This document shows, in pieces, positions 1-64,000 of a stretch of 64,000 bases of DNA (position 1 is its first letter; every line of letters begins with the position of its first letter). This stretch comes from an uncultured Gemmatimonadales bacterium (GTDB lineage: Bacteria; Gemmatimonadota; Gemmatimonadetes; Gemmatimonadales; GWC2-71-9), in contig CAWHFW010000006.1 of assembly GCA_963828735.1 (NCBI GenBank), positions 72,403 to 136,402 of the forward strand, in the 5' to 3' direction. Made by a program: the position numbers and the translations under genes. The notes below the pieces were generated by a model. The model was not told where the DNA came from and made no database searches. It saw only the letters and a list, made by a program, of their open reading frames with translations.

Positions 1-1174
1 CTGGTGCTCTACGGCCGGGGCGATCCCACCTTCGGCAAGCGCTGCTTCTCGACCGACACGATGCGTGAAGGCGCATGCGAGACCGACTCGTTCACGCGCC
101 TTCGCCAGCTGGTCGAAGGACTGCGCGCGCGCGGCATCCACGAGGTCCACGGCGACCTCGTCGGCGACGGCAGCTACTTCGAGCCGACCACCGTACACCC
201 GGGCTGGGAGGCGTTCGATCTCAACTGGTGGTACGCCGCGCCCGTCTCGGCGCTGGGCTTCAACGACAACAGCGTCGACTTCGACTGGGGGCCCGGCACG
301 GCTCCCGGCGCGCCGGCGCTGATCACGATGTCGCCGGACGTGGGTGACTTGACCTTCGAGAACCGCACGGTGACGGTGGCCCGCGGGCGGCGAGTCGGAC
401 ATCGGCGACCGCTTCTACCGCGAGCCCGGCACGCTGCACGTCTGGGCGGAAGGCACGGTGGCGCTCGATCAGCCGACGCGGACCGAATCGTTCGCGATGC
501 CGGACCCCAACCTCTATACCGCTCGGGCGTTGCGGCAGGTTCTGGCCGAGGCGGGCATCGCCATCACCGGCACCACCCGCTCGACTACCGACTCGATGCA
601 ATATCGGCAAGCCCGGAGCGCACCAGCGCTCGCCGAGATCAGCTCGCGTCCATTCCGCGAATGGGTGTTCCCGATCCTCAACCGGAGTCAGAACTGGTTC
701 GCCGAGATGGTGCTCAAGCAGCTCGGACGCCAGTTGGGCCGCGCGGGCTCGTGGGACGAGGGATTGGCGGTGGAGCGTCGCTTCCTGATCGATTCGGTCC
801 GGGTGGACTCGACCGAGTTCAGGCTGCAGGACGGCTCGGGCCTCTCGAGCGGGAACCTGGTGAGTCCGCTCGCCTTTACGAAGATCCTGCGCTTCATACG
901 GTCGCACCCGCGCGCGCCCACCTTTCTCGCCGGGCTGCCGCAGTCGGGCGGCGTGGGCTCGCTTCGAAGCCGCTTCGTCGGGACGCCACTCGAGGGGCGG
1001 GTACGCGCGAAGGACGGAAGCATCGGCGGAGTGAACTCCCTTTCAGGGTTCATCGAGCGGGCCGACGGCCGCGTGTGGACATTCTCGGTGCAGGCGAACC
1101 ACCACACGCAGTCCGGGCGTACCGCGATCATGGCGATCGACAGCATCGTGGTGGAGATGGGTCGGGGGAAGTAG
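1..1174 (+). CDS. dacB: D-alanyl-D-alanine carboxypeptidase/endopeptidase (PBP4, peptidase S13), 5'-truncated, frameshift near 385
   Basis: GRGDPTF, SQNWFAE (SxN), DGSGLS and RAKDG (KTG-like) motifs split over ORFs 4.. and 458..1174. Confidence 0.85.
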
Positions 1175-1344
1175 CGCGATTCCGGCGGCGGTCGTCTACC
1201 GCACGGAAGGGATGGCGCGCTCGCCTCGTAGGGCCTTGCGCGTCGGTCGGCCGGGTCCTTACATGGGTCGAGTCAGGACAGCGTCAGCACCCGCCGACTC
1301 GTGCGGCGCGCTCGACCCTCACGCCTCCGATGGAGGACCAACCC

Positions 1345-1833
1345 ATGCTCCTGCTTCTCGTGCGTCACGCACACGCCGGCGACCGCGATCCCGACCGTTG
1401 GCCCGACGACCGCGAACGCCCGCTGACCGACAAGGGCCGGAAGACCCAGCGCCGCGTGAGCCGGAGTCTGGGCCAGCTCGAGCTCGCGCCCACCGCCGTG
1501 CTCACGAGCCCGTGGACCCGCGCGGCGCAAACGGCCGAGATCATCGTCAGCGAGCTCGGCCTGCCTCAGCCGCCGGTGCCCGCCGAAGCGCTGGCCACCA
1601 CACCGGACCTCTCCCGCCTGGCCGACGACATCGGCGAACCCGGCAACAACGCGATCGTGGCGCTGGTCGGGCATTCGCCGTGGATCGAGGAGCTGGCGGC
1701 TCTCCTGTTGACCGGTGAGACGGCGGGCCTCCGGATCGACTATCCGAAGAGCGGCGTGATGGCGATCGACCTGGAGCGGCCGGCCGCGGCCGCGGGCGAG
1801 CTCCGGTTCTTTCTGAGGCCGAAGATGGCCTGA
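1345..1833 (+). CDS. sixA: Phosphohistidine phosphatase SixA
   Basis: LLVRHAHA, RPLTDKG, SPWTRAAQTA, LVGHSP motifs; GGAGG RBS at 1332-1336. Confidence 0.85.
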   Translation: MLLLLVRHAHAGDRDPDRWPDDRERPLTDKGRKTQRRVSRSLGQLELAPTAVLTSPWTRAAQTAEIIVSELGLPQPPVPAEALATTPDLSRLADDIGEPGNNAIVALVGHSPWIEELAALLLTGETAGLRIDYPKSGVMAIDLERPAAAAGELRFFLRPKMA

Positions 1834-1876
1834 GGGAGGGCGGGCGGCCCGGGAGGATCGTGAGAACGAGGCCGCC

Positions 1877-2905
1877 TCAATCCTCCGTCTGCCCGAAGAT
1901 CGCCAGGTTCGACGAATGCCCCGGGTTCACCTTCGCCTTGGGGTTGATGTAGTGCACCGCGTTGTTCACCGCGATGCACGCCTCCGCGGCGCCGGTGGCG
2001 ATGAGCTTGAGCTTGCCGGGATAGGCGGTGATGTCGCCGGCCGCGTAGATCCCCGGCACGTTCGTCTCCATGAGCTGGTTGACCTTGATGTCGGCCTTCT
2101 CGGTGTCGAGTCCCCACTCCTTGATGGCGCCGAGATCCGAGTGGAAGCCGAGGAGGGGGATGACGGCATCGAGCTCGAGCGTCTCCTCCTCCTTGGTCTT
2201 GCTGTTGACGATCGTCACCCGCTCGACCCGCCCGTTCCCCTCGATCCGCTTCACCTCCCAGAACGTCCGCAGGTCGCACCGGCCCTGGCGACACAGCTCG
2301 TGCACCTGATTGATCGTCGCGGCGTGCGCGCGGAAGCCGTCGCGCCGGTGGATCAGCATGATGGACTTGGCGACCCCCTGCAGGTTGACCGCCCAGTCGA
2401 AGGCCGAGTCCCCGCCTCCGACGAGGAGCACCCGCGCGCCCTCGAACTGCTTCGGGTCGAGGACCTTGAAGTAGAGCCCCTTCTCCTCGAAGGCGTCCTC
2501 GCCCGCGATGCCGAGGCGGCGGGCCTCGAAGGCCCCGATCCCGGCCGCGATCACGATGGTGCGCGACGGGTAGTCCCCGCCGTCGGTCTCGAGCACCAGA
2601 TGACCGCCGTGATCGTCCTCGACCCGCCGCAGGCCGGTCACGATCTCGCCCAGGTGGGTGGTGGCGCCGAACTGAAGCCCCTGCGCGGCCATGTCCCGCA
2701 CCAGGTCCTTGGCGAGAACCTTGGGAAACCCGGCGACGTCGAAGATGTATTTCTCCGGGTAGAGCGCCATCAGCTGGCCGCCCAGAGCGGGGAGCGCGTC
2801 GACGATCCGCGCCGACGCGCCCCGCATGCCCGCGTAGAACGCCGCGAACAGGCCGGTGGGCCCCCCGCCGATGATCGAGATGTCCTTCAGGTCCTGCTCT
2901 GCCAC
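1877..2905 (-). CDS. Ferredoxin-NADP+ reductase (thioredoxin-reductase-like, YumC type)
   Basis: GGGPTG FAD motif, LYPEKYIFDV, GGGDSA NADPH motif, PGHSS C-terminus, no CxxC. Confidence 0.85.
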   Translation of the reverse strand: MAEQDLKDISIIGGGPTGLFAAFYAGMRGASARIVDALPALGGQLMALYPEKYIFDVAGFPKVLAKDLVRDMAAQGLQFGATTHLGEIVTGLRRVEDDHGGHLVLETDGGDYPSRTIVIAAGIGAFEARRLGIAGEDAFEEKGLYFKVLDPKQFEGARVLLVGGGDSAFDWAVNLQGVAKSIMLIHRRDGFRAHAATINQVHELCRQGRCDLRTFWEVKRIEGNGRVERVTIVNSKTKEEETLELDAVIPLLGFHSDLGAIKEWGLDTEKADIKVNQLMETNVPGIYAAGDITAYPGKLKLIATGAAEACIAVNNAVHYINPKAKVNPGHSSNLAIFGQTED

Positions 2906-3009
2906 GTGCGCTCCTGCGGTGGACGACGGGGGTTCCGGGACAAGCGGTGGAATGTATAAAAATAGTCGGCGGTGTCATGTGCCCGGGCCCCTCCGGTAGT
3001 GTCGGGTTT

Positions 3010-3038
3010 TTGACTGTAACAGCTTCCGGTCGTAGCTT
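3010..3038 (+). promoter_or_regulatory. sigma70-type promoter for the Cys-rich mini-gene
   Basis: TTGACT-17 nt-TAGCTT. Confidence 0.65.
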
Positions 3039-3073
3039 GGAGGGTGGCGGGCATTCCCGCCAAGGAGGACCCT

Positions 3074-3157
3074 ATGGCAGAGGCAAGCTGCGGCTGCACC
3101 AAAGGCTGTTGCGATACAGGGTGTTGCTGCGGGACCAGCGCCTGCAAGTGCGGGTGA
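3074..3157 (+). CDS. Metallothionein-like 27-aa Cys-rich peptide MAEASCGCTKGCCDTGCCCGTSACKCG
   Basis: Hand translation; 9 of 27 residues Cys; AAGGAGG RBS at 3062-3068; flanked by promoter and terminator. Confidence 0.8.
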   Translation: MAEASCGCTKGCCDTGCCCGTSACKCG

Positions 3158-3180
3158 GCGAGTCCGGTGACTGAGTGAAG

Positions 3181-3208
3181 GGCCGGGGAATGCTCCCCGG
3201 CCTTTTTT
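3181..3208 (+). terminator. Rho-independent terminator
   Basis: GGCCGGGGA-atgc-TCCCCGGCC followed by TTTTTT. Confidence 0.85.
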
Positions 3209-3273
3209 CTGGGCTCGCCCGCCTTGCAGCCGCGGGAGAACACCGTGATGGCCGCTCTGGAGGTGGACGGACC

Positions 3274-3825
3274 ATGTCGATGAAGATCTACACCCGGACC
3301 GGCGACGAGGGCGAGACCGGCCTGTTCGGGGGCGGGCGGGTGCCCAAGGACCACCCCCGCGTCTCCGCCTACGGGGACGTGGACGAGCTCAACTCGAGCA
3401 TCGGGGTCGCCCGCGCGATCGCGCCGCTCGAGTTCTTCGATCCGCTGCTCGAGTCGGTGCAACGGGACCTGTTCGCGATCGGCGGTCACCTCGCCACGCC
3501 CGACCCCGGGAAGGTGGCAAAGGCGCTCGAGAAGGCAGAGCTGTCGGAGGCACGGGTCGCCGAGTTCGAGCGCGTCATGGACGCGGCCGACGAGGACCTG
3601 CCTGCCCTCCGCGCGTTCGTGCTGCCCGGGGGGACGCCCAAGGCGGCCGCGCTGCACCTCGCCCGCACCGTGTGCCGCCGCGCGGAGCGGAGCGTGGTCC
3701 ACCTCGCGCACGAATCCGAGGTGCCGCAACTCTTCGTGGTCTACCTCAATCGCCTGTCGGATCTGCTCTTCACGCTGGCCCGCCTGGCCAACCATCGCGA
3801 TGGCGCGGGCGACGTCACATGGTGA
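3274..3825 (+). CDS. ATP:cob(I)alamin adenosyltransferase (PduO type)
   Basis: KIYTRTGDEGETGL, YGDVDELNS, RTVCRRAER, YLNRLSDLLF. Confidence 0.93.
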   Translation: MSMKIYTRTGDEGETGLFGGGRVPKDHPRVSAYGDVDELNSSIGVARAIAPLEFFDPLLESVQRDLFAIGGHLATPDPGKVAKALEKAELSEARVAEFERVMDAADEDLPALRAFVLPGGTPKAAALHLARTVCRRAERSVVHLAHESEVPQLFVVYLNRLSDLLFTLARLANHRDGAGDVTW

Positions 3826-3832
3826 GCGCCGG

Positions 3833-4925
3833 GTGAACGCGCCGCCGGTCGTCGTCACTCACGCCCTGGGCAGCTATCCGGTGTACGTCGAGCCTGGCGT
3901 GGTCGCCCGGCTCGAGGGGATCCTCGCCGAGCACCTGGACGCGCCGCGGATCGCGATGATCGCGGACAGCGCGGTGTACGGGCTGCTCCAGGCCGGTCAT
4001 CTCGGACGCTCGCCGTGGACCGGGGATGCGCCTTCTGTTTCCCCCCGGGGAAACCTCGAAGACGCGCGACCATTGGGCGCGACTCACCGACACGCTGCTC
4101 GCGCAAGGCTATGGCCGCGACAGCGGGATCATCACGCTGGGCGGCGGAGTGGCCGGCGACCTCGGCGGGTTCGTCGCGGCCACCTACATGCGCGGCGTGC
4201 CGTGCGTGCAGGTGCCGACCTCGCTGCTGGCGATGCTCGACGCGTCCGTGGGCGGCAAGACCGGCGTCGACACGCCGCAGGGCAAGAATCTGATCGGCGC
4301 ATTCCATCCGCCGGTCGCGGTGCTGGCGGACCCGCGCGTGCTGGCGACGCTTCCCGAGCGTGACTATCGCGGTGGCATGGCCGAGGCGGTGAAGCACGGC
4401 CTGATCGCCGACGAGGAGTATTTCGCCTGGATGGAGCGGGAGGCGGACGCGCTCCTCGCGCGGGACGAGGCCGCACTCACGCGGCTCGTACGAAGAAGCG
4501 TCGAGATCAAGGCCGCGGTGGTGAGCGGGGACGAGCGCGAGGCGGGCCGCCGGGCGATCCTCAATGCCGGACATACGGTCGCGCACGCACTCGAGCGCGC
4601 GACGGACTTCGGGATCCCGCACGGCGAAGCCGTGGCGCTCGGCCTGGTGGCGGAATGCGCCCTGGCCGAGGCGGTGGGCGCGGCGGTGGGAGGCGTCGGC
4701 GGGCGAGTCTCGGCGCTGCTCGTCCGGCTCGGCCTGCCGATTCGGCTGGCCGAGCCGGTGGACGCCGACCGGATCATCGAGGGAATGGCGAGCGACAAGA
4801 AGAACCGTTCGGCCCGCGTGAGGTTCGCGCTGGCGAGCCGCCTAGGCGGCATGGATGCACAGGGGAGGTGGACGCGGGAGGCGCCGGAGCCTGCCGTCCG
4901 GCGCGCGCTCGACGCCATCGTCTAG
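3833..4925 (+). CDS. aroB: 3-dehydroquinate synthase, apparent +1 frameshift near 4031
   Basis: GGGVAGDLGGF, PTSLLAMLDASVGGKTG, NAGHTVAHALE, HGEAVA; N-terminus in a different frame. Confidence 0.9.
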
Positions 4926-4930
4926 GACCG

Positions 4931-6157
4931 TCAGGCCGGACCCACGACAGCCACCGGAGTCGGCCGGTCCGTGCCCTGCGTCCCGTCGCCGAGCTGCCCC
5001 GAGCCGTTGTCTCCCCAGCAGAATGCGTGATGGTCCGTCGTCACCCCGCAGCTGTGCTGGCCGACGACCGGGACGCTGACGACGCTGAATGTATGCCCGC
5101 CCGCGACCGCGGTCGGTGTCGCCGTGTTGGACCCGCCAGTGCCGAGCTCGCCGTCTGCGTTCTGGCCCCAGCAGAGCGCCGCACCCGATACAGCGAGCGC
5201 GCAAGTGTGGAAGTCGGCGGCCTTGACCGACTGGAAGCGCCGGTTGGTGGCGAGGGCTACCGGTGTGAGGCCGAACCTCTGCACGGTGCTTGTACCCCAG
5301 CAATACAGGCGGTCGTCGGTGTTGAGACCGCAGGTATACGCGAAATCCGGACTTCCTCCGCCTATAGGCGAGATGAACCCCGATCCGGGCACGACCAGCT
5401 GCCAGCTCAACCCGCCCGCCACCAGGGTAGGCGTGGCGTGGTCGGTCCGCGTCCCGTCGCCCAGCTGTCCCAGAGCGTTGTCTCCCCAGCAGTAGGCGTG
5501 GTTGTCCGTGGTGGCGCCGCACGTGTGGGTGTTGCCCGGCAGCACCCGGCGGAAGTTCAGGCCGCCTGAGACCTTCACCGGCTTCCTGCTGAAGGAGATG
5601 GAAGAGGAGGTGCCCAGCACCCCGTGGTCGTTGCTGCCCCAGCAATACGCGGCGCCTCCAGCGGCGATCCCGCAGGCGTATTGCCCGCCCGGGATCACTT
5701 GGCGCCAGTGGTGCCCGCCAAACACCAGCGTGGGAACGAGCCGCCGCGCCGCGGTGGTGTTGTCGCCCACCGCACCGTTTGTGTTATCGCCCCAGCAGTA
5801 CGCCAGGCTGTCGGTCGTGAGGCCGCAGGTGGTGCCCCCGCCCGCACGTACCTCGATGAACTTGAGGCCGCCCGCGACCTTCACCGGCCGGAGCCGGTTG
5901 GTGCGGCTGCCGTCGCCGAGCTGACCTACGGCATCGTTTCCCCAGCAGTAACCGACGTTGGCGGTCGTGACGCCGCAGGTGTACCCGGACCCGGCGGCGA
6001 CCTGGCGGAAGGACAGGGGCTGTCCGCTGACGGCCAGCTGGGGCGCGGCTCCAGCTTCGGTGGGCCCCTGCGCGTCCTCCCGACAGCCGACCACGAGTAC
6101 GAGGGTGATCCCGAGCAGCGCTCGGACGTGCGGGGCCGGCGGGGGGAGGTTGGCCAT
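4931..6157 (-). CDS. RCC1-repeat beta-propeller lipoprotein
   Basis: Seven repeats of (H/Y)TCG...AYCWG.N..GQLG; LVVGC lipobox-like site. Confidence 0.8.
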   Translation of the reverse strand: MANLPPPAPHVRALLGITLVLVVGCREDAQGPTEAGAAPQLAVSGQPLSFRQVAAGSGYTCGVTTANVGYCWGNDAVGQLGDGSRTNRLRPVKVAGGLKFIEVRAGGGTTCGLTTDSLAYCWGDNTNGAVGDNTTAARRLVPTLVFGGHHWRQVIPGGQYACGIAAGGAAYCWGSNDHGVLGTSSSISFSRKPVKVSGGLNFRRVLPGNTHTCGATTDNHAYCWGDNALGQLGDGTRTDHATPTLVAGGLSWQLVVPGSGFISPIGGGSPDFAYTCGLNTDDRLYCWGTSTVQRFGLTPVALATNRRFQSVKAADFHTCALAVSGAALCWGQNADGELGTGGSNTATPTAVAGGHTFSVVSVPVVGQHSCGVTTDHHAFCWGDNGSGQLGDGTQGTDRPTPVAVVGPA

Positions 6158-6369
6158 GGCGTGACCTCGGGGTCTGGGGGACTTTGGTGGCTGCAAGGCT
6201 ACGAAGAGGGCTTCAAGCGGATCTCAAGCGTCCCGCGCGACTGGGGGCGGACGAGGCCGATCGAGCTTGGAGTGGCGACTGCCGGACTGCTCGGGCAGCC
6301 GCGTGCGGCCCGGCTGGCGCCCGCGTGTCGCACCCTCATAGCATCGTCCTTCCGCCATGACTGCTTACT

Positions 6370-6382
6370 TAAGCCGTTGATA
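6370..6382. promoter_or_regulatory. IHF-consensus site within an AT-rich near-palindrome
   Basis: TAAGCCGTTGATA is the reverse complement of WATCAANNNNTTR. Confidence 0.45.
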
Positions 6383-6499
6383 TTAAATATCTTACGGCAA
6401 AGCTGTTCCACTTTCCACCATCGGCGACCGGTTGCTCGGTGGACAAAGGTGGGAACCATCTGTCCGGAAACGATTTGTGATGTGGATTCAACATTTTGC

Positions 6500-6528
6500 T
6501 TGACCGCCAAACCAGCCATTCCTATATT
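6500..6528 (+). promoter_or_regulatory. sigma70-type promoter of the sigma factor gene
   Basis: TTGACC-17 nt-TATATT. Confidence 0.6.
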
Positions 6529-6605
6529 CGATCCCTCCTCCTCGGCCGACCCGGCCGCCACAGCGCCGACATTCGCAACTCGTCATTCTACCCCTGGGGT
6601 TGTTT

Positions 6606-7496
6606 ATGGCCCATGTCCGTGCGAAAGCTCGTATGCTGGTCCGTTCCGCTCCGTCTGGCGCTTTCGATCAATACCTCCTCGACATCCAGAAACTCCCCAT
6701 GATCTCGGATCCCGAGGAAGAAAAGCGCCTGGCCAGGCGGGCCCTGGCCGGCGACGAGACGGCGGCGGAACGCCTGGTCACGGCCAACCTCAGGTTCGTC
6801 ATCTCCTACGTGAAGAAGTACCAGGGGCACGGGCTCGATCTCTCCGAGCTCGTCGCCATCGGCAATGAAGGGCTCCTCAAGGCGGTCAAGAAGTTCGATC
6901 CCGATCACGGCGTGAAGTTCATCTCCTACGCCGTCTGGTGGGTGCGGCAAGCGGTGCTGAAGGCGCTCGCGGAGCAGACGCGCAGCGTCCGCATCCCGCT
7001 CAACCAGAACTCCGCCCTGGTGCGGATGGCGCGGGCCCAGAGCTTCCTTGCCCAGGAGCTTGGCCGGGAGCCCACCGACCAGGAAATCGCCACCGCCCTC
7101 AACGACACCGTCGACAACATCCGCAGCGCCCGACGCATGACCTCGACCGAGGTCTCGCTCGACGCGCCGGTGGAGCGGCAGGACCGGAGCGCCAGCACGT
7201 TCGGCGAGCGCGTGGCGGGCACCGGCCAGGGCGAGATCGAGGAGATGACCGACTGCCGCCTGCAGCGCGAGTTCATCGACCGCATCTTCGAGCGTCATCT
7301 GACGCCGCGGGAGCGGAAGATCCTCTCGCTGTACTACGGCCTCGAGGAAGGCTCCGAGGCGCTCACCCTCGAGAAGATCGGGGAGCTCCTGGGCGTCACC
7401 CGCGAGCGCATCCGGCAGATCCGCGAACGCGCGTTCGAGAAATTGCGCGACTCGCCGGACGTCCGGGCCCTCCGCGGGTTCTGGGGCGCGGCGTAG
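6606..7496 (+). CDS. RNA polymerase sigma factor, RpoD/RpoS family lacking region 1.1
   Basis: Region 2 LVTANLRFV..KFISYAVWWVRQA, region 3 ELGREPT, region 4 TLEKIGELLGVTRERIRQI. Confidence 0.92.
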   Translation: MAHVRAKARMLVRSAPSGAFDQYLLDIQKLPMISDPEEEKRLARRALAGDETAAERLVTANLRFVISYVKKYQGHGLDLSELVAIGNEGLLKAVKKFDPDHGVKFISYAVWWVRQAVLKALAEQTRSVRIPLNQNSALVRMARAQSFLAQELGREPTDQEIATALNDTVDNIRSARRMTSTEVSLDAPVERQDRSASTFGERVAGTGQGEIEEMTDCRLQREFIDRIFERHLTPRERKILSLYYGLEEGSEALTLEKIGELLGVTRERIRQIRERAFEKLRDSPDVRALRGFWGAA

Positions 7497-7524
7497 GGGC
7501 GCCCGAGGGCGATCGGGCGGTTCT

Positions 7525-7556
7525 GCGGGCGGCGACGGGCTTCCGTCGCCGCCCGC
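7525..7556 (+). terminator. GC-rich hairpin after sigma factor
   Basis: 14-bp stem GCGGGCGGCGACGG/CCGTCGCCGCCCGC, weak T tail. Confidence 0.6.
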
Positions 7557-7657
7557 CGTGTTTCCGGCCGGATCAGGGCGCCGCCTCGGCGTGTCACCGG
7601 CGCCTCGTCGTTGCCGCCGAGCCCGCCGCGCAAGCGATTCCTGCTAGATTGCTGAGC

Positions 7658-8323
7658 ATGCTCTCCCGCCTGCCCGTTTTTCCTCTGACGGTCGTACTGT
7701 TCCCGGGCACGCCGCTTCCCCTGCACATCTTCGAGCCGCGCTATCGCCGCATGCTCGCCGACTGCCTCGCCGGCGACCGGCGCTTCGGGATCACGCCGAC
7801 GGGCGCCGAGCGCGAGGCGCCCGACCCTGGCATGGTCGGATGCACCGCTGAAGTCCGGGTGAATCAGGAGCTCCCCGACGGCCAGTCGAACATCGTCGTA
7901 CTCGGCGGCGAGCGCTTCGTCGTGGGGGCCGTGGTGGATGATCCGGCGCCGTATCACGTCGCGACCGTTCGGACCTTCGGCGATGAGCCCGAGACGACCC
8001 CGCCGCCGGACCGGACCGAGCTTCTGCGCCAGGCTTTCACGCGGTACGCGACCCTGGTGCGCGAGCTGAGCGATATCGAGCCGCAGGAGCCCGATCTCCC
8101 CGACGAGCCGCTGCCGCTCTCGTTTCACGTCTCCGCCGGCATCGACGTCGGGGCACCGGTCAAGCAGCGGCTCCTGGTCGAGCGCTCCACCGCGCGGCGC
8201 GTCGAGGCGCTGCTCTTGGTGCTCGCGGCCATCACGGATACGGTCGAGCGCGCGCTCGATGTCCACCAGCGGGCGCATTCCAACGGGCGCGGCCACCGGG
8301 CGCCGCCGCTACCCGCGTCGTGA
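7658..8323 (+). CDS. LON peptidase N-terminal substrate-binding domain protein
   Basis: LPVFPL.VVLFPG..LPLHIFEPRYRRML signature. Confidence 0.88.
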   Translation: MLSRLPVFPLTVVLFPGTPLPLHIFEPRYRRMLADCLAGDRRFGITPTGAEREAPDPGMVGCTAEVRVNQELPDGQSNIVVLGGERFVVGAVVDDPAPYHVATVRTFGDEPETTPPPDRTELLRQAFTRYATLVRELSDIEPQEPDLPDEPLPLSFHVSAGIDVGAPVKQRLLVERSTARRVEALLLVLAAITDTVERALDVHQRAHSNGRGHRAPPLPAS

Positions 8324-9741
8324 TGAGCCCGCATCTCGTGGACGCCCTCAGTCGGATCGTCGGGCCGCGCTGGGTTCGGCACCGGCGCGCCGAGCTCAAG
8401 ACCTACGCCATGGATGGCCTCCCGACGCGCGAATCGTTCCCGGGCGTCGTGGTCATGCCGGCGAACGCGGACGAGGTGCGCGAGACGATACGCCTCCTCC
8501 ACCTCGCCGACGTGCCGTTCGTGGCGCGCGGCGCCGGCACGGGCCTCTCCGGGGGGGCCGTGGCCGATCCCGACGCGGTGCTCATCGCCCTCACCCGGAT
8601 GAACCGCATCCTCCACGTGAACCGCGCCCGCCGCCGCGCCGTCGTGCAGCCGGGCGTCGTCAACGCGCGGCTTTCCGAGGCCGTGGCGCCGCTCGGCCTC
8701 TACTATGTGCCCGACCCGTCGAGCCAGACGGCCTGCACGGTCGGCGGCAACGTCGCCGAGAACGCCGGCGGACCGCACTGTCTCAAGTACGGGGTCACGA
8801 CCAACCACATCGTCGAGCTCCAGGTGGTCCTGCCCGACGGCTCGACGGTCGCCCTCGGATCCCCCCATGGCGAGCCCTGGGGACCGGACCTGGTCGGGCT
8901 GTTCGTCGGGAGCGAAGGCATGTTCGGCATCGTCACGGCGATCACGGTGCGGCTCGAGCCGATGCCGCCCAGCGTGCGGACCCTGCTCGCCGACTTCCCG
9001 ACCGTGCGCGCGGCGAGCGAGGCCGTCTCCTCGGTCATCGCGACGGGGATCGTGCCGGCGGCCATGGAGATGATGGACCGCGCCTGCGTCGCCGCCGTCG
9101 AGGCCTCGATCTACGCGGCGGGCTATCCGACCGACGCCGCTGCCGTGCTCCTCGTGGAGCTCGACGGCCAGGCGGACGCGGTCGACGCCGAGGCGGAGAT
9201 CGTGCAGGGGATCCTGCGGGAGCGGGGCGCGCGCTCGGTGCGGAGCGCGTCCTCCGCCGCCGATCGGGCGAAGCTGTGGCAAGGGCGCAAGAAGGCGTTC
9301 GGCGCCATGGGGCGGATCGCGCCCGACCTCGCGGTCCAGGACGCCGTGGTCCCGCGCTCGGCCCTCCCCGACATCATGGACCGCATCGCCGACATCCGCG
9401 ACCGCCACCGGCTCAGCATCAGCAACGTCTTCCACGCCGGCGACGGCAACCTGCATCCGAACATCTCCTTCGACCGTCGGGACCCCGACGTGACGCACCG
9501 GGTCCACGTGGCCTGTCAGGAGATCATGGCCGCGTGCGTCGAGGCCGGCGGCAGCATCACCGGCGAGCATGGAGTCGGCTCCGACAAGCTCGACTACATG
9601 CCCTGGATCTTCGATCCGGAAACGCTCGGCGCGATGCGCGCTGTGCGGCGCGTTTTCGATCCCGCCGAGCGAGCGAATCCGGGTAAGGTTGTTCCCCTGC
9701 ACGCCTGCCGCGAATGGCGCGCCGCGCCGGGGGCCAGATGA
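8320..9741 (+). CDS. glcD: Glycolate oxidase subunit GlcD (FAD-linked oxidase)
   Basis: ARGAGTGLSGGA, PDPSSQTACTVGGN, HAGDGNLHP, GEHGVG. Confidence 0.88.
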   Translation: MMSPHLVDALSRIVGPRWVRHRRAELKTYAMDGLPTRESFPGVVVMPANADEVRETIRLLHLADVPFVARGAGTGLSGGAVADPDAVLIALTRMNRILHVNRARRRAVVQPGVVNARLSEAVAPLGLYYVPDPSSQTACTVGGNVAENAGGPHCLKYGVTTNHIVELQVVLPDGSTVALGSPHGEPWGPDLVGLFVGSEGMFGIVTAITVRLEPMPPSVRTLLADFPTVRAASEAVSSVIATGIVPAAMEMMDRACVAAVEASIYAAGYPTDAAAVLLVELDGQADAVDAEAEIVQGILRERGARSVRSASSAADRAKLWQGRKKAFGAMGRIAPDLAVQDAVVPRSALPDIMDRIADIRDRHRLSISNVFHAGDGNLHPNISFDRRDPDVTHRVHVACQEIMAACVEAGGSITGEHGVGSDKLDYMPWIFDPETLGAMRAVRRVFDPAERANPGKVVPLHACREWRAAPGAR

Positions 9742-10952
9742 GCGACGTCGTCCACGGCCGGCTCCGCGCGCTCCTCGGCTCGAGCGGCGTCGAGCGCGAT
9801 CAGGGCGGCATGCCACGCGCCATCCCCGACACCGCCGACGCACTCTCGCTCGTCTGCCGGCTCGCCCACGATGAGGGGTGGAAAATCCGCGTGGAGGGTC
9901 AGGGCACCTGGCTTCCGACTGACGCCCCGGCCGACCTCGCCGTGAGCACGCGCGCGCTCGATCAAGTGGTCTCGGTGAGTCCGGCCGACCTCGTGGCCAC
10001 CGTCCAGTCCGGCACGCCGCTCGAGGCGCTGCGCCGCCGCCTCGCGGACGAAGGCATGTGGCTCGCGCTCGATCCGCCGGGCCGGCCCGAGCGGAGCCTC
10101 GGCTCGGTCATCGCCACGGCCACCGCCGGCCCGCTGCGCCATGGCTTCGGTCCGGTGCGCGATCACGTGCTCGGCTGCACGGTCGCCACGGGCGACGGTC
10201 GCCTGGTCAAGGCCGGTGGGCGGGTGGTGAAGAACGTCGCCGGATACGACCTCACCAAGCTCCAGGTCGGCGGGTTCGGTGGGTTCGGCATCGTCGCCGA
10301 GGCACACCTCCGGCTCCGAGCTCTGCCCCGGGCGGACGTCACCCTCGTCGCGCGCGGCACCCGGGACACGCTCACCTCCGCCGCGCGGGACGTCATGGCC
10401 GCGGAGCTGGTGCCGGCCGCGCTCGAGCTGCTCTCGCCCGCGCTCGCGGCCGAGGCGGACTGGGTGCTTGCGGCGCGGTTTGTCGGCACCGACGCGGCCG
10501 TCCAGGGCGATGTCCGCCGGCTCGCGCCCATCGCCGAGCTGGCATGGCAGCCGCTGCCGACCGACCGCACGGCCGCGTTCTGGGGGCTCGTGGCGCGCGG
10601 CAGCCAGGGCGGCCCGATCACTCTCCGTCTCGGCGTCCTGGGCGACGGCGTCGACGACACCCTCGACCTCCTCGCGCACGATCTGGATGAAAAACTGCTC
10701 TCCGCTGGCGCGGGCTCGGGCATGATCCGCTGGACGGGCGATGCGCCGCTGGAGCGGCTTCGCGCGGTGCGCCGCACCGCCGCGGCCCGTGAGATCCCGA
10801 TGACGCTCGAGCGGGCCCCGTGGGCCATGCGCAAGGCGCTGGGGCATTTCGGGGCGTATCGCGAGGGCGTCGGCCAACTGGTGGGCCGACTGCGGGACAC
10901 GTTCGATCCAGGCCAGTGCCTGCAGGTCGCGCTCGAGGCGGCAGGGGAGTGA
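9738..10952 (+). CDS. glcE: Glycolate oxidase FAD-binding subunit GlcE
   Basis: GGRVVKNVAGYDL; ATGA-coupled to glcD. Confidence 0.85.
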   Translation: MSDVVHGRLRALLGSSGVERDQGGMPRAIPDTADALSLVCRLAHDEGWKIRVEGQGTWLPTDAPADLAVSTRALDQVVSVSPADLVATVQSGTPLEALRRRLADEGMWLALDPPGRPERSLGSVIATATAGPLRHGFGPVRDHVLGCTVATGDGRLVKAGGRVVKNVAGYDLTKLQVGGFGGFGIVAEAHLRLRALPRADVTLVARGTRDTLTSAARDVMAAELVPAALELLSPALAAEADWVLAARFVGTDAAVQGDVRRLAPIAELAWQPLPTDRTAAFWGLVARGSQGGPITLRLGVLGDGVDDTLDLLAHDLDEKLLSAGAGSGMIRWTGDAPLERLRAVRRTAAAREIPMTLERAPWAMRKALGHFGAYREGVGQLVGRLRDTFDPGQCLQVALEAAGE

Positions 10953-11019
10953 GACCGGGCGGGCGGCGTTCGGATGTCTCCGACAGATCCATCGCGGGGG
11001 CCCGGATGAGGGACGACAG

Positions 11020-12336
11020 ATGACCGCCGCCCCAGACTACTCCAGCCTCGATCCCTGCGTCCACTGCGGCTTCTGCCTCCCCGCCTGCCCCACCTACCTC
11101 GCCACAGGCGATGAGTCCGACAGCCCTCGCGGGCGCATCGTCCTCATGCGGGCGCTGGAACGGGGCGAGATCGCCGCGGGCGACGAGGGCTTGATCGAGC
11201 ACCTCGACGCCTGCCTGGGCTGCCTCGGGTGCGAGCCCGTCTGCCCCTCGGGCGTGGGGTACGGACAGGGGATTCAGGCCGCCCGTGAGCAGCTCTTTGC
11301 GAGCCGCGGGCTCACGCGCCTCGCCGCCGTGGTGCTGGGCATCTTCCGGCAGGAGCGGCTGTGGCGCCCGCTATTCACGCTGAGTCGCGCCCTCCGGCGT
11401 ACCGGGCTCCCCAGGCGGCTCGCAGGCGCCGGGAGGATCGGATTCGGCATGGGCATGCTCGCCGCGACCGAAGGGAGCGACCGCCCCAAGGCTCGCCCCC
11501 GGCGGGCATCGACGGCTTCACCGTCCGCGACCACAGTCGCGCTGTTCCGCGGCTGCGTCATGGATACGCTGTTCCGTCACGTCCATGATGCGACCCGCCG
11601 GACACTCGAGGCGAACGGGTATCGGGTCGTGGTGCCTGAGGGACAGGCCTGTTGCGGCGCCCTCCACGAGCATGCCGGGCACCGCGCGGCCGCCGAGGAG
11701 CTGGCGCGACTCAACGTGGCGGCCCTGGCGGACGCGGCGGACTACGTCGTGGTGAACAGCGCCGGCTGCGGCGCGCTGCTCAAGGGCTACGGGCACCTGC
11801 TCGATTCGGACGCGGCGCGCTCGCTCGCGGCCAAGGTTCGCGACGTGTCCGAGCTCCTCGCCGAGCGCGGGCCGAGACGTGGCGGCGATCTCCCGCTGGA
11901 CGTGGCGTACGATGCGCCGTGTCACCTGCAGCATGCGCAACGGGTGCACGCCGCGCCGCTCGCCGTGCTCCATGCGATTCCCGCCCTTCGTCTCAGGCTG
12001 CTGCCCACCTCGGACAAGTGTTGCGGCAGCGCGGGTATTTACTCGATGCTGCGGCCCGACATGGCCCGCGCCGTCCTCGACCTCAAGATCGAGAGCTTCG
12101 CCTCGGCGTCGCCGATGCCCGAGGTCGTCGCCACGGGGAATCCAGGATGTCTCATGCAGATCGGTGCGGGGGTGCGGGCCGCAGGACTGCCCATCAGGGT
12201 CGCGCACCCGGTGGAGCTCCTGGACGAGAGCTACCGCGTCGGAGGGATCTACCAGCCGCCCATCAATGCGGGGAGTGCGCCGAGCGCGCGAGCAGACGCG
12301 CCCGCAGCTCCGGCAGGCGCAGCCACCGGCCCTTGA
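11020..12336 (+). CDS. glcF: Glycolate oxidase iron-sulfur subunit GlcF
   Basis: CVHCGFCLPACPTY, CLGCLGCEPVCPS, two CCG domains. Confidence 0.88.
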   Translation: MTAAPDYSSLDPCVHCGFCLPACPTYLATGDESDSPRGRIVLMRALERGEIAAGDEGLIEHLDACLGCLGCEPVCPSGVGYGQGIQAAREQLFASRGLTRLAAVVLGIFRQERLWRPLFTLSRALRRTGLPRRLAGAGRIGFGMGMLAATEGSDRPKARPRRASTASPSATTVALFRGCVMDTLFRHVHDATRRTLEANGYRVVVPEGQACCGALHEHAGHRAAAEELARLNVAALADAADYVVVNSAGCGALLKGYGHLLDSDAARSLAAKVRDVSELLAERGPRRGGDLPLDVAYDAPCHLQHAQRVHAAPLAVLHAIPALRLRLLPTSDKCCGSAGIYSMLRPDMARAVLDLKIESFASASPMPEVVATGNPGCLMQIGAGVRAAGLPIRVAHPVELLDESYRVGGIYQPPINAGSAPSARADAPAAPAGAATGP

Positions 12337-14212
12337 GCTTGGCGGCGGCGCCGGCCACCGGCACCGACGGCTGACCGCCCCAATCCGGCGACGACTCGAA
12401 CGAGTTGGGCCGATTGCTCACGTCGATCGGATTGCTCCCGTCGCTGTTCATCACGTAGATCTCGTTGTCGGAATCGTCGGTCCGCACGAACACCATCCGG
12501 CGGCCGTCGGGCGACCAGTCCGGTCCGAAATCGAAGCCCGGATGGTCCGTCAGGTTCATCCGCCCGCTCCCGTCGGGGTTCATCACCGCCACCTCACTCT
12601 CGAGGGGCTCATCCTCGGGGCCCGTGTTGAACGCGATCCGGCTTCCGTCCGGCGCCCATACCGGGCCGTCCTCCTGCGCGGTGCCCGGCGTCAGGTCGAG
12701 CAAGTTCGAGCCGTCCGCATTGATCACCCTGATCTGGTTCGGATTCACGGACGTGAACGCGATCCGGCTTCCGTCGGGAGACCAGGCGGGCTGGATGGCG
12801 GTCAGCGAGTCCGCGGTCAGGCGGCGATCGCCGCTCCCGTCCGCGCCGACGATGCGGATGTGCACGTTGTCCACGTCGTGCACGTAGGCGATCTGGGTCC
12901 CGTCCGGCGACCAGCTCGGGCTCTCTCCATCGGTGGCCAGCCGCCTCTTGCCGCTTCCGTCCGCCTGCATGACCCACAGATCGGAGAACAGCTGACCCCT
13001 CTGGATCCGCCCCCGGGAGAACGCGATGCGGCTCCCGTCCGGCGACCAGCGGTAGTCCACCACCTGCGCGTCATCCGACAGCTGCGTGCGGTCGCTGCCA
13101 TCGCCGTTCATCACGTAGAGCGCTTCCGACGCGAATGAGGGAGCCACCCGGACGAACAGTATCCGTCGCCCGTCGGGCGACCAGATCGGGTCGCGCTCGA
13201 ACACGCCGTCCGGCGTGAGATCGGTGAGCCCCGTTCCATCGGGGCTCACCACGAACACGGCCAGGAGACCGATGGCGTTGCCGCTGAAGGCGATCACCTG
13301 CGAATCGCCGACGCAGTTGACCGTGAACTCCGCGGTGACCTCGCCGCCGAGCGGGACCTGGATGTCCAGCGGGTTCGGGGACTGGACCGTGCAATTCGCC
13401 GCCACCCCGCCCAGCGTGACCCGGTGCGGCCCGAACGGCACCTGGTCGAGATCCGCCATGCCGTTCGCGACCCGCGTCGCCGGGGACGCGCCGTCCAGCG
13501 AGACCGTGTACCCCTCCGGACCCGTGGGCGTGCCCAACGTGGTGACGCGCACATGGATCGAGCCCGTCGGCGAGACGCAGGTGATCACGAAGCTCACCGT
13601 GCTGTCCGCGCCTGCGGTGACGACCACGGGGCGAGGATTGTCGCCGCCGACCGAGCAGTTGGGCGCGACGCCACTCAGTGTGATCTGGTGCGGCCCGGGC
13701 GGGACGCCCGGCAGCGTGCGGCTGTCGTTGACCCCGACAGCACCCATGCCGGTGTCATCGAGCTCTACCTGGTAGCCGTCGGAATCGGGGCTGTCACCCG
13801 AAGTCGCGGTCGTTACCACCACCTGCCCTTGCGTCGGGCCGCAGATCACGGCGAACGCGACGATCGCCGTGGTGCCCTCGGCGATCGTCGCGGAGGTCGT
13901 CGGGCCGCCGGTCGTGGTACAGTTGCCGGCCAGGCCGGCCAGCGTGATCGTGTGCTGGCCCGGGGCGAGTGGATCGATGATGAGGGTGTCGGTGATGCCG
14001 ATGGACTCGCCGGGCGCCATGTCCACGACGACGCTGTAGCCGTCGGGATCCAGCTCGGTGCCGGTGGTGGTGGTGCGGACCTCGAGCGCGGGCATCACGA
14101 GGCCGGCGCCGTCGCCGGCGCCGCAGGCGGCGGTCGCGAGGGCGAGGACAAACGGCGCGTGACCCCACGTGGACCGGGGGCGCGAGGCGGACACCGCTGT
14201 ACTCCAAGACAT
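12263..14212 (-). CDS. Lipoprotein with three Cys-paired beta-rich repeats and a TolB/PD40 beta-propeller
   Basis: ATAAC lipobox-like site; repeated P.WSPDG.RI.F motifs. Confidence 0.8.
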   Translation of the reverse strand: MSWSTAVSASRPRSTWGHAPFVLALATAACGAGDGAGLVMPALEVRTTTTGTELDPDGYSVVVDMAPGESIGITDTLIIDPLAPGQHTITLAGLAGNCTTTGGPTTSATIAEGTTAIVAFAVICGPTQGQVVVTTATSGDSPDSDGYQVELDDTGMGAVGVNDSRTLPGVPPGPHQITLSGVAPNCSVGGDNPRPVVVTAGADSTVSFVITCVSPTGSIHVRVTTLGTPTGPEGYTVSLDGASPATRVANGMADLDQVPFGPHRVTLGGVAANCTVQSPNPLDIQVPLGGEVTAEFTVNCVGDSQVIAFSGNAIGLLAVFVVSPDGTGLTDLTPDGVFERDPIWSPDGRRILFVRVAPSFASEALYVMNGDGSDRTQLSDDAQVVDYRWSPDGSRIAFSRGRIQRGQLFSDLWVMQADGSGKRRLATDGESPSWSPDGTQIAYVHDVDNVHIRIVGADGSGDRRLTADSLTAIQPAWSPDGSRIAFTSVNPNQIRVINADGSNLLDLTPGTAQEDGPVWAPDGSRIAFNTGPEDEPLESEVAVMNPDGSGRMNLTDHPGFDFGPDWSPDGRRMVFVRTDDSDNEIYVMNSDGSNPIDVSNRPNSFESSPDWGGQPSVPVAGAAAKLKGRWLRLPELRARLLARSAHSPH

Positions 14213-14395
14213 TACAGCCTCCGGCCCCGGCGCTTCGCGGGCCGACGGCTACCGCGCGGGCGCGGGGCCGGACGACCGTTGGGAGACTTGCATTGACGAC
14301 CCTCCGCGGACCAACCGGGGAGGACCGGTGGGAGCACGGCGGACTGCTGTCGTGTGCCCCCTAGAAAGGTGGCTTGCCGCTGGGAGAAACGCCAC

Positions 14396-15322
14396 TCACT
14401 TCCGAGGCCGAATCAGCCACGAAAAATCGGGCATCTCGACGATGAGCCCGTGGTCGCGTGTGTTGCGCGAGATACCCGCAACCAGCTGGTCGTTGTACCG
14501 ATCCAGCCAGAAGTCGAACGGGTCCTCCGGCTTGGCGTCCTCGATCAAGAGATCGGTGTCGTCCATCGTCAGCTTGCCGAACCGGAGCACACCGCCGCGG
14601 AAGAACATGTAGTTCCGCGCCTTCGGCAGGGGCGGGGTGAGCGGCTCCACCGCGTGGCTGCCCTCCGGCCGGAAGACCTGCACGATCTCGCTGTCGTTGA
14701 CCTCCACCCGGCCCACCCGGCCCTCGACGGCGGGCGGCGGGAGGAGCCCGGTCGGCGAGAGCAGGAAGTCGTCACCCACGATCCGGACCCCGCGTGCCTG
14801 GCGGGTGTCCACGAGCTTCTGCAGGTTGAGCCCGAAGAGCTTCATCAGGCCACCAACGTGGATCCCGACCGCCTTGACCGTGGTGGGATGGAGTCGCAGG
14901 TCTCCCTCGGGCGTGAGGGAGAGGTCGCCGACGAGGTCGAACGAGATGCCGCGCATGGTCCCGTGCTGGCGAATCTGGCCGTGATCGATCGTCACGACCA
15001 GCTTCCGGAGCGGCGAGCCCGGATAGGCGAAGGTGTAGCGGTTGAGGAGCTCGCCGAGCGCGGCGGGGGTGATCGCGATCCGCGCGCTGTCGAGCTTCAG
15101 CACGAAGGATCGCTTGTCGTCGAGATACGCCGGATGCTCGGCCGCGGCACGGAGGAGGCGGCCCCGCGCGAAGCGGATGTCGAGCACGATCGTGCTGTCC
15201 ACGTGGAAGGCGACATTCCGCATCTGCACCTGCACGGCGTGGTCGCTGGCCTGCGCGTGGATCGCTGCCACAGGGGCGAGCGCCCGCAAGGCCATCAGTA
15301 CTCCAGCGTACGTCCAGCGCAC
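14396..15322 (-). CDS. Hypothetical exported beta-rich protein
   Basis: Long ORF, GTG start with AAGGAG RBS, signal-peptide-like N-terminus. Confidence 0.65.
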   Translation of the reverse strand: MRWTYAGVLMALRALAPVAAIHAQASDHAVQVQMRNVAFHVDSTIVLDIRFARGRLLRAAAEHPAYLDDKRSFVLKLDSARIAITPAALGELLNRYTFAYPGSPLRKLVVTIDHGQIRQHGTMRGISFDLVGDLSLTPEGDLRLHPTTVKAVGIHVGGLMKLFGLNLQKLVDTRQARGVRIVGDDFLLSPTGLLPPPAVEGRVGRVEVNDSEIVQVFRPEGSHAVEPLTPPLPKARNYMFFRGGVLRFGKLTMDDTDLLIEDAKPEDPFDFWLDRYNDQLVAGISRNTRDHGLIVEMPDFSWLIRPRK

Positions 15323-15401
15323 CGCCGCTCCTTCGACGTGATGCCGCAATCTAACGCCGGACATCTTACCCTCCCTCGCCTTCCCCGTTATTCCTTCCGA
15401 T

Positions 15402-16064
15402 ATGACGGCCGCCATCCTGTTCGACTTCAACGGCGTCATCGTCGACGACGAGCCGCAGCATTGTGACGCTCTGATCGCGACGCTGGCGGACTACGGTTTC
15501 ACCCTCGAGCGGGACGCGTACTATCGCGACTACCTCGGCTTCGACGATCGCGAGTGCTTCCGCTTCACCTTCGGCCACATGGGACGGCCCGCGGACGAGC
15601 CCGCCCTGGCGGAGGCGATCGAGCGCAAGAACGCCCACTACGAGCGCGCCATCCGCGCGGGCATGCGGCTCGTGCCCGGCGCCGCGGATTTCATCGAGAC
15701 CGCGGCGCTCGACGGCTTTCAGCTGGCCATCGTGAGCGGCGCGCTCCGCCGCGAGATCGACCTCGTGCTCGGCCTCGCGGGCCTCCGCCCGCACTTCGCC
15801 GAGATCGTCGCGGCGGAGGACGTCAGCGCCTGCAAGCCGGACCCCCAGGGATACAACCGGGCGCGCGCCGCGCTCGCGCTCGCCTCCAACCGCTGCGTCG
15901 TGGTCGAGGATTCGCTCCCCGGACTCGCCGCCGCCCGCGCCGCTGGCCTCCGCTGTGCCATGCTCTCCACTTCGCACGGTGAGACGGACTGCGACGGCGC
16001 CGATCTCATCTGGCAGGATTTCACCGGCCATGCTCCGGCAGAATTGCCCTGGGCCCATGCCTGA
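15402..16064 (+). CDS. HAD-superfamily phosphatase (CbbY/beta-PGM-like)
   Basis: FDFNGVIVD, KPDPQGY, VVEDS..G. Confidence 0.85.
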   Translation: MTAAILFDFNGVIVDDEPQHCDALIATLADYGFTLERDAYYRDYLGFDDRECFRFTFGHMGRPADEPALAEAIERKNAHYERAIRAGMRLVPGAADFIETAALDGFQLAIVSGALRREIDLVLGLAGLRPHFAEIVAAEDVSACKPDPQGYNRARAALALASNRCVVVEDSLPGLAAARAAGLRCAMLSTSHGETDCDGADLIWQDFTGHAPAELPWAHA

Positions 16065-17043
16065 CCTCGACCTGCGGCTGGACCGCGCCCGCCTCGACCG
16101 CGTACGCCACGGGGCGACCCTGGTGACCGATCGCCCGGCCGTCGTCCGCATCACGGGGCCGGGCGCCTTGGCGTGCCTGCAGGGCCTGCTGACGAACGAC
16201 CTCGATCGCCCGGGCGACCGGACCCTGGTCTATGGCGCCCTGCTCACGCCCAAGGGGATGATCGTGGTGGATGCGTGGGTGCTGCGCCAAGGCGACAGCT
16301 TCACCCTGATCATGCCGCGCTCGGGCCACGCGGCGGCGATCGAGCTCTTCACCCGACAGCTTCCGCCGCGCCTCGCGCGCACGACGGATCTGACGGGAGA
16401 GGCCGCGGTGGCCTGGCTGCTCGGCGCACACGGCTTCCAGGTGCTCGCGAAGTCGGGCGTCGGCATGCCCGAATCGGCGGGACGGGTAGCGTCGGTCGGC
16501 GGCGAGCTGAGCCCGGTGTCGGTGGCGCTGGCGCCGGAGTCGGCACCGTTCGTCGCCCTCGCGGTGGGCCTCTCGCCGGCGCTCGAGCCCGTCGTCGCGC
16601 GGCTCACGGCGGCCGGCGCGCTCACTGGTGGCGACTGCGACCTGCACGCCGCCCGACTCCTCTCGGGCTGGCCGGCCCTCGGCGTCGAGATCGACGAGCG
16701 GACCCTTCCACAGGAAGTGCGGTATGACGAGATCGGCGGCGTCTCGTATACGAAGGGGTGCTATACCGGGCAGGAAACGGTCGCGCGCCTCCACTTCCGG
16801 GGACACACCAACCGGGAGCTTCGGGGCCTGCACTGGACCGACACCGAGCCGCTGGACGGCCGGGCCATCGTCTACGGGGAGAAGGAGGTAGGCAGCGTCC
16901 GCTCGACGCTCACGCTCGAGGACCGCGTCCTCGGGCTCGGCGTGGTGCGGCGGGAGGTCGAGCCGGGCGAGACGGTGACCGCCGGCGGCCGGCGCGCCAC
17001 CGTCGTGACGCTGCCCTTCGGCGCGGACGAGGTGGACGGGTGA
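16057..17043 (+). CDS. ygfZ: YgfZ/GcvT-like folate-binding protein
   Basis: KGCYTGQE signature; LQGLLTND. Confidence 0.85.
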   Translation: MPDLDLRLDRARLDRVRHGATLVTDRPAVVRITGPGALACLQGLLTNDLDRPGDRTLVYGALLTPKGMIVVDAWVLRQGDSFTLIMPRSGHAAAIELFTRQLPPRLARTTDLTGEAAVAWLLGAHGFQVLAKSGVGMPESAGRVASVGGELSPVSVALAPESAPFVALAVGLSPALEPVVARLTAAGALTGGDCDLHAARLLSGWPALGVEIDERTLPQEVRYDEIGGVSYTKGCYTGQETVARLHFRGHTNRELRGLHWTDTEPLDGRAIVYGEKEVGSVRSTLTLEDRVLGLGVVRREVEPGETVTAGGRRATVVTLPFGADEVDG

Positions 17044-17054
17044 CCAAACGACAG

Positions 17055-17081
17055 CGGGCCCCGGGACATGCCCGGGGCCCG
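17055..17081. terminator. Hairpin between convergent genes
   Basis: CGGGCCCCGGG-acatg-CCCGGGGCCCG. Confidence 0.6.
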
Positions 17082-17103
17082 GCGCGACAGTGGGACCAGA
17101 CGC

Positions 17104-17301
17104 TTACTTCTTCGCGGTATCCCGGGCCATCGTGGAGTCGGACGACATCGGCATGCTCGTGCTGTCGTGCGACATCCCGGCCATGCCGGTGTCGCTCGTG
17201 GCGGGAGCCATTGCGGCGGTATCGGCGGCAGGCGCGGCTTCCTTCTTCGGCCCGCAGCCAACCAGCACCAGCATGGCAGCCATCATCATGGTCTTCTTCA
17301 T
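17104..17301 (-). CDS. Small Met-rich lipoprotein (65 aa)
   Basis: MKKTMMMAAMLVLVGC lipobox; GGAG RBS; own promoter. Confidence 0.75.
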   Translation of the reverse strand: MKKTMMMAAMLVLVGCGPKKEAAPAADTAAMAPATSDTGMAGMSHDSTSMPMSSDSTMARDTAKK

Positions 17302-17374
17302 TGTTGCTCCAGATATGCTAGGGTTTGGCACTGCGCCTGCCACGAGCATCACTGTCGCCCACGGTACGGCGTCG

Positions 17375-17402
17375 AACGTAAGCCGGGGCCACATTTTGTC
17401 AA
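17375..17402 (-). promoter_or_regulatory. sigma70-type promoter of small lipoprotein
   Basis: TTGACA-16 nt-TACGTT on minus strand. Confidence 0.55.
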
Positions 17403-17532
17403 GCCATCGACGCCCGCTCATTCGCCGGATGGAACATGCAACCTCCTGCAGCAACACGGCTTGCAGGTTGATCTCTCGAGCCGGCCGAGACGTGCCGGAC
17501 TCACGGCCCAGACTTACGAGTGCTCATCTCTC

Positions 17533-19005
17533 ATGAACCATACGACCCTGCCACGCACTTTCGGCGAGCTCAAGAACAGCCCCTGGGCCGACGCGCCCTT
17601 CCGGGGCCGGACCGTCCGCGACGAGATCCGGACCAATCTGCTGGCCCGCCTGGCGGCCGGCGACCCGCTCTTTCCCGGCATCGTCGGCTACGAGGACACC
17701 ATCCTGCCGCAGATCGTGAACGCCCTGCTGGCGCGCCATCATTTCATTCTGCTCGGTCTTCGCGGCCAGGCCAAGAGCCGGATCCTTCGGGAGCTGAGCG
17801 GGCTGCTCGACGAGCGGATCCCGATCGTGGCCGGGAGCGAGGTCAGCGACGACCCGTTCGCGCCGATCTCCAAGTTCGCGCGCGAGCGCCTTGAGGAGTG
17901 CGGCGACGCGACGGCGATCGCGTGGCTCCGCCGGGACCAGCGCTACATCGAGAAGCTCGCGACGCCGGACGTCACCATCGCCGACATCATCGGTGACGTG
18001 GACCCGATCAAGGCGGCGCGCGGCGGCCATCTGTTGAGCGACGAGCTCACCATGCACTTCGGCCTCCTGCCCCGCGCCAACCGCGGCATCTTCACGATCA
18101 ACGAGCTGCCGGATCTGAGCGGGAAGGTGCAGGTCGGCCTGTTCAACATCATGCAGGAGGGCGACGTCCAGATCAAAGGCTATCCCGTACGCCTGCCGCT
18201 CGACGTGCTGCTCGCCTTCACGGCCAACCCCGAGGACTACACGGCCCGCGGGAAGATCATCACGCCGCTCAAGGACCGGATCGGGTCGGAAGTGATCACC
18301 CATTACCCGCGCACGGTGCAGCTCGGCATGGAGATCACCGCCCAGGAGGCATGGGTCGAGCGAGGCGGGAAGACGCTCGATATCCCGGATTTCGTGCTCG
18401 AGGTGATCGAGCGGGTGGCGTTCGAGGCGCGCGAGGACAAGCGGGTGGACAAGCGCTCGGGGGTGAGCCAGCGGCTGCCGATCAGCGTGCTCGAGAACGC
18501 GGTCTCCAACGCCGAGCGGCGGGCCACGCTGCTCGGCGAAGAGCGGATCGTGCCGAGGGTGAGCGACATCTACGCGGCCGTCCCCTCGATCACCGGCAAG
18601 CTCGAGCTGGAATACGAGGGCGAGCTGCAGGGCGGCGATACGATCGCGCGCGAGCTCATCCGGCGGGCGGCCGGCAAGGTGGTGGAGGACCGGATGGGCG
18701 GCGCCGACCTGGGAAAGATCGTCGCCTGGTTCGACCAGGGCGGCGCCCTCAAGGTGCCGGGCGACGAAAGGGCGGAGCTCTGCTTCAAGGGATTCAGCGT
18801 GGTGCCCGGGCTCATCGACACTATCGCCGAGTTCGGGCTCTCGCCCCGCGCGGACCATCCGCGTGCCGTGGCGGCCTGCGAGCTGGTCCTGGAAGGTCTG
18901 GCCGCCCAGAAGCGCATCAGCCGCAGCGAAGAGCTGGGATACACCCGCATGAAGCCCGAGCGACGGGAGCCGGGGTACGGGAAAGGCGGGATTTCGTTCG
19001 GGTAG
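17533..19005 (+). CDS. AAA+ ATPase (Mg-chelatase/MoxR-like)
   Basis: GLRGQAKS Walker A variant, FTINELPDL Walker B, TANPEDY. Confidence 0.8.
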   Translation: MNHTTLPRTFGELKNSPWADAPFRGRTVRDEIRTNLLARLAAGDPLFPGIVGYEDTILPQIVNALLARHHFILLGLRGQAKSRILRELSGLLDERIPIVAGSEVSDDPFAPISKFARERLEECGDATAIAWLRRDQRYIEKLATPDVTIADIIGDVDPIKAARGGHLLSDELTMHFGLLPRANRGIFTINELPDLSGKVQVGLFNIMQEGDVQIKGYPVRLPLDVLLAFTANPEDYTARGKIITPLKDRIGSEVITHYPRTVQLGMEITAQEAWVERGGKTLDIPDFVLEVIERVAFEAREDKRVDKRSGVSQRLPISVLENAVSNAERRATLLGEERIVPRVSDIYAAVPSITGKLELEYEGELQGGDTIARELIRRAAGKVVEDRMGGADLGKIVAWFDQGGALKVPGDERAELCFKGFSVVPGLIDTIAEFGLSPRADHPRAVAACELVLEGLAAQKRISRSEELGYTRMKPERREPGYGKGGISFG

Positions 19006-19038
19006 GCCGGGCAGGCGGGGTGGTCGGGCAATCGCCCG

Positions 19039-19665
19039 TCACCACCCCATCGCGCGTGCCCGCGCCACGATGACGTCCGTCGCCCCGTCGAATCCGAGCA
19101 CGCCGGTGTTGAGCACGATGTGAAAGTTCACCGGGTCGGCCCAGTCGCGGCGGTAGTACTCGCGGTTGTACCGGGCGCGCATCTTGTCGGTCTGGTCGAG
19201 CACGGTGGCGGCCTTTTCGGCGTTGCAACCCAGCCGGGCGGCGGCCACCTGGATACGGAAGACACGGGGCGCGACGAGCTTCACGTGGAGCGCGTCCACT
19301 TCCCGCGAGAGGACCGCCGGCGCCGAGCGACCCACCAGTACGACCCGCCCCTGCGCCGCGATCTCGGCCACCACGGTCTCCGTGATCTTCACCAGGTCGG
19401 CCTCGGGCATCTCCACCACGGCGCCGGCCGTCTCGGCCGGTGAGAAAACCTCGGGTGAGGCGGCGGCCAGGGTGCGGGCCAGCCGTTCAACGAAGGTCGA
19501 GACGCGCTCCTCCCGCTCCGCCACGCGCTCGGGCGGCAGGCCCGCCCGGGCGGCTACCTGCTCCACGAGCTCGTTGTCCACCACGCGCCAGCCGAGCGCC
19601 GCCGCCACCCGCTTCGCGACCTCCGAGCCCCCGGCGCCGAACTGGCGCGAGATGGTGATGAGCAT
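19039..19665 (-). CDS. Cytidylate kinase-like family protein
   Basis: ITISRQFGAGG, LVGR, R..Y..YY..DW.DP..FH..LNT. Confidence 0.85.
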   Translation of the reverse strand: MLITISRQFGAGGSEVAKRVAAALGWRVVDNELVEQVAARAGLPPERVAEREERVSTFVERLARTLAAASPEVFSPAETAGAVVEMPEADLVKITETVVAEIAAQGRVVLVGRSAPAVLSREVDALHVKLVAPRVFRIQVAAARLGCNAEKAATVLDQTDKMRARYNREYYRRDWADPVNFHIVLNTGVLGFDGATDVIVARARAMGW

Positions 19666-19700
19666 CGGGCTAAGATGGGGGGCGATCGGGAAGTGGGAAA

Positions 19701-19760
19701 GGTCGGGGAGCGGGTGGTCGGGGAGCGGGTGGTCGGGCGAGCGGGCGAGCGGGCGAGCGA
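19701..19760. repeat. Short G-rich tandem repeats
   Basis: GGTCGGGGAGCGGGT x2 followed by CGGGCGAG x3. Confidence 0.6.
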
Positions 19761-19777
19761 CGATGCGTCAGGCCCAG

Positions 19778-21076
19778 TCAGGCCCGTTCCCGCCCCTCGC
19801 CCGCGTCGCCCGCAAGGTCGCCCACCGCCCGCCGGATTGCCCGCTCCTGGGTCGGCTCGATGGTCCCCCCTACCCCACGGGTCTCCCACATCCGCCACGC
19901 CACGACGGAGGCCACGACGAGGCACACGAGTCCTCCGCTGGCGATCGCGGTGCGCACCCCGAAGTGTTCGGCGATCCAGCCCGCCTGAAGCGATCCCAGC
20001 GGCGCCAGCCCGAGGACAACGAACGAGTACAACCCCATCACCCGGCCGCGCAGGCGATCGGGCGCCTGGAGCTGAAGGGTCGTATTGGCGGCGATACCGT
20101 TGAGCGCCATCAGGCAGCCCGCGACGGTGAACAGCACGACTGCCCACCAGAAGTTCGGCGCGAGCGCCGCACCGGCGAGCACGAGGCCGAACAGCATCGA
20201 GGAGCCGAGGACCAACCTCCCCCGCCGAGTCCGCCCACCGAGGCCGGCCATGAAGAACGCGGCAGCCGCCGCGCCCACGCCGATCGCGGAGACCATGGCG
20301 CCGTACCCGCCGGCGTCGAGCCCGAGCGCGTCCCGCGCGAAGACCGGCATCATGGTCATGAAGGAAAAGCCGAACACCGCGAACGTCGCGATGATCGTGA
20401 CCACCGCGCGGGGCCACCGGGTGCCGAACACGTACCGGAACCCCTCGCGCATCGCCTCGAACGCGGGCTCGTGGGCGGCCAGCGGTCGCGGCTCGATGCG
20501 CATGAGGAGCAGGCTCGTGATCACGGCGAGGTAGCTCGCCGCGTTGGCGAAGAAGCAGGCCGCGAGCCCCACGGTGGCGATGAGCACCCCCGCGATGGCC
20601 GGCCCCACGACTCGGGCGACGTTGAAAGCGCTCGAGCCGAGCGCGATGGCGTTCATCAGATCCTCGCGGTCGACGATCTCCGCGATCAACGCCTGGCGCG
20701 TCGGGACCTCGAACGCCGAGAGGAAGCCGAAGAAGACGGCGAGCCCCATCACCCAGTGTACCGTCACTCGATCGAGCGCGATCAGGATGCCCAGGGTCAG
20801 GGCTTCCAGCAGCATGAGCGACTGGAAGATCAGTACCAGGCGGTGCTTGTTCACCCGGTCGGCGACCACGCCGCCATAGAGCGAGAACAGCAGGATCGGC
20901 AGCGTGCCGAGCGTCGTGACGAGGCCAACCTGGAACGGGGAGTTCGTCAGGTGCAGCACCAGCCAGCCCAACGCGACCGTCTGGATCCACGTGCCGCAGA
21001 GCGACACGAACTGCCCGACGATGAACAGCCGGAAGTTCCGGTGGCGAAATGCGGCGAAGAGCGCTGGAGCGGGCAC
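19778..21076 (-). CDS. MFS transporter (MFS_3/DUF894-like)
   Basis: FRHRNFRLF..GQ.VS..GTW.Q, GGVVADR, P..LRGRVMG; about 12 hydrophobic segments. Confidence 0.88.
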   Translation of the reverse strand: MPAPALFAAFRHRNFRLFIVGQFVSLCGTWIQTVALGWLVLHLTNSPFQVGLVTTLGTLPILLFSLYGGVVADRVNKHRLVLIFQSLMLLEALTLGILIALDRVTVHWVMGLAVFFGFLSAFEVPTRQALIAEIVDREDLMNAIALGSSAFNVARVVGPAIAGVLIATVGLAACFFANAASYLAVITSLLLMRIEPRPLAAHEPAFEAMREGFRYVFGTRWPRAVVTIIATFAVFGFSFMTMMPVFARDALGLDAGGYGAMVSAIGVGAAAAAFFMAGLGGRTRRGRLVLGSSMLFGLVLAGAALAPNFWWAVVLFTVAGCLMALNGIAANTTLQLQAPDRLRGRVMGLYSFVVLGLAPLGSLQAGWIAEHFGVRTAIASGGLVCLVVASVVAWRMWETRGVGGTIEPTQERAIRRAVGDLAGDAGEGRERA

Positions 21077-21169
21077 GGGGGGAAGGTAATCTGGCCTCGT
21101 CGGCCGGTCGCCCGCCCTCATCCCTTTCCCGGCTCCCCTGGGCGCGTTATCCATTCGACAGGAGACCTC

Positions 21170-22459
21170 ATGCGCTTCACCACCTACAGCAAGTACCACC
21201 CCGAGCTGGCCGACGCGGTCAACCTCCAGGGATTGCTCGACCAGCTGACGGACTTTCTCCTCCAGAGCGGGTTCGCCGGCGGCTCGCCCTCGTTCTGGCA
21301 CGACGAGATGCCGGACGGCGAGCGCTCCATGGACGCCCTGCGGCAGGCCATCCTGCAGGCGCTGATCGACTCGGGGCAGCTCACGCCCGACATGCTCAAG
21401 ACGCTTCGTGGCGAGTCGACCGGCGACGCGGCGCACGACAAGGCGCTCGAGGGCCAGCTCGGCGAGCTGCTGGACAAGATCGTCCAGCGCCTGATCGACG
21501 AGGGCTACCTGAACGTCACCCAGGCGCCGCAGGTGCCCCAGGGCTACCAGTCCATGTTCGGCCCCGGCGGCCAGGCCCGCTCGGCGGCGCAGCAGGTGCA
21601 ATTCAACCTGACCGAGAAGGGCATCGATTTCCTCGGCTACAAGACGCTCAAGAATTTGCTCGGGAGCGTCGGCAAGTCGAGCTTCGGCGCGCACGACACG
21701 CCCTATCTGGCGACGGGCGTCGAGGCCGAGGGCGTGAGCAAGCCATACGAGTTCGGCGACGTGCTCAACCTGGACGTCCCGGCCACGCTCACCAACGCGA
21801 TCGCGCGCGAAGGGCTGGGCGTCCCGCTCAACATCGAGTACGCCGACCTGATGGTGAGCCAGAGCGAGTACCGCTCGAGCTCGGCGACGGTCCTCATGCT
21901 CGACTGCTCGCACTCGATGATCCTCTATGGCGAGGACCGCTTCACGCCGGCCAAGAAGGTCGCGCTCGCGCTCACGCACCTCATCCGCACTCAGTTTCCC
22001 GGAGACAGCCTTCGAGTCGTGCTGTTCCACGACTCCGCGGAAGAGATCCCGCTGAGCGCCCTGGCGACCGCGCAGGTCGGACCGTACCACACGAACACGG
22101 CCGAAGGGCTCAAGCTGGCGCGCCGGCTGCTGCTCGCGCAGAAGAAGGACATGCGGCAGATCATCATGATCACCGACGGCAAGCCGTCGGCCCTCACGAT
22201 GGCGGATGGGCGGATCTACGTGAACTCGATGGGGCTCGATCCGCAGATCCTGCAGGCGACGTACCGCGAGGTGGCCAACTGCCGCCGCAGCGGCATCATG
22301 ATCAACACGTTCATGCTGGCGCGCGACCGGAGCCTGGTCGAGTTCGTGAAGCACGTGGCGTCGATCTGCAAGGGCAAGGCGTACTTCACGAACACGATGA
22401 CGCTGGGGCAGTTCATCCTGATGGACTTCATGAAGCGAAAGACGCGACGGGTCAGCTGA
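21170..22459 (+). CDS. VWA domain-containing protein
   Basis: DCSHS MIDAS motif, [22 protein letters not shown]. Confidence 0.85.
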
Positions 22460-22492
22460 TCGGACGTCTGAGTCGCATAACAGGTCACAAAT

Positions 22493-22532
22493 GAGAGGCC
22501 GCTCCATCGGTGATATGGAGCGGCCTCTCTCT
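22493..22532. terminator. Terminator hairpin between convergent units
   Basis: 15-bp perfect stem GAGAGGCCGCTCCAT/ATGGAGCGGCCTCTC. Confidence 0.75.
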
Positions 22533-22715
22533 TGCTACATCGAGGCGTTAGCTTGCTACGACTTATAGCTCTCGGTCAGTTCATCGACCTAAAGGACTGG
22601 ACTGTCCGGTGCCAATCATCTCAAAGGAGGGCATCGAGGGACTAGGCGGCGAGACCTGCAGCGAGCAGGTCTGCACGACGGGATAGGGCGGTCACTTGCC
22701 CGCCCCCGTGCCAGC

Positions 22716-23567
22716 CTACCACGAACAGCCCATCCCCGTCGGACCCATCGGCATCCCCATAGCTTGCGCCTGCAGACCCATGAGCCGGTGCATGCGGTCA
22801 GCGTGGGCCTGCATCCTCGACCTCAGGCTGTCGTCCTGGAGTTTGGGCATCTCGGCCATGTCTCGCGTCACAGAGTCGCGGAGTGCCTTCCACTCGGGAC
22901 TCGGGGCGACGCCACGGGCGTGCATGTTGGCCGTCATCGCGCTCATCATCTGGGACGACATCTGGCTGTGCATTGCCCACATCCGTTGGCGTTGCTGAGC
23001 GGACCACGATCCGGCAGAGTCCACCGCCCAGCATCCGCCTGGCATGGTTGCCCATCCGCCACCGGGCATCATGCCCATGCCCAGCACCATCATGCGGCGC
23101 ATGCGCTCGATGTGCGCTTGCGAAAGGGCCGCGAGGTCCTTTCCTGAGAGGCCCGGCATCGTCGAGAGGTCATTCTGGATCGAGTCATGCAACGAGGTCC
23201 AGGGCGAACCTGGTGCCATCCAGGCGCCGTTAGTGATCCTCCCTGGACCCATCATCCCGTGGCCCATCATGCCGGTTGGTCCCATCATCTGCAGCATGCG
23301 CCCAGCCATCTGCTGATGGACCGCCATCATCTGCTGCATCTGTGCCGGTGACCACCGCGCCATCGAGTCCAGGTGCATCCACATCATGGGCATGAAGCTG
23401 ATGGCTTGGCTATCGACCGGCGGTCTCTGTGTGAGCGTGGCGCTGTCTTGACCCGCTGCAGTGGTTGGGGCTTGAGAAATTTCCTGAGGGGGGCTGCTGC
23501 CTCGCCGACACCCAGCGAACGGGGGCAGAAGCGCGAGGCACAGTATCATCGTCGCATGCGCTTTCAT
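22716..23567 (-). CDS. Met/His-rich lipoprotein with internal duplication, putative periplasmic metal-binding protein
   Basis: FAGC lipobox; about 43 Met in 283 aa; two homologous helical halves. Confidence 0.75.
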   Translation of the reverse strand: MKAHATMILCLALLPPFAGCRRGSSPPQEISQAPTTAAGQDSATLTQRPPVDSQAISFMPMMWMHLDSMARWSPAQMQQMMAVHQQMAGRMLQMMGPTGMMGHGMMGPGRITNGAWMAPGSPWTSLHDSIQNDLSTMPGLSGKDLAALSQAHIERMRRMMVLGMGMMPGGGWATMPGGCWAVDSAGSWSAQQRQRMWAMHSQMSSQMMSAMTANMHARGVAPSPEWKALRDSVTRDMAEMPKLQDDSLRSRMQAHADRMHRLMGLQAQAMGMPMGPTGMGCSW

Positions 23568-23674
23568 CGTGATCTCCAGGCCGTTGGCACCGCGATGTTC
23601 GCGGTCGGTCCGTTGGTGGTTTCGGTGGTCAGGACGGCGCTGGAACCGGCGCTGCGGCCCAGCGGCACACTGGA

Positions 23675-24022
23675 CTAGGGAACGGGAGGTCTTGGGTCCG
23701 GCGCAGTCGCAAGGATTTGGGGCAGTTCAATGCTCCGCCGGGGCAAGACAGTGGTCGGTAGCGGGGACCACGTGAACACGGTCCGGCCGAGCGGCAACAC
23801 CAGGCCGCTATGGCACCCACAGCGATCCACAGCGCGGGCTGGATGCCGCGTGAGGGTCTGTGTGGTGACAACGGCGGGGACGGTCCGAGGGGCAGTCGAC
23901 AGCTGTCTTGGAGACCGGCCGGTGTGAAGCACGGCGGCGTCTACGGCGTCAGCGTTCAGACACCACGTCACGAGGAACAGGGTCAACCACCGAAGTGGCG
24001 CAGCAGCAGCCCAAGAGCGCAT
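23675..24022 (-). CDS. Small exported protein with CxCH and C-terminal PRPP (DUF2946/CruR/CutF-like leader candidate)
   Basis: Hydrophobic N-terminus, RCGCH, ends APDPRPPVP; directly upstream of the Met-rich gene. Confidence 0.55.
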   Translation of the reverse strand: MRSWAAAAPLRWLTLFLVTWCLNADAVDAAVLHTGRSPRQLSTAPRTVPAVVTTQTLTRHPARAVDRCGCHSGLVLPLGRTVFTWSPLPTTVLPRRSIELPQILATAPDPRPPVP

Positions 24023-24198
24023 GTTCCAAATGTATGGGTGCGGGCCACCAAGGCGTCATGAGCAAGTCGTGAAGGTTTATTCATGACTGCCCCTTGAGTG
24101 AGTCAAGCAGGTCGTCTCTAAGTTCGTTTGGACTTGTAAGCTGGTGTAGCTGTCCAGCGCACGGTTCTCGGGGCCGGCCTGACTCTGGACATCTGCTC

Positions 24199-24226
24199 TT
24201 GACTGATCAACCGTTCTTGATATATT
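24199..24226 (+). promoter_or_regulatory. ars promoter with overlapping ArsR operator
   Basis: TTGACT-16 nt-TATATT; ATCAA-N6-TTGAT inverted repeat at 24206-24221. Confidence 0.7.
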
Positions 24227-24233
24227 AGAACTC

Positions 24234-24557
24234 ATGGCCACCCGCACCCACACCGACCTCCCGCGCGCTGCTGAGTTGTTCCACGCCCTGTCTGACCAAA
24301 CACGGCTGTCGATCCTCCAGCGCCTGCGCCTGGGTGAACGGTGCGTCTGCGACCTCACGGACGCGCTCGACGCCGCCCAGTCGCGGCTGTCGTTTCACCT
24401 GAAGGTGCTGAAGGAGGCCGGTCTGGTGACCGACCGTCGGGAAGGTCGCTGGATGTACTACACTCTCAACACCGATGCCCTGGCTGAAGTGACCGAGCTG
24501 GTCGAGGCCATGGCCTCCGCTCCGACTGCAGCGGAGCGCCGGACCGGCTGCTGTTGA
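24234..24557 (+). CDS. arsR: ArsR-family transcriptional repressor
   Basis: ERCVCDL, SFHLKVLKEAGLV, C-terminal GCC. Confidence 0.93.
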   Translation: MATRTHTDLPRAAELFHALSDQTRLSILQRLRLGERCVCDLTDALDAAQSRLSFHLKVLKEAGLVTDRREGRWMYYTLNTDALAEVTELVEAMASAPTAAERRTGCC

Positions 24558-24580
24558 GTAACCCTTTTTTTGACAAACAC

Positions 24581-24596
24581 ATCAACCTTTTTTGAT
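24581..24596. promoter_or_regulatory. Second ArsR-type operator before arsM
   Basis: ATCAA-CCTTTT-TTGAT, same half-sites and spacing as 24206-24221. Confidence 0.6.
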
Positions 24597-24605
24597 GAGG
24601 GCCAA

Positions 24606-25493
24606 ATGAGTACCAAGGACATCAAGAGCACGGTGCGAGAGCGCTACGGCCAGGCAGCGCTGCGAGTGGCCACCGGGTCGAAGACGAGTTGCTGCGGCGG
24701 CGGGTCGTGTAGTACCTCGACGCAGGACCCGATTACCTCCAATCTCTATACGGATGCCGAGACGGCCACGTTGCCTGCCGAGGCAGTGTTGGCTTCGCTG
24801 GGCTGCGGTAACCCGACTGCCTTGGCCGAGCTGCACGAGGGCGAAGTGGTGCTCGACCTGGGTTCTGGCGGTGGTATCGACGTGCTGCTGTCGGCCCGCC
24901 GCGTCGGGCCGACCGGCAAGGCGTACGGCCTCGACATGACCGACGAGATGCTGGCCCTCGCCCGCGAGAATCAGCGGAAGGCAGGCGTCGAAAACGTCGA
25001 GTTCCTCAAGGGCGATATCGAGGCCATCCCGCTGCCCGATGCCTCGGTGGACGTAATCATCTCCAACTGCGTCATCAACCTCTCCGGCGACAAGCGGAAG
25101 GTGATCGCCGAGGCATTCCGTGTGCTCAAGCCGGGCGGCCGGTTCGCGGTGTCGGACGTCGTGATCCGGGGCGAGGTTCCGGCCCAGGTCCGCTCGAGTA
25201 TGGAGCTGTGGGTCGGGTGCGTGGCCGGAGCGTTGACCGAGCAGGACTTCCATTCGCTGCTGTGGGAATCCGGGTTCGAGACGATCGATATCGAGCCCAC
25301 CCGCGTCTACGAGTTCGAGGACGCCAAGGCATTCCTTGTCGGTGCTGGCTTGGACACGGAGGTGCTCGCCCACGAGGTCGGAGGCCGAGTCATGGGCGCG
25401 TTCGTCCGCGCGACCAAGCCGGTGGCCGACCCCGCGCTGGCGGAAGGCGCTCTGCCCTCACGGTCGTGCTGCGGCCCCGAGTGCTGCGCATAA
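24606..25493 (+). CDS. arsM: Arsenite S-adenosylmethionine methyltransferase
   Basis: [32 protein letters not shown]- and C-terminal CC. Confidence 0.93.
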
Positions 25494-25518
25494 CATCGGT
25501 CGAGACCCCGGAGGCATC

Positions 25519-26001
25519 ATGACGGACACGCATGCGGAAGCCATCTCGACCCCGGATCACCGGTGCGTGACGCTGAGACGGGCCGGAGCGGCCGACTACG
25601 AGGCGGTCGCGGTGCTGCTCCGCACCCTCAAGCTGCCCACCGACGGTGTTGCCGACTGGGTCGACCAGTTCTGGCTCGGGGAGCATGCGGGCGCGGTCGT
25701 TGGGGTGGCCGGGATGGAGCGCTACGGGGGCGCCGGGTTGCTCCGCTCGGTGGCCGTGGCTCCCGACTGGCAGGGTAGCGGCATCGGCCGGGCGCTAGTG
25801 GATCGGGTGCTCGAAGACGGTCGCGCCGCCGGTGTGCAGGACGTCTATCTGCTCACGACCACGGCCGAGCACTACTTCCCACGCCTCGGGTTCGCGTGCG
25901 TGGACCGCGAGTCCGTCCCGCCGTCCGTGCGGGCGTCAGCGGAGTTCACGGGAGCCTGTCCGGCGTCTGCGGTGGTCATGCGGAAGGCCGGAACCAACTA
26001 G
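25519..26001 (+). CDS. arsN2: Arsenic resistance GNAT N-acetyltransferase (ArsN2-like)
   Basis: LLRSVAV...QGSGIG, YLLTTTAE.YF, EF...CPASAVVM. Confidence 0.8.
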   Translation: MTDTHAEAISTPDHRCVTLRRAGAADYEAVAVLLRTLKLPTDGVADWVDQFWLGEHAGAVVGVAGMERYGGAGLLRSVAVAPDWQGSGIGRALVDRVLEDGRAAGVQDVYLLTTTAEHYFPRLGFACVDRESVPPSVRASAEFTGACPASAVVMRKAGTN

Positions 26002-26024
26002 CGATATCAGGTCAGGAGGCCAAC

Positions 26025-26550
26025 GTGCAGGCGAACGACAAGGCGTACCGGGTCCTGTTCCTGTGCACCGGCAACTCGGCACGGAGCCAAATGGCCGAGG
26101 CGTGTCCTGAACCGGAAGGGGCAAGGCCGGTTTCGGGCGGAGAGCGCGGGCTCGACCCCAGCGGCTCGGGTGAACCCGCATGCGATTCAGACGCTGGCCG
26201 AGAGCGGCATCGAGTGGGTGGGCCACCCACCGCGTGGATTGACCGGCCTGGATCGCGAGCGGTGGGACTTCGTCATCACCGTCTGCGACCGGGCCAGGGA
26301 AGCGTGTCCCGTGTTCCCGGGGCAACCGATCCTGGCGCATTGGGGCATGCCCGACCCCGCAGCCGTCGAAGGGGAGGAGGCCGCGCGGCGGGCGGCATTC
26401 GTCGATGCCCTGACGCTGATCAGCCGCCGCGTCGACCTGCTGCTCGCGCTACCGGTCGAGAAGCTGGACAGGCTCATCGTCGAGGCCCAGGTCCAGGCCA
26501 TCGGTGAGGTGGGGACGGCGACTACCGTCGATGGGGATTCCCGGACGTGA
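26025..26550 (+). CDS. arsC: Arsenate reductase (LMW-PTP fold), +1 frameshift near 26103
   Basis: VLFLCTGNSARSQMAE, then VITVCD..REACPVFPG and HWGMPDP in the next frame. Confidence 0.88.
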
Positions 26551-27321
26551 GGTACGCGCTCATATCCGACATTCACGCCAATTTGCCCGCGCTCAAGGCG
26601 GTCCACGCGGACACTCTGCGGCGGAACATCGGGACGGTGTACCATCTCGGTGACCTCGTGGGCTACGCGCCGTGGCCCGACGAGACGGTGGCCATGATTG
26701 CCGCGCTGGGAATCCCTGGGGTGGCGGGCAACTACGACTCGACCGTCGCCACGGACTACAAGCATTGCGGCTGCCGCTACGAAGACCCGCACCAGGAGGA
26801 GCTGTCGCACCTCAGCTACGACTGGACCCGTCGGCACGTGTCGGCCAAGACCAAGGCGTACCTGGGCGGTCTCCCCTTCCGCATCGACCTGCTCCCCAAC
26901 GGCGGCCACTTGGCGGGACCACGGGTCGTGCTGGTTCATGGCACGCCGACGCTCAACACGGTCTACTGGACCGAGGAGCGGCCCGATGAGTTCTGCCTCA
27001 AGATGGCGAACCATGCCGGAATGAAACCGGGAGATGTGATCGCCTTCGGCCACACCCACAAGCCCTGGCATCGGGAGGTGGGCGGCGATGCACTTCGTGA
27101 ATACCGGGAGTGTGGGGCGGCCCAAGGACGGCGACTGGCGCGCCGGGTACGTCGTTCTGGATGTCGGTCAGGGACCACCGGCCATCGAGTTCGTCCGGGT
27201 TGAGTACGACCTGGACGAGGCCATGAGGGCCATGCGAGCTAGCGAGCTTCCCGACGAGTTCGCGGAGTACCTACGCACCGGGGGCCAGCCGACGGCCACC
27301 GTTTCACCCGAGTCGACGTGA
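26547..27321 (+). CDS. Metallophosphoesterase (YfcE-like), +1 frameshift near 27085
   Basis: SDIHAN, LGDLVGY, GNYD, HG, GHTH, NTGSVG. Confidence 0.85.
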
Positions 27322-28055
27322 TGCATCCGACAGCCACGCGGCGACTGGCGGCGGAGGCAATCGGTACGTTCTTCCTGGTGCTCATCGGACCGGGCGCGGT
27401 CATGGTGGATGCCTACAGCGGCGGGGCCATTGGCCACGTCGGCGTGGCTCTCGCCTTCGCATTCGTGGTGACCGCCATGGTCTACGCTATAGGCCACCTC
27501 TCGGGTGCGCACATCAACCCTGCGGTCACGCTTGGCTTCTGGTCTGTCCGACGGTTCCCGGCGGGTGAGGTGATCCCGTATGTCATGGCCCAGTGCGCCG
27601 GGGCGGTCGCGGCCTCGACCGTCCTTCGGGGCGCGCTGGGCTCAGTGGGGTCCATGGGTGCCACCCTGCCCCAGGTTCCGACCAGCGCGGCCTTCCTGAT
27701 CGAATGGCTGCTGTCGTTCGGCCTGATGTTCGTGATCATGGCGGTGGCGACCGACGAGCGGGTGGCCGACGGCTTCGCTCCGCTGGCCGTTGGCGTCACG
27801 GTGGGGTTCTGCGCGATGATGGGCGGTCCGCTGACCGGCGCCAGCATGAACCCAGCGCGTTCGTTCGGCCCGGCCCTAGTGGGCGGGCTCTGGACCACGC
27901 ATTGGTTGTACTGGTTGGCTCCGATCACCGGAATGGTGGGGGCCGCCCGATTGTATGACCTACTGCGCGCCACGGCACCCCCAAGCATGACGCGTCAGGC
28001 AACAATCGGCGGCATCCAAGGCCCCATCGCCGAGGTGAAGCAGCCGACTGAGTAA
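27318..28055 (+). CDS. MIP family aquaporin/aquaglyceroporin
   Basis: SGAHINPAVT and GASMNPARS NPA boxes. Confidence 0.92.
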   Translation: MMHPTATRRLAAEAIGTFFLVLIGPGAVMVDAYSGGAIGHVGVALAFAFVVTAMVYAIGHLSGAHINPAVTLGFWSVRRFPAGEVIPYVMAQCAGAVAASTVLRGALGSVGSMGATLPQVPTSAAFLIEWLLSFGLMFVIMAVATDERVADGFAPLAVGVTVGFCAMMGGPLTGASMNPARSFGPALVGGLWTTHWLYWLAPITGMVGAARLYDLLRATAPPSMTRQATIGGIQGPIAEVKQPTE

Positions 28056-28234
28056 AGGCCTCCCGAGCCATCGCCCTATGGGCCCACGCCGCCGGGGTTA
28101 TCTTCCCTCAGCGGCACCCCCGCCCTCCCTTGATCATGTCATTGCGCCGCAACGGCTTCCACACCGCGGGAGACCTCGATGAATCGTGGGACATCATTCC
28201 CCTTCGCCTGATGCGGCGCCCCACCTAGTCCCTG

Positions 28235-28642
28235 GTGCGCGCCACTTCTTTCCTCGCGCTCTTCGCGGGCCTCGGCGCCGCAGGCCTTCCGGCCTGCGGG
28301 CATCCCTCCGCCGGCGCCGCAGCGAGCCCGCTGGAAGGACGCGTGATCCGGGCGAGCCAGGCGCCGATCGTCGGTCTGACCGACGTCTTCACCGAGGACA
28401 CGTTGCTCGGCAAGCCCGTGCGGGTGCTGGGGTGGTGTGCGGGGGCTCCCGGGATCCTGGTGGGCCGTCGGCTTGGAGCATGGTTCCTGGCGACACCCGA
28501 CACGATGGTCGAGGTTCGCGGCCTGGTGCCACCCGAGTGCAAGGCCGCGGAGGTGCAGCAGACGCTGCTGCTCCTGTTCGCCCAGGTGGTTGTGGCCACG
28601 CCGGACAGCACCGAGCGGCTGTTGCTCAGGCTGCCGGACTGA
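28235..28642 (+). CDS. Hypothetical lipoprotein
   Basis: Hydrophobic N-terminus with LPAC; fills intergenic gap. Confidence 0.5.
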   Translation: MRATSFLALFAGLGAAGLPACGHPSAGAAASPLEGRVIRASQAPIVGLTDVFTEDTLLGKPVRVLGWCAGAPGILVGRRLGAWFLATPDTMVEVRGLVPPECKAAEVQQTLLLLFAQVVVATPDSTERLLLRLPD

Positions 28643-28673
28643 GCTGACGAAGGGCGATTGCCGATGAGTATGG

Positions 28674-29423
28674 TTGTCTGAGGCCCGCACCATGAGCCAT
28701 CCTTCCGTCCAGATGAGCGGCCCGTATCACTCCCACCCCTCGCTCGCCCGAGCCATCAGCACCTGCGAGCGCTGCCCGCGGCTCCGCGCCCACTGCCGCG
28801 AGATCGCGCGCGTGAAGAAGCGGGAGTTCGCGAACGAGGAGTACTGGGCGCGGCCGGTGCCCGGCCTCGGCGATCCGAAGGCGCGCCTCCTCATCATCGG
28901 CCTCGCGCCGGCCGCGCACGGGGCCAACCGCACCGGCCAGCTCTTCACCGGCGACTCGAGCGGCAGCTGGCTCTATGAGGCCCTGCACCGCTTCGGCTGG
29001 GCGAACCAGCCCAACTCGCTCCGCCGCGACGACGGGCTGGTGCTCACCGACTGCTGGATCACCGCCGCGGCGCATTGCGCCCCGCCCGACAACAAGCCGA
29101 CGCGCGAGGAGCTCGACCGCTGTCGCCCATACCTCGAGGCGGAGCTCCACCTTCTGAAAGACGTCCGGGTCGTGCTCGCCCTCGGGCGCATCGGCTGGGA
29201 GACGTGGCTGCGCGCGGCCGGCTGGTGGGATCGATTGCCCGTGAGGGACCGGCCGCCGTTCGGGCACGACCGTGAGGCCACGCTACCGGACGGCACGGTG
29301 CTGGTCACGTCCTTCCACCCCAGCCGCCAGAACACGAATACGGGAAAGTTGACCCGGCAGATGTGGTACGCGGTGTTCGAGCGGATCAGGCGGAGAGCGG
29401 GAGCAGCAGGCAGCGATCACTGA
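28674..29423 (+). CDS. Uracil-DNA glycosylase family 5 (UdgB-like, 4Fe-4S); start uncertain
   Basis: CERCPRL, GLAPAAHGANRTG, CAPPDNKP, HPSRQN. Confidence 0.88.
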   Translation: MSEARTMSHPSVQMSGPYHSHPSLARAISTCERCPRLRAHCREIARVKKREFANEEYWARPVPGLGDPKARLLIIGLAPAAHGANRTGQLFTGDSSGSWLYEALHRFGWANQPNSLRRDDGLVLTDCWITAAAHCAPPDNKPTREELDRCRPYLEAELHLLKDVRVVLALGRIGWETWLRAAGWWDRLPVRDRPPFGHDREATLPDGTVLVTSFHPSRQNTNTGKLTRQMWYAVFERIRRRAGAAGSDH

Positions 29424-29442
29424 CTCGGCGGTGACTTCACGC

Positions 29443-29476
29443 GCGCGGGGGCGAGCCGCCGAGCTCGCCCCCGCGC
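29443..29476. terminator. Hairpin between convergent genes
   Basis: 14-bp stem GCGCGGGGGCGAGC/GCTCGCCCCCGCGC. Confidence 0.6.
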
Positions 29477-29496
29477 CGAGGTTCCCTTCCCGATCT

Positions 29497-30966
29497 TCAC
29501 CCCGTCGTCGTCCGACCTCCCACGACCCGCTTGACCGTGCGCCCCGCGGGAATCGTCGCGGTCGGCGATTCGATCTCGTTGATGACCGCGAGCTCCGCGA
29601 TCGGGATGCTCGACGGATACTGCTGGTTGAACTGCTCCAGCGTCATCTGTCGCTGCAGCTTCACCAGCTCGACCTTGGCCGGCTGCACGTTGAGCGCCGC
29701 CTGGTTCCGGAGCGCGCTGAAGCTGCCGATCGACTGCCGGAAGGCCTGGTCGTACTGGGTGAGCTTGCCGGCCGGCGTGTAGGCCAGAATGCCGTACGTG
29801 TTGCCGTTGTACGAGAGGAACGTCACGAGCCCCTGCACCGAGCCCTGTTCGGTCTGTGCCTGGAAATAGCCCGAGGCCGCGGGCAGGCCGTTCACGCTCG
29901 CGGTCGAGGTGTTCCCCGCCTGCACGCCCTGCTGCGACAGGAACTGTTGGGCCGCCTGCTGTGGCGAGGTCTTCCCGGCCAGGCTGAGCTGCATGATCGC
30001 ATCCTGCTCCGGGCTGCCCGCGATGACGGCGTTCGCGCCGTTCTGCGTCTTCCAGCCCTGCGGGAAGGTGATCTGGAATCGCAGATCGGGGTGGTAGAAT
30101 GCGGCCCCCTCGAAGAAGCCCTGCCGCGGGTCCTCGCCGTAGGTCATGTTCTGCACGTGCTGCAGGTACTGGTCGCGATTCACGACCGCCTTGCTCAGGT
30201 CGTGATGCAGCGTGTCGAGCCGCTGCTGGGTGTTCTGGATGCGGGTGCCCGGGTCGGGGTGGGTCGAGAGCCACTCGGGCAGCTTGCCGCCACCGGCCAG
30301 CTCGCTCGTCCGCTCGAGCGTCTGGAACACGTTGGCCATCTCGCGCACGTCGTAGTTCTGGTTGAGCGCGTAGCGGAAGCCCGCCTGGTCGGCCTGGTTC
30401 TCGGCGTCGCGGCTGTACTTGAGGAAGAGCACCTGGAGCCCCTGGCTCGCGAGCCCCGCGACCCGCGCGATGTCGCTCGAGACGATGCTGCCCACGCCGA
30501 GGCCGACCTGGGCAATCTCCGCCTTGCTGATCTGCTGGACCGTATGCCGGTTGGTGACGTGCCCGATCTCGTGGCCGACCACGGTGGCCAGCTCCGCCTC
30601 GTCGTTGATCGAGGTCATGAGCCCGCGGGTCACGTAGATGAATCCCCCGGGCAACGCGAACGCGTTGACGGAGGCGTCGTTCACGACGTGGAATTCCCAC
30701 GGCAGGTTGGGGCGCTCGGAGGCCTTCGCCATCCGGAGCCCGATCTGGGAGACGTACTGCTGCACGGCGGGGTCGTTGTAGAAGCCGATCGACTGCGCCA
30801 CGTCCTGCGCCGACTGCTTGCCCATCTCGATCTCCTGCGACTCCGAGACCAGGGCGAGCTCGTTCTTTCCGGTCACCGGATTGCGCGCGCAGCCGCTCGG
30901 CGCGAGCACGAGCGCGCCGGCGAGCAGGAGCCTGGACAGCGGAACGACAACCAGACGACGCGACAT
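29497..30966 (-). CDS. M48-family zinc metalloprotease lipoprotein
   Basis: SGCARNPVTG, NAFALPGG, HEIGH, YSRDAE.QAD, LSTHP. Confidence 0.9.
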   Translation of the reverse strand: MSRRLVVVPLSRLLLAGALVLAPSGCARNPVTGKNELALVSESQEIEMGKQSAQDVAQSIGFYNDPAVQQYVSQIGLRMAKASERPNLPWEFHVVNDASVNAFALPGGFIYVTRGLMTSINDEAELATVVGHEIGHVTNRHTVQQISKAEIAQVGLGVGSIVSSDIARVAGLASQGLQVLFLKYSRDAENQADQAGFRYALNQNYDVREMANVFQTLERTSELAGGGKLPEWLSTHPDPGTRIQNTQQRLDTLHHDLSKAVVNRDQYLQHVQNMTYGEDPRQGFFEGAAFYHPDLRFQITFPQGWKTQNGANAVIAGSPEQDAIMQLSLAGKTSPQQAAQQFLSQQGVQAGNTSTASVNGLPAASGYFQAQTEQGSVQGLVTFLSYNGNTYGILAYTPAGKLTQYDQAFRQSIGSFSALRNQAALNVQPAKVELVKLQRQMTLEQFNQQYPSSIPIAELAVINEIESPTATIPAGRTVKRVVGGRTTTG

Positions 30967-31148
30967 GTGGACTCCTCTGTGCACGGTCAATCCGCCGAGG
31001 ACCTCACCTCACGACCAATTTACGGCCAAATGGCTGCGAGGCTGTGACGTGCGTCGCGGGGTCATGATGACACGAGTGAGCGAGCGGGCGGCACCCGTGT
31101 AAGGTATTGGTCGGTATGAGTTTGTGAGAATCCAGGCAGAGCCAGCCG

Positions 31149-32141
31149 TCAGTCGAGCAATCTCGGCGTGGTGGGCGACTTGTCGATCATGGAGATGGCC
31201 GCGCGGTTTCGGCGCGCGAGCCGGTACCGGAAGTGCTCGACGGTTCGCACCAGCCCGTCTGCCAGCTGGATTTGCGGCTCCCAGCCAAGCCAATCCCGCG
31301 CGCGGCTGATGTCCGGCTGGCGCTGCGTGGGATCATCCTGGGGGAGCGGCCGATAGACGACGCCCGCCTCGTTGCCCACGACTGCCACCACCTGTTCGGC
31401 GAGCTCCTTGATGGTGAACTCGACCGGATTGCCGAGATTGACGGGGTCGTGACGTCCCTTGGCGTTCATCAGGCGGATGAGACCCTCGACCAGGTCGTCC
31501 ACGTAACAGAACGAGCGGGTCTGCTCGCCGGTGCCGTAGAGCGTGAGCTCCTCGCCGCGCAGCGCCTGGATGATGAAGTTGGACACCACGCGTCCGTCGT
31601 TCTCAGCCATCCGCGGGCCGTAGGTGTTGAAGATGCGGGCGATGCGAATGTCCACGCCGTCTTCGCGGTGATAGTCGGACATCAGCGTCTCGGCGACGCG
31701 CTTGCCTTCGTCATAACAGGCGCGTGGGCCGATCGGGTTGACGTTGCCCCAATAGCTTTCGGGCTGGGGGTGCACCGTCGGGTCTCCGTACACCTCCGAC
31801 GTTGATGCCTGGAGAATGCGAGCTCCGACGCGCTTGGCGAGCACCAGCATGTTGAGGGTGCCCATGACGTTCGACTTGACCGTCTTCACCGGGTTGTACT
31901 GGTAATGCACCGGCGAGGCCGGGCAGGCGAGGTTGTAGATCTGGTCGACGTCGACGAACAGCGGCTCGCAGACGTCGTGGTGAAGCAGCTCGAAGCCCTG
32001 GTGATCCAGCAGGTGCTCGAGATTGGCGCGGCGGCCCGTGAAGAAGTTGTCCAGGCAGATGACGTGGTGCCCGTCGGCGAGCAGCCGATCGCTGAGATGG
32101 GAGCCGATGAAGCCGGCGCCGCCGGTGACCAGAATCCGCAT
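31149..32141 (-). CDS. uxs: UDP-glucuronate decarboxylase (UDP-xylose synthase)
   Basis: [45 protein letters not shown]. Confidence 0.92.
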
Positions 32142-32221
32142 TCGAACGCCTCAGAATTTACGCTTCGGTGCTAGCTCCCGTTCCGAATCGGAGCCTGCGT
32201 GGACCGCGACCATTCCCGAGC

Positions 32222-32238
32222 AGCGAAGGACATGCCAA
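32222..32238 (-). promoter_or_regulatory. sigma54 -24/-12 promoter upstream of uxs
   Basis: TTGGCATGTCCTTCGCT (GG-N10-GC). Confidence 0.55.
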
Positions 32239-32419
32239 ACTTGGCAGCCCCAGGTTGGACGAGGTCCCAGCCCAATAAGTAGCGCCAGGGCAACGGCCTA
32301 CAGCACCACACCGCACCCCGTACGCCCTAGTGATCCTTCGCATTATACCGGATTACAGCGACATCCGCTTCCTGCTGCCGGGAGGGCGGGACCGCCTATT
32401 GGGGGCTCGAACTCTGGGG

Positions 32420-33121
32420 CTACGGTTTCCCAGGCCTCTTGCGTGAGGCTGGAGGGGCTTCTGGCGCCACGGACGGGGCCGTGCTGTCCGCTTCGTCGTC
32501 CACCGAGTCGACGGCCGGCTCGGGGGTCCTGGCGGCGCCTGGGTGTTCGACGACCGTGAACGTGCCGGCGCCGCGGCTGTCCACGCCCAGTCCGGCTCGC
32601 ATGGCGCCGGTCCGATCCGCGAAGACGAGCGTGGCGGACCCTTCGGGGTTGAGGCCGAGAGCGCTACGGGTCATGCCGTTCCGATCACCGAAGGTCAGGT
32701 TCATCGTTTCGTCCGGCAGGAGGGCCAACACGCCGCGAGACTTGCCGGCGCTATCACTGAACGTGAGGCCGGATGCTCCACCCTTGAGGACCGTCAGCGT
32801 CACGCCGCCGCGAGTCCCGGGCGCCTGGAGCGACAGACGGAGCGACCCGTCGTCGAGCGCACCCCACGCACCGCGCACTGTGCCGGACTTGTCGCGGATC
32901 AGGAATTGACGGGACTCGATGACATCGGCCACGGTTCCGGGGAAGCCATGCCGCGCCGACACGACCACCAGGGCGGCCGCGAGGCCCAGCAACACGGCCA
33001 ATCCGACCACCGTGCTCGTCCACAGCCGACGCATGCGCCGCGTCTCTCGCTCCAGGTCCTGGATGCGCGACGCCATGTGGCGGAGAAGCTGGTCGCCGCC
33101 CTGAGGCTGGTGCTCGGTCAT
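32420..33121 (-). CDS. Membrane-anchored protein with beta-strand repeats
   Basis: Short coiled segment, one TM helix, repeated L.F.D..G..R..L. Confidence 0.7.
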
Positions 33122-33125
33122 CGCT

Positions 33126-34466
33126 TCAGTGATCCTGCTCGTTGGTGAGGAAATAGGACTGGCACGCACGGTCCACCAGGTCGGGGGAGAGGCGCGGCGG
33201 AATGTTCTGATACTTCGCGATGTCCGCCACGTGCGACAGGATGTCGCGCGGATGGCACGCGCGCGCCGGAATCTTCCGGCCAGCATACCAGTCCCGGTAG
33301 ACCTGGGAAAGCGCTTCCGGCGTGAACCGGATCCCCTCCGCCTCACAGCAGCGCTGGAAGATGAGGGCGTATTCGTCCGTGGTGGGATCCGTCACCGGAA
33401 TCTTGTAGTGGATCCGGCGCAGAAACGCCTCCTCGACCAGCTCCGCCGGGTCCAGGTTGGTCGCGAAGATCAACAGGCAGTCGAACGGAATCGGGAACTT
33501 GCCGCCGGTGTGCAGCGTGAGGAAGTCCATCCGCTTCTCGAGCGGCACGATCCACCGGTTCAGGAGATCGCGCGGCGGAACGCGCTGGCGACCGAAGTCG
33601 TCCACGATCAGCACACCGCCGTTCGCCTTCACCTGGAAGGGGGCCTGGTAGAGCTTCGTGAAGGGCTCGTACTGAAGGTCGAGCTGGTCGAGGGTCAGCT
33701 CCCCACCGGTCACGACGATCGGCCGTCGCACGTGCGCGTAACGCCGGTCGAAGCTCTCCGAGCGGAGCCAGATGCCTTCGGTGCCTGCGGGGGCCGATTC
33801 CTCCTCGACCACCTCGTGGTGCACGGGGTCGAACACGACCACGAGCTGGCCGTCGATCTCCACGGCGTGAGGCACGAATATGGTTCCCCCCAGCATCTCG
33901 GAGATCGCCTCCGCGATGGCCGTCTTGCCGTTCCCAGGGTGTCCGTAGAGGAAGATGGACTTGGATGAGTTCACGGCGGGGCCCAGCACGTCGAACAGCC
34001 CTTCGTCGAGCACGAGGTGGCTCAGCCCGGCGCGCAGCACCTCCTGGGTGACGTGGGCGTGGCGGATGGACTGGATTTCCATCCGCTCACGGTATTGCCA
34101 GAGGGGCACGGGCGCGGGCCCGACATACTGGCTGGCTTCAAAGGCGTCCCTGGCGCGGGCACGGCCTTCCCCGGCCAGATCGAAGACGTAATTCCCCCTG
34201 TTGGGCCCTTGCGTTCCCCGAACCTCGATGAAGCGGCGCTGCTGCAGCGTCAGCAGCTCGTCGTCGATGATAGCGAACGGCAGCGCGACGAACTGGGCCA
34301 GCTGCTGACCCGTCCGGGTGCCCTGGACATACAGGGTCTTGAGCAGGAGGTCGCGCACGAAGTCGCCCGTGAGGCCCGTGTCGGACAGCTTGTCGGGGCT
34401 GGGCGGCGTGTCGCCGCGGTAATCGGGCTGTGGCTCGCTCGAGGACGCTGCGGGCATTGCGCTCAT
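33126..34466 (-). CDS. AAA-type ATPase in the Tad operon
   Basis: GHPGNGKT Walker A, LIVDDFGRQ Walker B, FATNL, AFLRRI. Confidence 0.85.
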   Translation of the reverse strand: MSAMPAASSSEPQPDYRGDTPPSPDKLSDTGLTGDFVRDLLLKTLYVQGTRTGQQLAQFVALPFAIIDDELLTLQQRRFIEVRGTQGPNRGNYVFDLAGEGRARARDAFEASQYVGPAPVPLWQYRERMEIQSIRHAHVTQEVLRAGLSHLVLDEGLFDVLGPAVNSSKSIFLYGHPGNGKTAIAEAISEMLGGTIFVPHAVEIDGQLVVVFDPVHHEVVEEESAPAGTEGIWLRSESFDRRYAHVRRPIVVTGGELTLDQLDLQYEPFTKLYQAPFQVKANGGVLIVDDFGRQRVPPRDLLNRWIVPLEKRMDFLTLHTGGKFPIPFDCLLIFATNLDPAELVEEAFLRRIHYKIPVTDPTTDEYALIFQRCCEAEGIRFTPEALSQVYRDWYAGRKIPARACHPRDILSHVADIAKYQNIPPRLSPDLVDRACQSYFLTNEQDH

Positions 34467-34867
34467 GACACTGCCTCCAGATGGGAGCCACGCCTCCGGT
34501 CGGGCCCTGCGCCCGTCTCCTGCCATTCGAGTCGGTCACCGATGGCGGTCCCCGTGGCGGCCAGGGTGCCGACGGGCACCTCGAGCGCGTAGCGGGCCCC
34601 GGGGCTCGCGGCCATGCGCCAGCCGGGTGCGAGCCGCGGGTGAAGCGACACGACCCGCCGCTCGTGGTTCAGCAGCGCCACGTCGATCGCGTAGCGCATC
34701 CCCAGCATGTGAACCGATCCACAGGGCACGAGCAGCAGCCCTTCGCCCGCTTCCGGCTCCGGGCGGCCCAGCAGCCCGCGAAGCCGGGAGAGCCACTTGT
34801 CCGCGAGCGCGATCCGGGAGCCCAGCACAGCGCCCCGCTCGGCGTTCACGACCTTCAGCAGGGTCAT
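34463..34867 (-). CDS. DUF192 domain protein
   Basis: A...SRLRGLLGR....GEGLL...SVHM.GM...IDV...ALE. Confidence 0.8.
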   Translation of the reverse strand: MTLLKVVNAERGAVLGSRIALADKWLSRLRGLLGRPEPEAGEGLLLVPCGSVHMLGMRYAIDVALLNHERRVVSLHPRLAPGWRMAASPGARYALEVPVGTLAATGTAIGDRLEWQETGAGPDRRRGSHLEAVS

Positions 34868-35787
34868 CAGAGGTGCGTGAACATCCGGTAGATGGCGATC
34901 ACCGACGGGCCCAGCACCACCACGAACATGGCCGGGAAGACGAACAGCACGAGCGGGAAGACGAGCTTGATGGTCGTCTTGGCGGCGGCCTCCTCGGCGC
35001 GCTGCCGGCGCTTGGTGCGCATCGTGTCCGCGTGCACCCGGAGCGCGTCGGCCACCGACGTGCCGAACCGGTCGGTCTGGATCAGCATGCTGACCAGGGA
35101 CTTCATGTCGGGGAGGCCCGTGCGGTCGGCGAGGTTCTTGAGCGCCTCGTCCCTGGGGGTGCCGGCCCGCATCTCGAGGTTCACCAGCGCAAGCTGCTCG
35201 CTCATCACCAGGCTCACATGGTCGATCTCGTCCGCCACGCGCACGAGCGCCTGATTGAGACCCAGGCCGGCCTCGACGCAGACCACGAGCATGTCGAGCA
35301 TGTCGGGCATGGCCTTCTGCAGGTCCTTCTGGCGTGCCTTGAGCCGCCTCCGGACATAGAACACCGGCCCGACCCATCCGAGCCCACCGAGCCACACGAC
35401 CGACATCAGTACCTGCGTCGTGCTCAGCCCCAGCAGTGGCAGGAAGAAGAGCGCGCCGGCGACGAACCCCATGGCGAGGACCACGCGCGTGGCCCAGTAG
35501 ATCGCCACCGCGCCCGGATCCACATACCCGGCCTGGAGGAGGAATTGGCGGAGCTCGCCCGAATCCTTGCGTCCCGTCTCGACGCGCTCGCCTAACGCCT
35601 GCAGCACCGATTTCATCCGGTCGAGCCGTTGCTGCCGGCGACGGCGCGCGACCGTATCCTGGGTGCCCCCGATGGACGCGAGCTCGTCGAGCTGCGCCAG
35701 CGCACCCCGGTTCGGGTTCGTCTGGAGCAGCAGCATGGTCAGCGAGACGACCGCCACCGCGGTCAGGAAGGCGATGAGCAGCAGCAT
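34867..35787 (-). CDS. tadC: Tad inner membrane platform protein TadC
   Basis: PDMLDMLVVCVEAGLGL, QTDRFGTSVADALR, AEEAAAK. Confidence 0.9.
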   Translation of the reverse strand: MLLLIAFLTAVAVVSLTMLLLQTNPNRGALAQLDELASIGGTQDTVARRRRQQRLDRMKSVLQALGERVETGRKDSGELRQFLLQAGYVDPGAVAIYWATRVVLAMGFVAGALFFLPLLGLSTTQVLMSVVWLGGLGWVGPVFYVRRRLKARQKDLQKAMPDMLDMLVVCVEAGLGLNQALVRVADEIDHVSLVMSEQLALVNLEMRAGTPRDEALKNLADRTGLPDMKSLVSMLIQTDRFGTSVADALRVHADTMRTKRRQRAEEAAAKTTIKLVFPLVLFVFPAMFVVVLGPSVIAIYRMFTHL

Positions 35788-35795
35788 GGAGGCGC

Positions 35796-36785
35796 TCAGA
35801 TCTCGATGTTGACGATCTTCCGGATCCAGAAAAAGCCAGCAAGCTGCATCACGAGGGCGATGCCGACCAGCATCTTGCCGATCGGGTCCGTGAACAGCAC
35901 TGACATGTATTCCGGGTTGATCGTATAGAGCAGGGCGAAGAGCATGAATGGAAGCAGCGCCAGGAGGTAGCCGGTCATGCGGCCCTGGGCGGTGTAGACC
36001 TTGATCTGCCGGCGGATGGTGAACCGCGCGCGGATGACGTTCGACAGGTTGTCCAGGATCTCCGCCAGGTTGCCGCCGACCTCACGCTGGATCAGGATGG
36101 CGGTCACCAGGATACGGACATCCACGAGGTTGATCCGGTCCGCCATGCCCAGCAGCGAATCCTGGAGCGGCAAGCCGAAACGCTGCTCCTCGAACACGCG
36201 CCGGAACTCACTCGCCACGGGCTCGCTGCCGTCATCCGCTGCCATCTTGAGGCCCGCCGAAAGCGGATGCCCGGCGCGAATCGCCCGGCCGACGAGGTCC
36301 ATGGACTCGGGGAGCAGCTCCTCGAACTGATACAATCGGCGGTTGCGGCGCCAGCGGACGTACAGCGTCGGGATGGACGCGGCGATGACCGCGAGTGGGA
36401 AGGCGATGAGGAACGACCGCGTGGCGGTGAGGACGGCGAGGCCCACCGCCACCGCGAGGCCGACGGACAGGAGGAACAGCGTCGGCAGACTCCACGACAC
36501 CTTCGCCTGCTGAAGCAGCAGCTCCATGTCCTGGAGGGCCGGCATGCGGGAAGCGATCGGGCGCAGCCAGGGGGACTCGAGGATCGCGGAGCGGAAGATC
36601 TGGCCGCGCTGGCCGGCGTGCTCGAAGCCTTCGTTGGCCATTGAGCGAAGCTCGCCCACCATCCGACGCTTGCGCTGCTGCTCCCCCAGCCATTCGAGGA
36701 TGAGCACCACCGACACCGTGCCCAGCGCGACCGCCACGAAGGCGACGATCGCCGGAAGCAGCAGGTTCATCGGGATGCCTACCAC
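35796..36785 (-). CDS. tadB: Tad inner membrane platform protein TadB
   Basis: [26 protein letters not shown]. Confidence 0.9.
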
Positions 36786-38209
36786 CGCGACGCCCCGCCT
36801 CGGCCCGTGTCGGCGGGCGCGTGATTCGTGAACAGCAGGGACGACAGGTCCACGCCGTAGGACTTGAGCCGTTCAGAGAAGCGGGGCCGGATACCCGTCG
36901 CGCGGAAGTGGCCCTGGACCTTTTCGTCGGCTCCGATGCCTTCGCGCTCGTAGACGAAGATGTCCTGCATGGTGATGATGTCGCCTTCCATGCCGACGAT
37001 CTCGGACACCTGCATCACCTTTCGCCCGCCGTCGGAGAGGCGGCTCACCTGGAGCACCACGTTGATCGCGCTCGCGATCTGCTGCCGCATGGCGCGCTCG
37101 GGCAGCTCCAGGTTGGCCATCGAGATCATGGTCTCGAGCCGGCTCAGCGCATCCCGCGGCGTGTTGGCATGGAGCGTCGTGAGCGAGCCGTCGTGGCCGG
37201 TGTTCATGGCCTGGAGCATGTCGATGGCTTCGGCGCCGCGACACTCACCCATGATGATCCGGTCGGGCCGCATTCGCAGGGCGTTGATGAGGAGGAGGCG
37301 CTGCGCCACCTCGCCCGACCCCTCGATGTTGGCCGGCCGGGTCTCGAGGCGTACCACGTGCGGCTGCTTGAGCTGAAGTTCGGCCGAATCCTCGATGGTG
37401 ACGATGCGCTCGCCCGCCGGGATGAACGAGCTGAGGATGTTGAGCAAGGTCGTCTTGCCGGCGCCGGTGCCTCCCGAGATCAGCACGTTGAGCCGGGCGC
37501 GCACGATGGCGCGGAGCAACTCGAGCATGGGCTCGGTGAGGCTCTCGGTCCGGAGCAGATCCTCTCCCGAGAGGGCGTCGCGCTTGAACTTACGGATCGA
37601 GAGATGGGGCCCGTCGAGCGCCAGCGGCTTGATGATCGCGTTGACGCGGGACCCGTCGGGCAGGCGCGCGTCCACCATGGGCGAGGAGTCGTCGATGCGC
37701 CGGCCGACGGCCGAGACGATCCGGTCGATCACCTGCAACAGGTGACGGTCGTCCTGGAACATCACGTCGGTGCGCTCGAGCCGCCCGTGGCGCTCGATGT
37801 ACACCTGCTTGTAGGTGTTGACCAGGATATCGGAGATCTCGGGATCCTGGATCAGGGGCTCCAGGGGCCCGAGGCCGAAGATCTCGTCCAGCACCTGCCC
37901 CACCACCAGGTCCCGCTCGTCGAAGTTGAGCGGCACCGATTCCTGGGTGATGAGGTCATGCACGACCTTCCGGATGGCCTCGGCGACCTGGGCTCGATCC
38001 AGCCGGTCCAGATTCGACAGATTGAGTCGCTCGAGCAGACGGCGATGGATGCGCCCCTTGATCTGCTGGAGCGCGTGCGCGTTGGCGGTGTCGGTGAGGC
38101 CGGCACCTCCTGTCACGCTCTTGACCGCCGGCTCGACGCGCTCCCAGGGCAGCGTCCCGCGACGACCGTTGCCATCCCCTGCGGGAGGTGTGGGCTTCGG
38201 ACTGGCCAT
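36779..38209 (-). CDS. cpaF: Tad assembly ATPase CpaF/TadA
   Basis: [39 protein letters not shown]. Confidence 0.95.
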
Positions 38210-38212
38210 GGA

Positions 38213-39469
38213 CTACTCTCCTTCCGACTTCTTGCCGTTTCGCTTCAGGACACCACGCACCGAGTCGGACAGCCGTCCCAACGCGCCCCGCGATCCCTTC
38301 CCTGCCGACGACACGCCCGTGACCACCGCCGCGAGCCCCCTCACGTCCTTGGTGTAGCTGGACCTGCCGCCATTCAGCACGATCGGCTTGCCCGAGTTGA
38401 CGGAGCCCATCACGGCGTCGTAGTCGTTGCTCACCTTCCAGAACACCTTGAGGCCGAGGCTCCGTTCGACGTCAGCGGGCGAGATCGAGTCGCCGGGATC
38501 GTACCGGTTGAGCACCAGCCGCACCTGGTCCGGCCCGCCCGTGAGCACGCGCTTGAGCAACGGAAACCCGCGCTGGATGTTCCGCAGCGATGGGAGATCC
38601 ACCGTGCTCACGATGTAGACCTGGTCGGCCGCCTCGAACACCGCCAGGATGGGCGGGGCGAACGAGCGCGGCGTGTCCACGATGATGTAGTCGTAGTGCT
38701 GGCGCAGGAACGCCAGGATGCGCCGGATCTGCTCCGCCGTCACCGCTTCCGCTTTCTCGGGCTGGAACGGGGCAGAGAGCAGGTGCACGCCGGATTCGTG
38801 CCGCTCGATGTACGAGGCCAGGAGGCCGGCGTCCATCCGGCGGAAGTTCTCGACGAAGTCCACGAAGTTGAACCGTGGCTGCACGCCCAGAACGAGCGCG
38901 CTCTCCCCCATTTCGAGATCGAGGTCCACCAGCAGCGTCCGCTTTTGCGTCGTGCGGTGGACCACGATGGCCAGGTTCGTGGCGAGGGTGGTCGACCCTC
39001 CCCCGCCCTTTGGACTGAAGAACGCCAGGATCTTGCCGGCCTGCCTCTGCTGGTCCGAGGATGGCTTTCGAAGCTTTTGGGCGGCGCGAGCTGCAGCCCC
39101 CCGGAGGTCGTCCGGGTCCACGGGCTTCGGCAGATACTCGGTGACGCCGGCGCGCATGGCTGCCAGGAGCTGGTCGCTGGTCAGCACGGGACCCACGGCG
39201 ATGAAGACCAGGGACGGATTCTGATCGATGAGGAACAGGGCGAATCGGAGCGCCAGGTCCGGAGCGTCCTCCATGTCGAGAAGAATCACCTCGGGCGCCT
39301 GTGCCCGGATGGCCTGCAGCTGCTGTTCGCCCATGGCGTCGTACGACACGCTGAGCTCCAGCTCGACGGCGATGGGGCGGTCCGGTCCGCTCAGAACCTG
39401 GCGGACCATCTCCCGAAACTGGGAGTCGGTGGTGACGAGCGCGGCGCGCGGAACCCCTGGGCTGCTCAC
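38213..39469 (-). CDS. cpaE: Tad localisation protein CpaE/TadZ (receiver-like + MinD-like)
   Basis: AMRAGV.EYL; KGGGGSTT.A.NLA; YIIVDTP. Confidence 0.88.
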   Translation of the reverse strand: MSSPGVPRAALVTTDSQFREMVRQVLSGPDRPIAVELELSVSYDAMGEQQLQAIRAQAPEVILLDMEDAPDLALRFALFLIDQNPSLVFIAVGPVLTSDQLLAAMRAGVTEYLPKPVDPDDLRGAAARAAQKLRKPSSDQQRQAGKILAFFSPKGGGGSTTLATNLAIVVHRTTQKRTLLVDLDLEMGESALVLGVQPRFNFVDFVENFRRMDAGLLASYIERHESGVHLLSAPFQPEKAEAVTAEQIRRILAFLRQHYDYIIVDTPRSFAPPILAVFEAADQVYIVSTVDLPSLRNIQRGFPLLKRVLTGGPDQVRLVLNRYDPGDSISPADVERSLGLKVFWKVSNDYDAVMGSVNSGKPIVLNGGRSSYTKDVRGLAAVVTGVSSAGKGSRGALGRLSDSVRGVLKRNGKKSEGE

Positions 39470-39486
39470 GATGCTGTCGGCGTCCC

Positions 39487-40731
39487 TTACTTGATGAGAA
39501 CGAGCTTCTTGACGAGCGGTCCCGAGCTAGGACCAGTACCCCCACCACCTTCGACGTAGCCTAGGAATCGCCCGGTGACCTCACCCTTGCACTGTCCGGG
39601 ACTTCCGGTGCACGGCCTCTTATCCAGGAACACCTTGGCGAAGTTCAGGAAGTGAATCCCGTTGTTTTGGGGATTCAGAATCTCCCCCGGGTCATACAGC
39701 CCGATCGCGACCACGCGGGGGCTGATTTCTTCCCAGTTCGCGGGACATGTGACGTTCCCGCAGACGGGAGAATTGGTCGAGTTGTCCCATGTCCAGTCCG
39801 CCGACGGAGCAGTGTTGATGCGGTCGGCCCAGGCCTGGCCGAGATTCGGCTTTGACCCATTTGCGGCACGCTGCTCGACTTCGTTCAACTGATGCTCGCT
39901 GCATTCGGGATTCCGAATGCGAGCGGCCAGCGCCGAATCGCTCGCGGCATTCCCGTCCTTGCCCCACGCGAGATAGTTCGACGAAACCGAGGTGCTTCCA
40001 GGGTCCAAGGTCATCAGTACCATCTGGTGACCGTAATCACTGCTCGCATAGCCCGTGGCCTGGGCGGAGTTCGGCGGGTAGTAATAGTCCCCCTGGGAAG
40101 GATTATAGACCCACTGCTCCCAGGGCTCAGACACCTTGTTCCCCTGTTTGTTGTAGTCCCACTGCCCGTTGTTGTTCGCGTCGTTGTAGTCGAACTTCCC
40201 ATTGGCGTTCGCGTCTTCCGTGGCGTCCGGCAGGGTGTTGTGCCACTTGTCGGCGATCGCCACCGGCATAAGACAGGTCGTGATCCCGGACTCTACGGCA
40301 TGCGCCGTCGCGGTCGCGGTGATACCCATGGTCGCCGAACCGAATCTCCGCGCGAACCACAGGCCAATGTCGGCACGAGCGAAGTCGGCCTTCACCTTTT
40401 CATTGGCCAGGTCGACGGTGACGCACACCTCAGCGGCCCCGCAAGCTCCCGTGGTATCGACCAGAACTGAATGGACCGAATGTTTACTCGCGAACTCCTT
40501 TGCCCGATCCACCGCGACGGTAGTCTTGTTTATCGTGGGATCGTTGATCAAGAACGCGCTCGCGCCGGCGAGGGCCGCGGCGTCCATCGCACGCTGGGCC
40601 TCGGCCTTGGTCGTCTTGATCATGCCGTAGTCGATGGCGATGGCAGCCATTGCCAGCGTCAGAAACAGCGTGACCGCCATAAGCGCGAGTGTCACCCCAC
40701 GCTCACTCCGTAATACGCTTGCGTGCCTCAT
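39487..40731 (-). CDS. TadG-like minor pilin/tip protein
   Basis: ERG + hydrophobic helix, AIDYG, Q.A.DAAALAGA. Confidence 0.8.
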   Translation of the reverse strand: MRHASVLRSERGVTLALMAVTLFLTLAMAAIAIDYGMIKTTKAEAQRAMDAAALAGASAFLINDPTINKTTVAVDRAKEFASKHSVHSVLVDTTGACGAAEVCVTVDLANEKVKADFARADIGLWFARRFGSATMGITATATAHAVESGITTCLMPVAIADKWHNTLPDATEDANANGKFDYNDANNNGQWDYNKQGNKVSEPWEQWVYNPSQGDYYYPPNSAQATGYASSDYGHQMVLMTLDPGSTSVSSNYLAWGKDGNAASDSALAARIRNPECSEHQLNEVEQRAANGSKPNLGQAWADRINTAPSADWTWDNSTNSPVCGNVTCPANWEEISPRVVAIGLYDPGEILNPQNNGIHFLNFAKVFLDKRPCTGSPGQCKGEVTGRFLGYVEGGGGTGPSSGPLVKKLVLIK

Positions 40732-40781
40732 CGCCGCTCCTTGCCGTCCAGGGGTGACGGCTCTGTCGACCTAGACACCGA

Positions 40782-41030
40782 CTACTTGATCAGGACCAAT
40801 CGCTTGACCAGCGTTCCGGGTGGGCTGCCGGTCGGGTTGCTACCGGTCACGAAACCAAGAAACCGACCGGTCACTGGCTCCTTGCAGCCGGCGTGCCCCG
40901 AGCACGCGCGCTTGTCGATGAACACCTTCGCCAAATTATTGAGCTGTATCGTATTGCAGCTCGGGCATCCACCGTATGACGATGGGTTGTACAGCCCACA
41001 AATTGACACGCTCGCGCTCGTTCAGCCAGT
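40782..41030 (-). pseudogene. Orphan C-terminal fragment of a TadG paralog
   Basis: AKVFIDKRAC...CK..VTGRFLG.V...LVKRLVLIK* mirrors the end of 39487..40731; in-frame stop just upstream. Confidence 0.8.
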
Positions 41031-41046
41031 CGGACCCGGTCAAGGG

Positions 41047-42393
41047 TCACTTCGCCGGCGAGGTGCTGTCTCCTTCCACGGGCTTCATCTTCATCGATCC
41101 GCTCCAGCGCCAGTTCGTCGGCTCGCCGGTCGGCAGCGGCGGCGGGGCATCGCTGGGCAGAATGAGCTTGGGCGTCACCAGGACCAGCAGCTCGGTGCGG
41201 TTCTGGCGCGCGTCCTTCGAACGGAAGAACTGGCCCAGGATCGGAATGTCACCGAGGATCGGGATCTTGGTCATGTTGTCGGAAAGCGTATTGTTCATCA
41301 GGCCCGCGATGGCCAGGTACTGGCCGTCCTTCATCTCCACCTCGGTCTCGGCCCGGCGGGTCAGCAAGCTCGGAATCGTGAAGCCGCCGAAGACGAGCGG
41401 GTTCGAGAAGTCGAGCGCCGAAACCTCGGGCGCGACCTTGAGCCGGATGCTGCCGTTCCGGGTGATGACCGGCGTGAACCTCAGCCGGATGCCGAACTCC
41501 TTGAAGACGATGGACACGGCGTTGTTGCCGCCGCCACCCTGCACTGACGGGTAGGGAAACTCACCGCCCGCGAGGAAGCTCGCCTCTTTGTTGGGTAGCG
41601 TGATGAGGTTCGGCTCGGCCAGGCTCCGCAGGTCGCCCTTCGACTGCAGGAACAGGATGAGCGCCTCGATGCTGGCGTTGGCGTTGAACAGGCCCACGTT
41701 CAGGAGGCCGTCGGCGAAGGCCCCGTTGATCGGGTTCGTGTTGCTCGACCCGGTCCAGTCCCCGTTGCTGTTCAGGTCCTGGGGATTGAGGGTCTGGATC
41801 TGGGAGCGGAACTGCTTGAGCGCTGTCTTGTTGACCTCGGCGAACCGCACGCGGAGCTGGACCTGGACCGCCTCGGGCGTGGTCAGGTTGTCCACGATGG
41901 TGGCGCCGGTGCCCTTGGCGATCTCGACGGCCTGGTTGGCCATGCTCGCGTCCCGCACCTGCCCGGAGAGGGTCACGACGTTGCCGCTCGCGGTCACGTC
42001 CACGTGCTCGCCTTCGAGCACCGACGTCAGGTAGCGCTGAAGCCCCGCGGCGTCCGCGGTGACCTCGATCGAGTAGAGCTTGATCGCGCCCTGGTTGTCC
42101 CACAGAAAGAGGCTGGTCGTGCCCAGCGTCTTGCCGTTGATCAGCACCTCGGTCGGAGAGACCACGACCGCCTCGGCGACCGCGGGGTCGCCGATCGAGA
42201 AGCGCTGGATGTTGGTGGTGTTGACGAGGAGCGCCGACGCTCCCTTCGACACCGACACCACCTGCTCGGGCGCACGCACCACGCGCTGTGCCTCGGCGGT
42301 GCTGGCCGCCATCAGGCCGCACAGGAGGACGCCGACCGCGACGAGCGAGCGAAACGAGACGAAGACGACCGGACCGCGACGATAGATGCTCAC
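41047..42393 (-). CDS. cpaC: Tad secretin CpaC/RcpA
   Basis: LAEPNL, FLAGGEFP, KEFGIRL, KIPILGDIPILGQFF, TELLVLVTP. Confidence 0.92.
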   Translation of the reverse strand: MSIYRRGPVVFVSFRSLVAVGVLLCGLMAASTAEAQRVVRAPEQVVSVSKGASALLVNTTNIQRFSIGDPAVAEAVVVSPTEVLINGKTLGTTSLFLWDNQGAIKLYSIEVTADAAGLQRYLTSVLEGEHVDVTASGNVVTLSGQVRDASMANQAVEIAKGTGATIVDNLTTPEAVQVQLRVRFAEVNKTALKQFRSQIQTLNPQDLNSNGDWTGSSNTNPINGAFADGLLNVGLFNANASIEALILFLQSKGDLRSLAEPNLITLPNKEASFLAGGEFPYPSVQGGGGNNAVSIVFKEFGIRLRFTPVITRNGSIRLKVAPEVSALDFSNPLVFGGFTIPSLLTRRAETEVEMKDGQYLAIAGLMNNTLSDNMTKIPILGDIPILGQFFRSKDARQNRTELLVLVTPKLILPSDAPPPLPTGEPTNWRWSGSMKMKPVEGDSTSPAK

Positions 42394-42414
42394 AGATCTC
42401 CCGGAGATGAGAGG

Positions 42415-43272
42415 TTACTTCTGGAAGGTCGTCAGGGTCCGCTCGCCGCCCCGGTACCCTTCGATTACGGTGTTGTTGATCCGAGGCAGCGCCGCCGGTG
42501 CCACCCGGTTGGGCGACGCGACGCGCGGCGTGCGCGCCGGAGCCGCGCCGGGCGCGAGCTGGTCCGCCTTCGCGCCGGCCGTCGCTACGGAGAGCGTGTC
42601 GAGCCCGTTCCTGAGCGCGAGCTGAATCCGGCCTTCCTTGCCGGCGAGAACCAGGAGCTCCGCGTCGTCCAGCGTCACCAGCAGCGTGATGACGGTGACG
42701 GTCTGCGGCTTCCCCTCCTTGTCCCGCTGCACCTGCTGTCCGGCGGCCAGCACCTGGACGTTCTGGAGGATGGTCCGGGTGAGGGACTGCGGGCGGTTCT
42801 CGCCCTTGTCCAGCGTGAGCAGGACGTCCACGTGCGTGCCGGGGAGCACGAAGCCCGCGACACCGATCACCTCGTCCACCCGGACGCTCATCGCGCGCAT
42901 GCCGTCCCTGATGATGATGGACAGGCCGCCACCCTGGTCGACCGTCGAGACTTTGGCGGCGAGGAGCGGCTCGTTCTCAGCGACGGGCGTAATGACGCCG
43001 CGGCCAATCGCGTCCTTGAGCGAGCCGATGTACCCGCTCGGCAGGGCGTCGCCCGGCCAGCCGACGACCTTCACGTCCTGGTCGGTGATGACCGCGCCGA
43101 TCGGCAGGCTTCGCGCGGCGAGGACGATCGAGACCTTCCGAGGCTCGGACGCCATGAGCGGGGTGGCCTGCTCCCGCAAGTACCGGAGCGCGAGGTATGC
43201 CGCCAGACCGCCGGACGTCAGGGCGAGCAGGAGCATGAGCCAGGGCCGCAGTTTTCGCATAGGTGTCAGCAC
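42415..43272 (-). CDS. cpaB: Flp pilus assembly protein CpaB/RcpC
   Basis: SAF domain, GMRAMSVRVD...GVAGF..PG..VDV, LQNVQVLA. Confidence 0.92.
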   Translation of the reverse strand: MLTPMRKLRPWLMLLLALTSGGLAAYLALRYLREQATPLMASEPRKVSIVLAARSLPIGAVITDQDVKVVGWPGDALPSGYIGSLKDAIGRGVITPVAENEPLLAAKVSTVDQGGGLSIIIRDGMRAMSVRVDEVIGVAGFVLPGTHVDVLLTLDKGENRPQSLTRTILQNVQVLAAGQQVQRDKEGKPQTVTVITLLVTLDDAELLVLAGKEGRIQLALRNGLDTLSVATAGAKADQLAPGAAPARTPRVASPNRVAPAALPRINNTVIEGYRGGERTLTTFQK

Positions 43273-43721
43273 TCGTTCCGCATGGTGGATTTCGAGGAAA
43301 GCGTGATCGTGCTGTTACCACCAACCCAGCTCATCAGGGCGCCGACCCAGCCCATTCGATACTGCGTCGCGATCCGCACGCTCATCTCGGCGCCGCTGGC
43401 GCCTGCCACCCCCCCGGGACACTTGAAGAACGCGGACGGGGTGATCGTTACCGTGGTCGGATTCGGGCTGGTCGTGTCAATATTCGCGAGCGCGAGCCGT
43501 GTGTTGATCAGGCCCGTCACCTGCGGCATCGTCCGGGAGTCAACAATGACGGTAAGCCGAGCGCCCTCTCGTGCGGCATCCGTAACCGCCTGCTTGATGT
43601 TCCACGCCCGGCCGAACTCGATGATCCCGGCGATCAGCAGGAAGAGCACCGGCAGGATCAGCGCGAACTCGGCGAGGGCCTGGCCTTTCCGCCCTCGGCA
43701 GTGGCGCATCGTGAGGCTCAT
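43266..43721 (-). CDS. tadE: TadE-like pseudopilin
   Basis: RKGQALAEFALILP, AAREGAR. Confidence 0.9.
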   Translation of the reverse strand: MSLTMRHCRGRKGQALAEFALILPVLFLLIAGIIEFGRAWNIKQAVTDAAREGARLTVIVDSRTMPQVTGLINTRLALANIDTTSPNPTTVTITPSAFFKCPGGVAGASGAEMSVRIATQYRMGWVGALMSWVGGNSTITLSSKSTMRNEC

Positions 43722-44242
43722 AGCTTTACTCCTTGTCCGAACCACCAGAGCAACGTCCCTGCCGCGATCGGTACCGCGTAGGGGATGGTCTGAGCCCCCG
43801 GGGCCTCGAGCGTTCGCACGCCCCCCTCGCGGGCTACCAGGCGCTTCGACCGGAACAGATCCATTGTGTTGAAGAAGAGCAGAGGAAGAAGGCCGCGGCG
43901 CGCCATGGCGACGATGGCCATCCCTGCGCCGAGCAGCACAATATACGCCAGAGCCCCGGGCAGGGGACCGATTCCGAGGAAGGCTCCGACGACACCCAGT
44001 AGCTTCGCGTCCCCCCCGCCCACCGCACCCAGGACATAGAAGAGCACCGCCACCCCCAACGCCACGGCGAATCCCGTAAGTCCATGCAGGACTGCATCAA
44101 AACCAAGCGGGGCCCGCAGCACGAAGGCCGCTGCGAGTCCCGCCACGGTCAGCTGATTCGGCACCCGGCGAGCGCGTATGTCCCACCACGCCGCCGCACA
44201 CAGCACACCCACCAGCACGACGTCCGCGAGTGCCTGGATCAT
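43718..44242 (-). CDS. cpaA: A24 prepilin peptidase CpaA/TadV
   Basis: WDIRARRVPN, GGGDAKL, IPYAVPI. Confidence 0.9.
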   Translation of the reverse strand: MIQALADVVLVGVLCAAAWWDIRARRVPNQLTVAGLAAAFVLRAPLGFDAVLHGLTGFAVALGVAVLFYVLGAVGGGDAKLLGVVGAFLGIGPLPGALAYIVLLGAGMAIVAMARRGLLPLLFFNTMDLFRSKRLVAREGGVRTLEAPGAQTIPYAVPIAAGTLLWWFGQGVKL

Positions 44243-44291
44243 CCCTTAGCCCCGAAGCGTCGCGCCAGCGAAGTGGTAAGCCGGTCCGGGC

Positions 44292-44468
44292 TTAGGTGTC
44301 GGCCGTCGCCAGCTCGTTGTTCGCCTTGCCGAAGATATTCTTGATGTGGCCACCCATGCCCTTGATGATGACCACCACGCCCACCACGATGAGCCCGAGC
44401 AGCAGGGCGTACTCCGCGAGCCCCTGCCCCGACTCGTCGTTCCAGAAGTTCCGCGCGAGCTTCTTCAT
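44292..44468 (-). CDS. flp: Flp major pilin (58 aa, absent from ORF track)
   Basis: MKKLARNFWNDESG/QGLAEYALLLGLIVVGVVVII...; GGAGG RBS. Confidence 0.93.
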   Translation of the reverse strand: MKKLARNFWNDESGQGLAEYALLLGLIVVGVVVIIKGMGGHIKNIFGKANNELATADT

Positions 44469-44622
44469 ACGGTGCTTCCTCCACGTACATGTTGGTGGTG
44501 CGTGAAAAGGAAAGCGGACGGCGGTGCCGCTCTCCCGACGGTGGCGGACAGTGGATGAGTCCGCCGAAAGGCCTCAGGAACCAAAGTCCTTCGAGATCGT
44601 TAAGGTATTGCCCGCCGCTTCG

Positions 44623-44639
44623 GGCAAGACGCATGCCCA
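44623..44639 (-). promoter_or_regulatory. sigma54 -24/-12 promoter of flp/tad operon
   Basis: TGGGCATGCGTCTTGCC (GG-N10-GC with TTGC). Confidence 0.65.
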
Positions 44640-44851
44640 CTTCGCAAACCGCCCGGAATACACCTGAGCTTCCGGCCGGGCACGCAAACACTGCCGTGTC
44701 GCTCAGCCAATCAGCGGGGGACAAGTCGTTCCGAACTGAGTACTTAGAGCACACTAACCGATGCGAGTTGACCGCACGAATGTCTAGCTCTGCCGAGAGC
44801 ATAAGCAGGGTCGGGCCGGGGCGTTTGTTGCGGAGGCGGCGCACAGACTGC

Positions 44852-44867
44852 GTTGCACTACTGCAAC
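44852..44867. promoter_or_regulatory. Inverted repeat, candidate enhancer-binding-protein site
   Basis: GTTGCA-CTAC-TGCAAC about 215 bp upstream of the sigma54 motif. Confidence 0.35.
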
Positions 44868-45080
44868 CGAAATCTTTCACCTGCCCGACCGGACGCCTGG
44901 GTTCTACTCTTGCCTAGTATGGGTGATGTGCAGAACGGTATCGGTCGGTTCAGGTTCGTGCAAGGGACGAAATTAGCCCCGAACAACTGCCGAAATGTCC
45001 AAGGAACCCGGAGGCTGCACCGTTGACTTCGTCCTTCGCGCGCGCCGGCCCTGCCCGCCGTCATCTTCGTCCTCCTGTTC

Positions 45081-46787
45081 GTGCTCGTCCCGCTGGGACT
45101 TCAGCAGCCGCTCCTGAACGCGGACGGAGATCCTGCGCGACATCTCACGCACGGTCTGTACATGCTCGCGCACGGGTCACTCATCGGCCACGACCCCTTC
45201 TCGTTCACTCGGCCCGGCGCCCCGTTCCTCGGGTTCGAGTACGGCAGTCAGGTCCTCTACGCCCTCGCCTTCCGGGTCGGACGGCTGCCGGCGGTAGCGA
45301 TCTTCGCCGGCGGCCTGGTTGCCCTGGCTTATGCGCTCCTCGCCAGGCTCATGGTCCGGCGGGGGGTGGATCCGCTACTGGCCTATATCACGACCGCTAT
45401 CGCCGCGGCGCTTGGGGCCGGGCACTGGGTCGCGCGCCCCCACCTGGTTTCCAACGTGGCCGTCGTCCTCCTGCTGGGGATCCTGGAACGGGATCGGCCC
45501 GTGCCGGTCTGGCTCCTTGCGCCATTTTTTGCACTTTGGGCCAACCTTCACGGCGGATTCGTCTTCGGCTGGATCCTGATCGGTGTGTACCTGGCAGGGA
45601 CGGTGGGCGAATGGCTCATCGGCCGGGAGCGCCAGGCCATGGCGGGCCGGGCCCGGTACCTAGTGGTCGCTCTCATCGTCGCCGTCACGGCGACCCTGCT
45701 CAACCCACACGGGCCCGTGCTGCTGCAGCACGTACTCGGGTTCTTCGGCAAGCGATTCATTCACGACAATACCGCCGAGTTCATGTCGCCGGACTTCCAC
45801 GACATCGACGGCCGAATGTTCCTCTGCGGTATCGCGCTGGTCGTGCTGACGCTCGCCGTCGTGCCCAGACGGCCGTCGTTTCCACGCCTGTTCGCGATCC
45901 TCGTGACGCTGGCGTTCGGGCTCATGGCGGTCCGCAACGTATCCCTCTTCGGTTTGGTCGCGCTCCCGCTCCTCGCGATGCACGTGGATCCGGAATGGCG
46001 CGCCTTGCCCGATCCGCGATCCCTGCGTGCGAACTTTCGAGCCATGGCACTTCAAGGACGGACCTGGCCGTTCGTCCTACCGGTGGTCGTAGTCATGGCG
46101 GTGCTTGCGGTCGCCCACGGGCGGGTCGGCGGGCGGCAATTGATGGCCGAGGATTTCGACCCCGCGACGTTTCCCGTCGCCGCCGTGCGGAAGGCCCGCG
46201 CCGAAGGTCTCCAGGGCCGCATGTTCCACGAGTTCGCCTGGGGCGGCTACCTGGTGTTCGCCTGGCCCGAGCAGCGGATCTTCATCGACGGGGGGACGGA
46301 CTTCTTCGGGGAGGATCTCTTCAAGGAGTACAGCCAGGTCAAGCAGCGCCAGCCCGGCTGGCGGGACGTCTTGAAGCGCTGGGACATCTCCCTTGCCTTG
46401 CTGCAGCGGAAGTCGGCCCTCGCGCATGAGCTGGTCCGCGACCCGCGGTGGGCGCCGTGGTACTGCGACTCGCTCGCGGTCCTGCTTCGCCGCGGCCCCG
46501 AGGCCGCGCCGTTCGCGCCCGAGCAGGCCGACTCCGCCGACCACGCGCTCGACGCGTGCGCCCGAACCTCAACGGCGAGTGGCGATGCCGATCAGGGAAA
46601 TGCCCCATGGCAGCCGAACCCGCCTGAGGGCGCGAGCCTCCACGGCAAGCACCCCGGTGAGGACGCGGTTCACCGGGAGCGGAACGTCGCGTATGTCCGA
46701 CCGGATGCTCGCGCGTCCGAACTGCTTGAGCAACCTGGCCACGACGGCAATCGGGAACAGGATGGTGTTCCAGTAGGACAGCCATGA
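45081..46787 (+). CDS. Polytopic membrane protein, GT-C-like; true start probably near 44995 with a frameshift
   Basis: DGD..RHL..G..DPFSF loop, WANLHGGF, many TM segments, C-terminal WGGYL..FIDG.TD domain. Confidence 0.7.
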   Translation: MLVPLGLQQPLLNADGDPARHLTHGLYMLAHGSLIGHDPFSFTRPGAPFLGFEYGSQVLYALAFRVGRLPAVAIFAGGLVALAYALLARLMVRRGVDPLLAYITTAIAAALGAGHWVARPHLVSNVAVVLLLGILERDRPVPVWLLAPFFALWANLHGGFVFGWILIGVYLAGTVGEWLIGRERQAMAGRARYLVVALIVAVTATLLNPHGPVLLQHVLGFFGKRFIHDNTAEFMSPDFHDIDGRMFLCGIALVVLTLAVVPRRPSFPRLFAILVTLAFGLMAVRNVSLFGLVALPLLAMHVDPEWRALPDPRSLRANFRAMALQGRTWPFVLPVVVVMAVLAVAHGRVGGRQLMAEDFDPATFPVAAVRKARAEGLQGRMFHEFAWGGYLVFAWPEQRIFIDGGTDFFGEDLFKEYSQVKQRQPGWRDVLKRWDISLALLQRKSALAHELVRDPRWAPWYCDSLAVLLRRGPEAAPFAPEQADSADHALDACARTSTASGDADQGNAPWQPNPPEGASLHGKHPGEDAVHRERNVAYVRPDARASELLEQPGHDGNREQDGVPVGQP

Positions 46788-47297
46788 GACGGTGAGGCCC
46801 GCGCCGTCGAGGAGCCCCCGGATCGTTCGACGCGTGTAGCGACGCTGATGCCGGAGCGCGACATCGTGCGGAGCGAACAACCAGGGATGCGCGGGCACGC
46901 TGAAGACGAGGCGCCCACCCACGCGCAGGACGCGGCGGATCTCACTCGCCGCCATCACGTCGTCGCTGATGTGCTCCAGCACGTCCGACGCGAGCACCAG
47001 ATCGAACTCCCCATCGCCGAACGGAAGCGCCGTTCCCACCGCACGGCAGAACAGCGCGCCGCCGCGCGGCCGGGCCAGCGCGAGCGCCCCCGCATCCGGC
47101 TCGATGCCGACGACGCTGCCGATCGCCCCAGCCATCGCCACGTTCCCGCCGGTGCCGCAGCCGAAATCCAGGATTCGGGGCCGCCGGCCCTCGCAGTCGT
47201 GGCGGCCCAACAGATCCGCGAGCATGAGCCGCCGCCCGCGGAACCACCAGTGATGGAGCTCCTGGGTATGCATGATCCGGTACTCTTCAGCGCGCAT
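46569..47297 (-). CDS. Class I SAM-dependent methyltransferase
   Basis: HHWWFRGRR, ILDFGCGTG, DVLEH, VPA...HD....H.RRY. Confidence 0.88.
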   Translation of the reverse strand: MRAEEYRIMHTQELHHWWFRGRRLMLADLLGRHDCEGRRPRILDFGCGTGGNVAMAGAIGSVVGIEPDAGALALARPRGGALFCRAVGTALPFGDGEFDLVLASDVLEHISDDVMAASEIRRVLRVGGRLVFSVPAHPWLFAPHDVALRHQRRYTRRTIRGLLDGAGLTVSWLSYWNTILFPIAVVARLLKQFGRASIRSDIRDVPLPVNRVLTGVLAVEARALRRVRLPWGISLIGIATRR

Positions 47298-48976
47298 GGC
47301 TCTCCGGGAATTCGATCGTCAACACCTGGGCTTCGGACGCATGCCGCTTTCCGATGACACGCCCACCCAGCCGCTCCACCGCCTCACGTAGCGCCTGGCC
47401 GTCGTCCTCCGGAGGGTGGTGGAAGTCCGCGAGCACCATCCACACCCGCGGCGCGCCGACCGCCCGCATCCGCTCGGCCTCCGCGTCCGCCCAGCCCGAG
47501 TCGGGGTAGGCAGGGACGTACGACTGCCACATGCGTCCCTGGGAACCCGAGTGCGCACCAAGCAGCTCGGTCCTCCCCGCGTACGAGCGGCTCAACTCCG
47601 CCGCCTGCTCGGGACGCCGCGGTCCCAGCGACGGCCCGTTCACAAAAGCCAGCCCATCGGGCCCGCCAACCCGGGCGGCCCAGCCGAGCCGCGCGGTGTC
47701 GGGCGCGGACCAGTCCGTCGTGTAGAAGATCCAGGCCGGCGTAGCGCGGTGATACACGTAGACGGGATCGCTACCGGCATCCCGGGTCAGCCGCTCGATG
47801 AGGGGGCGCACCTCCTCCTTCGAGAAGCCGGTCTCCTCCGGCGGGTCGATGGCAAGATCCAGCGTGAGAATGAGTGACGGCAGCAGAAACGCCGCGAGCA
47901 ACCAGCGGGCGCGCAGCACCACGAGCCTTCGCTCCAGCCACTCGCACGCCGAGACGAGCCCGACCGCGACGAGCATGATGACCTGGGGAGCCGAGAACAG
48001 CAGCAGGCGCGTCGCCAGGGGATAGCGTCCGGCCAGGGAGCCGGCGAAGGCCGCGCCGAGCGGGAACAGCAGCACGGCAGGAACCGCCCACCCCGAGCGG
48101 CGAGCCAGCACGAGGGCGCCGAGCGCCGTCAGCCCCACGTAGAGCGGGCTCAGGTCGAGCAGCCCTCGCCAGCAGTTGAGCGAGCACACCGACTCCTGGA
48201 GCCCCAGTCCAAACCGCGGCCACCAGCCCGCGGTGCCGGGCACGAGAAGCGTGGCAGCCCAGTAGCGGTGCATGTACTCGCCGCCCGCGCTCTGCCGATA
48301 CCAGAGAAGAAAGGTGACGAGCGCGGCCCGAGCCACAGCGTACCGGTGCCGAGGGCCCTCGCGGGCGAGGCGCGCCGGCGGACACTGTCAGCCAGGAGCG
48401 CGGCGGCGATGCCCGTTCCCACGAAGACGGCGGGGATGGACGCGAGGATCGCGGCGATCCCGGCCAGCAGCGAGCCGACGCCATCCCGTCGCGTCATCCG
48501 GCCGTCCGCAGGACCCCCAGGGCCAGTGCCGTGAGGCCGGTACTGAGCAGGGCGTCGAGCGCGTACGGCTTGACCTCGGCCGCGTAGCGGATCAGCGGAA
48601 ACGCCGTCGCTGCGAGGGCGATCGCCACCAGCGCCTCGGTCCGGCCGAGCAGGCGCCTGGCGAGGAGCGCGATCGCGAGCAGCAACAACACCCCGCTCGC
48701 GAACGGCAGCAGGCGCAGCGCGTACTCGTTCATGCCGCCCGCCAGTACGGCCAAGCGTTCGGCCCAGAGGAACGGGACCGGCGCGACCTGGGCGTAGTCG
48801 AGCGGCATGGTCAGCTCGCCCAGCGAGCGGGCGCCGACATTGAGCGCGATCATCGCCTCGTCGCCCCACAGCGACGCTCGGTGGAAGTAGCCGACCGTGC
48901 GGACGAGCACCCCGATCGCGAGCACGGCGACGATCATCACGTTCGCGGGCGATCCCCACCACCGGCGCCGGCTCAC
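47287..48976 (-). CDS. GT-C (GT39/ArnT-like) glycosyltransferase paralog A, frameshifted
   Basis: SLWGDE, LDYAQ.AP, EVKPY, YTTDW domain; spread over three frames. Confidence 0.7.
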
Positions 48977-50560
48977 CGCGCCTCCGCCGGTGCGGCACCG
49001 CCGTCACGGAGCAGCCGAATCCCACCGACGTCGTCCACCGGCGTGTACGCCGAGGCCGCTGGGCGAACCGCTCGTCCTGCCCGTAGTAGGCGAGGAAATC
49101 GAACCCGCCCGGGTACCGGGTTCGCCGCTCGTTCAACGACGGCGACTCGATCACGAGGAGATCGGGCCGCTGGGACACGAGGTCGTGCACGACCCGGTCG
49201 AACGCCTCCCGCTCTCCGGGGCTCATCTCCGCCGGCGTACGAAAGCCCACGCGCTGGCTCTCTCCGGCATAGCTCCGGTAGTAGACCAGCGGCACCCACA
49301 GGGTCGAGTAGCCGGGATGCGACGCCAACCCCGTGTCGAGGATCAGCGGAAACCCGTCCCGGATCTGCGAGGACAGCACCATGATCGAGCGCACGCCTCG
49401 CTGTCGCTCGACCGCGTCGCGCAGCGCCACCTGCTGTGCCGGCCGCGGAGCCAGCGGCCCGCGAACCTTGCCCGCGGCCACCCAGACGTACCACGATGGC
49501 GAACGCGACGACGAGCGCGGAAAAGATCCCGGCCGCCACGCGACGCCCCAGGCGCGTCGGTAGGTCGCCCGTCAATGTCGGCCATGCGCTCGCGCTCGTC
49601 GCCGCGGCCAGCAGAAAGGCGAGGGCGTTCACCGGATAGAAGTGGTAGCTCCAGCCCTTGTGCTGCAGCACGACGGCGGCGAGGAAGCCGGCTCCCGCGG
49701 CCGCCGCGAGCGCGCCGATCGCGTCGGTCCGTCGCGCCGGCGTGAGCAACCACCATCCCGCCACCGCTACGTACCAGCCGATGGCCGGGGAATCGTCGAT
49801 CAGGATGTACCGCAGCGAGTGGGCGCCGAACTCGAGGTAGTCGTGCGCGCTGCCCGCCGCGACGGCGAAGTAACGCGGCGTCAGGGCAGCGACCGCCACC
49901 GCGTACGCGATCCACACGCCGACGACCGCGATGTCTTCGGGCCGCATCAGCCGAGTGCGGCGCTGCGCCCACGCAGTCCGCGCGAGAAGAATGGCGCCCA
50001 CACGAGGACGTAGTGCGGCTTGATCGCGAGACCGATGCCGGCCGCGAGGCCAGTCGCCGCGGCGACAGACCGGTGGAGATGGACCTGCTCGGCTCGGAGG
50101 GCAGCGACCGCCACGAACGGAATGGCCAGGATGAGCGCCAGGTGCTCGCGTTGGCCGAAGATGCCGCCGACGAGCGGAAACACAGCAACGGTGAGAGCGA
50201 GCCCCGCGATCCCCCGCGCTCTCGCGGTTACCCGCGGTTGCCGCGCGAGCAAAGCGCGATCGAGGCGGCTATCGATCGCGACCCCTGCCAGCGCCACGGC
50301 ACGCGAAACACGGCCGCCGGGGCCCAGCCCGTCGCACGGCTCAATGCCGCCAGCGGGAAGGTTGAGCCAGACTATCAGCGGAGGGTTGATCTCGAGGATA
50401 TCGCCGTACAGTCGCTCGCCGCCGAGCAGCCGGACCGCACAGTGAAGGAGCCAAGCGGCGTCGGAGTTGAGCGGCGTGCGCCACTCGCCCGCGAGCGAGA
50501 CCGCGATCATCGCCGCACAGACCGTGTACCGGCCACACGCCCGGGCCACTCGCCGTTCAC
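48973..50560 (-). CDS. GT-C-like polytopic membrane protein, multiple frameshifts
   Basis: NSDAAW...LY.DI.EINPP, GQREH, IKPH, Q.KGW.YH; GTGA coupling at both ends. Confidence 0.6.
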
Positions 50561-52275
50561 GGGCCGACGCCCCGACCTGCGGACCCGCGAAAGCGAAACG
50601 CGTAGAGCGTGGTGCTCCCGCCTCGCCGCCGCGACTCGACCACGCCGCCGACACGGCCTATGGCCGTGACGGTAGCTCGCTTGATCTCGGTTCCCGGGGA
50701 GTCGGCGCCGAACACCGCCCACGCACGCGTCGATGTCGCCCGCCGGAGCCGGCCGGCCTCGATCTCGGCCCAGCCCGGGTCGGCCGTCGCCTGCCAGTCG
50801 GGAAGGTCGCGCGGGTCGAGCGCGAGCCACGCGCGCCCTTGCACACCGCTCGCGAGGCCGTAGAGCTCCTCACGGTTGCCGGTCCCGGTACACCAGATCC
50901 TCGCCGTCTCCTCGACTCCGCGGGCCGTGCGGCGGCGCGTTCACGAACGCGGGGCCGCCGGGACCGGCGACGCGCGCGACCCAGGCGAGCCGCTCGCGGT
51001 CGGGCTGCCGCCAGTCGGTGGTGTAGTACGCGTATTCGGCGGCGACGCGATGGAAAGACGTACACCGGCTCCCCCGGCGACCGCTCGCGGTCGAGCCGGG
51101 TCACGACCTGCGGCAGGCCCTGACGATCCTCGGGCGCTCGAACCACCCAGGCGAGCGCGACGAGAACCGAAGGGGCGAGGATGGCGCCGACCGCTACACC
51201 CGCTCGCACCGAAGGCGCGACGCGCCTCAGCGAGTCTGCACCGCGGCAACCACTCCGACGGCGGCGAGCACGATGAGCAGCGGCGTGACGAACAGCGTCA
51301 GGCGCATGGCGACGGGGTACGCTCCCGTGCCGCCGAGGCCAGGAGCAGCGTGACGAACGGGCCGGCGAGCACCAGCGTAGCCGCCAGCCATAGCCTTCGA
51401 CCGACGATCCATGCTCCCGCGACGCATGCGAGGAGTACGAGCCACGCCGGCCCCGATCTCCACGGTCCAGTACCCCACCGGCCACGTCGCCTCACGCAGA
51501 CCCGCCGCCCAGCGCACCGACCATCGCGGGCCGGGCGCCAGCATGGCCGACGACCAGTACTGCCGCATGTACGGCAGAGACTCGGCGGCCCGGTAGGTCC
51601 CAGGTAGGCAGCGAATGGACGCCGCGCACCAGAGCCCGACGGTGGTCACATACCGGCCGCGAGTCTTCTTGCCCTCGAGCCACGCCGGCGACGCGAGGGC
51701 GACGGCGATCGGCGCGAGAACCATGGGCGCCGTGACGGAGACGAACGGAGCAGCCGCGCCCACGACCGCGAGCGCCGCCCAGGCGCGACGGTCGCTCGGG
51801 ATTCCGAAGCACTCCCACGGCCATGGTGACGAGCAGACACGGTGACCAGTGCCGTCCACCGCGTAGGGCTTTCCCTCCGCCGAGTACTGGATGAGGAACG
51901 GCGAGGTGGCCGCGAGGCCAAGTGCGGCCATTGTCTCGAGCGGGGGAAGGAGTATCGAGACCAGCCGGCGGAGCATGACCAGCATCAGGCAGCCCGCGAC
52001 GAGGGGCACGATGCGCAGCGCGAGTCGTGGACTCCTGCGAGATCGACGACGAGTCGCTGTGCCCACAGAAAAGGCACCGGTGCGACCTGCGCGTAGTCGA
52101 GCGGCTTCGTGAGCCCGGCGAGGTCCCGCGTGGCCACGTTCAGCGCGAGCATGAGCTCGTCGCCGGCGGAGCCGCCCCGTCGAAGGCAGAACGCGATACG
52201 TAGCGCGATGCCCGTCGCGACGAGCGCGAGGGCCGCCCGGCGGTGTAGGGTGGACGTCCGGAGAGAGGCGATCAA
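50557..52275 (-). CDS. GT-C (GT39/ArnT-like) glycosyltransferase paralog B, multiple frameshifts
   Basis: [35 protein letters not shown]. Confidence 0.65.
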
Positions 52276-53057
52276 CCCTGCGGCGGAATCGGACGGCGCT
52301 CGCCGGCGAGCGGCGGGAGGCGCCTCGGCCTCGCCGGCGCGCCGCGCCGCACGCCGCGGACGGCGGAGGTTGAACCGCAGGATGTGGACAGATGGCCGCG
52401 ACGCCGTCCCGCCAGCCGATCTTCTTGCCCTCGGCGTAGGTGCGGCCCGAGTAGGAGATCGAGACCTCCCAGACGCGGGCGCGCGCCTGTGCCAGGCGCG
52501 CGGTCAGCTCCGGCTCGAAGCCGAAGCGGTCGCTGGTGAGGACGAGTGACTTCATGAGCGGCCCGCGCACGGCCTTGTAGCAGGTCTCCATGTCGGTGAG
52601 GTTCAGGTCGGTGAGCATGTTCGACAGCAGCGTCAGGAAGCGGTTGCCCACCGAGTGCCAGAAGTAGAGGACCCGGTGGTCGCCGCCGAGGAAACGCGAC
52701 CCGAAGACCGCGTCGGCGCGCCCGTCCGTGATCGGAGCCAGCAGGCGCGGCAGCTCCGCGGGATCGTATTCGAGATCGGCGTCCTGGATCACGATCACGT
52801 CCCCGGTCGCGGCCTCGATGCCGGCGCGGATGGCCGCGCCCTTCCCCCGATTCACCGGCTGATCCACCACCAGGTCCACGGCGCCCTCGGCCTCGAGCCG
52901 GCGGAGGATCGCCGCCGAGTTGTCGGTCGAGGCATCGTTCACCGCGATGATCTCCGTGCGCAGCGGCACGGCCCGGACACGCGCGACGATCTGGGCGACG
53001 CGTCGCCTCCTCGTTGTAGACCGGAATGACGACCGAGAGAAGCGGATCTCCCGTCAC
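52272..53057 (-). CDS. GT2 polyprenol-phosphate glycosyltransferase (DPM1-like), frameshifted
   Basis: [44 protein letters not shown]. Confidence 0.85.
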
Positions 53058-53865
53058 CGGGTCGCCTCGGACGCGGCCGCCGGACAGTCGGCCGGATCGT
53101 TCGCCTCGTCGTAGGGCGTCACCCGCGGGCGGTCGTATTCGCCGCGGAGACAGTTGGCCCGGATGGCCAGCAGGTCGGCGGCCATGCGCAGCGAGTCCCG
53201 CACGATGCGCACCTTCGAGCCGGGCTGGTGCACCCAGTTCACCGGGATCTCCGCGATCCGGTAGCCCCGCCGCTGGGCCATCAGCAGCACCTCGACGTCG
53301 AAGCTGAACCCGGACATGCGCATCCGGGAGAACAGATCGTGGGCCACCGCTCCGCGGAACAGCTTGAAGCCGCACTGCGTGTCGCTGGATGCCGCGGACG
53401 GTGAACGAGCGCACCAGGAAGTGAAAGGTTCGGCCCATCACGTGGCGATACCAGCGGCGCTCGACGCTGCACGCCCGCTCCCGGCGTCACCACGCGTGAT
53501 CCCACGGCGACATCCGCTCCGGTCTCCAGCGCGCGCTCGAGCCGCTCGAGCTCGGCGATGGGCGTCGCGCCGTCGGCGTCGGCGAGCAGGACGCGGCGCC
53601 TCGCGCAGTTCACGACACCGGTGCGCACCGCGTAGCCCTTGCCGTGGTTCTGGGCCAACCGGATGAGCCGGACCTCGGGATATCGCCGGGACAGTCGCGC
53701 CACGACCCCGCTGGTCCCGTCGCGGCTGCCGTCGTCCACGACGACGATCTCCGCGGCCGTCTTCCGGTCCCGGAAATACGTCGCCATCTCGACGACGGCG
53801 CGCTCGATGCGCGACTCCTCGTCGAGGGCCGGAACGACGACCGAATATGCCAGGCGCGTTGTCAT
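53054..53865 (-). CDS. GT2 dolichyl-phosphate glucosyltransferase-like, frameshifted
   Basis: DDGSRD, NHGKGYAVRTG, DADGATP, FSFDVE.L, EIPVNW. Confidence 0.85.
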
Positions 53866-53969
53866 AGGGAGGATCGCCCAGTGGGCAACTACCGTGCCTT
53901 CCGACCCCTGGGCCGGACGGCCTGACGGGCCGGAAATCGCCGAGCGGCCACGCTATTGTGTGGCTCCGA

Positions 53970-53985
53970 AGCTACAGCCATGCCC
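53970..53985 (-). promoter_or_regulatory. sigma54-like promoter of the GT2/GT-C operon
   Basis: GGGCATGGCTGTAGCT (GG-N10-GC). Confidence 0.4.
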
Positions 53986-54001
53986 TCGCAATCGCCATGC
54001 G

Positions 54002-54601
54002 TCAGCCGGCGGTTTCGGCAGTCGAGCGCTTCCGCCAGGCCGCCGCCTGCACCGCGATCCGCCAGCCGTCGAAGCCGCGGAGCGGGATGAGGTTGAGCAG
54101 CATGAAGGCGTTCACGAGAAACACGGTGAGCGAGAGCATGAACACCGGCAGCGAAGGCCGGTGGGTGGAGTGCCAGTAGACGCGGACCGCCTGCGCGGCC
54201 ACCAGGTTGCCGAACGTGCCGGCCGCCGAGATGAGCGGCGCGCGCCAGGAGCTGCCCCGATGCCACTCGAACCTGGCACCGCCCATCGCGGCGTCCTCGT
54301 ATCCGAGGCGGACGGCGTCCGAGTCGATCAGTCGGACTTCGCCGTGGAGCGGGAAGAGAGCGAGACGAAGGTGCACCCCATTGATGACGCCATGCCAGAT
54401 CGTGGGACCGCGGCCGAGCGCGATGCCCCAGATGCGGATGCCGAGGAGCCGCGCCGACAGCGCGTGCCCGAGCTCGTGCACGATCAGGGCGACCCAGGTC
54501 GCGACGTAGACCAGGCCCAGCACACGCAGGCCATACGGCAGCGACCAGTAGATCGTTCCCGCCGCCGCACCGGCGGACGGGAGCGAGGCTGCGAGGATCA
54601 C
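54002..54601 (-). CDS. M50 (site-2 protease-like) membrane metallopeptidase
   Basis: HELGH, ISAAG..GN, NLIP..GFDG. Confidence 0.75.
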   Translation of the reverse strand: MILAASLPSAGAAAGTIYWSLPYGLRVLGLVYVATWVALIVHELGHALSARLLGIRIWGIALGRGPTIWHGVINGVHLRLALFPLHGEVRLIDSDAVRLGYEDAAMGGARFEWHRGSSWRAPLISAAGTFGNLVAAQAVRVYWHSTHRPSLPVFMLSLTVFLVNAFMLLNLIPLRGFDGWRIAVQAAAWRKRSTAETAG

Positions 54602-54861
54602 GCGTAGTCCCTCGAAGGAAGCTCTTTGCCGGCCGCGTTCGACTCTGCCGCAGGCTGCTCCGCCGGCGGCGGCGTCTTCGCCACGCGGAGGGCCTGGAGG
54701 AACCGCACCACCGAGAGCGTCGTGAGGACGGCGGCGGCCAGGAGAAGCGCGACGCTCGCGGTTCCGGTGACGAAGGTGGACAGCACGACGGCCAACAATC
54801 CCATCGAGGAGAAGCGCAACGAAGGCGCGAAAGGCCACGGCTGCGGCTTGCGGTCCGTCAT
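54598..54861 (-). CDS. Small two-TM membrane protein
   Basis: GGAG RBS, two hydrophobic segments, GTGA overlap with the M50 gene. Confidence 0.5.
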   Translation of the reverse strand: MTDRKPQPWPFAPSLRFSSMGLLAVVLSTFVTGTASVALLLAAAVLTTLSVVRFLQALRVAKTPPPAEQPAAESNAAGKELPSRDYA

Positions 54862-54932
54862 GGGCGATCTCCAGATGGGATGAAGGTAACCGATTCTTCG
54901 CCGCACTCGAGCGCTGCGGAGGGTCGGTCCGC

Positions 54933-56670
54933 TCATGGAAATGTACAACGAACGACGAGGACTTCGCCTGAAGCATATGAGGGCTCCAGGCGTCCGCCTC
55001 GGTCACGAAGCGCCTGGTAGAGTCTGGTGCGATAAGGCGGGGTATGCGAGATGACGAGCCAGACAGTCTGCCCAGCGGCCTGGATTCGCGCTGCCTCACG
55101 CGCAGCCCACTCCTCCGCCGGGCCGAAATCAGGAGTATCCCAACCTTGTCGAACACGGATCCCCGAGGCCCGTCCCCAGATCTCGTGGCGACTTCCGACC
55201 CATGATTCCAGGGCCGTCGAATCGTCGTCGCTCTGCCGAAGCTCTGTGAGGGTCGCGTTTTCGAATGCCGCCCCGCCCGAGCTGCCGGCGTGCGCCGCAC
55301 GTTGGAGCGTCGCGGTGTCCGGGTGCAACCAGTCGGTCGTGTAGTACACCCAGGCAGGGAGCGCTCCGGGAAGGATGTAGATTCTCGCCTCCGGCCCGGC
55401 GGTTCTCCGCACCATCTGCACTGCAGGACGGAGGTGCTCCCAGGCGAGCGGGTCGGCCACATCCCGTGCGTCGCGCTCGAGCGGGATCCAGAGCAAGGCG
55501 AGGCCGGCTGCTGCCCATGTCCACGTGCGAAGGTGAGGCGAGAGCGCACCAACGATCTGCTCCAGTCCCGCACCGGCGCCCCAGAGGAGAGATGGCACCG
55601 CGAAGAGCATCAGCCGGAACCCCAGCGGATAAACGCCTATGCAAGAGGCGCCGACTGCGGCTAGCACAGGTGCCGCGATGACGGCGATCATACCTATCCC
55701 GACCCGCCTCTCGATGGAAAGCCAGCCGACAGCAATCAAGAGGGCGAGCAGCAGCGCGAGCGCGTAGAACGCCTCGCGTGGTGCGCCCTCGACCAGGCCT
55801 TGGGTCGGGATCCCAAGAAAGGTCCCTGTGAGCACGTCCTGAAGGCTGTATGCCAGACGCCCGAGGCCTCCAGGTTTCGCAATCCGCACCAGCGATGTGC
55901 TCCAGAAGTCGCGCATGTAGGAGCTGCCGGCGGCCGGACGGTAGATCACGGCGTACGCCGTGACTGCGGAGACGAGCCAGACGGAGCAGGCTATCGGCTG
56001 CCGTTCGTCCGAGTTGGCCGTTGCCCCACAAAGTTCGCACGACCATAGCGACCACGACCGCGACTAGGGTGAAAACCGCGGGGGCCGAGAACCATGGGGC
56101 CAGGACTCCCGCAAGGATCAGCGAGGCGATATTGTGGCTAGCGGGCCGTGAGCGATTGAGCATCAGCGGCAGCGCACCTCCCGTGAGCAGGAGGTTCACC
56201 AGCAGGTCGAGCGAGTACGGCTTCACCTCGTTCGAGTAGTAGATCAGCTGCGGCCCCAGCGCGCCCCACGACAGGACGAACGCCCGGCCCCAGAATCCCG
56301 GGAGCAGTTGGCGGGTGATGCGGTACAGCAGCAGCAAGGCCCCGACGCCTGCGACGAACGCGACCGCTCGAAGCGCGAGCTCCCCGGACCCGATCAGCTG
56401 CGTTACGAATCGCGTCAGCCAGAGGAATCCCGGCGCGGCGCTCTGGTCCCAGTCCAGCGGCCGCAGCAGATCGATGTAGCCTCGGCTCAGGATGTCGAGG
56501 GCGAGGCGAGCCTCATCGATCCAGAGTGAGCGCCGGGCCGCGAAGTGATAGAGGCGCAGCAGGATTCCGAGGCCGATGATCACCTTGAGGGCGCCTTCGC
56601 CGACCGCCCTCGGTCGCACAGAAACTTCTGGCGCTGTCGGCGTGCTCGTTCTGTTAGTGTCGATCACCAT
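54933..56670 (-). CDS. GT-C (GT39/ArnT-like) glycosyltransferase paralog C, frameshift near 55990
   Basis: SLWIDE, LDWDQ.A, EVKPYS, YMRDFW, YYTTDW. Confidence 0.72.
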
Positions 56671-56851
56671 GGTGTAGACACTGTGCCCCGCAGTCATTGG
56701 GTTCCCTCGAGCACACGACATTCGAAGGGGCTATGCCAAACCCTGTCGCTCCTTGAGCGCAGCCTGGCGGGCTCAGCTGTGCCACGTACGACTCAGTATG
56801 TTGAGTGCGAGGCGCGCTTCATCATGCCCGCCGACCGAGGCAGCCACGACG

Positions 56852-57577
56852 TCAGTCGCGGACTCCGACATACAGAAGCGAACTCCCCCAAGGCAGGAAT
56901 CGATGCAGGCCCAGGAGTTGTTCTCCCCGACTCACGCCGTACAGGGCCGCATTCAGGATTCGCCCAGGCACATGCGGGAGGTCGGCTCGTGCACTCCCGC
57001 CATTTACCGCTTCCACAAGCCTGACGGCAAACTTTGCGGCAACCAGCCAATGGAAAAAGTACCTGGTCGTTCGCTCGCGAACGCCCGCGGCCGTCGCCAC
57101 CTGGCGGAACGACGACCTGCTGAAGCGCGTCTTGTGTTCGTTCAGGGCGTCGTGACGAGTCCAAATCGCCATGAATGCTGGAACCGTCACAATGACCACG
57201 CCCCCACGCTCCAAGAGAGCAAGACCAGCCCGCAGCAGCGCGACCGGATCGGTGACATGCTCGAGAACGTCGAGGAACAGAATCGCCGTAAACTTTGTCT
57301 CGGGCCGGTACGACTCGAGAGAACCCCAGTGAATGCGATCGTCGATCGCCGGGACTCCCGTTCGCAGGTTCTCGTCGGTTTCGACACCCCACACATCCCC
57401 TAACTCCGAGAGGCGCTGAAAAAACAGGCCACTCCCGGCGCCGACATCGAGAATGCGATGTCTCACATTCGGGGAGAGCTCTTCGTGAGCAGTATTCATC
57501 AGGAACCGTTCCCGTGCGCGCCACCACCAATGCCGCCTATACAACTCGGCGTAGGCCCGGGCATATCGCTCATCCAT
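56852..57577 (-). CDS. Class I SAM-dependent methyltransferase
   Basis: HWWWRAR, ILDVGAGSG, DVLEH, HD..N.H..R; paralog of 46569..47297. Confidence 0.85.
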   Translation of the reverse strand: MDERYARAYAELYRRHWWWRARERFLMNTAHEELSPNVRHRILDVGAGSGLFFQRLSELGDVWGVETDENLRTGVPAIDDRIHWGSLESYRPETKFTAILFLDVLEHVTDPVALLRAGLALLERGGVVIVTVPAFMAIWTRHDALNEHKTRFSRSSFRQVATAAGVRERTTRYFFHWLVAAKFAVRLVEAVNGGSARADLPHVPGRILNAALYGVSRGEQLLGLHRFLPWGSSLLYVGVRD

Positions 57578-57689
57578 TCGGAGGTCACTGGCAGGAGGTT
57601 GAAAGTGAGGTACTGACAGGGCTGGCAGACCTCGTGGGTACGCTTTATCACCTTCAGTCGCGAGCGCCTCCGGTGGGCTGGCCTCGTCA

Positions 57690-58634
57690 CTATCTCTCAA
57701 CGTTAAGAACGCGGTCGACCACGTAGATCGGCCTCGCTTTCACCTCCTCGTAAACCCGCCCGAGGTACTCGCCCAGTACGCCGAGAACCAGAAGCTGGAC
57801 ACCGGCAAGGAACGTCGCGGTAACCAACAGAGCCGTGAATCCCCTCGGTGAGCGGTCCAGGAACAATTTTGCCACAATCGCATAGCATGCGAACAGACCT
57901 GAGACGAGCATGGCTCCACTGCCGATCAGGGCCGCGATGCGGAGTGGGACGATCGAGAAGGCGAACATCCCATCCGCCGCCAACTTCAGGAGGCCCCTGA
58001 AGCCGTACTTACTGCGCCCCGAGGCCCGCGCGTCTCGATGAACCGGCAACCCTATCTGGCGAAAGCCAACCCATGTCCGCAGGCCCCGCACATACCGATG
58101 GTGTTCGGGCAGGTGCCTGAGCTGGTCCACCACTCGCCTCGACATCAACGCAAAGTCTCCGGCATCGAGCGGTAGGCGCACGTCCGAGAGGTAGGCGATG
58201 ATCCGGTAGGCTAGACTATACCCGAGCCGTAGGAAGAACCCCTCGGGTCTGCTCGCCCGCTGAGCGTACACGACATCGTAGCCCTCCAGGTAATGGGCTA
58301 CCATCTTCGGGATCACCTCCGGTGCATCCTGGAGGTCGGCGTCCATGACGATGGCTACGTCGCCGTTCACATGATCCAGTGCGGCCGTCACGGCCGCCTG
58401 GTGCCCGAAGTTTCTCGCCAGCCCAATGACGACTAGAGAGTGGTCTCCCGCCGCCGCCTCGCTCAGCAGTGCCATCGACCCGTCGGAGCTCCCATCGTCG
58501 ACAATCACGATCTCGTGGGGACCTCCAGGAAGGGATGCCAGGACCGTGCGCACGCGGGTAAGAAGAAGCGGCAGCACATCCTGCTCGTTGAACGCCGGTA
58601 CGGCAATCGAGACACGCGGATGGGCAGTCATCAT
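57690..58634 (-). CDS. GT2 undecaprenyl-phosphate glycosyltransferase (GtrB/YkoT-like)
   Basis: RNFGHQAA..A, MDADLQD.PE, GDF.LM, two C-terminal TM, GEYLGRVY.EVK.RP. Confidence 0.9.
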   Translation of the reverse strand: MMTAHPRVSIAVPAFNEQDVLPLLLTRVRTVLASLPGGPHEIVIVDDGSSDGSMALLSEAAAGDHSLVVIGLARNFGHQAAVTAALDHVNGDVAIVMDADLQDAPEVIPKMVAHYLEGYDVVYAQRASRPEGFFLRLGYSLAYRIIAYLSDVRLPLDAGDFALMSRRVVDQLRHLPEHHRYVRGLRTWVGFRQIGLPVHRDARASGRSKYGFRGLLKLAADGMFAFSIVPLRIAALIGSGAMLVSGLFACYAIVAKLFLDRSPRGFTALLVTATFLAGVQLLVLGVLGEYLGRVYEEVKARPIYVVDRVLNVER

Positions 58635-59239
58635 GTGGCTCGGCCGCGAAGGTACACCATGTTCCAGAGCACCAACCTGCCTACACCCACGCCGTACGGC
58701 TCGATCACGTCGAAGTCGTAGTAGCGGCTGGCGAGATCGAGCCAGTCGTTGAGCGGGCGGCTGTGCTGGCCACGGTCCAGTCGTGCCAAGACGGAGTCAA
58801 GGCCACCCGGTGCCGGGCGAATCAATTCCAGAATGTGAATCTGCCCATCGTGAGCCAGCAACTCCTGCGCTCGGCCGAGCAGGGCTAGGGTAGCGTCGCG
58901 CGACAGATGATGCAGCAGGCTGTTCATGAAGATGCAATCGAACTGGACAGCGTGATCGAGACTGAGATTCGCCGCATCAGCCACCTCAAACCGATCGCCG
59001 TGCCGCGCCCGGGCATGCGCCACATACCTCGGGTTGATATCGACACCGAGGTAATGTGACCCGCGGAAGAGATGTGCATTGGTGCCGGGCCCGCAACCGA
59101 CCTCGAGCACACGACGCCATGTCCGCGCTGCATTGTGCGCCAGAAAAGGCGAGACCTTCTTGGACGCAAAGGGTGCCTGCCAAAGGCGGTAGACGACAGG
59201 ATGCTCCAACAGGGACAAGTGTAGTGGCACTAGTTCCAC
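58631..59239 (-). CDS. Class I SAM-dependent methyltransferase
   Basis: VLEVGCGPG, YLGVDIN, LLHHL. Confidence 0.82.
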   Translation of the reverse strand: MELVPLHLSLLEHPVVYRLWQAPFASKKVSPFLAHNAARTWRRVLEVGCGPGTNAHLFRGSHYLGVDINPRYVAHARARHGDRFEVADAANLSLDHAVQFDCIFMNSLLHHLSRDATLALLGRAQELLAHDGQIHILELIRPAPGGLDSVLARLDRGQHSRPLNDWLDLASRYYDFDVIEPYGVGVGRLVLWNMVYLRGRAT

Positions 59240-61094
59240 CAGAGGGTGAAGCGGCCGATACGTTCTGAAAAGCGATATTGCCGAGCAACTTGAGCTACCA
59301 ACTTCCGACTAGGTCGTGGAGAGAATCCAGGCCTTGCATTCAGGATCACGAGCGAAGGCCGGAGGGAGTCGATCAGCGACCGACCGGCCTCGGTGGATCT
59401 CGGCTCGAAGAAGTCGAAGAGATCGCGCGTGTGATTCTCCCGTGCTGCAAGAAAGTAGACTTCCGGGCAATCTGGCGCCGCGTAGATCACGGCATCGGGT
59501 GTCGTCCTGCGGGCTATGGCTCCGACCAGGGCCTCGTATTCAAGAGCCTCCGCTTGTGTGACGCGCAAGCCCCCACCCCGGGGGATCGAAAGCGTCGTCG
59601 TTTGTCGGTCTGACTCAGCCTGGCGTCCGAGATTGAAAATGTATCCCGGTCTCATCCAGAGCACGGGAAATGCCAACGCGAACAACAGGACTGGCACTCG
59701 CGCCGGTCGGGAGAACGCGCCAGATGGACCGTCCAGCGCGGCCATCACTAGAAAGAGCAGCGGTGCTACGTAGCAGAAGTAGATAGGTGCCGAAAATGGG
59801 AATTCAATCAACGTACACATGGCAAGGGTAGCCAGAACAAGCATCTGTTCCTCGCCACGGCGTGTCGGTATTACACCGCGGCGTGAGCCTTCGCGGAGCC
59901 ACCATCCTCCCAGCGCGATCAAGAGCGCGGGAGAGCGAGTAGAACGCCTGCCAGCCCACTATGTATGTCAGTTGATCTTTGGCGCCGAGGGCTACGAGCG
60001 CCAACAGAGCTCCGAGTCCCAACGCCACGGATCGCTGTACCCGAGGAGGGAACCGCCGAGGCCAGACGGAGAAGGCCAGGAGCACAGCACTTGGCGCCAT
60101 GAAGGCGAGGGGTGGAGGAGACATCGCGGCGCTCACCAGCCGCTGTCGGGGCGCCACGGCAACCCCATGCCAGAGCGCACCAAGTGCACCAGTCACCAGA
60201 TACGGAAGGAGGAAGAGCGCGACGGGGAGCGCCACGCCTCCCCCAAAGGCCGCCCAGAGCGCGGCGAGCCGCCGGAAGCGTTCGGCGTCCTCCGTTTGCG
60301 CATCGCGCTCGTGAAGGAGGACGACCAGACACACCGCCGCAGTTGGCAAAACGAAGCGAACGAACTCGCTCGCGCCGGCCCGTTGGCCAATGAGTAGAGC
60401 GATGATCACAACAATACCGGCGCAACCGGCCACGACCAATAATCGTACCGGTCCCAAACGCGTCGGAGGGCCTGGGGTCTGGCTGACAGCGTTCTGTTCG
60501 TGGTAGAGAAGGAAAAGAAGGGCCGCTGCGATGAAGTAGAGGCCCGTGGACTTGAACAGACAGGATACGCCCGCCTGCGAACCCCGCTACCATTAGCCAC
60601 TTTGTGGAGCGTGTTCTCAAGTAGCGAAGCAGGGCTGCCACGCCTGCTGTCGCGCAAAACAGGTTGTACCACGAGGGAATCGCGGCCGGGTAGTTGGGAG
60701 GCCCCCAGGCCACCGCAGCCAATGTGATAAGAAACGCTTCGCCAGGCTTGACGAAATGTGAGACGCAGTAGAGGAGAACCACCACCCAGACCAGAAACCA
60801 GACGAAGAGCATGAGTCTGAGGGAGAAGAGATTCGGTCCGAAGACCATGAAGGCCAGCGCGTTCAAATAGCTGAGTAGGCCCGTGTATAGCTCCCCGAAG
60901 TCCCGGTGGGGGACGGCTCCGTGAAGCACCCGCCACGCGCTTTGAGCGAGCGCCCCTTCGTCATGCGGAACCCAGCCTCGCCTTAAGGCGCTCCACATGT
61001 ACAGACCGGCAACGAGAGTCGTGGCGGCCGCCAAGGGCAAGGACAGTCTCGGTGAGCTGTCATTTTGCACCTCACCGGAAATACCGCCGTTCAT
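59230..61094 (-). CDS. GT-C-like (ArnT-like) membrane glycosyltransferase, frameshifted
   Basis: PHDEG.....RVL.G..PHRDF...Y loop, many TM segments, C-terminal YFLA.R.N domain; three frames. Confidence 0.65.
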
Positions 61095-61535
61095 AAACAC
61101 TTTCCAGCGAGGGAAACCGGGGATGCTTCCTCTCCGCTTTCGCGTCATTGCGCGCAGCGTCTCGCAAAGACTAGCGGCTGGGATGGTCATGGATTTCGCG
61201 CCAACCAACTGCGGCCGGGAAGCCGGCCGCCCGAATCGCTTGGCAGAAGGGGCCGCCGAATCGCAGGCTCGGGTGCGACTCACGAGGCCGCGCGCAATGC
61301 GAGGCGATGACGGCGAGAACGGCAGCCACACAACCCGTCGACGCCGGGGAGACGTTTGGATGGTGCCATGGGGTGTGTCGAAGGTAATTGCAGCGAGCGC
61401 CGTTCGCGAAGCGTCCCCCTCTTGCCAGTTGTCATCGCGCTGTGTGTTTCAGGGCCAGCTCCCCTACGCCGCCGACCTGCTCTCCCGTTAGCCGGAACCG
61501 GAATCCATGAAGCCAAGTGAGGGCGGCCAACCCTC

Positions 61536-63739
61536 TCACCTCCTGAATGCCCGCATGGCCGTCAGCACGTTCGAGAACTCGTCCGACCAGACGCGGTCGC
61601 CGTCATAGCGTAGAGGCTTCCACCCACCCTTCCCACGCAACTCCCCGAGATTCTCCTCGTGCCTTGTCACGACCGCCCAGACGGAGGCGTCGGTGAGGTA
61701 CTTGTCGGACCCCGCCGAATACCGGATGCGCCCGACTAGCCCCGCGTCCCGCACCAACGACGCCACCACCGGCTCCAGGTCTACATACCGATTGCTCAGA
61801 TGGAAGAGGAGCGCGCCGCCCGGCGCCAGCTTCTTGAGATACAGCTGTAGGGCTTCCCGAGTCAGCAGGTGGACCGGGATGGCGTCCGACGAGAACGCAT
61901 CCAGCACCAGGACATCGAACCTGCCCTGCCGGTCCGCCGAGAGCGACAGCCGCCCGTCGCCGAGCACGACCCGGACCGCACCGGGCGAGTCGGCCAGATA
62001 GGTGAAGTAGCGGGGGTTGCGCGCGATGCGCTCGATCTCGGGATCGAGCTCAAAGAACGTCCACGCCTCGGCCTGGCGGGCATAGGCAGCCATGGCACCC
62101 GTGCCGAGCCCGATTACGCCGACCCGCGCGTGCGGAGGTCGCGGCAACGCGGCGAGCGCGTCCCCCAGGGGTCCGGTGCGCCCATAGTAGCTGAGTGGAT
62201 TGAAGCGCAGGCGCGGATCGAGGCTCTGCGCGCCGTGCTTCGTGCTGCCGTTGAGCAGGACGTGCGTCCTTTCCCTGGAGTTGAAGATGACCTTGCGGAC
62301 ACCGAAGAAGTCCCGGTCCCGAAGGAGGAGACCATGCTCCGACGCGTCCGCGACGTACCCGAGTGCCACGATCATCATGAGCCCGCCGCTGAGGGCCAGT
62401 GGCCGCTGCCGCTGGCGATAGACCGCCAGCGCCGCGACACACGAGGCCAGCGTGGCGATGGCGATGACGAGCGCAGGCGGAGCTGCCTCCTGGTAGCCCA
62501 GACGTTCGACGATCAGCCGCCCCGCCATCAACGTCAGCAGGCTCAGCGCCAGCTCGCCGCCACGTCGCGCGAGGTCGCCCTTGCGCCGGTCCTGGCGCCA
62601 GCCGCAGGCCACGGCCAGCACGAGCGGGTACTCTAGGATCGACTCGAACAGATTTGGGGCGATGAGGACGTTGAAGACACCGCCCAGCATCCCGCCGATC
62701 GCGATCCAGAGATAGAACTCGGTGACGTGTCTGGCGGCGGGCCGGCTGGACGCCAGGATGCCATGGCACATGAGCGCCGAGGCGAAGAAGACGAGAAGGT
62801 GAAACGGCAGCCACGCGGTAATCGCCAGCGATGGTCCCCAGAACAGGAAGACGATCAGCGGCACGGCCAGTAGCGGCTGCCAGCGAACCGCGAACGACTG
62901 GGGCACGACCGGCGGCTGTACGAAGGCGAAGATGAAGGTGACGAGGTAGACCGCGAGGGGCACCACCCAGAGCAGAGGGATCGCGGCGATGTCGGTAGTC
63001 AGGTATGTGGTCAAACCGATGAGCAGGCTCGAGGGAACCGCGCTGAAAAGGACCCAACGCACTCGATCGCTCCAGCTCGGCTGCTCGGGAACCGTCTCGG
63101 CCGACCGCTCACCTTCCGGACGGCCATGCGACGGATTGGGGAGGCGGTCGCTTCTTCTCGCGACAATCGCGCAGACGATCGTGAGCAGTGCGAGGACGCA
63201 GAAGCCCACGCTCCAAGCGACCGCTTGCGAGTGCAGGCCGAGCTGCGGCTCCACGAGGCTGGGGTAAGCGAGCAGGCCTCCCAGGCTCCCGGCGTTGCTC
63301 GCCGCATAGAGAAAGTAGGGGTCACGAGCCCGCTGGTACCGCGTTTGAGTGAACCAGCCCTGCAGCAGCGGGCCGGTCGCCGCCAGGACCACGAACGGCA
63401 GGCCGACCGAAACACCGAGGGTCATGATCAGCCAGGGCACCGGGTGGTGCGGGTTGGGCGACCCCACAGTCGCGGGGAGGTGCAGCGGCAGCAGCAGGAG
63501 CGAGACGATGGCCAGTATGAGGTGCAGAAACGCCTGACGACGCTCCCCACCATGCGGCGCCCCAGGTGGGCCCAGGCATAGCCCGCCAACAGCGCCGTCT
63601 GAAAGAAGAGGAGGCAGGTGTTCCAGACAGCGGGGCTCCCGCCCAGCACCGGCAACACGAGCTTCCCGACGAAGGGCTCGACCGCAAAGAGGAGGAAGGC
63701 ACTCAGGAACAATGTGCCCCCGAAGAGCACGGCACTCAC
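61536..63739 (-). CDS. Membrane protein fused to a spermidine-synthase-like SAM domain, frameshift near 63500
   Basis: FLLF.VEP..GK..LP..GGSP.VW, PY.LYA.SN.GS, VIGLGTG, GDGRL, LDAFSSDAIPVHLLT. Confidence 0.85.
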
Positions 63740-63748
63740 GCGCGGCGC

Positions 63749-64000
63749 CTATCGGACGTGGGTTAAGCGGTGCGGCGTGACATAGGGCGAGCAGTACGTA
63801 CGATCCTCCAGGGGCGGCAGGTCGGCGCGGAAGGCGGTCCGCAGTACAAACCGGATCGCATCGACGGGGGTGACGGTTTCCGGCAAGTCGCCCGGATCGG
63901 CTCCGGGTCCCCTGTACGCGGCGAGGACCGGCATGCGGTTGGCTACCTGCGCCGCGCTCATTTGCTCAGAGTCGAAAAGCTGCCTGCCGCCGAGACGCGA
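63749..64000 (-). CDS. 3' end of a gene running off the window, possibly sulfatase-like
   Basis: RMPVLAAY...TPVD..R......LP.LEDR.Y tail; family assignment weak. Confidence 0.35.
   Translation of the reverse strand, partial: SRLGGRQLFDSEQMSAAQVANRMPVLAAYRGPGADPGDLPETVTPVDAIRFVLRTAFRADLPPLEDRTYCSPYVTPHRLTHVR

Follow-up and report, generated by a model that had tools for sequence, protein, structure and literature searches.

A conserved 27-residue, nine-cysteine peptide gene in one Gemmatimonadales genus, a candidate minimal metallothionein-like module

The beta-domain of vertebrate metallothioneins has about 30 residues with nine cysteines and no aromatic residues or histidine, and folds only when metal is present, all in one cluster of the M(II)3Cys9 or Cu(I)6 type. 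The copper metallothionein of Neurospora crassa (fungal family 8) is a peptide of about 26 residues with seven cysteines that begins C-G-C and holds a single Cu(I)-thiolate cluster. In bacteria, SmtA also has nine cysteines; histidine ligands and a zinc-finger-like fold characterize the SmtA/BmtA proteins, whose partner is an ArsR/SmtB repressor. MymT, a lineage-restricted, small and Cys-rich protein that was missed by early annotation, is a proposed Cu(I) binder. Bacterial metallothioneins are regarded as rare, with few families of ~55–60 residues. Those named in a recent article, typically of ~60 residues with ~16% Cys, are SmtA/BmtA (~55–60 residues, ~16% Cys), MymT as the copper metallothionein of Mycobacterium, a Salmonella report, and Pseudomonas proteins (PMC13578184, 2026). 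Short unannotated Cys-codon-rich ORFs are also found in mycobacteria, where, according to one report, they are polycysteine uORF attenuators, leaderless first cistrons tied to downstream genes (10.1101/834739).

The window is the whole 64,000-nt stretch of DNA that was analyzed, from the genome of an uncultured Gemmatimonadales bacterium (the source genome). A preliminary description had placed in it, at positions 3010–3208 of the plus strand, a promoter (TTGACT and TAGCTT, 17 nt apart), a ribosome-binding site, a 27-codon open reading frame with nine cysteine codons (the sORF), and a hairpin followed by six T residues. Each of these elements was found at its position, and the unit and its flanking genes are laid out as follows.

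1877–2905, minus strand: flanking gene for a pyridine-nucleotide-disulphide oxidoreductase (FNR/TrxR-like)
2992–3009, plus strand: terminator-like hairpin with a T-run, flagged by the terminator scan, directly 5′ of the −35 hexamer
3010–3015, plus strand: −35 hexamer TTGACT, read from the sequence, with a 17-nt spacer to the −10 hexamer
3033–3038, plus strand: −10 hexamer TAGCTT (family pattern TAnnTT), read from the sequence
3045–3062, plus strand: 5′-UTR hairpin of 7 bp with a 4-nt loop, seen in the fold and abutting the Shine-Dalgarno sequence; absent from the preliminary description
3062–3068, plus strand: Shine-Dalgarno sequence AAGGAGG, 5 nt 5′ of the ATG at 3074
3074–3157, plus strand: ORF of 27 codons plus stop (TGA at 3155–3157), translated as MAEASCGCTKGCCDTGCCCGTSACKCG
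3177–3208, plus strand: intrinsic terminator seen in the fold, with a GC-rich stem (3177–3202), a 4-nt loop and T6 (3203–3208)
3274, likely start ATG: flanking gene for a PduO-type cobalamin adenosyltransferase, starting 65 nt past the terminator

The TTGACT/TAGCTT pair was missed by a consensus promoter scan because TAGCTT matches only three of the six positions of TATAAT. The hairpin at 3045–3062 probably forms the 5′ end of the transcript, and its simplest reading would be that of an mRNA stabilizer. The 66-nt segment containing the terminator folds at −34.2 kcal/mol (z = −3.3), and none of 200 shuffled sequences was as stable. The terminator-like hairpin at 2992–3009 may shield the unit against transcription entering from the 5′ side, or it may be an UP-like element; the CCGGTAG..CCGG-TTTT element 5′ of the −35 hexamer is also present in the closest relatives, genome G070 and metagenome locus L056. 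As judged from these signals, the unit is built for efficient expression: a sigma-70-type promoter would drive a monocistronic mRNA of ~165 nt with a 5′ hairpin, a strong ribosome-binding site and an intrinsic terminator.

The G+C content was ~0.63 across the unit (window 2901–3300) and 0.68–0.75 in the flanking genes, and the third-position G+C of the sORF, counted from the sequence, was ~0.74 compared with 0.87–0.95 in neighbor genes. Further upstream, a gene for a PBP4-type D-Ala-D-Ala carboxypeptidase (Peptidase_S13, window 4–1174) is split over two reading frames, with profile positions 86–192 in the frame of ORF 4–1833 and positions 220–440 in ORF 458–1174; a frameshift or sequencing error near 390–460 is therefore indicated. 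It is followed by a SixA-like histidine phosphatase at ~1300–1833.

The predicted peptide contains nine cysteines (33%), arranged in the order C-x-C, CC, CCC and C-x-C, and has no Phe, Tyr, Trp or His, which bears out the earlier characterization of its composition as metallothionein-like. Neither a signal peptide or other export signal nor a hydrophobic stretch was found in its 27 residues. In size and ligand count it equals the vertebrate beta-domain. However, the two show no sequence similarity, and the beta-domain has mainly C-x-C motifs, whereas the peptide has CC and CCC runs; moreover, the former is one domain of a two-domain protein and the latter is a free-standing bacterial gene known from sequence. 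The Neurospora copper metallothionein is also free-standing and composed of Cys, Gly, Ser and small residues, and thus provides a size precedent, although it is eukaryotic, has seven rather than nine cysteines and lacks CC and CCC runs. SmtA/BmtA are small cytosolic Cys-rich bacterial metal buffers, as the peptide would be, and SmtA also shares its nine cysteines. As the preliminary description had pointed out, the peptide is shorter and without SmtA-type histidines; furthermore, it has no PF02069 match and no ArsR/SmtB neighbor in the window. MymT, against which it had likewise been called short, is about twice as long, has His and other Cys motifs, and showed no similarity to it in our searches.

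Database searches returned almost nothing. The exact 27-aa sequence was absent from ~15 billion proteins, in line with the claim that the gene had been missed by ORF callers. The sole relative among 1.84 billion representative proteins was a 26-aa sequence (P0004), the single member of its cluster, from a 926-nt contig. No family was matched at E ≤ 1 in Pfam (27-aa and 37-aa forms, PF02069 of SmtA/BmtA included) or in NCBIfam, and no PDB sequence at E ≤ 10. PADLOC gave no match, Rfam gave nothing near the gathering score (its weak matches were terminator-like), and the 45-aa stop-to-stop frame, used as query in a word-indexed search, matched none of 5.8 billion clusters. The top score of an Atlas feature search was 0.79, below the level worth following. 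The core motif strings did not occur in the literature text searched, and no such gene was among the matches listed for metallothionein together with Gemmatimonad*. The sORF family thus appears almost entirely unannotated and, by these comparisons, is a new sequence family without a match to any described metallothionein family, as had been suspected when a possibly undescribed class was proposed.

The ORF and its Cys spacing are conserved in relatives, which had been put forward as a check: with a profile built from 12 loci, the family was detected in 17 of the 103 genomes that represent this Gemmatimonadales genus, the source genome included. Each of the 17 carries one copy; the count is 16 of 102 when the unpublished genome G078 is left out, and 9 of 46 among high-quality genomes. 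The genomes searched included four other unpublished ones (G003, G063, G113 and G436), which contained no family member. A blastn search of 101 genus genomes with the intergenic region recovered the sORF segment in 13 others and a remnant in a 14th, and the source genome holds a single copy. A tblastn-type search of 41 relatives with the 27-aa peptide gave chance matches only, and nucleotide and profile searches were needed. In metagenome contigs, GCCDTGCC occurs in 139 stretches, 129 of which failed the tblastn filter. Four soil metagenome contigs also carry homologues, and the window sequence itself is present in soil and rhizosphere metagenome runs.

Outside the genus, an order-level sample (401 genomes, 104 genera) gave true matches only in the genus, namely in the source genome and 5 of 25 others. 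Weaker matches in nine genomes outside it (E 1.5e-4 to 6.4e-3) were off-frame translations without the Cys pattern and were rejected. No match beyond the one genus was found in a phylum-level sample (401 genomes, 147 genera), and no family member was found in viral contigs. A scan for GCCDTGCC in one genome per species (185,579 species) yielded 79 stretches, six of which passed the tblastn filter: four in Gemmatimonadales MAGs of our locus set and two in large Planctomycetota proteins. The latter (L035:1028–2848 and L037:3647–4993, on MAG contigs) have Cys-rich GCCDTGCC segments but lie outside the sORF family; one of them matches the Legionella major outer-membrane protein family. The family is thus patchy, with 17 of 103 genomes carrying it, and no genome searched beyond the one genus has it; the gene is therefore dispensable.

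The unit was compared among 19 loci, from the source genome, 15 other genus genomes and three distinct metagenome contigs; G078 also has a locus, which was left out of the alignments and of the dN/dS analysis. A Shine-Dalgarno sequence, (A/G)GGAGG, stands 4–6 nt before the start codon in all 19 loci, and all have a stable hairpin (−9.4 to −22.6 kcal/mol) 5′ of it, ending 0–2 nt from the Shine-Dalgarno sequence in 18 of the 19 and 7 nt away in L074. The hairpins were folded locus by locus (RNAalifold on a MAFFT alignment misplaced them); their stem sequences diverge between loci while the pairing is preserved. The −10 pattern TAnnTT lies 6–9 nt 5′ of the hairpin in 16 of 18 loci and also in L074, and TTGAC(T/G/C) lies 17–18 nt 5′ of the −10 in 6 of 18. 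Downstream of the ORF, a GGCCGGG...CCCGGCC stem with a T-run recurs in most loci, at a distance from the stop codon that ranges from ~10 to >80 nt.

All family peptides have 26–28 residues and share the core C-G-C-x-x-G-C-C-D-T-G-C-C-C-G-T-x-x-C-x-C. The C-x-C, CC, CCC and C-x-C motifs are kept in 18 of 18 loci, as is the low-aromatic, Cys-rich composition, and the nine Cys, four Gly, one Asp and two Thr of the core are invariant. Of the 21 core columns, 15 show the same amino acid throughout, 14 of them with synonymous codon variation. For the 21-codon core, the mean pairwise dN was 0.067 and dS was 1.69, giving a dN/dS of ~0.04; in 44 of the 153 locus pairs the synonymous sites had reached saturation. 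The 4–6 residues ahead of the first Cys vary freely between loci. In-frame stops just 5′ of the ATG in several loci fix the start codon and confirm the 27-codon reading. The synonymous changes and the conserved non-Cys residues show that the peptide sequence matters beyond its Cys codons alone. Taken at the codon level, this conservation indicates that the sORF is a real translated gene under strong purifying selection.

While the peptide is conserved, the neighborhood is not. Where the source window has the FNR-like and PduO genes, other loci have a protein kinase gene in G070, RibD_C in G095 and one metagenome contig, AcrB and Gcw_chp in G104, a response regulator in G067, ribosomal protein genes in G051, G050 and G056, AsnC/EamA in G048, an ArsR-family regulator in G081, S1 in G076, a DapD-like gene in G059, and PadR in metagenome contig L054. 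Conversely, the gap between the FNR-like and PduO genes, 370 nt here, is ~1.2 kb long with other content in at least eight genus genomes (G018, G112, G056, G045, G087, G047, G019 and G013); the gap of G018 (L014:330–1560) contains an open frame of up to 390 aa without a Pfam match. G110 has a decayed copy (L032:1440–1600), in which only the terminator and the final third of the ORF are left and the promoter, hairpin, Shine-Dalgarno sequence and first codons have been replaced. The varying neighbors, the FNR-PduO gaps free of the sORF and the G110 remnant together point to an accessory module that is gained, moved and lost. In six loci aligned with 150-nt flanks, similarity starts just 5′ of the −35 hexamer and ends at the terminator T-run, and blastn end-points agree. 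The alignment thus indicates that the sORF travels as a self-contained promoter-to-terminator module, as the preliminary description had held. We also observed that a contig from a soil RNA library (run X15) joins position 2977 to 3259 via 134 other letters, which suggests a related strain with an FNR-PduO spacer lacking the sORF unit.

On balance, we favor the reading of the product as a minimal single-cluster metallothionein-like peptide, drawn from composition and analogy. The peptide has the compositional features of metallothioneins (small size, high Cys content, few or no aromatics, and conserved C-x-C and C-C motifs). In the proposed mechanism, the product would be a cytosolic 27-residue peptide with the nine invariant Cys as its functional core; unstructured alone, it would enclose soft metal ions in one metal-thiolate cluster and thereby buffer or detoxify cytosolic metal. 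By analogy with the beta-domain, the predicted load would be ~3 Zn(II)/Cd(II) or 4–6 Cu(I) per peptide. With their vicinal cysteines, the CC and CCC runs would be suited to Cu(I), but also to Hg(II) or As(III).

Two further observations were counted in favor of the metallothionein-like reading. PF02069 was found in none of the 103 genus genomes (Synechococcus elongatus, the positive control, was detected), so that the genus is without a SmtA/BmtA-type metallothionein. Furthermore, a gene on metagenome contig L058 (1384–2019) encodes an FKBP-type (SlyD-like) peptidyl-prolyl isomerase whose C-terminal tail, GCESGCCDTGCCDTGCCDTGCCDPGCSC, consists of GCCDTGCC three times. Since Escherichia coli SlyD has a metal-binding tail at its C-terminal position, this repeat of the core motif sits where the metal-binding tail would be expected.

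Counted against the same reading are the patchiness of the family, the lack of sequence similarity to any known metallothionein in Pfam, NCBIfam and PDB, and the lack of a conserved metal neighbor. No metal transporter, metal sensor or metal-linked regulator is a conserved neighbor in the 19 loci. The ArsR-family gene of G081 adjoins the sORF in that locus only, and none was found in the source window; its protein has a 64%-identical homologue in the source genome, far from the sORF. An HTH_20 gene near the sORF in L057 is unrelated to the G081 ArsR-family protein. It should also be noted that a Cys-rich composition can serve other roles.

No recognizable metal-sensor operator was identified. 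A scan of the source genome for TTGACTGTAACAGC gave five sites at two or fewer mismatches, none of them convincing as a regulon, and for GTAAC...GAGAAT, the other promoter-proximal motif scanned, the sites numbered 14 or 0, all weak, and no regulon emerged. A GTAAC-containing motif is found near the promoter in about half of the loci, and in some it is repeated as a motif of 19–28 nt (ACGTAACGTTGAGAAT.. in G055 and ..TCATTCTCATTGTAACA in G051). In G055 (L038:3838–4202), it occurs three times within 350 nt, also ahead of neighboring units; in G051 (L026:1405–1660), one copy precedes the sORF and another a response-regulator-like gene; and in L030 it is found in the opposite orientation. The repeated motif of G055 and G051 could act as an operator or as a promoter element common to several units. 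As for transcripts, six soil metatranscriptome runs contained 12–15% of the words of window 2400–3900, and contigs of four of these runs covered parts of the FNR-like and PduO genes and not 3012–3164, although contigs cannot show absence.

Could the peptide instead be a substrate or partner of something encoded elsewhere, such as a RiPP or chalkophore-like precursor modified in trans, or a small protein-binding regulator? The extreme conservation of the core fits such a role, and accessory natural-product or regulatory genes are often as genus-restricted and patchy as this family. However, the variable stretch before the first Cys is only 4–6 residues long and therefore does not form a leader peptide, and export signals are lacking. 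No radical-SAM, YcaO, lanthipeptide or other maturase was found within ~3 kb in the loci scanned, where some neighbor ORFs have no Pfam match, so that neither the leader peptide nor the adjacent maturase of a RiPP precursor (SCIFF, ranthipeptide and methanobactin types) was seen. The preliminary description, which had noted neither an export signal nor an adjacent RiPP-modifying enzyme for the source locus, thus holds for the scanned flanks of all 19 loci. The changing neighbors rule out a RiPP precursor whose enzyme is encoded next to it, and we consider the substrate or partner role as a whole unlikely.

A thiol-rich molecule with a non-metal role, either a sacrificial scavenger of oxidants or electrophiles or a reserve of cysteine and sulfur, is likewise unlikely. 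The high thiol density of the peptide, the stand-alone unit geared to high expression by its strong Shine-Dalgarno sequence and 5′ hairpin, and the absence of linked metal genes would all agree with it. However, the invariant Cys spacing, together with the invariant Gly, Asp and Thr between the cysteines, points to a defined fold or cluster rather than to bulk thiols, and a constraint as strong as that measured for the core would be needless for a mere reserve.

The arrangement in the source window, with a Cys-rich ORF followed by a terminator and the PduO start 65 nt beyond, resembles that of a Cys-sensing leader peptide, in which stalling at Cys codons would control read-through into the PduO-type gene. 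However, what lies downstream changes with the context, in part to genes on the opposite strand, which largely refutes such an attenuator. In addition, the non-Cys residues are as conserved as the Cys, the stop-to-terminator distance is variable, the predicted fold shows no antiterminator and no alternative structure in which the ORF pairs with the terminator arms, and PduO has no link to cysteine supply. The unit also differs from the mycobacterial polycysteine uORFs in having its own Shine-Dalgarno sequence and terminator, variable neighbors and a conserved peptide sequence. We regard this explanation as very improbable.

The last alternative, that GC-rich intergenic sequence holds an open frame by chance here, or else a non-coding RNA element, has a negligible probability. 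The abundance of Cys-rich frames in the genome and the lack of an RNA contig over the sORF might speak for it, but it is refuted by codon-level conservation, as the changes are overwhelmingly synonymous, a Shine-Dalgarno sequence and start codon are present in every locus and no Rfam family reached the gathering score. The source genome has a G+C content of ~70% and contains 98 stop-to-stop frames with at least seven Cys per 26 residues, nearly all of them Arg/Ser/Pro-rich off-frame readings. Composition alone is thus no proof, and the reality of the sORF follows from its conservation. One frame outside the window (G000:C5:2100413, plus strand), of 60 residues with a CCRR repeat and 12 Cys per 26 residues, probably reflects a nucleotide repeat read out of frame.

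We therefore return to the metallothionein-like reading and to what it would mean. In its fullest form, this reading would make the product the smallest bacterial metallothionein encoded by a gene, with nine thiolates in one cluster and a length of 26–28 residues. It would found a family without sequence relationship to SmtA/BmtA and MymT, encoded by a ~220-bp promoter-to-terminator module that has been re-sited to many different contexts across the genomes of a single Gemmatimonadales genus and carries no mobility gene. We offer this combined claim tentatively, as possible rather than probable. The peptide is small enough for chemical synthesis, which makes its metal chemistry directly testable. 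That a conserved 27-residue peptide with nine Cys was skipped by gene callers suggests that annotation of soil bacteria systematically passes over metal-buffering micro-proteins. The complete ~220-bp gene is kept intact while its genomic address changes and, if the proposal is true, it would represent a minimal portable metal-buffer cassette.
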